The notes under the pieces: model-generated
Told to the model about the DNA's origin: nothing
The model's database searches: none
What the model saw: only the letters and a program-made list of their open reading frames with translations
NCBI GenBank assembly: GCA_012295275.1
Contig: CM022670.1
Location: 8,184,001 to 8,248,000, forward strand
Direction: 5' to 3'
DNA from: Chrysomallon squamiferum
Taxonomy: Eukaryota > Animalia > Mollusca
Length of the DNA stretch: 64,000 bases
Program-made: the position numbers and the translations under genes
Shown here: positions 1 to 64,000 of the stretch, one piece after another
Layout: the number at the start of each line of letters is the position of its first letter
How positions within the stretch are numbered: position 1 is the stretch's first letter

Positions 1-1190
1 CAGATCTACCATGATGCCCCATACATACATACATACATATATACATACATACATACATACATACATAGATACATACATACATACATACATATACATACAT
101 GTACACACACACATATAGATATCATATATACATATATATATATAATTATTTACATAAACATATGCACTTTACCACACATGTATTCATTAAACACACATAT
201 TTTTATTAAAACACTCATATTCTCTGATGTATATAAACACATGCACACTAACTCATAATCACACACACACACATGCACACACATCAAATATAATTTTCAC
301 CTTGATGTTACTTAAATAAGGTGGAACTACCTACATAGACTGACACTCATTCACATCAATACATCAGTTCTGTTCACTGTAATTTATTCTGTTAAATAAA
401 TGAGTGGGTGGAGCTACTCATGTTGATTGACATTAACTTCTATGCTTATATTAACTTACTTTGCTGTAATTTTTTTTTTTTAACAGCAGAATAAAAACAC
501 TGAATTTCTGATAATAATTTTTTTTTTTTTTTTTTTGTACTTTAGTTTATATTCTCTGGTAATAAAATAAATTTTTGAATTTTTTTTGGTTTTTACTGCC
601 TCATATGTGAATAAAAATAGTTTATTATATATTTTGTTAATAATGAATTACATATGCACAGTTAACCCAGGCACTAAATTTCTGGATCTTGCAAAGAAAA
701 CTGATATTTTTGTGTATGGATTTTTATATATAGATAAGTAGACTTTTGTTTGAGTATGGATATAAGCCAGCATGCTAAGATTGAAATGAAAGAAAATAAT
801 CTTGAAAAAAAAAGAAAAAAATTATTAATGAGTTCATGTAAAATAGTTATGTACATTATTGATTAAAAGAAAAAAAAATTAGAAAAAAATTAATATCCTT
901 ACAAACAAACTATTATTTCTCATATAATCACATTTTTCTTTTTTTGAAAAATTTGTTCATTGTAACAAAAATAGCAAAATAAAAACACAAATCTTCTTGT
1001 CATGGAATCAATCCTCATTTCCCATTCTACCCTTAGTCTCCAGCTAGTGTATTGAAAGTTATGGAAAGTGGTTCTTTTTGTGTCTCTGAAAAAACTCATA
1101 CAGATGACCCCATGCTGCAGATGGGTTAGAATGGGAAAAATCTTTGTCCAAACTTTGTGAATTTACTGGAGATTTTTCTGTTTCTTTCAG

Positions 1191-15770
<14,580 letters not shown>

Positions 15771-16728
15771 AAATATTTATTGATTTTTTTTTTTTTTTTT
15801 TATGTTTGTGAAAATTTAAAGTTGAGGCATAAAAGCTCACTTCAGATTCTGAAATGTTATTTAACAAAGTTTTGTGAAATGTTATTTAACAAAGTACAGT
15901 GTAATTTTTGATTGTTGCATGAAGAAAGAATATAAGTCTGAAAAGAATGGATTCCGTTATGATAAAGATTGTCGAAAAATTCATGTACCAAAAATAAAGT
16001 CTGTGGAACCAGGCAAAAAGTGGCTGACACAGAGAGGTGGCTTTCAAAAACAGATTCAAAAAGAATCAAGATAAAACCCCAAGAATTTCAACACTGTAGC
16101 AGTACTTTCTGAATGTACAACAACATTGTTAATGTATGATATGCAGGAAAAATATAATATATAGATGTAATCAATGACGTTTTCTGTGATTTTTCTTAAA
16201 TTATAAATTATTTTTCCTTTGTTTTTAGCTTTAGTTTGATCAACTTATTAATTTAGGTGGCATTTTATATATAAAAAAGGTTAGAAATAAATTTTAATAA
16301 TGAATTTAAAAATGATGACAACTTCCAAGGGTAGATAACTCTAATGACTTGACATTGAAGTTACATTTGTTTTCAGATTCTTTCAACAGCTGCATTAAGT
16401 AATACTGACTGTGTAAAAAAATCTACAGTGACTGAATTATGCAAAAAAAAAATAAAGAAAATGAAAGAAAGTAACAACAGCCACAAAAAAAAAAAAAAAT
16501 GAAAAAAAAAACATTTGCTTTTAAAACAGCGATATGTTAAAAGAAATAAATGAAAGATGAAACTAATAAATGAATAGATGAATAGATGAATGATGAATGA
16601 ATGAAATAAATAAGCAAATAATAAATAAATAAATATCTGATGAGAATCTAAATAATAAATAAATAACATTAATTTTATAACAAATAATAAAAAATCAAAA
16701 AAAAAAAAATATTAGTTTGTTTTTAAAA

Positions 16729-16767
<39 letters not shown>

Positions 16768-16895
16768 AAAAACAACATTTATTAATAGTTTGCTTGTAAA
16801 AGATTAAATCACAAAATATTCAGAAACTTTGTAATTTGTTTTTAACCTTAATATTACCTCCTCCAGATATGTTTGTTTTTCTTTTTTGTTTCTGA

Positions 16896-16950
<55 letters not shown>

Positions 16951-17139
16951 TATTTATTTATTTTATTTATATTCTTTTAATTCATGTCTTTGCTGGAATA
17001 AAGTTTTAAAATATAGTTATTATTTATGCCAGTGAATTATGTATATAATTTTGTGTATTTCAAAATGTTAATGATTTTAAATAATAATGTTCATTATTAA
17101 ATCTTATTAAAATTTATACTTATTATTATCTTATATATT

Positions 17140-17151
17140 TGTACAAATAAA
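17140..17151 (+). terminator. Candidate PPEF poly(A) signal
   Basis: TGTA immediately before AATAAA (17146-17151), with a T/GT-rich tract downstream. AATAAA is common in this DNA, so the call is tentative. Confidence 0.35.
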
Positions 17152-17487
17152 GATATATGAAAAACATTTTAGTTTTGTTTTATATATGTACACACATATA
17201 TAAACAAACCTACACAAAATCATATATACATTTATACATACATCTACACATACATCTACAAATATCAATAACTGGAAAATAGAAAACAAAGACAAAGAAA
17301 GAAAAACGGAGAGAAATCACGTGAGGACATGAGAAAGTCTCTGAAATGGCAATTCTTAAATTTCATTTTCTCAAAATGAAAAATTAAGTAATTTCAGACG
17401 TACTAAATTATGTATTACTTAGATTATTAACTAAAAACGTTAATATATTATTTATTTTGGTTATAAAAACTAATTTGAAAAATAGTG

Positions 17488-17560
17488 AGGTTCCGGCGAG
17501 GCTCGAACTCGCGGCCTTCTGCGTGTTAAGCAGACGTGATAACCACTACACCACGGAACC
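17488..17560 (-). tRNA. trnV: tRNA-Val (anticodon AAC), intronless
   Basis: Reverse complement: GGTTCCGTGGTGTAGTGGTTATCACGTCTGCTTAACACGCAGAAGGCCGCGAGTTCGAGCCTCGCCGGAACCT. Perfect acceptor (GGTTCCG/CGGAACC), anticodon (TCTGC/GCAGA) and T (GCGAG/CTCGC) stems; A and B boxes intact; T5 Pol III terminator 5 nt downstream. Confidence 0.96.
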
Positions 17561-19930
17561 GACTGAAACAATACTGTAAAAATTATTGTATATAAAAGAA
17601 TTAGATTCTAACTCGCTGTCAATTTTATTTATTCAATACGCGAAACAAATTATTATGCTCATATCAGCAATCACATTTACGTCATACATTACATAGTAAT
17701 CTATCAATTACATGTCGGTCCTATGATATATCCACCATTTCACCAATATTAGAGTGCTCGTACAGTGCTCGTATCCGTTTCACTGATTGGCTGCTATAAT
17801 TTATCCGATGGCGGTGTACGGAATAATACGAAACTGACTTAATGATAAGATAGTGATTTTGCCAGTAAAGAATAGTTGCCTTGCATGCACAGTAAATTAT
17901 ATTAAAAACGTATAGGTATTAAATATATATTGAATACGTATAGGTATTAAATTATATTAAATATGTCAACAGAAATTAATTTGCTTACACGTTGATTATT
18001 TATGCTGTAAACAATTTTTAGGCGCATATTTATATCTGATAAGGTAACTAATAATTATTACTTTTCACAGTTACGTTATTCAATTATTTTGATTTATTTG
18101 GAGACGCTATATTAAATTTTAATTAATAACTGAAATGTGACATGGCAGATTATTAAGTGGAAAAACAAATCTTTGTTGTAAAGTATTATACATTAGCAGA
18201 AATTATGTTATTGCTTTTCCATGCTTTTTCCAGTGATGCAGAAATAATTTTAATTTGGGACTTTAATTTATTTTAATACCTAATACTGTCGAAATTCCAT
18301 TAAACTTATTATTTTCTTATTTATTTATTTATTTATTTATTTGTTATTTTTGTTTTTTCTTCTTTTATAACCCTCCCTTAAAATGTCTTTATTTTGTTTT
18401 TCTTACTACGGTAACATGCTGCTGCTGAAATTTTGTTGCAATTCTTTCTCATAGATAATATAATATTTTGGTTGGGGAAGCTAAATTATGATCAGAAAAA
18501 ATCATAGAAGACTGAGTCAGAGGTTTTTTGATAAAATCTATACTTTTCTGAGTAAACGAAACGGATTCCGTTGATAAACTTGGTAAAAAAAAAAAAAAAA
18601 TGTTTTCTTTAATTTGGCAAAGCTTGATTTAAACTTCATAAGAAACTTTACTGTCACCTTTCCTGTATCAGGCAGTAAGGCTATATATTAATAATAATAT
18701 ATATACACATTACTCCTTTTATTATATTATTATTATTATTTCTTTTTTAAATATTAAAAGTAATTTTGCTTTGCTTGTATCTTCAGTAATGGTAATCATG
18801 TTTATGATGATGATATAAAATAAAATAAATTAAAATAAAATAATGAAAATGTACTTTTTGCTTAAAAATGTGTGAATAATTTCAGTTTTGCTAAAAAAAA
18901 AACCTTCAAGTTACTGTTAGTGTAATTATCTCTAGTTCATTTCAGTTTTTTTACCAAGACAGACGTGATCAAATCCGGTGAAATAAATGAAGAATCGAGA
19001 GAGAGAGAAAAAAATCTTGAAGTGAGTTTAAAATATCTTTATATTGCCAGAGACAGGCATCTGATACCAACTGTTCAGTACCCGCGACACAACATGTATT
19101 GCATGCTTTGCAGAATGCATTAAACTAAAATGAGAGCATTTCATTCACACAAAAATGATATACCAGTTAAAAACAGATGTTCATTTTAAATCTTTGAAAT
19201 AATATTTTTTCTGTTAATTAAAAAATAAATAAAAATAATAATAATAATAATGATGATGAAATAAAATAAAATAAAATTAAAATTAAATAAATAAATAAAT
19301 AAATAATTTTAAAAACTGATAAAAAAAAATTTAAGTTTTCGGTCCCTTTAAGTGAAAAACGGAATTTGAACAGGTGTTACAACTGGCAGATTAACACAGA
19401 AACTGTCACGTGATCTACACATTGTAACCGAACTGAAATGCAAACGAAAAAGGGACAAGAATCTGTTTGTTTGCTTCTATATTTGTCCACGTGGTTTCTA
19501 AAAGGGTAATTACAAGTTCAAGATGCCGCTTTACACGGCTAATCCGCTCCTATTTTGTTGACGTACCCGGGTTTCGTTTTCCGCCATTTTGTGTTCGCTT
19601 TTATCAAGCACACTGCGAAAATAGCGCTCGAGACACTACAGTATTGTTGCGTTCTGCGTAATCTCCCCTTGAGTGTCAATTATTTGCGGGATTTTTGTGA
19701 TAGGGCAGAACTCTTTTTTCCCTCACCGAGATTTGTTCATCTGATTAAAATAGCGAAACCTGATTTCAGAGAAAATAGTGAATGAAAAATTAAGTAATAG
19801 TCTCTCAATACCACTCGTACTATTACTTTTTTTTTCTTTCTCTGAATAACCGCTGCTTTCATCAGTACCGACGTTTCTAATAAAACACAGACACACACAC
19901 ACACACACAGACACACACACACACACACAG

Positions 19931-19962
<32 letters not shown>

Positions 19963-21235
19963 ACCATAACCCCCCCTCACACACACGTCTGGAGCAGCAA
20001 ACAAACAATAAAAACTGCTTCTAGTGTTACTACTATTACTTCAACCACTACGACTACCTTTATTACACAACCACTACTACTTCAGTTGACGTTACTATAA
20101 CACTTTTACACCTTCAACTATTACAAAGCCTACTGAAGTTATAAAAACTCTTCGATTGTGGCAACCACTACAACATCGTCACTGAATTGCTGGATTATTT
20201 TTTTGTGAAAAGCCTTTGGAGCCAAAGGTTCTGGAAAATCATTGGTGTACTACTAGTTTTACTGTTATATCTAGTCGAACTAGTATTACTTCTAACCACA
20301 GTAGTGTTGTACAACTATTTATTAAACTGCAAAATATATATTTTTTTATAATATAATATAATATGAAAAAATATAATAGAAAAAAAAAAAAAAAATAAAA
20401 AATAAATGGAAAATGAAATGAAGTAATATAAACAGATAATATTACATAATATTATATGAAAAAATATAACAGAAAAAAAAAAAAAAAAAATAAAAATAAA
20501 ATAAAATAAAATAAATAACAGCAACAACATTCTTCAGTGCTCAGCGTCTTTAAGAGAAGTACATGAGAAAGATTTCACAATTTCGTTCGTGTTCAATATT
20601 TTTTCGCCAGTTCTAAAAGAAAATATTTACAAAAACCACCAGGGGAGCTGTAATTCTCGATTAGCCAGCTAATACAGTTAAACAGGTGTTTGAAGAGCGA
20701 GTTCGATTCGCTCACTCGGAGTTAGACACGATCGCCGGTTTACATTACTCAGCAACCTGAACACGTGACCTCTCTGTGACCTACTTTCAAACATCGATGT
20801 ACGTAGCGTCATGTTGGTGTACTTTAAGTAATTTAATTATATTTTATTTCGATTTATACATATATATATATATATATATATTTTTTTTTTTTTTCATATT
20901 TCTGAAAGAAAAAATTTCTAAATCTTTAACGGAGTAGTATATTTTTCTTACTTTTGTTGGCTTATATTTTATTTGTACTACTACTACTACTATCACTACT
21001 ACAACTACAAAATGAAAAAGGTACTAGTTCTATTATTTTTACTATTACAGCTACTACTAATACTGCTGCTGCACTATTGTAGTCATCATAGTTATTATTA
21101 TTTAAGAAATATGGTGGGATATTTGTGTTTTTTAAAGTGTTTGCTCTTCTCCTTCTTCTTCTTCTTATTATTATTATTATTATCAGTTTATTTTAAAATG
21201 TATTTTGGACACTTGTGTTCTGTAAAATTTTTATA

Positions 21236-21288
<53 letters not shown>

Positions 21289-21402
21289 GAAGAAGAAGAA
21301 GAAGCAGCAACAACAACAACAACAACAACAACAACAAAAAAAGAAACTGAAACTCCTACATTTCCTAACCTCACTGGACAACCAGGGATTCTTCATAAGT
21401 CT

Positions 21403-21434
<32 letters not shown>

Positions 21435-22050
21435 CGCTTGTTCTTTGACTGCGGCAACTTTATGTCTCTGTTTAATAGATATATCAGATTTCTCGCTCAA
21501 ACCACCTCTATTCCGCTATCGTCAATTTCTGGTCTAAATAACGAGATTAGCTAGAAATAAATCCGTCGTAATCTTATAGACAAATATTGTGAAAAGCGTT
21601 GGAATGTTCAAGATGGTTTTCGATGAGCGGAGAACGTGTTTAATTGAGGATGGACGGACAAAGGACGGACAGTTCTGAAGAAAGAGACAGATGAAAAGAT
21701 GGCACGAGTGAGGGGAGACGTATATACAATGGACGAACCGGAGAAGAATAATATTTTTAATAAGGATTTGGAGTGTGAGAGAGTTACAAGAAATAATTTC
21801 AGTATGTAAAAAGTGAGCAGTAGAGGGAGGGAGGGAGAGAGAGAGAAAGAAAGAAAGAGAGAGAGAGAGAATTTATATGAGAGAAAGAGAGAAAGAGAGA
21901 GATTAGGAGAGAAAAATTAGAAACAGAGACAGAACGACAGAGAGAATGCTTATATGCAAGTGATCGTGTTGGTACATACGTATTTGCTTGTGTTTTAGCC
22001 ATTCATTTAAAAATTATTTCTTTCTGTTTTTCTTATTGTTGTTGTTGTTA

Positions 22051-22100
<50 letters not shown>

Positions 22101-22829
22101 TGTTCACGTAACAGACGATTTTTAAATGACAGTTAAGTGTAAGGTAGAGACTGGTCAAGGTAAAACTGTATAATATTTTATCAGAAATACTTCCTACCGG
22201 CTTACAGAATGAAATAAACTTGATCCACACAATTACTCTTTGTAAGACTAACGTTAGGACAATTTCTGTTTTTTCTCGCCATGTGAAAAGAAAGTGGAAA
22301 CAGCCAACGCAAGTTTCCTGAAAACACGTTTACGCACATACCGCCATGTCGAAAACACCATCCCTGAATTTAACAAACTCATCGTAAAACGTTACGCGGT
22401 CTTATTCGGGCGGTTGACATTCCTTTTCAATCTGAAGCATAAATGTCGATACATTTGTAATTTTTAAAGGGTATCAGAAGATCTAATTTTTGTCATAAGA
22501 TTTCATTTCATCAAAAAAGGAAAAAATAAAATTAAAGAAAAATCTAGTTCATTTGTGAAAGTACCCATCTTCTGGAATGGAGCCTGTCACCCATTTTATG
22601 AATTTCTGGATCCGCTCCTGACCTTCACACCTTTTTTGTTTTCTTCAGAAAATAAAAATTTGACATCGAAATGAGTGTAATGTGTTAAAAGTTATAACAT
22701 ATAGTGTGAGAAATTGTTTTTGGAAGAAGTATGTGACAACAGTCACGTTCATTTTTAAAATGAAAAAACAAAATCCCTGCGATGAGATATCTCTGACGTA
22801 GGCCGAATTATCTTATTCTTATAATAATA

Positions 22830-22909
<80 letters not shown>

Positions 22910-24342
22910 GCTATGAGTAGATGCATGTTAGAGAAGATATTTTCACAGACTGGACGTTTGAGTGACTGTTCATGCAGAATACATTGCCGCAGATGGAAAG
23001 ATGGAGAAAAGGAATAACTACATACTTAAGGAGGAAAAACAGAATTGCAAATAGTAATTTAATTCAAACAGAGTAACTGATGATTAAACATATGAAAATG
23101 AAGATGATGATAATGATAATAATAATAACGAAAAAAAACAAAATCTAAGGAAACTGCTTTAAGGAAATTTCAAAATTGAAACCATTTTCTTATTATAGTG
23201 TTTTTTCTAGTTTTTTTGTAAGCATATAGACAGTATTGGATTTTTAAAAATAATAATACAAATGAATAATTCCATAAAATTGTACTGTCAAGGTCTCAAA
23301 ATAGAATACATGCGGTCTTGAAATAAAGTAAAAAAAAAAAAAAAATAAATCGTTAAAATCAGATAAATTACAAGTTGTCGAAATTTCAAATGGACAAAGC
23401 TGTCTTTGTAATTTAAACATTCAAACTGTCTCTTGCACTAAATTAGTAAATTTAACGATTGTTTGTAAGAAATTTAAAATAAATCAGGTCGTCTGCTTCC
23501 TTGAACTGTTACCTGGGAAACGTTTCGGTGTGGTAAGGGAGACAATCATACAAATAATGAATCACGTGTTTTGATTAGGTGTTAAATTTACTGAGTAAAC
23601 CAATCATGGTCGTTGTTAGTTTTATCTTCGTTTGTTTCTGTTTTTTAAAGAATTTATCAGTTTGTTTTATCTTTTACAACACGTGACACAGATAAAAACA
23701 CTTGTTTTACTTCCACTTGTAGTCATTTGACATTTTTTGGTTCACGTGTTCTGATTTCGTTTTGGTATATCTGTTTTAATAAACCTGTTGTTATTATTAT
23801 TATTATTATTTTATATTTGGGGATATTTATTTAATGGTGTAATAAAAGCCAACCTCACCAAATATAAAAAAATAAATGGTTACAGAAAGAATAAAATAAT
23901 GAAATAAAAACAAAATATTCTGTAAAAGAACAAACAGCAACAAAAAAACCAAAACAAACAACAAACAAACAACAAACAAAAACGAACAAAACAACAAACA
24001 AACAAACAAAACCAAACCAAAAACAAAAACAAGAACAATAACTAAAAAGAACAAGAGACAACAAGCTACAATAGAGAAAACAATATACGGAAGTGAAGGT
24101 AAAGAAATTTTAAATAAAGGGTTAAAATAATATTTTTATTAATTAAAATGCAATTTATAGGCTTTGAAACTGTGACAGATTACTAATAAATAAGCCAGTC
24201 ATTAAGCAGAAAATGAAATAAAATAAACCAAAATTCCAGCTAAATAAATTAAAAACAAAACAATATTAAATATTAAACAGAATATTTTTTTATCATTTAT
24301 ATTGCTTATTTATTTTATATTATTCGAGCAAAATCGAATTTC

Positions 24343-24388
<46 letters not shown>

Positions 24389-24854
24389 ATACGGAAACTA
24401 AAACTACAATAATAAAAATTGCAAAAAAACAACCCAAGAAGTCTACTCTGTTTTATTATAAAAGTAAAAATTAAAAAAAAATATAAAAGAAGAAGAAAAA
24501 GAGCTTTGTCATATACCGGATATTGTTTACATTATTAACAAACAAACAAATAAATACAAGAAAATTATAATGATGATAATAATAATAATAATGATAATAG
24601 TGACCATAAACAAATATCAGTTAATATTAACATTAACGGTATTACGTGCAATATCGTTAAGGAAAAGGGTATTCGCTGAGCTAACGGTAAAAAAATATTT
24701 TGCAGGCACATTTTGACAGTCAGTACAGTACATACCTTAAACTTTGATAAATCAAATGATGGGCTCTAGATGGAAACGGAAATATACCAGTTATTATTAT
24801 TAATAATGATTTAACAAAATGAGAAACAGTAAACCATATTTAATATCAACTCAG

Positions 24855-25125
24855 ACTCGCACATGCGCATATTTCTAAAACAAAACTTCCGCTTTAACCC
24901 CACTAGACTACAACTCACTCAAGCATTTTTTTGTCATGCATTTTGATGACATCATAACAACGACTCACGTGAATTCAGCGTCTGATTGGTTAAAACTGCT
25001 CACGTGTATTTCCCACTGCTTACACAGGTGAACTTGTTGTGTAATGGACACCACACTTGTCAAATCTTCCGACAGAACAAATTAAACGTTACGGGTTTAT
25101 AGCGTATACAGCTGGTCACGTGGTT
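24855..25125. promoter_or_regulatory. Motif-dense promoter/enhancer-like island
   Basis: NRF1-like cgcacatgcgca, ETS-like acttccgc, gactacaac, reverse CCAAT (ctgattggtt) and three CACGTG within 270 bp. Confidence 0.4.
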
Positions 25126-25374
25126 AGACATCGCTAACACACAAACACGTAGAGAAGGAAATCTATTTCTTGTATTGTCTTGTCTGGTTCACACATACAC
25201 GTAAAAGTACGCGAATACATTTTTCTCTTAGCATGTTTAGTGTATATCAACAATGTACTGTTGTCTGTTTCCTCTTGCACTCACATATATATAAGTTAAA
25301 AATGCAAAAATTTCATAATACCCTTATATATATATAAATGTATGTATTACATTTATATTTAAATTAAAACTCTT

Positions 25375-25620
25375 TATAACATATGGTATACATATTATTA
25401 CTATATATTATATGGTGCGATATATTACTATATACTATATGACACATATCTTTCTGTATAATATATGATACATGCATTACTATATACTATATGGTACATT
25501 ATTACTATATATTATATGGTATAAGTATTACCAAATAATAAATGGTATACATGCATTACTTTATATTATATGATACATGTAATTCATATATTACTATATA
25601 TTATATTACATATTATACGT
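25375..25620. repeat. Degenerate AT-rich minisatellite (~27-30-bp unit, attactatatattatatggtatacat)
   Basis: attactatat and atatggta recur periodically. Confidence 0.7.
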
Positions 25621-28359
25621 TTTAAAAAAATATAAGTTTTAAAAAGTTTGTTATTTATTATATTGTGGTAAACTTATTTTATACATTTTTTTATAAATGT
25701 TATAGTTTATATGTACGTTTAAATATATACTATTATATGCTGCAGTTTTACATTCATTCCAATTTTCGTCTAAATTATGTGTGTGAAACTTAGTAAACTT
25801 CCAATAATACAAAAATATATAAATTTAAATTTTTATTATTATTTTTTTTTATATCGTCTAATCTATAAATGGATATAAATTAAAAAAAAATGTACATAAT
25901 TATGTATTTTCATTATTCAGTGTACGTTTTGTAAATTAAAAATTTTTACTATTATATTTAATTAAAAAATTAATTTTCAAAAATCTTATAATTTCGTATA
26001 ATTAAATTAATTTATCAAGAATTTTAGGATTTCGTATTATTATAATAATGGAAACTAATACAAATTTGTAACGATGATCTTTTTTCCTTATATTTATCCT
26101 TTTTTCCAATTGTTAATGTACCTAGTAAATATATTTTGAACGTTGATATTATTTTAATACTAAAAATAACTAAAATGATTCATATAAATATATGAAGTAA
26201 ATATTTACTAAACTGATTTTATGAATAACAGACATAACATAGTGAAATATTTGCATACAGTCTTTTCTTTTTTTTTAATTCAAATTAAGAATATTGAATA
26301 ATCTGGATAACAATTTTAATTTTCTAATTTAATCAAAAAGAAAAAGTTTTAAATTCTAAATTTTAAATGATACGATACAGTCACTGCATTAATACATATT
26401 GTTCATTTATTTATTTAATTTGATTAACAATTCTAAATTACACCAGCATTAAACGACGTCCTAGGTTATCATAATCGTGTAACTTAACAACGACATCGAC
26501 ATTTCACCTCTGATGACGTATGGGAATAAAAATAAGTATGTATGTGAGCGTGTGTTTTTAATACCAGTCTTTTACTATAACAGCATCAGTTTCCTTTCCA
26601 ACAAATATTAATAATAAAGATAAATAAAATCAGAAATATTGCGTGTAAATTTGTTCATAACACATTCTCATTCAAAACGAACTGGACTTTGTATGCAAAT
26701 GGCGGATCCGCTGGTTCAGTAGGTGTGCTTACTGACGTTGTCTGAACTGCCCACTACAGATAAAACGTTTTCACAGGAAAATACACGTTTTTAACCCTGC
26801 TGAACCTCGCCCATCGAACTTTTGGATATCAGAAATAATCCTAATACAATCAGCTCCACAGTAGAGCAATAAAAACGTAATCAGTTATACTGGGCACTAA
26901 TTAACTTTAATTAGCTCTGTGGAACAGAGACTCGGGGTACCGCAATCTCAGAGGTCAAAAGACGGCGGTGACAAGTGAAAACCCACAGACGAGGCTGGAG
27001 TAATAAAAGAATAAAACCAGACTAGAGGTAAGGTCAAAGAGGAACTGGAAAGATGGTTTTATTCACGTGTAAAATCTGTTATTTCACAATGAAGTTTTTG
27101 TCCCAATTTGTAGGTGAAACAGGTTAAAGAGTTCATCAAAGGTTAAAGATCACAGGATCACTCCTACTTAGACCATATCCCGTTCCAACAGTGCTTTTCG
27201 TTTATTAAATAATGTCGTATATGCTTTGTAACTCCATGTATGTAAAGCAGCCTTTAAAAATTATTTTGTCGCTAATCGATAAAAGAATCTCATGGAATTT
27301 GTCTCCAGTGATTTCAAAAATCATGTATCAATGAGATAATGTGAAAAATGTGCTGAAGTGACGGTAATGAAATATTTTTTCATTCCTGAAAAAAAGAAGA
27401 AGAAGGAAATAAACATTAACTTAATGAAATATTCAATCATTTTAGAGAAAAAAAGAACTAAACATTAAGTAGAAATAGCGGTGAAGAAAGAAAGAGAGAC
27501 TCAAGAGAAATTAATAAATTATATATTTCTGTATTCAGATTTAAAAGAAGAACTGTAAAGCTTAATATAACAAATCTTTTTTAAATAGATGCACCAGTAT
27601 TATTGGGAATAAAATTTATAATAACAGTATTAACATAACTTAAATAAAAATTGGTAGAATGTAAATGTTGGCTTTTTGATATATATATTTATCTATCTAT
27701 CTATCTGTCTAAAATTATTTAACAAATTTATAATCATTTCCTTTTTTCTTTTTTATCAATTTAAAAAAAAAAAAAAGCAATATTAAAGTTATATTTTAAT
27801 CTTAAATGAACTTTGTTTCTTTTAATTACTTGTTTTAGTATGTAATAAGGTATTATTATCCAACTTAATTTTCAGTTAAAAATATTTTCTTTCGAGCAGA
27901 AATATAAAAAAAACTAATCTAAAATTATAGTCGTTTTATTCATCCCAAATTCAACGCTAACGTTTATTATCATTTAGACACCAAATTTTTTTTGGGGGGA
28001 ATAATAATTTCTCTCTGCATCTGTTTACAGTTTTCATTAGACAAGTCAACTTAATATGTCCAGTAGCGGAAGTAACACTTGGACAAAGAACGGTTTTAAT
28101 AATCACTTGTTCCATTCTCGGAATAGAAAACATTCTTCTCGGGGATCTTCGAGTCGACGCTGATAATCGGGCTGGATCTCGCCGGCGATTGAAAGGTGTG
28201 TTTTCCATGCCGTGTTGATCATGTAAAGTTTACCTTCGTCACCAAACACTGGATGTTTGTCTTTCCAGCATATGAAACAATGAAGCCGATTGTCTCGTCT
28301 GGCGCTCTCCAATGTGCGTAGATGTTTCGTGTGTGGTTTTCTACAAATCTTTTAAAGGT

Positions 28360-28818
28360 AGACAAGCCCGCCCATAATTCTTATTCTTTATTTTTTGTTT
28401 TCCCCCTCTTCATGACAACAAACAACAGGCGTGGAACATCTTCGATGTTGTTGATGTAGTAGTCAGTTTAGATTTTAGTATCTCACCGACGTTACCGATG
28501 ATGGCAGCTTGCTTCGCTTGCGACAAGAACGCAACTACTACGACGTGACTTCTGATTATTACTGCGAAGACCCGGAAGTAACCTAACTTGTGGTATTTTC
28601 GTGCTGATATTATTTCTGTGCTCGTTCGTTGTGTTGTATGGACATAACTGGACATTGGGTATTTTAAAATAACTGGCTGTGTTGAAAGTATGCTGAAAGA
28701 ATGTTAAAGTGCTGGTTACAACTACCTGAGAGGGATTAGACATTGTTTTCTATTATTCACCACACAATACGAAGACAAGATCCCAGTCAGAATCCATTCT
28801 TCATTTGTGTCGGTAAGT
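28360..28818 (+). promoter_or_regulatory. Candidate promoter and non-coding first exon of Pcdh-A
   Basis: CpG-rich island with GC box gcccgccc (28366) and ETS-type ccggaagt (28572), ending in a consensus donor tcg|GTAAGT (28813). A free acceptor lies at 32322, 130 nt before the ATG. Confidence 0.45.
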
Positions 28819-29839
28819 CGCTCATTATATGCTTAATTATTTTTCTTTGTTACTCTACATCTTCTTCTTCTTGTTCTTGTTCTTGTTCTTGTTCTTGTTC
28901 TTCTTATTATTATTATATTCCGTAATCTTTTTGTAAAAGAGATATTAAATTACTATATTAGACAGAAACTCGTATTCTTTGGTAAGTTACCTGATAATCT
29001 TACATCTCGTTCTCAAAAATTAGACGTAACATAAATTATTACTATTCTATCAAATTTTTACTTTCTATTCTCTAAGGAAATATATAACGCAACATATGGG
29101 CACATACATAAATACTGATATTTAGGATATAAAAACGTTACTAAATAATTTCGTTTTCAAAGATTTTTAAAATTGAATTAAAATACATTTTTATACAATG
29201 GAGATAACTAAAAGACTACAGTTATATATAACTTTTTCTGTCTGTCTGACATTTATGTCTGCCTTTCTATTCTAAAAAAAACTAGAGACTATAGATCAAA
29301 TTAAGGCAGGAAAAGAATTCAGTTATTAAAGTTTCACTCAACGTACATGAAATACACCGTACGCAAAATAGAAACAGTTTAACTATGTGAATGCAGATTA
29401 TACTGTTATGCAAAATAAAAATAAATAACAGTAATAATAACACTGTGATATATATAAAACATTTCTCAGACGTAAGATTAGGTACTGTAAATTATGCAGT
29501 TTGATTTTGGATTGTCTTACATCATATAATGGGAGACCGATTAGGAAAAAACTCAATTCTGTTTGTTAAATGATTAAGAAAAATAAAATACTTTAAGCTG
29601 CGTTTATTATTATTATTATTATTATTAATGTTTTTAATTAAAGAAACTAAAACACGCTATTTTCATACTGATGAAGATGACTCTGACTGCTTTATGTAAC
29701 AGTCGTGTGAATTTAACTAAAACTCGTTTGTTTTTGAGGTAGACTATTTTGCAAAATGAAGAGATTTATATTTAACTTCAACACTTTTTGTTACTGTTAA
29801 GTGTCAGACACCGATATTTTGTATTACTGAGATAAAAAA

Positions 29840-30070
29840 ACAGAGAAAACCCCACTGATGCCAGTCAGTCTGCTACTGGTATCTGTTACCAGGGTAAGAT
29901 TTTTACATGTACACTTTCGCCATTCAATTAGCTGTCTTTGATAAACCTCTGCGGGTTCACTGACTAGAACGGTAAATGCCCGGATGTGAACAACACCAAA
30001 GTATTTTTTCCTATGACAAATAACACTTCAACCCAGCAGTCTATTACTGGACTACATCCCGCTCTGCGAT
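29840..30070 (-). mobile_element. Degraded tRNA-derived SINE-like fragment
   Basis: gaaaaccccactg...ttttacatgtacact...ctagaacgg...ctattactggactacatcccgctc; the reverse complement begins with an A-box-like head (gagcgggatgtagtccagtaatag). Related pieces occur at ~30270-30345 and ~63830-63960. Resemblance to a gastropod SINE family is from recollection only. Confidence 0.5.
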
Positions 30071-32451
30071 TCGATCTCATGACTCTCTGATTACACAATT
30101 ATCATAATTAATTAGATTATTGACCCTATAACACAAGCAGATTAAAGTGATATTTATTATTAAGTACCTAAAGACTGTTTTTGACGATAATAATTCAAAG
30201 TTAGTCTTGTTATTTGGCAAAAATAGAATATTTGGTGATGGCATCTTTGAACTATAATATTATTACCATTTAACAGCAAGGCATCTTTTTTTTTTTTTTT
30301 AAATTACTTTCTCAAGGATTGAATAACACATACCATGACACCTACGCTCAACCATAAATTATAATTTCAGCCGGTATTTATATATTGCTTCATGTACACA
30401 GCATACCGTTTAAGGTATGCATCCGTCTTCCATCGTCTAGTTCTAAAATACGATCATTGCTCAGTTATATTAGAAAATATAAAAGGAAAGTTTACATTCA
30501 GTTGATTTATTTCGACATTAAAACTTGCGGAAGCAAGAGGAACGAATCGAAACGAAACATCTCTCGTTTAAACGGTAATAAATCACGTAGAAGAATTTCA
30601 ACCATTTCCTTGCATGCCGATGTTCACCGAGTGATGTCGTCACGTCTGTTTCGTGCTGTTTTAATTACTGGCGTTGTGGTCGTAACTGTTTGGTGACTGA
30701 GTGGTCACCAAGTGCACAGTAACTGTCCGGTTTCATGTTCTAGGTGTTAGTGGACGCAGAGAAGGTCCGGTCAAAGCGATCTGGTTTTGTAGTGGTTTGT
30801 ATTTCTGAATAAAAGACGTAGAATGATAATTACACACATACCAGAAATCAAACACTAACATAAATAAAATTAAATGCAATTAAATCAAACAAAGCATATA
30901 AAGAAAAATAAAAGAAAATAAAATATAGATTCTGTAATAAAGAATAAATTCCAAAAAAAAAAAAAAAAAAAAAAAAATAGGAAGATTAGATTAAGTATGA
31001 AAAATCAAAATTGAAATGCATACAAATGATTCTATTTAAGATTTAGAAATACCAGTTAAATACTCCTACTTCTAATAAAAATATAAAATACAAATAAAAT
31101 GCAAAATGTAAATAAAAATGAAATAAAAAAAAAAAAACCACCAAAATATAAAATATAAATAACGTAAATAAAATTTTAAATACAGTAAAATAAAAAAATA
31201 ACAATAAAAATATAAATAAAGATATATAAAAATAAAATAATATAAATAATATTATAACAAAAATATAAATAAATGAAACTAAAACAAAAGAAAAGTTTAC
31301 AAGTATTTTAACGCCGAATATAAAAGTCACCTGGATGAAATCAACACGGAGGTAAAAACCCACGTGACCTCTCAAGTGTGTGCTTTGATATTAACATATC
31401 GATGTTTATCCCCATTGTTTACTAAATATTGTTTTGTCCGTTCTGTCGTCAAGAACTCGCAATGGTCAAAGCGGATATAAAATGAAGGAAGTATTAAGTA
31501 ATGTAAATGTTTGGTGGACGCACGGTCAGTTCAAAGTTTTCCAGTACAAAAAATATTTTGTTTGTAAAGAAGGAAGGAGTTATGATGGCATAAAAATGCA
31601 CGATATCAATATTTATGGCTTGACACTTTGCACGGTTTTATTTAGACGCACGATTACGAAGGCAGGGTTCAAATAAATAATTCTGTACAAGAATGATGAA
31701 GTTTGTTTTTGTCTAGGAAAAATGAAGTGGCTTTGGATTTGATCATGTAGTCGAATGAAACGATTTAATAGTATGATTAATGATATAGAATGATGATGAA
31801 CTGTTATATGTTAATTATGATATAAAGTGAACTCATTTCGGCTACACATGTTAAATACATTTGACTCTGCCTCTCCGTTTCCCTCTTTGTATGTTATTAA
31901 CTGTATATGAATATGTATGTTTTGTTTGCGTGAGAATGTTTAATAATTACAATACTTTAAGATTTTCAACGGTTTTGTAATTCTTCATGTTATCTCTATA
32001 AGATGTAAATTTTGTTGGTTTATTTATTTATTTATTTATTTAAACAGTAACATTTTATACTTCATACTTTACGTGCTTTTTCAAGATTGAAATGATTCAA
32101 AATGTCTATCTCAGGAATCTACACAATGGTCAAAGCCATCTGAAGGAATGATTACAAACGTTTTACTAATTTCATAATTTGTCAAGGCAGACTACCTTAA
32201 GATTTTATCACGTTAGGACAACAAAATTTATGATAGAAGAAATTATTTCAAACACAGTATGGAATTAAAACGATTCATTCTCTATATAACGATCTCGTTT
32301 CTTTATATATTTTTTTAACCAGGTAAAGAGATTTTGAAGAAATCCATATTTATACGACACATCAAAGAGACCATTTTTTGAAGACATGCTCTGCATCGTT
32401 TAACAACAAAGACAAACACAATATAAAAACTGCAGTCATTTTGGTGTAAAC

Positions 32452-35142
32452 ATGGATGTCATGACTTGCTCCCTTCTTCTGTTTGCTGTTTTGATCTTTC
32501 CTGCCTCCGCTGTCAAGACGCAACGTTCCGAGTTCCTGAAGAACAGAAGAACGTGTTGGTGGGATCGATCCCCGATGGGATCCACTTAACGTCCATCTTG
32601 GCGCTCGAAACTATGAACACGTTGACGTACAGTTTCCTCACTCACGGATATCCAGACAGTCGCTTCTTTAGCCTCAACAATTCCACTGGCGAGCTGCGAA
32701 CCGCTGTACCTGTGGACAGAGAGAAGGTGTGCGGGTTTCAGATCGAGTGCGTCTTAGTAATACAGGTGGCGATTCAGTCTTCCAGTGACCAGTACTTTAA
32801 GAAAATTAAACTGCACGTCGTTGTTGAGGACGTCAACGACAACTCGCCAGAATTTCCAGCATCACCCGTGACTCTGCAGATATCTGAAGACGTCTCGCAG
32901 AATACGTCGTACGCCATCGATGGCGCCATTGACAGAGATATTGGAAAGAACGGCTTGCAGGACTACGAGCTTGCGACGGACGGCGGACCGTTTGTTTTGA
33001 ACATCAGCAAACGCCTGGACGGTGGTCAGATGGTCAGTCTGATTGTGGGAAACAGTTTGGACAGAGAAAAGAGAAGTTATTACACGCTCAGAATTAAGGC
33101 CAGAGACGGAGGGCAGCCTCAGCGGACAGGGGAATTAACTCTGGATGTCGTCGTGGTAGACGTCAATGACAACAGCCCGCAATTCACACCGTCGTCTTAC
33201 AACGTCAGCGTCAACGAAACGATTCCGCTTTATTCCATCATTTTGACGGTTTCTGCGACGGACGCCGACGACGAAGAAAACGGCGTCGATTTTTACAGAT
33301 TCAGTTCCATGAAGGTGGGCGACTTCGAGAAGTATGTTTCCATAAACAACAGGACCGGGGAAATTTTTGTCATTTCTGACCTGGAGCCAGTTCAGGGTGA
33401 GAGGTTTACGTTTGTCGTGGAGTGCGTGGACAAAGGCTCTCCTCCTCTTGTTTCGCAAGCTCTGGTCGAGTTGCAGGTGGACGATTCCGTAAACAGTCCT
33501 CCACGAATCAACTTCAACCTCTTGTCCTCGGGCCAGGTGTCCGAGTACGCTCTTCCTGGCACAGTGGTCGCCCACGTTGCCGTGCACGACCCAGACTACG
33601 GCGAGAACGGGATGATAAAATGTTTTATGATCAGCAACACGTTCGAGCTGGACGCTCTGGGTGTGAACGAGTACAAGGTAAACCTGATGAGGACAGTGGA
33701 CAGGGAGATAGAGAGTGAGGTCAACGTGTCCATCACCTGTGAGGACAGTGGAGACCCTCCTCTGAAAACCTCCACTGACTTCTCCATCAAAATACGTGAT
33801 GAAAATGACCACACGCCTTATTTTCTTCAAGATATCTACACAGCTTATCTAGATGAAAATGTAAAAGATGTCGTTGTTACGCAGGTGACGGCACAGGACG
33901 ATGACGTAGGTGAGAATGGAGAAATTGAATATTTTATCCCCTTTGACTGGCAGATTGGACTGACTGCTCTGCCAAATGGGGAGATTGTCTGTAACAAAGC
34001 ATTCGATCGAGAGGCGACGCCAAAAATCGCGTTGACCGTGGTTGCCAGAGATAAAGGGACGCCGTCGCGAAACCACAGCACTACGGTGATAATAACAATC
34101 AACGACGTCAACGATGTCACCCCAGCGTTCTACAAACAGGAGTTTTCGTTCAGTATACCCGAGAATCAGCCGGTGGGGACGACGTTTGGCAGTGTGGTCG
34201 CTTTTGACTTGGATCTGAGAGACGGCGGAGAGTTGAAGTACTTTCTGGAAGAAGATGAGGACTTCGATATAGACGTGACATACGATGGACTGCTAAAAAC
34301 ACGAGTTTCGTTAGACAGAGAGGTTAAAGACAGCTATCGCTTCAGGGTTTGGGTTGCTGACGGTGGGAAACCCACTCTCAGCAGCTCTGCTATCGTCCGT
34401 TAACGTCACGGACAGGAACGACAACTACCCCGTCATCAGATTTCCCGATCTTGTAAATTCGTCATTGATAATTCCCCACGACACGCCTGCCGGCACTGTT
34501 GTCATGGAGGTGGAAGTACAAGATGATGATGCTGACGGAAACGGATTGTGTCAGTTCTATATGCTGCCACACGACGACAACGATGACTACAACGTCGCTG
34601 ACGAAAACGACAACCAGGCCGCTGTCCTCAAAGTTCTGTCCATGTTTGACATCCACAGAGACAGCGGTGAAATGACACTGAAACAGTCTTTGAAGAAAGA
34701 AGACGTTGGTCATTACACCGTTACAGTTCTAGTCCGAGACCAAGGGATGCCTCCGCTGATGTCGAACCTTACCCTCGACATCCACGTCGTCCTGTCTAAC
34801 CACACGTCCGGAGTGATGAACAAAGAAAACGCCGTCGTCGTGGCCGTTGTTGGCAGCCTCACGGGAGTGGTATCTGTGATCGTTGTTATTACTATTGTCC
34901 TGATGAGAAGGCGAGACAGACTGAAACAGAAGTACTCTGCGCCGAGCATCGTGTCACATCCGGCTCCGAGCGACCTGAAGCCCGTGGGAAGTCTAGAAAC
35001 TCACGAAGAAGAAAACAGACGAAACACGAAGAGTGGCGAAGATTCGGACTCGAGGAACAGATCGTATGACGCACTTAGAGAACTCACGGAATCACACGAC
35101 AAGCACAATGACGATGCTTCGTTTAAAGATGGCATCGATCTG
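32452..35142 (+). CDS. Pcdh: Pcdh-A giant ectodomain/TM exon (acceptor probably 32323), two frameshifts
   Basis: ORFs 32466-34403 and 34354-35157 are consecutive cadherin-repeat segments. The signal peptide at 32452 is out of frame with the first of them. Confidence 0.92.
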
Positions 35143-35176
35143 GTACGTAGTTCTTGATTATATTTTGAATAATAAC

Positions 35177-35208
<32 letters not shown>

Positions 35209-36517
35209 GTAGTAGTAGTAGTAGTAGTAGTAGCAGTAGTAGTAAGAGTAGTAGTAGTAATAATAATGATGATAATGTTGGAGATGATGATGATGGTTTT
35301 TTTAATGATACAATGATGATGCTGATGATAATAATAGTAATAATGATGATGATGATGATGATAACAGTAATAATTATGTTGATAACCATAATCACAAAAT
35401 CAAACCAAGTACATCAAGTTGACCATGTTCAAAATGAAGTTTTTATAAAAGTAACAAGAAATGTAATTTATTTTGTAATTAAAAATGTAAAGAATTTTGA
35501 AATGGTCAAACACTTTAGACCCCTACTGGATCCGTGATCCTGATATCTTCGCGTCAAATTAGTTTTTAATTAGTTTTGTTTCTGTTATCTGTGACATCTG
35601 AAAATAATTACTGTATTTGAAGATAAATTATGTCTTTATCAGTATAGCAGTCAACATCGACATCATGATTTTCACAACCATTAACATCTTTTTTTTTTCA
35701 TTATGATGATTCAGAATTTATAATCATCATCGTCGTCATCGTTGTAATCGTCAATGATAATTATCATCATCATCAGTACAAATCTGTCAGCATTATTCTT
35801 TTCTTCATATATTATTTCAACTTCTTGTTTATTTTTTTTTTTTCTGTATATAATAAATTTATATAATATACAACTTCTCAGAATTTTAGTTTTAAGAAAA
35901 ATACAAATAATTGTTTTTCATGTCTATGAAAAGATATAGTTTTAGAATCAATAGCTTATTTCACACGCGGTCAGTGACCTTTGTTAAGTGCAAACACGTG
36001 TGTTAGCACGTGTTACAAAAGTGTTTATTGCACCACGAAATCGATTAAACACATTGCATAATAACATGTCAGGTGTCATTTTATTAAATAACAATAAAAA
36101 TAATTAAAAAATTAAACATGTTTTGGATGATCAACAACAAAACAGTCAAAAGGTAACAACAAAAATTAACAAGAAAAAAAACATAAACACGCGCACAGTT
36201 GGTGGATTGGAAAGGAAACCATATATGTGTGTGTGTGTGTGTGTGGATGATAAAATAATAGAAAACAAAACAAAACAAAAGAAAACGGGGAAAAAACAAA
36301 GCAAACAACAACATTAAAAATAAAAAATAAAAAAAAAAAAATTAAAACATTAGAGTAAAGTGTTAGACAGAACAAACAAACAAACAAACTAAAAGAAACA
36401 AACAAACAAATATAAATAAGTAAATAAATAAATAAATAAGTAAATAAATATTTCTCCAGTTGAAAATATAATTGTGTTGGAACAAACAAATAGGCAGAGT
36501 AAACTTTTATATCTCTC

Positions 36518-36580
<63 letters not shown>

Positions 36581-37400
36581 GATAATGATGATGATAATAA
36601 TAATAATAAAACCTGAAAGACAGACAGAAACGCCGACATTCAGTTAATTATTCAATAAAAATATTTAGTTTAATTTACTTCGGCGACCACCAACCAGCTG
36701 TTGGCATGGTTACGTCACAAAATATAACAACAGAAATAATCACCAGCATCAAAACACTTCGTATTAGGCGCAGAAGTTGTCTCCGAATCAAATAAACGAA
36801 AACAAAAGAACAAAATATACCCGAGGTTATATACAGCGTCGTGCGGATTTCAAACGAAAAATCACCTTGTGAAAATAATCGTTTATTTCTCAAGCACTCT
36901 TGACGACTGCCCGATTCCGAGATGGTTTGTCCCATTACATAACCGGACGCACTTGTTGTTGATCCAAAATAGTATACCGAGAAAAATGAAAGAAAAAATG
37001 TTCATACCGTAGGCATGTTGTTTCAAAGTGTTTTGGAAGAAATATTTTAATTTGGATTCAAATCGTGATACGATTCTGAAGTTCTAGAAAACACATTTTG
37101 TAGCTGATTTTCAGTTATGCTATAATGACATTGGTCTTATTGATAATTAAGATCCTAACGATGAATATAATTATTTAAATTTCTAAAAATTATTTTCTGT
37201 TATCCTTTTCAATGAACAATTCTGTCATGCATAGAGCAGAAATTATTAAAATGTATAATTGCACAAGGACTTTATGATGATCCAGTATGTATATACATGC
37301 ACACACACATACACATACACCCATACATATATACATATATAATATATACACACACATAACTGTATAAATATATTTGTCTGTCTTCCTGTCTGTCTGTCTG

Positions 37401-37444
<44 letters not shown>

Positions 37445-37456
37445 CAAATAAATATA

Positions 37457-37503
<47 letters not shown>

Positions 37504-38494
37504 AGCTGCTATAAATACAGACTGACAGGCTCCTGCTTCTGCTAATACTTACTACTACCACTAACAACGAAAATGATGATGTTGCTTCTGTCGATGATGA
37601 TAATGGTGATGATGATGTTAATAGTAATTACTGAGGTTGACGTAGTTGTGATGTTATCGTAAATACAAAAAATAAAACATTATTTTGTGCTCCGGGCTTC
37701 ATAATTATTTTGGCGACAAATTTTAACTATAATGTTATTGTTACATCTCTTACGTCAAGATGTCTCTCTTTTTTTTTTTTTTTTGTTCATCTCTAATCGC
37801 GGTGTAGATCAAATTCCAATTTAAACAAATCTTCTACATCTATCTCACGGCCTGTCGTTTATAATCTAAGTTTCATACTTACGTTCTCAGATTTTTCAAT
37901 TCTCTGTTAACGATGACGTAATTCGGCGACATTGTTAATGATGTCATTATTGAGTTGTCGGCACGCTGCGATACAGATCTCTGTGGTGACGCGGAATGAC
38001 GTAATAGTCTGTTCGCTTGAGGGATTTTCTCAAACGCAAAAAATTTCAAGGAGTATAATTAGTCCCAGTTGTTAGAAACTGGGTTTAGAGATATGTACAG
38101 ATGTACAGATGGACGAATAAATAAATAAATAAATAAATAAACCCTAAAAGAAAACTTGGAAACTAACATTCTGTAAAAAAACAAACAATAAAAACAAAGA
38201 CCCCCCCAAAATACAAAAAAAAAAAAATCAAATCAAATAAAATCAAACAACAACAACATAACAGCAACAACAAAAATATAATAATATCAATAAAAATAAT
38301 TTTTTCAAAAGTACCTTAACAACAAAACAGGTGTTTTTTTTAAACCAATTTTCTTTCAATAGCGGACATGAGACATTTAGTTTTTTTTTAACACAGTTTT
38401 AAATTTAAACCAGCTTCTTTTTCCAATTCATTTAATATGTCCCTTTAAGGAGACAAAACTGATAAAAATAATAAAAATAATAAATAATAAACAA

Positions 38495-38537
<43 letters not shown>

Positions 38538-39451
38538 ATTAATGAAAGATTAAGAAAAAAATAATGCTGACAGAATTTGTTAAGATATTTACTAAGTAGT
38601 TTTGTATTCATTATTATTATGTATACATTACTTACACGTTACATTCGTAAAAATAATAAGAAACACAACAAAAATGAAAGAAAAAAGAATAATAACAAAA
38701 TAACAAAACAACAACAACAACAACATCAAAAAACAACAAACAAGCAAACAAACAAACAAACATGATATAAACCGAATTTTTGATTTTTAAAAATCTTATT
38801 TCTTAGGACGAGGATCGGAACGAGTCGTCTATCCTATCGGAAGTAGAACGCCATTGGCTGGCGGATGCTAAGACCGTTCCTGATTGGTCAACAGCTTTAA
38901 AACTTCATCAAGATCTACTGAAGTTGCATGGTGTGCAAACCAAGGTAAAAATATGTAAACTGATCTTTTCAGCCGATGTCCAGATTTAAGGGTATAAATA
39001 AGAGAAAAAAAATAAAAAGATATAAAAAAAAGGAAATAAAGAAAGAATAATCCTAATAAAACCTCAGAATACCTTACGTACAAATCTATTGCTATATTAA
39101 ATATTCTCTTTTATTCTGTTATAAAAAAGTGTGACTTCATAAGATGTTTGTTTGTTAACTGAGTGACATTAATAATAATACACATATATATATCCCTTAA
39201 GCGCAAATATACATATATTACTTCTTTCACTTTTATTTATTTGAAACTGTAACAAACCATATTATCTGTATAAAATAAAAGTTCTTGAGAAAACCACATA
39301 AATTAATTAAATGTCTTTCACAAGTGAGTTTACTGACAAAATCTAAGTTTAATTCCATGGAAATGAACGAGAAAAGTATTTTAATATATTAAATCTGTGA
39401 TATTAAAAACAAAAATAATAATTGTGTGTGTGTGTACTGTTACATTTTTTT

Positions 39452-39484
<33 letters not shown>

Positions 39485-39723
39485 ATTATTATTATTACAA
39501 AAATTTATTGAGATTTTGATGAATATTAAATAAGCTGTGTTGTATTTTAGATTCTGCCACAAACTCATTTTGAAGATGGACACAGCGACAGCTCGGAGGA
39601 AGTTGCTACTAGCGACAGCGGTCGAGGCGGAAGCGGAAGTGACGAAGATAGTCATGGGAGAGCATCACCTGACAGTAAGCATGGTAGGTTTATTTATTTT
39701 TTTATGAATAATAATAATAACAA

Positions 39724-39773
<50 letters not shown>

Positions 39774-40945
39774 ATAATAATAATAATAATAACAATAATA
39801 AAGAAGAAGAAGAAAGAAATAAGTAAAAATAAAATTAAATAAAATGATTTTTAGAAATAAAACTGTTTGAACGGAACAACATATTCAACAATTTCTTATT
39901 TATTATTAATTCATTAAAAATATTATGGACATATCATATAACACATACTAGATAACTTTTTATAAAATTTTATAAAATTTCTTCAGAAGACGAATCGAAT
40001 ACTTCTCCAGCGACTTACAACATCATTCAGACTCTGAGAAATAAGTCAGCTAACTACGACAACATGGGGTACGACAGCATGCACGCGACACCGATCAACA
40101 CACGTCGTAAAGCGGAAATTTGGACCATCGACAGTCACGGCAGCGCACATTCGACACCATCCAACAGTTGCCGGAAAGTAGACGTCTGGGAGTTCAACAA
40201 CGACGGCAGCGGCCCACCTACGCCGGCTAACAGTCGTCGAAAAGCCGATGTTTGGGACGTTGAGAGTCACGGCAGTGCTGCGTCAACGCCGCGTAGCTGT
40301 CGTCGTAAAGCGGATACGTGGACGTTCGAAATACGCGGAAGCATTCCTTCCACACCGATTAACGGTTGTCGTAAATCTGACCTTTGGGAGGTGGGCGGTC
40401 AAGCCAGCCCCGCGTCCATACCAAGGAACGGACAACGGAAAACTGATGCGTGGACATTCGAAAGCTATTGCGGTAACCTTTCCAGCCCAGTTAACGGTTG
40501 TCGCAGTTCTGATTCGTGGAAAATGGTGGACAAAACCGGCAGCAGTCCTTCCACCCCGGTTAACGGTTGTCGTAAATCCGATTCGTGGAAAATATGTAAT
40601 ACTGGTAGCAATCCTTCCACCCCGGTTAACGGTTGTCGTAAATCCGATTCGTGGAAAATAAGTAATGCTGGTAGTAATCCTTCCACTCCTGTTAACGGTT
40701 GTCGTAAAAAATGGACGATCAACAACAGCGACGGTTTCAAGAAGAGACTTTCAAACCCGGGTCAGAAACGGGTAACTTTTCAGCCCGAACTTCATCATAC
40801 AGTGTTTAACGCGTATCACGCGAGTTCTGACGTCACTCAAAGCATAGACGATGACGACACAACTACGTCAGGAAGTTATTCGGTTGATGTCGATCATGAC
40901 AGTATTGACACTATGTTGCCAAGGATTCAGGATATGGTTGTCTAA
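32452..40945 (+). CDS. Pcdh: Protocadherin A (delta-like, 7 EC + TM + long cytoplasmic tail, ~1260 aa once two indels are corrected); exons 32452-35142, 39551-39683, 39987-40945
   Basis: Signal peptide MDVMTCSLLLFAVLIFPASA from ATG 32452. EC1 has C-x5-C (REKVCGFQIEC); PE/DRE/DxNDN motifs define 7 repeats; TM AVVVAVVGSLTGVVSVIVVITIVLM followed by RRR. Phase-0 donor ctg|gtacgt. Exon 2 encodes DSGRGGS; exon 3 encodes KRVTF and DDDDTTTSGSY, ending at TAA 40945. Frameshifts at ~32512 and ~34398. Confidence 0.9.
39551..39683 (+). CDS. Pcdh: Pcdh-A cytoplasmic exon with CM1-like DSGRG motif
   Basis: Boundaries ttttag|ATT and catg|gtaggt; encodes ILPQTHFEDGHSDSSEEVATSDSGRGGSGSDEDSHGRASPDSKH; phase 0 in, phase 1 out, matching both neighbours. 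Confidence 0.85.
39987..40945 (+). CDS. Pcdh: Pcdh-A terminal exon: 22-aa repeats, KRVTF, TTTSGSY, C-terminal DMVV
   Basis: Acceptor cttcag|aa is in phase 1 and runs open into ORF 40064-40945. Confidence 0.85.
40070..40730 (+). repeat. Coding tandem repeat, 66-bp/22-aa unit, ~10 copies
   Basis: ttccac(c/t)cc-gttaacggttgtcgtaaa recurs at 40549, 40615 and 40681 (period 66); protein consensus GSxxSTPxNGCRKxDxW. Confidence 0.92.
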
Positions 40946-42890
40946 GATACCAAAAGTTATACAAAATTATATTTTTTTCTTGTGTAATAGTTACTGGGTA
41001 GCTCCTTTTGATAATGGAAAAAAGTAGTTTTTATATTATTTGATATAAAATATATATAAAAAAGAAGAGAGAGAAAATAATAGAGAATTCATGGGCAGTT
41101 CCTTTAACACAGGTCCTATCTTTTTAAAAATGTTTTTGTTAAATGTACTGATGTATATAGTATAAATATAAAACAAAACAAAAATAATATATATATATGC
41201 AAATAAGTACGTAAAATACTCATAGGGTAATACTTTTACATTCAAACATATCCGAAACTAATAAAATACACATCAAATATGTCTATTTGAAAATATTTTA
41301 TACTTCAATAATTTTCTTTTTTAAAACAGTGAAAAAAAATAAAAAAAATAAAGAAAATAAATAAAAAAGAAAAAGAGAAAATGTAATAAAAAAAAAAAAA
41401 ATAAAAATAAAGAAAGAAAATAAGAATGAAAGAACTGAAAAAAAAAAATGAAAATCTAGCCAAAATCAGTAACTTAAAATATAATGTAGCGAAAATATAT
41501 CAAATTTTGAGTAGATTTTTTATTATTTGTAATTTACTCACTGTCCATTGATGTAAATATTTATTTAGCATGTGTAAATAATTGTGAAATATTCTGACCT
41601 GTTACTTCTGTATTAATTAAAATTGAAATAAAAATATAACAGTATTATAGAAATTTGTTATGTGTAAGGAAACACACACAAACACACACACACACATACA
41701 CACTCACACACACACACACTCACACACACACAAATAAATAAAAAATAAAAACCTGTAGCGATGACGTTAAACGAAAATTTATTGATGCAAATGTTTACTA
41801 ATATAATTTTAAAATTCATTAATTAAACAAATAATTAACTTATAAATTAAATAATTCGTTAATAAATTAATCAAATATTTCATTCAGAAATAAATTATTC
41901 ATGAATGTATCAAATATTTAAGAAATGAAATATTTTATTAAAGTTCATTATGAATTGAAATAATATATCGAAAATATATATATATATTCAGCAGGCGACG
42001 GAATTCATCTTTAATAATATACCAAAATAATACTGTAATACACATACAGTGAATTATGGTATTCTTATTTATTATTAACGAGACGATGTCCCGCTGCCTA
42101 CTAACACCTAATAAAATCCACCAATCACAGGTAATAATGTAAAATGTGACAGTACAGTTTAGGAAATGACTTGTCACACATTTCACCTGTGTCAATTAAT
42201 ACTGTTCGGTTTCCATGACAACAGTCATAACGCATCTGAATCTAGCACGTGCAGATAGATGGGTAATGACGTTTTGTCGGAAGGTGACGAGGTTCATATT
42301 GTAATATAACTGACAGCGCTAACGAAGATGGGGTTGGTGGGGGTTGGTGGGTGAATAGGTGGTGTAAGGATTTGAATTATTTTATTAATGAGAATGTCTA
42401 ATGAGGTTAATCTGTTTATCATTCTGTTGGAGGATAAAATTAATTACTAGCTGGAAATGGTCCATTTAGTACAACAACAACATTATTAGTAAAACAAAAA
42501 AAAAAAATATATATATATATAATAATAATAATAATAATGATAACAGTAACAACAACGATAACATTATTAATTTACTGTTAGAAGTATTAGTTTTAGTGTC
42601 AGAAGTAGATGTAGTAATAACAATTACTACAGTGACAGTGGTAGTTGTATTTTTAAAAAGTTGCTGTAGCAACGGTAGCAACAGTTATCACTACTTCACG
42701 GTAGTTGTAGCAGGTGCAAGCAATAGTAAAATAATAATTATAATAATAATAATAATAATAATAACAATAATAACAACAACAGCAACAATAACAACAACAA
42801 CAACAACAACTACAATAATAATAATAATAATAATAACAGTAACCGTGACACAGCAAGAACAACAAGAACAACAACAACAACAACAACAAC

Positions 42891-42937
<47 letters not shown>

Positions 42938-43519
42938 CAACACAGCAAACAAAAAACAAAATGCAGAAAGAAAATGAGAAGTTTTTAAAAGAACGAAAAA
43001 AGGATTATATCGATATCAGAGACAAAATAAGCAGTCTCTGCGTGACGCATATTGCAGATTAACAAAACCATTGTAGCCTCAGTTTCGTAAATTGGCGCGA
43101 TACTTTAACATACGGACTCTCCGCAGCGGGTGCGATTCACGAACCTACGGATTTAAAGACACCAAATCCTCCACCGATGGTGAAAAGTTAACGAGCAAGA
43201 TGCCAGTCTAAAAGATCGCTGATAGAAACTTAATACTTGACTGGTCACCATTTCGACATCACGCTGAGCATGCAATGTCGAAACTATTCTCCTGTCTCGC
43301 ATCATGATTTTCTCTTCTTTTTTTTATAATGGAGCTTGGTCGTCTGGTCTATAACGGACGGAAAGTGCCGAGCATTGTTATGCATAAGGTATTTTTTTGT
43401 TAAAGAATTTCGGTAGAATTACTTGTGAAAAATAAACTGGAGATATTGTCCGTGAGATTTAAAAAAAAAAAAAAATAATAATAATAATAATAAAAATGAT
43501 GATGATGATGATGATGATG

Positions 43520-43562
<43 letters not shown>

Positions 43563-45849
43563 ATAAAAATAATTGAAAAATAAATTATAAATCCATTATA
43601 AAAAGTGGTATGTCGGTTAAGTCAGTTTTAACTGTGTAAGGTATTTTTCTAATTTTATTCTTAGAGAATGTTTTCAGACAATGAAGGTGAAATGCGTAAT
43701 GAAAAAAGAAGAAAAAAAGGAAAAAAAGAGAGACTACTATAAAAACATTTGTCACTTATTTTTAAAATTGAAAATGTTGTTTAGTGTTTATAAACTTAAA
43801 ACAAAATAATAGAAAAAATAAATAAATAAGAAATAATGACAAAAAACCAATGACAATAAAATAAAATTAATAATAAAAACGTTAATTGTAATTAACTGAA
43901 AGAAAAATTAAGAATAAATAAAAATTAAATGATAATAATAATAATAAATAAATAAATAATATTAAAAACAACAAAAACAATAAATCACTAAACACAAACA
44001 ACATCAAAGAAAAAACGTAAATAAGCACAAATATAACACACACAGACAACAGACAACACACACACACACACAGATGTTTCTTTTTAAAACGTTTGTTATC
44101 TTTGTCTCACCACTTCTCCCTGTTTGTTTCTCTGTGAAGTCAAGAAAACTGAAAGTCTCAGGTATCTTTATAAACAAAGGCTACACAAAGACCATTATAT
44201 TTTGCAAAACAGGAGGAGAACCATCTCAAATTTATATTAATTCTATTTAACCTAATATATATAAAGGGATTAGAAAAGGTCACACTTAACAGACGACATT
44301 TCAATTGAAACTTATTTTTCGTTTCTCTGTTTAAACGACTTCTTCCTACCACTTTGTTATGGCAGGTGCATATTTTTTATTTTTTCTTCTTCTTCCATTT
44401 CTGATTGCTATGGTTTCTGGAATAAATTATTTTCTAAGCTAGAGATCATGTATTGCCCATTTAATGACCTGTTAATCTAAATAACACATTTTACATTTGC
44501 TAATTACCGTCATCCGAGTCCGGCGGACTAAAGTCAGCTAACCCCGAAGATTCCCTAGGAAAAAAGGTTCTGTTCGAGCGAATCCCCCTAAAGCTAGCGG
44601 TGTAATTACTTTGGGTGTCATGTTCTAAAAATCACACTTTCCGAAATAAAAGTCTCGACATTAGAGGCTCCCGTGTCGAGAATCACCTGCTAAACTGTGC
44701 CCCCATCTGTCCAAGCAGACACTGATATCTCCAGTGGTAGACTTTATCATGTCATTTTAAATGTAAAGAACTGTATACATTTTTACATTTTATTTATTTT
44801 ATTTTATTTTATTTTATTTTATTTTATCTTATTTTATTTTATTTTACATTATTTATTTTATATTTTATTTATTTATTTATTTTATTTTATTTTATTTTAC
44901 ATTATTTATTTATATATTTTATTTATTTATTTATTTTATTGTTTTTAGTTTATTTTATTTTATTTATTTGTTTATTTGTTTATTATTTATTTATTTAATT
45001 GTTTCTTTTTTGTATATTGTATTTTATTGTACTTTATTTATTTATATAAATATATTTTATTTATTTGTGTTTGCTTGATTGATTATATATTTATTTGTTA
45101 TTTTAATTTTATCTATTTTTTTTTTTTCTAGAATGTTTATTAGCTCACATTAAAAACATTAACAAACATAAGGAAAACAACTATAATACTTTTCAAGTTC
45201 ATATTTGTAGTGTCTGACTAATCAATAGTAAACCTAAGTGAAAAATATTGTATTTCCTTTGTTATTTCTACAATAGATTTCTAACAATTGTTTTAACTAC
45301 ATGTACTAATTCTCTCAAACATAACGAATAGTTTACAAACAGGTTAATTGTTTTGAATCTTAGAAGCACGAATATACTGAAATACATTTTTCATATACGT
45401 ATATATGTGTGTGTCTGTGTGTGTGTGTGTGTGTAATTATATTATTACATATGCATATACGTATAAAGACACACAAAACGAAATGTTATACAAAGCATAC
45501 ATACATACATACATACATACATAAACAGATAAATTACAACACACACACAAAATTCAAAACAAACACGTATTAATTCTTTCAACATTGTTAAAATCAGAAA
45601 ATGCTACATTAAAAATATACATTAATTTAAAACGAATCGCGAGGAAGTCTACCGTCCAGGTACGTTAATTACAAAGCAAATCTTTGTCGATTTTTGTGTG
45701 GAGATTTGAAACTAATCACGTGTTGCTATCATTAACAACTCGACAAACGAGAAATAACTGATAAAGAAAACTGTCAGTACAAAGTACTCCGTGATTTTAA
45801 TTCCTGCAAATAAACTTTTACATTTGTCTCTTTTTGTGCCGAGCATAAT

Positions 45850-45935
45850 GGGAGGGTCACGTGGGGTTGGGCGGATTAGACGCTGACCAGACACTTCCGG
45901 TGCGCGTGTCAGTCCGAAATGACGTCACATGATTG
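45850..45935. promoter_or_regulatory. Motif-dense promoter/enhancer-like island
   Basis: gtcacgtgg E-box, gggcgg GC box, acttccgg ETS and tgacgtca CRE within 85 bp. Confidence 0.45.
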
Positions 45936-47569
45936 ATGACTTTTGACACTGGAGTTGTGGTCAACTGCTGACCAGTGGCTAGCGGAATAAATAACTGTAA
46001 TAGACATCCTTAACTGATAATTATGAAACATATAATTACGTGTCTGAAACAAGTATCTATCAAGTTTTATACTATTACTGTTCGTGTTGCTACTACTACA
46101 ACAACTACTACTGTTCGTGTTGCTACTACTACAACAACTACTACTACTACTACGACTGCCACTACAGACTACGACTACGACTACGATTACAACTACGACT
46201 ACGAGTACTTCTACTAGTGCTACTACTACTATTACTACTGCTACTACTACTATGACTACTGCTACTACTACTATAACTACTAGTTTGTTTACTACGACTA
46301 CTACTAATAATAATACATGTGAACACCTGTGTAAGAAGAAATCAAATTTAAAACAACTCTTTCAAAAATGGGTTTACAGACAATTTGATGAATATTAAAA
46401 TGAAACAGAAATAAAAATCACTGAAGAAAATATATTGAAAAAGAAACAGACTACTTTCACACACATAACGTGCAAAATAAAATCGCAAAAAGTAAAAATA
46501 GCAGACAATCATGGAGAAAATGGAGAAAATGGGAGAAAAAAAAAAAAAGTCTGAATGAAACACATCTATACCAGCAACAACACCATCGAAAAAGAATGAA
46601 ACGCATTATAAATCGGAAATTGTGGTAAAAGCATCTTGTAATCAAATACTCTCTAATTTTAAACCACTTTCTTAAAATACCGTAGCACATTTTCTTTCAA
46701 AAGTAATTCTTCAAAAGTCGACACAAGTCTTTTGTGTTTGTGTTAATAGTCTTCTAGAAAATACTACCGTTTAAAATAACGTCTTTTTAACACAGTCGTT
46801 CAGAATATATTATCACACCTGGAACAGTAATCACAAAATTAGCCTAACAGCGCCCCCTGTAAACTTCCTTCCCTCAAGGCAACGGGAAGACTGTCATTTA
46901 ATTCTCTAGGATTTTCTCTCCAAAGAGAATGGTTAGAAAATTACTATTATCATAGCTAATTTGGCTCGACATTTTTTTCGCCTGCAAGGAAGTCTTTTCA
47001 ACAACTACACAACGCCGTTGGTAACGTCGTGGTACATGAAGTTTTTCACCTTAGCGGTGTTTCTGGCCCTTCAATTTGGCTTAACAATTTTAAACAAAAA
47101 TTTTGCGAATTTTAAACTGAAATTACAGAGAGAAAATGATACAGATGCCTGCCTTTTGAAACAGAATTTAAGAAAAAAATTCAAGATATTGGATGCGACA
47201 GTTTCTTCAGGATCAGATTAGAGTTGTCTTTTGTTGACGTGTACAGTGATGATGACGGCGCTGCAAAGTGGATGACCTGGGTTCGGGTTTGTGTCGTGAA
47301 GTGTATTGTTAAACACGATCACCTTTTTAACCAAAACCAGTGGGAACAGAACGTTGGTGAAAAGAACACTGGCTGCTTTCTGTCGCGTTTGTCACTTGTC
47401 AGTGCACCACAAACGTACTTGAGTACCTGGTGCTGATGTCAAACATTTAACTGTTAAAATCATTTTGTTGTCCTCTCATAAAAATCTCTTTAGAAAATAT
47501 AAATAATAGGGGAAAAGAAAATGAAAGCAGCTTTGAGAGATTTGTTCTTTTTGTTAATATTCATCTGGG

Positions 47570-47687
<118 letters not shown>

Positions 47688-48525
47688 GTTGTTATTATTA
47701 TTGTTGTATAAATGGTAGAGTAATTTCATTAATTTACAAATGTCTGATTTGAGAAGTACTATATCTCTGTCTGTCTGTCTATCTGTCTCTGTCTCTATCC
47801 GTTTTCATTCGTCCACCCTCTCTCTCAATCGAACTGACCGGTCACTTTATAGAGTGACCCTACAACACACGGACATTGTGTTGACCATGCAAACACATAC
47901 CAGCAGGAAGAGAAAACCTGTATTGATACGTTCTGATATAGTGTGTTCTAATTTAAACAACCTCTCTGTAATTGATAAACCGTGTTTATCTGTCAAATAT
48001 ACATAATAAAAACACAAACCTATATTACACATAACAATGACACCAGGTTTAAATACACGGTGTACCGTAATATTGTCAATAAGGAAACTATAAACGAACA
48101 TCCTAAATTTGTGCTGTTTCGATTTTTTTGTTAAAGTTCCATCGGTTTGTTTAGAATACTTAGCGTAGTACATTTCTTATTACAATAATATTTATTGTTG
48201 TTTGTTGTTGCTGCTGTTGTTGTTGTTACAGTTGTATATATTTTGAAATAGTATTATTGTTATTATTTTTGTTGTTGTTATCATTATTGTTGTTGTTGTT
48301 GTTACTGCTATACTTATTAACATTATTAGTATTATTTAGATGCTATCTAGTTTAAGTGTAATATTATGATTATGATTAAATGTTTTTAAGAATTATTCTG
48401 TATTCGTAGATAAAACAATATATACTGTAATGATATTTTAGAAATTGTTATAATTTGTTTAGCAGCTTTAGTAAGAAGAAAAAACAACAACAAAAACAAA
48501 CAAATAAGTAATTAAATAAGGATAG

Positions 48526-48564
<39 letters not shown>

Positions 48565-48764
48565 TATATATAAATAAGGATAGATAATTATCTGAAACGA
48601 GAAAGAAATATATTATTCATTTTACTTAGCAAATTTCGTTATTAAAGTAAATAATAGTAATGAGTGATTAAATAAATAATATTAATAATACATTTTTCTT
48701 GATTCAGAGTAATTTGAATACTTATTATTTAACAAGAAATATCTTTACTTAATAAACAAACAAA

Positions 48765-48799
<35 letters not shown>

Positions 48800-50331
48800 A
48801 AAGCATTTCACTGTCATATACTTAGTATAGAACAAAAGAACTTACATTAATATATAATTAAATGTGTGTGTGTGTTTATGATGATGATAACAATAACAAA
48901 GGCGACAATAACAATATACGTAATAACACTAATAAAAACAATGACAACAACAGTACAACTACTGCTACTACAAATAATAAAGAAAAAAATACATATCATT
49001 ATCAGTTGGCTTCTTGTAACACACACACACGGACACACACACACACACGGACACACACACACACACACACGTACACACACACAGTGACAGCTATATTGAA
49101 ATATATAGATCAGCCTTTTGACTGGTCCTAGAAATAAACACTATAAACTGACATCACTGACAGCTGTCTGTTTGATTGTGACGTCACGTCGATGAATACA
49201 TATCAAATGTTCTTTTTGTTCTGTTAAGTGAACTCCACTTAAATCACGGAATCGAAAAGCAGAAGTCTTTTAACATGCCTGTTTGGCGTGGTGCTCAAGC
49301 ACTGTACATCGGGTGAGGTTGCTTTCAGAAACATCACGTTTTAATGGTCAGCAAACAGAAATCACAAAGGAGCATGCGCAGTGGCGCCAAGTGGTTAATT
49401 GCAGTTTATGAAATATGATGTTGGTTCATTTCAACACGCTTTTTGTATTGTTATAAAACATTATAAAAATGTCACGTAAAAGATAACAGGAGATCGATGG
49501 TAAAAATTATTAAGTATATTTATTAATTAATGTTGTTAATATATTACATATATGTATGCGTATGTAATTATAATTATAATTTTGTGTGTATGTGTGTGTG
49601 TTATTTTACTTGTTTATATGTTAGTAAACACAACTGTATTTTGTATTTGAGTTTGTGTGTGCGTGTGCGTGAATATAAATAAGTGATATATATCTTCGAC
49701 CAGAAAGGCTTAAACAAACAAACAAACAAACAACAAAAACAAAAAACAAAATTAAAAATTAAAAAAAATTAAAAAAAAATAAAGGAAGAAGAAAAAACAA
49801 GATACAAATAAATAAAGAAATCGTTTTATATTCTAACCTGCTTTTCTTTCAGTGTCGATCTAAACCGTTTAAAACTGTTTACTTCGTGAATAATTAAAGC
49901 GTTCGGTGTAATCTACAAAAGCTCTAGGAAATAATGATTACCCACGTGCCTCGTGACATAACGTGGTTTTTATTTAGTTAAACTCGTCATTCTTTGTATT
50001 TAAACAGTAAACGTTCATCTACGAAGATGAAATGTCTGAGAAAGAAAACATAACACGTACACATCAAAGTTCGTTTTGTGTAGTCATCGAAGTAAAGCAG
50101 CTGAGTTTGTAAAGATTTATTTGTACAATTTTTAAAATATATTTTGCTGAGTCTTATAGTAATTATAATTTTAATTTTGGCGTTATTTAAAATTGATTTG
50201 ATTATTATGCGTTTAAAATTAAAATTATTGATAGTTATAGTTAAAAATTGTTTGTTAATATTGTATTATTTATTTGTTTATTGTACATCTTTTTTATTAT
50301 GTTACTTGTTCAAATAATAATAATAATAATA

Positions 50332-50365
<34 letters not shown>

Positions 50366-50635
50366 CGATGATGATGATAATGATAGTGACAATGATGAAG
50401 ATGATAATAATAAAAATACAGCTTAGAAGAAAAAAAATGATAATAAGTAGATTAATCAGAAACAGCAGCAACAACAACAACAATGGTAATAATAATAATT
50501 ATAATAATAATGATGATGATGATGATCATGATGATGATAATAATAATAATGATAACAATAATAATAATAAATATACTACTACTACTACTACTACTACTAA
50601 TAATAATAATTATAATGACAACAACAATGATGATG

Positions 50636-50669
<34 letters not shown>

Positions 50670-51285
50670 CGATAATGATGATAACAACAAGTTACCTATT
50701 CGTTTTAACGTAAAAATGTTCTAAAAACAAATTTAATGTTTTACCTTTCACCACAATCTGATTCACCCTAAACCACCATCCACTCTCTCCCACTCGCCTT
50801 CTCTTCCACACCCTCTCTTTTAACCCCACCCTTCCTTACCACCCGGTCAGCGACCTCAGCGTGGCGTAAAATAAACATCAAAATCTGTACGTCTTTTTTC
50901 GTTAGAGATTTTCTGATAGTGTTTTGACAGTGTGACAGAAGACGACACGCAATGATAAAAAAAAAAAAAAACTTATGAAACCAATTATAGTCTGTGTCTT
51001 TGTTACTGGAGAGGCAAAGAACCCGCTGTGAGGTGGGGTAACCGAGGGAACACAAAGTACAGCAACAAGGGAACTAATTAGACCGCAGTGAAAGCGGTTA
51101 TCATGAACTCGGGGTCCATGGTTGTGATCGTTATAAACTGGTGTGTTTTTTTATACATTTTACTAATGTTATCTGAATCTTGACGAGTTTTGTGAGACTG
51201 AAATTTGTGAAATAAGAATATAATGTTAGCCCTGAAATTAATAAAGAATACAAATAAAAGAAAAACTAATAGTAATGATAAAAAT

Positions 51286-51408
<123 letters not shown>

Positions 51409-52464
51409 GTGTTTTCCTGTCTTTTTATATGTCTGTCTCTCTGTATATATTTATGTGTTTTGCGTGTGTCACGTATTTGGTGATAAAACTGAAAAAAATG
51501 TTAAGAGAAATGATCACGAAAAATATTAAAAATATCAATATAAACATGTTACAATAACAGCAACAGTAACAGCAACAGTAACAGCAGTAGCAACAGCAAC
51601 AGTAACAGCAGTAGCAACAACAACAACAAAAATACTATAGAAAAAAGAAATAATAAGTAAAAAAAACTTGTGTATTGTGTTAAAGTACAAGATGTATATT
51701 TCTCAGAACTGTTACATTTTTTTTACAGTAGCTTTGTTCTCATTAACTCCTCGAGTTCCGCGTTTCTTAAAACAAAAGCACGAGTCCCGTGTCACTGGCC
51801 CGGTTTGTAAATCAACGCTCAGTTTAAGTCCTCGTTAGTTCTTTAATCGGCAAACAGCTCGAGCGATTAATCGTAAATTAGGACGAGACCGTTTTGTTTT
51901 ACCAGGCCCAACATCGACTTGCTGCATCATTCACAACGCGCACGGCAACCAACCACAATCTCAGAGTTGTTCAAGTTTATTCAGGGGACATGCGGGGAGA
52001 TCGGGGAAACTTAAATATATGTATTAAAAAAAAACAACGTGAAAGCATGTTGTCACGTCTTGACAAGGCTTAGGGCTTGTTTACGGACAATTTAAAAACA
52101 ATTAGCAAGAACAAAGGTTGTGGCGAGAGGAACAAAACACTTCATTGTTCTCCTTCTGTTTTCTCACAGCTCAGTAAGACTCTCGTCTGGCCGTGCGGTG
52201 ATTAAGTTTGTTTCCTGTCGAAGATGTTTTAAGATACGTCGTCCACGTCGTAGGTGTGAGTTGAGATTATCATCCTCGTAACAGCAGCATCGCGATCATT
52301 GCTGTCGGCGTCGGTAGAGAAATTCTTTGACAAGTTGCGATCGTTCTTGGCATCTTCTCGATTGCTGATGACGTTAGAGTGTTGGTGTTGTTGTGGTTGT
52401 TGTATGTGCAATGCCAGGACTGCTGTGAACTGATGAGTTGATTACAGAAAAGCAGATGCAGTTA

Positions 52465-52500
<36 letters not shown>

Positions 52501-54368
52501 TGGTTCATGGTTTTATTTCAGCGTTGTATTTGGATTTATTCTCGTTGTCAATCCAGTTTTCAAATTAGTTTGGTTAGAGACTGAGAAACTGAAAAAACAG
52601 AAGTGGAAAAACAAACTGAAGAATTTAGGAAAAGAGGTAAAGTAACTTTATATATTATTCTTTTAATAGGTACACAGATATAGCTTTCTAAAACTCCGTC
52701 CGTCTGTTAGTTTGTTTTTTATAACAATGATAATAATTCATCATCATCATCATCAAAATGCTTGAAATTATGGCTTTTGTTCCGCTCAGTTATTATTATT
52801 ATTATTATTATTAATGATATTCATGGTTATATATGTTATTCATGTAATAATCCATTCTCCATTTGAAATATCTGACATAATTTTCTCTTAAGCAATGCCA
52901 GACACATTATCATCATCAGTCTTGTTTTTTTTTTGGTTTTGGTTTTTTAGAATTATACTAGCTCATGCAATTAAAAACAAACTACTATTAGTACTACTTC
53001 TTTTACTACTACTATTAGTACTACTACTACTACTGCAACTACTATCACAGCTTCTACAAAAATTGACATTATTACTACTTCTTCTACTACAGCTATTACT
53101 ACTACTTTTACTACCACTACCACGCTGCTACTATTACTATTCCTATTACTACTACTATGAATAATAAAAATAACAGCAAGAAGAAAAATAACAAGAAACA
53201 GACGGCAACATTATTAAATAGTCTTTCTTTTTCTTTGCTTAATTATGTTGTCTGATCTTGGAACATTGAACACACGAAATAATTAACACAGAATGTCATG
53301 AATTAACTGTCAGTCTTAAATCAACACGACGTTTGTGACAAACTGTTAAAAAGGTGACAGAAACAAAACAGACGGACAGACATACTGACACAGTAAGTGG
53401 TCAAATTACGGACAGCACGCGATTCAGTACTTTGTTATTTGTTGCAGTGGTCAAGCGGAAATAAATTACAATAATTTATGGCTTTGATTTATCGGCCTGA
53501 AGAACAAAATCATCCTCTGGTTATCGTGTAGTTTCTTGGAAAGGGCAATTGTATGGATAAAACAGCAGTAGAAAAAGAAAAGAAAATCTCACTGTTTTAT
53601 CGTTTTACTGAGCGCTTGATGAAAAGTTGGATAAGTTAACTAAATAAATAAATGACGAAGAAAAAATCGAATTAAGAAAAAGAAAAAAGTCCTTTAAAAA
53701 AATTAGGAAAATAAAGAAAAAAAAAATTACGAAAGATATCGAAACAAAAGAAAACGAAAGGAAGTAAATAAGTAAGTTAATAGAACAGACATCCTTCCAT
53801 TTACGGAAAACCTCAGTACAATGCACAGATCAATGCACAGATCAGTGCACAGATCAATGCAATGCAAGTAAACAGAGATGCACTTTTAACGTGACGGTCT
53901 GATATATTATAATTATTATATCATTTCCTATTAGCTATACAACTATTATTATCTAAAATAGATGTATTATAAGAAAAATTATGTTCATATGTATATGTCT
54001 ATGTAATTTAGATGTTTATCTGACTGGCTGACTGTCTGTTTGTCTTTCTATCTTTCTTTCTGTCAGTCTCTATGGTACCTCTTTCATGGCACACATTTCT
54101 TTGCTTGTTGATAAGTACTCGCCTGGTCGCGAACTCTGTACCTACCAGTCCAAAGTCATATTAATTACGTATCTGGTTCTTTGTAATCACTAATGAATGT
54201 AGGAAGTATATATTTCTGTGTTAAATACACATATTTCACCTGTTAAAAAAACGTTTTAATAATATGCATCTTTTTTCTTCCCTTTTTACTTTTGAAATTT
54301 TACAGGTTGCAGGTTGAGATAAGTATTCTGTCATACAAAGACAAGAATGAATAAATTAGATTGATTAA

Positions 54369-54408
<40 letters not shown>

Positions 54409-54502
54409 AAATAATTCAAAGAAATAATTTAAAAAAATTAAAATAATAAAGAGTGAAAAAACATATTAAATTTCTTAGGAATTAACATATTTCTTGTTCT
54501 GC

Positions 54503-54566
<64 letters not shown>

Positions 54567-57142
54567 ACCTAACTCGTATTCTTTACACACTCATAAAAAC
54601 AAATACAAACGTCTACAAATTCCATGTAAGTTTTCATATGGAGCGAAAAGTTTAATTATTTTAATTACAGAAAATCTCTATATGTTTTAAATGAAATGTT
54701 TTTCCTTCCCCTTTTACTTCAATTTAATTACCAAGAAACACAATATTAAACAAAAGAAGCCAAACAAACATTGTACTGACATCTTGCTTGTTTGAAGCAA
54801 CTGAATTCAGAGATATTTTTTTAATGTACACCGTGGTCAGCGCTGGACAAACAATAACAGATGTTTTTTGTGGCTGGTGTCTTCGTTCCTGAAATTTCTT
54901 GGAGTCAAACTGACATCCTCTGACCTTTGCAGTTATTTCCAGAAATGTCATAATTTTAAAAAGTAACATCTATGAGAATTCCTACCCCGGTCACAGCATC
55001 TCTCCCTGCCAGTCAGGTTATCATAACAGATGACAGAACAATCTTTATTTCACAAAAACACACACAGATTTAAATATACACAATATATTTCTTTATTTTA
55101 ATTTTAGTTTAAAGTGTTGTCGATTTCATTTGTGTTCGTATCTAGTTATAAACTTCTAAACGTAACTTCATTGACTCATTAACAGCTATCACAACTACTA
55201 ATACTTCTAATATTACTACAGTTGCTACTACTACTACTATTGCTATAGCTACAACTTTTACTACTATAATTACTACTAGTGCTACTGTTACTCTTTTATT
55301 GCTTCTGCTGCTATAACAACTGCAACAATAGCTATAACTATTCTATTACTACTATTAATAGTAGTAATAATAATAATAATAATAATAAACTACAACTGTT
55401 ACTACTACTACTTCTATATTACTTCTACAACTACGAACAACAACAACAACAGTATCGAAGTCAACATCTAAGCATCATCATCATTAATATCTCATTTACA
55501 TGAAATAATTTAAATAAGAACGCCAAACAAGGAATTGAGAATTGTTTAAAGCAAACGCCTTCAGAACTTTTTTTTTTTTTTAATTACTGATAATTTCTGA
55601 ACCCCTGAACCCATCACTCTCTCACGTCTCGACCCAGTGATATCTGCCTGGTATTGTCTTGTTTTGAAAAGCCTGTATGGAACCACGCCGAGTGACAACT
55701 TCTGTTCTTGCAATATTCATTTCACACCTTCACCTACACACACCGCACCAACATGTTTCTGTCGTTAAAACCCACCTTCCCAATATTCTTTCCCTGACCC
55801 GCGTGCCCTCAGTCACAGCGTGAACCATGTCTACGGACGGTGGGGAAACACCTTTAAAACGACGTCGGAAATCGGATTCGAGGTTTTGAGTATGGTTTCC
55901 ATCGTCTGTCAAGGGTTGTGTTTTTTCGTGGTGTTTTTTTAATCTGTGGGGGTGTAATTTGATTTTTCTTCACTGTCACAGCTGAAACTCGTTTTTAATA
56001 GTTGTAAGAGCCAGAGAAAATATTCAGTGTATTGACGTATGTCTAAGTGAAAGCATTGATTGCCGATTGGTAAATAAACCATAATTGGTTGAATAGAACT
56101 GCCCGCCTCACTCGGTCTTTTTCTTTTTAAATCTCACTTTATTTTGCTCTTTCTCTCTTTCTCTCTGTCAATCTGTCTATCTCTTTTTCTTTCATTCTCT
56201 ATCTCTCTGTGTCTCTAATACAGTCATTGTCAAATGATTTAATACTTTAAGATTAAGATTTCTATTTAGCCATTTATCTACCTTTCTACAGATCCTTCAC
56301 ATCCATTACATACGTTTCCATATTTCCCAATCTTTTCCCTGCTACATCCATCCGTCAGTCCTTCGATTCATTCATGCATCCGTCCATTCACCCGATACAA
56401 GCACGTTGAAAGCTTTAGTGGCTAAACATATTTAAAATCCATCTCCGGCTTTTAATACGAAGTCAGATATTTTCAAACACTCGGCTTTACAGCGTGCCAG
56501 CTCTCTTTCATTTTCGCACCACCCGATACCTGCATAACAATGCTGTATGTGGTAAATACATTATTAACTACTTCACCTCTATCTCTTCATCCTCCCCAGT
56601 AAACAAAAGGCCCAGCAGAGTCAAAAAATACTCGGGAAACCCTTGGCTTTATCTGTACATCAAATCTGAATAGAGAAGATCGCTGTATTTCATTAGCTCA
56701 GGCAGATGTACACGTTTGAGTAACAACAGTGGACTAAAGTAGTCAGCTTAGCATTGTTGACGGAGATGATACCCAAACCCGATTCCAAAGATTATTTCTG
56801 GTTCATGTCCCAACATTTCTTCGCTACACTCGTTCACATCGGGGTCATCGGTTAGCCATTTGTTTGCAAGGAAAAGGGGCGAGCAAGTTCCCTTACCACC
56901 GCGGATAGGGTGATCTCCCTCGTTTTGGAGCTCTTTTTTCAAAAGAAACACACGATTTGAGAAGAGGCTATCGACCGTAGAAATAATTATGCTATCAGCG
57001 GCTAATTCCTTTTTTTTTTTTTTTTTTTATTATCGTAAAGAGGGACACATGTATTACTGAGTGGGATTCGGGGTGACAGGGGATTGGGGGACTAATTTCA
57101 ATGAGCGAGATGTTTGAAGATTCCCGAGAAGTAATTGTAAAC

Positions 57143-58097
57143 AAAATGAACGATGTTTGACAATGAGTTGATTGCGCTCGCTTTCTCCGAATATTAACCT
57201 AGTTTGTAGCGACATAAAAATGCAAATTTAAACCAGCCGGTGACATGCTTAAATCCTAGATACACTTTTACTGAGTAAAACGGGTATTTATAACATTTCG
57301 GTATTTAAATTAACCAACTGGATGACATGGTTAACACCTAGAAATTCTTTTCTTTGTAAAACGGGTATTTACGGCATTCCGGTTTCACGGTTAATCCTAA
57401 GTATATAAAAGATAACAAACTTTGAATTTTTTTTTTTTTTTCACTCTTTATTCGTCTTCGTTTCTTCTCAGTTTCTTTATCCTTTATCTGTGATCCCCTT
57501 TTTCCACCTGTGTTATATTTTATTGATAAACGTATACATATCATCATCATTATTGCAACTGAACAATATTAAAAATATTTGTTAATTTCTCCCTATATCC
57601 TTTTTATCATCTGTGTGAAATATGTTTTCACGGGGTAAATATATTGATATAAACTTGATATGAAAGACATTTAACAGTAAAAATATCTTATTTGAGAAAA
57701 TTTCGAAAACAAATAAAAATGAATGACTCTATAAATAATGTTTTTCATATTTAAATGTTTGAAGGACTTTGAATGAAATGACAACACAGAAAAGATTAAG
57801 TGGAATTTGGGACATAATTTTAATTATTTTAAAAAGTATATATATAAAAAAAAGAAAAAAAATATAAAGTATTTTGACAAGAAAGTAATACCTTTGTTTC
57901 AGAACGTCATGATGTCATCTGTTACGTTAATTTAAATAGTAAAATATTATATATTCCCGTTTTACTCAGTAAAAGTGTATCTAGGATCAAAACATGTCAC
58001 CGGCTGGTTTTAAATTTGTAATTTTATGTCGCTACAAATTAGGTTAATATAGAAAAAAGCGAGCGCAATCAGCTCATTGTCAAACATCGTTCATTTT
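57143..58097. mobile_element. Non-autonomous foldback/MITE-like element with ~185-bp imperfect inverted arms
   Basis: 57143-~57328 (aaaatgaacgatgtttgacaatgag...cctagatacacttttactgagtaaaacggg) is the reverse complement of ~57912-58097; the AT-rich interior is non-coding; no TSD identified. Confidence 0.8.
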
Positions 58098-58596
58098 ATT
58101 ACTTTTCTTTCTCTTCTTTCAATCTTTCCTTTCTTTCTTTCCAAGAGATTAAAAAAAAAAAAAAAAAGCATCCTCTTTACATTTAAATTTACTCGTTTAA
58201 TCGGAATCGACATTTACAGCAACAACTGACATCATTGAAATCACTCCATCTCTTTAAGCTTTCGTTTCCAAGCATTCAAGCAGATGTACACAGATTTCTG
58301 ATCGTCTAGACCGAGTGGAAGGTTTGTCAGAGTCGGAGCCGTGGTTTGTTGGCTAATACAGCGTGTTTACACGACCAAAGCTTTGGATACAGTGTAATCT
58401 GTTTTCAATCAGATACCTGTCTTCACACCTGTCAGGTAAAGTTCCAGGTACACGCAGTATGTCCAGACACACCTGCTGCTTACCTGTGAAGGTGCTGTCA
58501 GTTCAAAGTGTTATCAGCAAAACATTTCGAAAATAATATTTCGTTACAATGCCAAAGTCGTTTATCTTTAAAATAATAAATCATGTTCAGACAGTA

Positions 58597-58656
<60 letters not shown>

Positions 58657-59763
58657 TAATAAAAATAATAATAATAATATCAATGATGATGATGATTATC
58701 ATGATCATGATGATAATAATAATAATGATGACGATAATAAAAACAATAATAACACTAATAATAGTAACAGTGACAATAAAAAATATAAAATATAAATAAA
58801 TAATAATATTAATAATAATCTTCAAATAACATATATAAATATCAGTGAATGATGATGATAATATCCTGATGATATCACTTCTGGCATCAAAAATGAATTA
58901 GTCGAAATATTTTCAAATTGTATTATCGACAAAGGCACACCAAATATTAAGCCTTTTCATATTTTCAGATTATATATTCTTCATATCGACCCCAGTATAA
59001 TATTAGAAAACCTGCAACTATATGGTTACATAACAAAACCTAATATAGATATTTTTTTTTCCCCATAAGATACATCTATGCCACCTCTCTATAAGTAATA
59101 ATTAGTGACATGTGTGTTAATATCGAGACTTTCTGAACAGCTCTTCATTCCGTCTGTTTGTGTTTGGCTAATGACGCCTGCAGTGTTGAAACCTCCAAGT
59201 GGCCCTTACAATTCTTTCTTTGCTGACTCCCTCCCCGAACAGTGGCGCACTACACTTTGACTGACACCTGTCATCGGGCGTGAAGGAAAAAGCCGCACTG
59301 ATTTACGTCTATTTAAGATATCAGCACTCGAGTGAAAACTACACAGAGCGTGGGAGCAAACAGAACTTAACAAGTGTATGCACGGGTACTTCTAGACGAA
59401 AGGCAAATAAAAAGTATTCTATGTTTACACGCGTACTTCTGAGACTGTCTTTATTCCAGTGTGTACACTGCACCCGTGTTAAAATCGCTCACCTGGTCTG
59501 ATCTGTTCCATACACTCTTATATGAGTGACTTGAGTTCCCTCTCACTCGCTAAGTCAACACGGTCGTGAAAAGAAGTAAAGTGGCACCTCTTGCAGAAGC
59601 AAATAGATTCCTTGGTTGTAGTTAGTAAATTAAAGTGAAATACTCGCGTCTGATTGTAGTTTAGACGTTTCACCTGCATTTTGAGTCATTATACCTGGGC
59701 AGGCAAACAACATCATTCTGTTACCTGGTCAAGAGCAGCCGAACTGTCTCTTCTTATTTTTTA

Positions 59764-59803
<40 letters not shown>

Positions 59804-60503
59804 TGTCACATATCTGTGTATGATTATATACGTACCGAATACAGTGTTGAATAAAGCTTTTAACATTGCCAGAATAAATGAAAAAATAAATGAGTGAATT
59901 TATAGGTTTTGTATCCTTTCCGGTCTTTCAGTTTTATTATTCTGTTTTTAATATCTTTTAATTTCTTAATCTTGGAGAATCTGAGTTTTGATACAGAATA
60001 TTAAAAACAACAACAACAGCAGCAGCAACAACAACAACAAAAAAACATTCAGTTTTATAAACAAATCCATAATCTGTGGAGACAAATGCACAAACACATA
60101 CATCATACTCTTTGCAGCTTCCCCTCTCTTTCTCAGATACACAGACACACATTCTGAAAGAGGTAAATAAAGGAAAAACGAGAAATATCCAGACATTTCT
60201 ACTAGGTAGCTGAAATTATTCCAAAAAAGTCAGATTAGTTATTGTTAGTGTTAATCTGTTTTATTTTATTATTAATATTTACTTCTTCTTCTTTCTCTCT
60301 CGCAGATTATAGTCCCGTTGTCATCTTTCAAGATTTACTATCGAAGGCTTGGATACATTTCCATAATTCTGAAAACAATAGCAATATAACATTTGTGAAT
60401 AGCATTCAAAGAAACAAGATTTACCTCGGTCAAGCAGAATATATTTTAAATCATTGTTATTAAAACAAAGTTGTACTAATATAACAGTACTGAAAACAGC
60501 AAG

Positions 60504-63170
60504 ATGAGTTTATTACAGAAAGCACTGTACATGGTGTTAATGTTTAGCAGTGTCATTTTGCATAATACCCTTGTGCAGACTCGTACGTTGACAATGTCTG
60601 TGAAGGAAGAAATGCCACAGAACACGACTGTTGGAATGGTGACGTATCTCCCTGGCAACCAGACCATAGACAATACGACAGTTCTCAATTACAGCTTCCT
60701 ACCTCAAGGCTACCCTCATACAAATCGTTTTACCATCGATGCCAACACTGGGAAGATCATGACAGCAGAAGTACTTGACAGAGAAGAACTTTGTGGATTT
60801 TTCCCTGAATGTAAACTAAAGTTAGAGGTAGCCATTCAATCCACGCATCACCAGATATTCCAGAAAGTTAAGGTCGTTGTCGATGTTGTGGACATCAACG
60901 ATAACGCTCCAGAGTTTCCGTCAAAGTCAGTTGTGTTGAAAATATCTGAGTCTGTGTCTGTTAACAGCACGTTCGCTATAGAAGGAGCCGTGGACAAAGA
61001 CGTGGGCAGAAATGCTTTACAAACGTACGACATCATCAGAGGCGAGGGGAAGTTTGACATCAACATTCAAAAAGAATCTCGACGGCGGCAGCGTGGTTAA
61101 TTTAATGGTAATCGAGCCTCTGGACCGAGAGATCAGAGACTTCTACAGAGTGTACGTGATGGCCAAAGATGGTGGGATTCCTAGAAAATCCAATCTGCTC
61201 ATGCTTAACATCACAGTTCTCGACGTCAACGACAACGCGCCTGATTTCACGTCATTGGTTTACAAAGCCAGGGTGAAGGAGGTGATGCCGCCAGGAAGTG
61301 TTATTCTTCAGGTGGCGGCGACAGACAAGGACAGCAAGAAGTTCTGGAAGCCTGTTTACAGGTTCAGCGCTCTGCAGGCTGGAGAATTTAGAGATTACTT
61401 TGCCATCAACGGCTCAACGGGCGAGATAAAAGTGATTTCACCGCTCACACAGATACAAGGAAAGACTATGAAGTTTATTGTGGAATGTGTGGACGGTGGT
61501 GTCCCATCCTTTGTCTCTCAGACCGAAGTTCACATTCAGGTCTTGGATACCATTAACAGTCCGCCTACCATTAACCTCAACGTTCTCTCTGAAGGTAGAA
61601 TTTCAGAGTCGGCCGACGTCGGTACGGTGGTTGCCCACGTCTCGGCGGTGGATCCTGATTCGGGGCGAAATGGACTGGTGAAGTGTTTTGTAAACAGTGA
61701 CATGTTTGAGGTTCACGCACTTGATGTTAATGACTACAAGATTACCACGACTAGAAGTCTGAACAGAGAGGAACGAGCCTGGTACAACATCACAGTTATG
61801 TGTGAGGATGCTGGGAAACCTACGCTAACAACCAAAAATATTTTACTGTTCAGGTTGAGGACGAAAATGATAACACTCCTCAGTTCTCGCAATACACGTA
61901 CGAACTTAATTTAGAAGAAAACAATCCAGTAAACCAGCTTTTGTTAAAAGTAACAGCTACAGACATAGATGCCGGTATTAATGGGAATATTAACTATCAC
62001 ATCCCTGATGGTGAAAAGTATGGCGTGTCTGTCTCAAGCTCTGGTGAAATATTTGCCGAGAAGTCGTTTGACAGAGAAGAGAGTTCACAAATTAGGTTTG
62101 TAGTCGTAGCTTCTGACGGAGGGAAACGGCCAAACAGTGCAAGTGTTACGGTGATAATAAACCTAGAGGACGTGAACGACTTCGTGCCCACATTTTCTCA
62201 GCAAAGATTTATTTTTTCTTTAGAAGAAGATCGTCCAGCCGGTGCTAGTCTTGGAAAGATTTTCCCTCTGGATTTGGACGATGGTGTTAACGGCGAATTA
62301 GTTCTGAACATAGAACTGCCTTTCTACGAGTTTGACAATTTTCCGTTTGTAATCACGTCTGAGGGTGACTTGTTGACTAACAGCCTCCTGGACAGAGAGG
62401 CGAGGAGTCAGTACGTGTTTTCTGTGATAGCTACAGACAGAGGAGACCCTCCTCTCTCCAGCAGCACAGAAATTGTTGTGAATATCATAGACATTAACGA
62501 CAACACACCAGTGATAGTTTCACCCAACAGCGAAAACTCGTCAGTCGTTATCCCCGACCACACAGAGCCAGGAACAGCGATATATTCTGTCATTGCAGTG
62601 GACAACGATACAGAATCTAACGGACATTTGCAGTACTACCTCACCCCGGAATCTGACCACGAACTCTTCCATCTGGACAAGGAATCAGGCGTCGTGTATT
62701 TAAAACGTCATTTAGAACCGGCTGATGGCGGAGTGTATCCTCTGTCCATCATGGTCAAAGACCAGGGAGTTCCGTTCAGGTTTGCCAATGCTTCTCTAGA
62801 GATCACCATTGTAGCTGATAACGAGACTTTTCTTTCAGTTCGTCAGAAAGAAAACACGACCATTGCCATAGTGATGGGCTGCATCACTGGCCTGATAGCA
62901 ATTTGTGTTGTAATAACGATCATCTTCATGAGGAACTCTGACAGAGCGTGGAGACTGAAGAGAAACTCCGGTAATTCTCAGGACAACAGCAACAGCGTTG
63001 ACGGCGATAATAAACTCGACAGCGTCGTTGTTCAAGACGCACAGGCAGCCAAGAGCAACGTCAGCAACGATGCCAAGAAGGACCTCAGTCAGTTGTCTCA
63101 AGGGTGGCACTTTCTACCGGGCGTGGCGGTTGATCTGTCCACTGCAGCGACTCGAACAGCCCAGACGAGT
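60504..63170 (+). CDS. Pcdh: Protocadherin B giant exon (7 EC + TM, ~889 aa; acceptor 60306); 3' cytoplasmic exons probably outside window; two frameshifts
   Basis: Signal peptide MSLLQKALYMVLMFSSVILHNTLVQT; REELCGFFPEC; seven EC repeats across ORFs 60504-61100, 61012-61914 and 61941-63200; TM IAIVMGCITGLIAICVVITIIFM. Phase-0 donor agt|gtatgt at 63170. Frameshifts in A-runs at ~61070 and ~61836. Confidence 0.92.
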
Positions 63171-63296
63171 GTATGTAATGTTAATAATTTCAGTTATTAA
63201 ACTAGTATCAATTAACTTTTATTTTAGAATACGTCTTTAATTAATGTCATTAAAAAGTACTCTGTTTTTTTTTTCTTGTCTCCTTTATTTATCTAT

Positions 63297-63331
<35 letters not shown>

Positions 63332-63829
63332 TTATTTTTAGACACGACTTTTTAAGGTTTGCATGGTAAATATTATCGGGATTAACTACTTGTAAATTAG
63401 TATTATTAAAAACAGACTTTGGCTAGAGTAAATGAACGGCAGTGGTTATAATATTAAACTATTTTAATAATTTATCAGTAAGTTTCAAAAATGAGCAAAA
63501 TATGTTGATAATGTTTTTAATACACATTTAGTAAGGCAAAAACAATATTAATAGAAACGTATTTCATTGGGCAAATTTGTTTATACTTTTCACAATATTT
63601 TGTTAAGTAAGGTATAAATTTATATTCTCTTCTACACAACCTTTTCTTGTGTGCTTTATTTTATTATTATTATTATTTTTTTTTTTTTGTTATATCTTGT
63701 TTTCCCCATATATATATAGAGAGAGAAAATTTTATACAAAATTCTAAGACTGAAATTCATTTTATTCAACTTCTTCACAGAGAGATTAACTAATTTCAAA
63801 CATCTGATACTGGATCTCAGATATTTGTT

Positions 63830-63960
63830 TTCGTTTAGAACATATCCTTCAGACGAAGGAATATTTTATAAGCAATATTTGTTTATAGCGAGAGAAACAA
63901 ATACCACGGCTTCTGAGTTACTGTCCGGAACGGGAAATAACCCAAAGGGCGCACAATGAC
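63830..63960 (-). mobile_element. Degraded SINE-like fragment (same putative family)
   Basis: ataccacggc...ggaacgggaaataacccaaaggg parallels the fragments at 29.9-30.3 kb. Confidence 0.35.
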
Positions 63961-64000
63961 TGCAACAATAATCTAGCAATAATGATTTAATGATTTCACA

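What the first reader, a model, noticed from the sequence alone, without database searches (positions are those of the whole stretch)
39987..40945. Protocadherin tail carrying a ~10x22-aa S/T-P...RK.D.W array next to a PP1-docking KRVTF motif
Seen: ten consecutive ~22-aa units, e.g. GSAHSTPSNSCRKVDVWEFNND and GSNPSTPVNGCRKSDSWKISNA. Each has a conserved Pro (nearly always S/T-P), a basic patch, often a Cys, and an invariant Trp. The last three units are nearly identical in DNA and the first are diverged, indicating polarised, recent expansion. The array lies between DSGRGGS and KRVTF, then DDDDTTTSGSY and C-terminal DMVV. Established: RVxF docks PP1, and RRVTF is the CM3 motif of delta1-protocadherins; S/T-P is the target of CDK/Cdk5/MAPK. 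Inference: an adhesion receptor with a copy-number-tunable multisite phosphorylation or multivalent docking array beside its own phosphatase anchor. I know of no protocadherin with such a repeat.
Basis: partly seen in the sequence, partly recalled or inferred. Interest (0 to 1): 0.8.

Follow-up and report, generated by a model that had tools for sequence, protein, structure and literature searches.

The report
Snail protocadherin with phospho-repeat tail
A snail cell-adhesion gene carries, in what is likely its intracellular tail, ten conserved 22-amino-acid repeats (13 in a related vent snail, none in other snail relatives examined) beside a predicted phosphatase-docking motif, and these likely act as a copy-number-variable phosphorylation and binding array.

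Summary
40073-40729 encodes ten 22-residue units (core S-x-P-S-T-P...R-K-x-D-x-W) in the last exon of a seven-cadherin-repeat protocadherin. The orthologue in the vent snail Gigantopelta aegis (XP_041357714.1) has the same repeat, 13 units, in one gene model with the ectodomain. The repeat is under purifying selection (pN 0.35 vs pS 0.64 among units; neutral simulations at matched pS 0/400). It matches no Pfam family above cut-off and does not fold confidently. Thirteen other gastropod protocadherin proteins (five genera) share the flanking motifs, including the RVxF-like site, but lack the array, so it is an insertion into an old tail. Likeliest mechanism (inferred, untested): a disordered multisite pT-P/Trp docking array reset by PP1 bound 18 residues downstream, working like the KNL1 MELT array. 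No RNA, phosphorylation or binding evidence was obtained. New variant of a known kind.

The parts
32452..35142 (+). Exon 1 (coding): signal peptide, seven cadherin repeats, transmembrane helix (about 34831-34905), juxtamembrane tail. Two frameshifts in the window sequence, near 32499 and near 34390, probably assembly errors.
   Evidence: Pfam Cadherin 6 + 1 stretches; 80% identical to P0001 over 631 aa; run X1 contig has one extra C after 32499 and a contig of 1405 letters spans 1403 window bases across the second break; donor GTACGT after 35142
38807..38944 (+).
   Evidence: tblastn of P0001; AG/GT ends; 42/46 identical to P0001
39551..39683 (+). Exon 3 with the CM1-like DSGRGGS motif (39614-39634)
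   Evidence: 36/42 identical to P0001
39987..40945 (+). Exon 4, coding part to the stop codon; holds the array and the C-terminal motifs
   Evidence: aligned over its whole length to P0001 975-1370, 46% identity
40055..40066 (+). Y-x-N-M motif just before the array (SH2-ligand-like; label recalled)
   Evidence: also in P0001, P0002, P0013, P0035, absent in 10 of 14 proteins checked
40073..40729 (+). Array of ten 22-residue units; units 7-10 are the young end, unit 10 truncated by two residues
40766..40780 (+). KRVTF, RVxF-type predicted PP1 docking motif, 18 residues after the last Trp
   Evidence: positional equivalents KRVTF, KHVTF, KRVKF, KKVSF, KHVSF in 14 of 14 gastropod proteins checked
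40847..40879 (+). Acidic D-D-D-D-T-T-T-S-G-S-Y motif
   Evidence: TTSGSY in 12 of 14 proteins, degenerate in the two Patella proteins
40931..40942 (+). C-terminal DMVV, hydrophobic end resembling a class II PDZ ligand (label recalled)
   Evidence: relatives end in DMLV, DILV, DVLV, DVYV, QAVV

Best explanation
The region encodes ten conserved 22-residue repeats at the likely intracellular end of a snail protocadherin, and they are predicted to form a disordered array whose T-P sites would be phosphorylated by a proline-directed kinase, whose Trp motifs would dock a partner, and which PP1 bound at the neighbouring KRVTF would likely reset. Shown: the repeat, its conservation in a second species, purifying selection on T-P, R-K and W, independent 3' duplications giving 10 and 13 units, and its position as a 200-270-residue insertion between DSGRGGS and the RVxF-like motif of an older gastropod tail. 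Inferred from the orthologue's gene model and splice signals: four-exon splicing to the cadherin exon. Inferred from motifs only: a MAPK-type kinase primes Thr6 (P-x-T-P), GSK3 could then take Ser2 (S-x-x-x-pT), and R-K-x-D-x-W-x-hydrophobic is the docking half of each unit, either for the kinase (it lies 11-13 residues after the site, where ERK F-sites lie) or for a reader protein. Unit number would then set valency or switching threshold, as MELT number does in KNL1. The copy carrying the array appears to be a lineage-restricted duplicate with a faster-evolving ectodomain.
For: Orthologue with array and ectodomain in one RefSeq model. Over 23 units of both species: Pro7 23/23, Arg12 22/23, Trp17 22/23, Thr6 21/23, Ser2 21/23. 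pN 0.348 vs pS 0.640 over 36 non-independent pairs; in neutral simulations scaled to that pS 0/400 reached the observed ratio, 3 invariant columns or 7 near-invariant columns. Differences of run X1 within the array: 13 synonymous, 10 non-synonymous, binomial p 4e-4, none at Pro7, Arg12, Lys13 or Trp17. P-x-S/T-P 5/10 and 13/13; S/T-x-x-x-S/T-P 8/10 and 12/13. Disorder-like composition, FoldIndex -0.105 (window) and -0.003 (Gigantopelta) vs +0.087 for the ectodomain. DSGRGGS-to-RVxF spacing 77-87 residues in 13 of 13 array-less proteins vs 283 and 347. Papers (passages read): RRVTF of delta1-protocadherins binds PP1alpha (PMC6339937; 10.1101/2021.09.21.460794); PP1 favours pT-P over pS-P and basic context, and many RVxF regulators are themselves PP1 substrates (PMC11536154); ERK2 consensus P-x-S/T-P with a downstream F-site (PMC4459106); KNL1 pairs SILK/RVSF with a fast-evolving phospho-repeat array (PMC4558858).
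Against: No transcript, phosphosite or binding data. The window copy has two frameshifts in exon 1, only the first of which is directly shown as an indel in X1. ERK2 F-sites need aromatics at both positions: W-x-F occurs in 3/10 window units and 0/13 Gigantopelta units. P-x-S/T-P is met by only half of the window units, and unit 6 has lost the Thr (I-P); X1 restores it but also changes several other residues. The same PP1 paper reports overall deselection of +1 Pro and says pT-P enrichment partly reflects the data set. The RVxF-like motif is older than the array, so adjacency need not be functional. Selection in the array is weaker than in the ectodomain (pN/pS 0.22 vs 0.09 on the rows shown; difference not significant, p 0.15). 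The 22-residue period is kept almost without indels, which a purely disordered motif string does not require. Only two species with the array were seen.
Confidence: 0.5

Rival explanations
1. The array is a phosphorylation-independent multivalent ligand: each R-K-x-D-x-W-x-hydrophobic segment binds a partner (coat or sorting adaptor, cytoskeletal or scaffold protein) by beta-strand addition, and S-x-P-S-T-P is mostly a stiff spacer that fixes the 22-residue pitch.
For: Trp17, Arg12 and hydrophobic position 19 are as conserved as T-P; strict period; both low-confidence models put one short strand per unit at the Trp segment.
Against: Thr6 (21/23) and Ser2 (21/23) are specifically kept, which a spacer does not need. 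Patterns for RVxF, KLC W-acidic and Xin-like W-x-F-E-T have 0 matches and LIR 1 per array (patterns recalled).
Confidence: 0.22
2. The array folds, alone or on a partner or as an oligomer, into a solenoid or cross-beta stack with one strand per unit and a Trp ladder, clustering receptor tails.
For: Near-invariant 22-residue period in 23 units; AlphaFold2 stacks the units in a solenoid-like way, pLDDT rising to about 50 in the last Gigantopelta units; weakest Foldseek rows include LRR domains (E 3.9-9.9).
Against: Large hydrophobics only 17-22% vs 34% in the ectodomain; Pro/Ser/Thr/Gly/Asn 44-48%; unit lacks the L-x-x-L-x-L-x-x-N pattern (sequence; pattern recalled); 0 PDB sequence matches at E<=10. 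The low pLDDT (35 and 37) comes from two-sequence alignments and is weak evidence either way.
Confidence: 0.12
3. A tolerated coding minisatellite: slippage lengthens a disordered linker and the apparent conservation reflects homogenisation, with no function per unit.
For: Species-specific young clades of units; array absent in the sister paralogue and all other gastropods checked; flanking 28 residues before the array are only 13/28 identical between species.
Against: Synonymous sites are near saturation while key residues are fixed; neutral simulations fail; X1 differences are skewed to synonymous.
Confidence: 0.08
4. The window copy is a pseudogene (or the array exon is not used), the frameshifts in exon 1 being real.
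For: Two frameshifts in exon 1; no RNA run holds the exon among those offered (not evidence on expression).
Against: A closely related DNA run shows the extra base at the first break and a net +2 across the second; 27 synonymous vs 8 non-synonymous differences in exon 1 among the rows shown; the neighbouring protocadherin has similar breaks, as expected of an indel-prone assembly; intact orthologues P0001 and P0010.
Confidence: 0.08

Closest known systems
Gigantopelta aegis protocadherin-7-like XP_041357714.1 (P0001)
   Same: Orthologue: 80% identical ectodomain, same tail motifs, same 22-residue repeat in the same place
   Different: 13 units instead of 10; its young units (8/9/11 and 10/12) arose separately; annotated automatically, repeat not described
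Gastropod seven-repeat protocadherins without the array (Gigantopelta XP_041360250.1, Haliotis XP_046555887.1, Patella, Pomacea XP_025115144.1, Aplysia)
   Same: ALKLH-type motif, DSGRGGS, K-[RHK]-V-[TSK]-F, TTSGSY, hydrophobic C-terminus, in the same order
   Different: No array; 77-87 residues between DSGRGGS and the RVxF-like motif
Vertebrate delta1-protocadherins (PCDH1, 7, 9, 11)
   Same: Seven EC repeats, single TM, D-S-G-x-G core, RVxF motif (RRVTF binds PP1alpha)
   Different: CM2-like C...GHSD-x-CW pattern absent; KRVTF not RRVTF and placed after the DSG motif (vertebrate order CM3 first is recalled, not checked); no such repeat known; orthology not tested
KNL1/Spc105 MELT array with SILK/RVSF (functional analogy)
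   Same: Disordered array of short phospho-motifs next to a PP1 docking site; species-specific block duplication and turnover under purifying selection (PMC4558858 passages)
   Different: No sequence relation, no MELT; membrane receptor, not kinetochore scaffold; reader unknown; PP1 site lies C-terminal to the array
Ki-67 repeats with RVxF; LRP5/6 PPPSP repeats; neurofilament KSP repeats (analogies)
   Same: Many proline-directed sites in repeats; Ki-67 binds PP1 and is its substrate at 72 sites (PMC11536154 passage); LRP6 and NF-H recalled from memory
   Different: Different unit sequence and length; none is a cadherin; no homology found

Membership tests
Protocadherin (cadherin superfamily) | Tandem EC repeats, single transmembrane helix, tail without classical cadherin C-terminal domain | tested here: met
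   Pfam Cadherin 6 + 1 stretches, weak Protocadherin hit 0.0016 below cut-off, no Cadherin_C
delta1-protocadherin | Seven EC repeats | tested here: met
   7 Cadherin stretches in P0001; 6 + 1 in the window; definition from PMC6769022 passage
delta1-protocadherin | CM1 | tested here: inconclusive
   Only the D-S-G-x-G core is shared with the zebrafish tail seen in the supplement of PMC6339937; assignment of that stretch to CM1 is recalled
delta1-protocadherin | CM2 | tested here: not met
   0 matches of GHSD-x-CW or CWMP in the window tail and in 6 of 6 gastropod proteins; pattern as seen, label recalled
delta1-protocadherin | CM3 (RRVTF) | tested here: inconclusive
   KRVTF present, exact RRVTF absent; may be homologous or convergent
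delta1-protocadherin | Phylogenetic grouping with vertebrate PCDH1/7/9/11 | not tested
   Tree held gastropod sequences only
Gastropod seven-repeat protocadherin group (P0002, P0003, P0013, P0015, P0005) | Tail motif order ALKLH - DSGRGGS - RVxF-like - TTSGSY - hydrophobic end, and nesting in the ectodomain tree | tested here: met
   array genes sister to P0002 at 100/99
PP1-interacting protein | RVxF motif in a disordered, conserved context | tested here: met
   KRVTF, conserved position in 14 of 14 proteins
PP1-interacting protein | Direct binding to PP1 | not testable with these tools
CDK/Cdk5 full consensus sites | S/T-P-x-K/R (or basic at +4) | tested here: not met
   0 of 10 and 0 of 13 units
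KNL1 MELT array | MELT-like motif and KNL1 C-terminal RWD domain | tested here: not met
   No MELT in the units; no such Pfam hit; analogy only
Described repeat domains (LRR, Xin, choline-binding, other Pfam/PDB repeats) | Profile or structure match above threshold | tested here: not met
   Best Pfam hit DUF5447 20.9 bits vs cut-off 27; 0 PDB sequence hits; no Foldseek E<=0.001 on a low-confidence model

The most novel reading that the evidence does not exclude
A duplicated protocadherin of vent snails gained a new 22-residue signalling module, each unit pairing a MAPK/GSK3 phospho-cassette with its own Trp docking site, and tunes signal strength by unit number against a self-bound PP1: a KNL1-like kinase/phosphatase rheostat built de novo on a cell-adhesion receptor.
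Probability: 0.3. Interest if true: 0.7.

Novelty: new variant of a known kind. Interest (0 to 1): 0.46.

Why it matters
It would be a dated case of a new multivalent signalling array arising inside an adhesion receptor tail after gene duplication, with an array-less sister paralogue in the same genome as a natural control. It also shows that gastropod protocadherins carry a CM1-like and an RVxF motif, whereas vertebrate CM motifs were reported absent from Octopus vulgaris protocadherins (PMC6339937), which bears on how old PP1 docking on protocadherins is. The reach is limited: two species, no functional data, animals that are hard to work with; peptide and heterologous-cell tests are feasible.

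Tried and rejected
No genome is held for the window, so paralogues and synteny outside the window could not be searched. RNA: no RNA holder listed; three RNA runs laid on 38700-41000 gave only short low-complexity pieces and no joints; this says nothing on expression. Metagenome scans found nothing (181 and 103 pattern matches, 0 confirmed). The 1.84-billion representative search gave 4 hits at E<=0.001, 23-42% identity, all unrelated repeats, and did not return P0001, so it has blind spots; a unit HMM matched only the window and P0001 (by construction) among 47 proteins and six frames, next best E 0.19. P0004 (bacterial MucBP protein with P-S-T-P-V-D-N repeats, E 1.4e-12) is a compositional look-alike without R-K or W. 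ESM Atlas: best score 0.78 and no usable hit. AlphaFold2 mean pLDDT 34.7 and 36.9 from two-sequence alignments; Foldseek blank. PF28399, precomputed on P0001, also sits on FAT, cadherin-23 and the exon-1-only P0010, so it is not the array. Earlier scan findings: none in three look-ups. A recalled claim that p38 accepts aliphatic residues in F-sites could not be found in the library (0 papers) and is not used. A recalled CDK1/PCDH7 link was not found. Copy number in run X1 could not be read: contigs break inside the young units. No complex prediction was sent. My first guess of a cephalopod was dropped.

Full report
1. Observation. The ORF 39956-40942 (+) contains ten Trp residues spaced 22, 22, 22, 22, 22, 22, 23, 22 and 20 apart. 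Cut into units (starts 40073 to 40670), Pro7, Arg12 and Trp are present in 10 of 10, S/T before Pro7 in 9 of 10, Cys11 in 6 of 10. Mean identity among units 1-9 is 0.446; 10,000 shuffles give 0.072, maximum 0.109. Units 8 and 9 share 62 of 66 bases and the first 39 bases of unit 10 match them at 34 and 36; other pairs share 28-46 of 66.

2. The gene. Upstream lie cadherin ORFs at 32427-34400 and 34315-35154. A search with exon 4 among longer proteins gave 1 hit among 3870 candidates: P0001, protocadherin-7-like of the vent snail Gigantopelta aegis, XP_041357714.1, E 1e-128. All three introns are GT-AG and the joined tail is in frame. A third orthologue, unnamed P0010 (75% identical), is an exon-1-only prediction ending at the same donor position; its tail is unknown. 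The window is therefore probably from a close relative of Gigantopelta (inference). Exon 1 has two frameshifts against P0001. Run X1 (DNA contigs of a closely related animal) has an extra C after 32499 and a 1405-letter contig over 1403 window bases across the second break, whose place was among the rows not shown. With 27 synonymous to 8 non-synonymous differences in exon 1 (35 coding rows of the 40 shown, 112 more not shown) and similar breaks in the neighbouring protocadherin, assembly indels are the likelier cause. Splicing and expression are not shown: the link rests on the RefSeq model and splice signals.

3. The array in relatives. P0001 has 13 units with an exact 22-residue period. Over all 23 units: Pro7 23, Arg12 22, Trp17 22, Thr6 21, Ser2 21, Lys13 20. 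Thirteen other gastropod proteins (1 Gigantopelta paralogue, 4 Haliotis, 2 Patella, 5 Pomacea isoform models, 1 Aplysia; in effect five genes) all have DSGRGGS and an RVxF-like motif 77-87 residues apart, against 283 in the window and 347 in P0001, and none has a P-x-S/T-P site in the tail. An oyster protocadherin also shows DSGRGGS (supplement of PMC6339937, part 7 of 11 read). So the array is an insertion into an older tail and KRVTF predates it. In an ectodomain tree of 11 gastropod rows the window gene, P0001 and P0010 form a clade (100/100) sister to the array-less Gigantopelta paralogue P0002 (100/99), with a stem of 0.68 against 0.32 for P0002 (midpoint root, Pomacea and Aplysia on long branches, no clade test run). 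This suggests a lineage-restricted duplication followed by faster change and gain of the array; hidden paralogues in Haliotis are not excluded, since the protein searches scored only the top 8000 candidates.

4. History of the units. A tree of the 23 units (22 columns, low power) groups window units 7-10 (96), Gigantopelta 8/9/11 (95) and 10/12 (85), while window unit 1 joins Gigantopelta units 1 and 3 (91). The 5' units are older than the species split and the 3' part was duplicated separately in each lineage.

5. Selection. Among units 1-9 (unit 10 left out as truncated) pS is 0.640 and pN 0.348. Neutral simulation on the unit tree, at five scalings of 400 runs each, never reached the observed pN/pS or the 7 near-invariant columns, and reached 3 invariant columns in 1 of 400 at the lowest scaling only. 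Of 23 X1 differences inside the array (from the 40 rows shown of 44), 13 are synonymous where 22.6% of sites are (p 4e-4), and none changes Pro7, Arg12, Lys13 or Trp17; differences in the youngest units may include mis-laid copies.

6. No described domain. Pfam: nothing above cut-off. PDB sequences: 0 at E<=10. Large searches gave only unrelated repeats. Two AlphaFold2 models have mean pLDDT 34.7 and 36.9 with one short strand per unit, from two-sequence alignments, so they decide little. Composition is on or below the order/disorder boundary.

7. Mechanism. Motif counts (patterns recalled unless cited): CDK-type S/T-P-x-K/R 0 of 23; P-x-S/T-P 5 of 10 and 13 of 13, the ERK2 consensus according to PMC4459106 (passages); GSK3-type S/T-x-x-x-S/T-P 8 and 12; basic pair followed three residues later by Trp 8 and 11. 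W-x-hydrophobic lies 11-13 residues after Thr6, where F-sites lie, but ERK2 needs two aromatics and W-x-F occurs in only 3 of 10 and 0 of 13 units. KRVTF starts 18 residues after the last Trp. RRVTF of delta1-protocadherins binds PP1alpha (passages of PMC6339937, PMC7339444, PMC4081120 and 10.1101/2021.09.21.460794). PMC11536154 (passages) reports that PP1 prefers pT-P to pS-P and basic context and that RVxF regulators such as Ki-67 are often substrates, but also an overall deselection of +1 Pro. The array uses T-P, not S-P, in 21 of 23 units. I therefore commit, at 0.5, to a disordered phospho-regulated docking array reset by PP1, working like KNL1's MELT array, whose pattern of species-specific block duplication under purifying selection (PMC4558858, abstract and passages) matches what is seen here. 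Kinase, reader and PP1 binding are all inferred. The strict period keeps a Trp-centred, phospho-independent ligand (0.22) and a folded stack (0.12) alive.

8. Membership and novelty. It is a protocadherin of a gastropod seven-repeat group; it works like a delta1-protocadherin in having seven repeats and an RVxF, but CM2 is absent and orthology was not tested, so it is not filed as delta1. On print: a search for protocadherin + tandem repeats + intracellular domain + gastropod returned 0 papers; none of the 15 listed of 47 papers had both protocadherin and Gigantopelta; RRVTF + protocadherin gave 2 papers; two searches were listings of general protocadherin papers. Albertin 2015, Vanhalst 2005, Wang and Ragsdale 2017 and Sheridan 2008 were not read, and their supplements, which list cephalopod tail motifs, could bear on novelty. 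The orthologue has been in RefSeq under an automatic name. Verdict: real, constrained, apparently undescribed repeat in a known receptor type; new variant of a known kind; interest 0.46.

Noticed in passing
window 7063-7209 and 15384-15767 (+): Exons with a PPP5-region hit (PF08321, E 1.1e-5) and EF-hand pairs; likely one PPEF/rdgC-type Ser/Thr phosphatase gene upstream of the protocadherin (name recalled). Probably coincidental neighbour.
   Followed up: partly
window 60480-63197 (+): Second, head-to-tail protocadherin, 40-50% identical to P0001 in the ectodomain, broken by two frameshifts near 61070-61097 and 61830; its tail exons are not in the window or it ends at 63200. Suggests a tandem protocadherin cluster.
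   Followed up: partly
window 38807-38944; P0015 vs P0039: The ALKLH exon is phase 0-0 and Pomacea models exist with and without the equivalent segment: possible conserved cassette exon with a helical motif of unknown function.
   Followed up: partly
window 40055-40066: Y-x-N-M motif (fits recalled Grb2 and PI3K p85 SH2 patterns) just before the array; also in P0001, P0002 and both Patella proteins.
   Followed up: no
window 40161 and 40435-40708, run X1: X1 has an in-frame 3-base insertion in unit 2, and two contigs over the young units each have 12 letters that do not fit: possible allele or copy-number difference, unresolved.
   Followed up: partly
window 38785-38804, run X1: One X1 contig shows a 14-base deletion and a T>A change at position -3 of the exon 2 acceptor; near the contig end, may be an alignment artefact.
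   Followed up: no
ectodomain tree: The array-bearing clade has a stem twice as long as its array-less sister paralogue (0.68 vs 0.32), a hint of changed adhesion specificity after duplication.
   Followed up: no
window 1360-2067: 20-base minisatellite, about 37 copies, open in several frames; looks non-coding.
   Followed up: no
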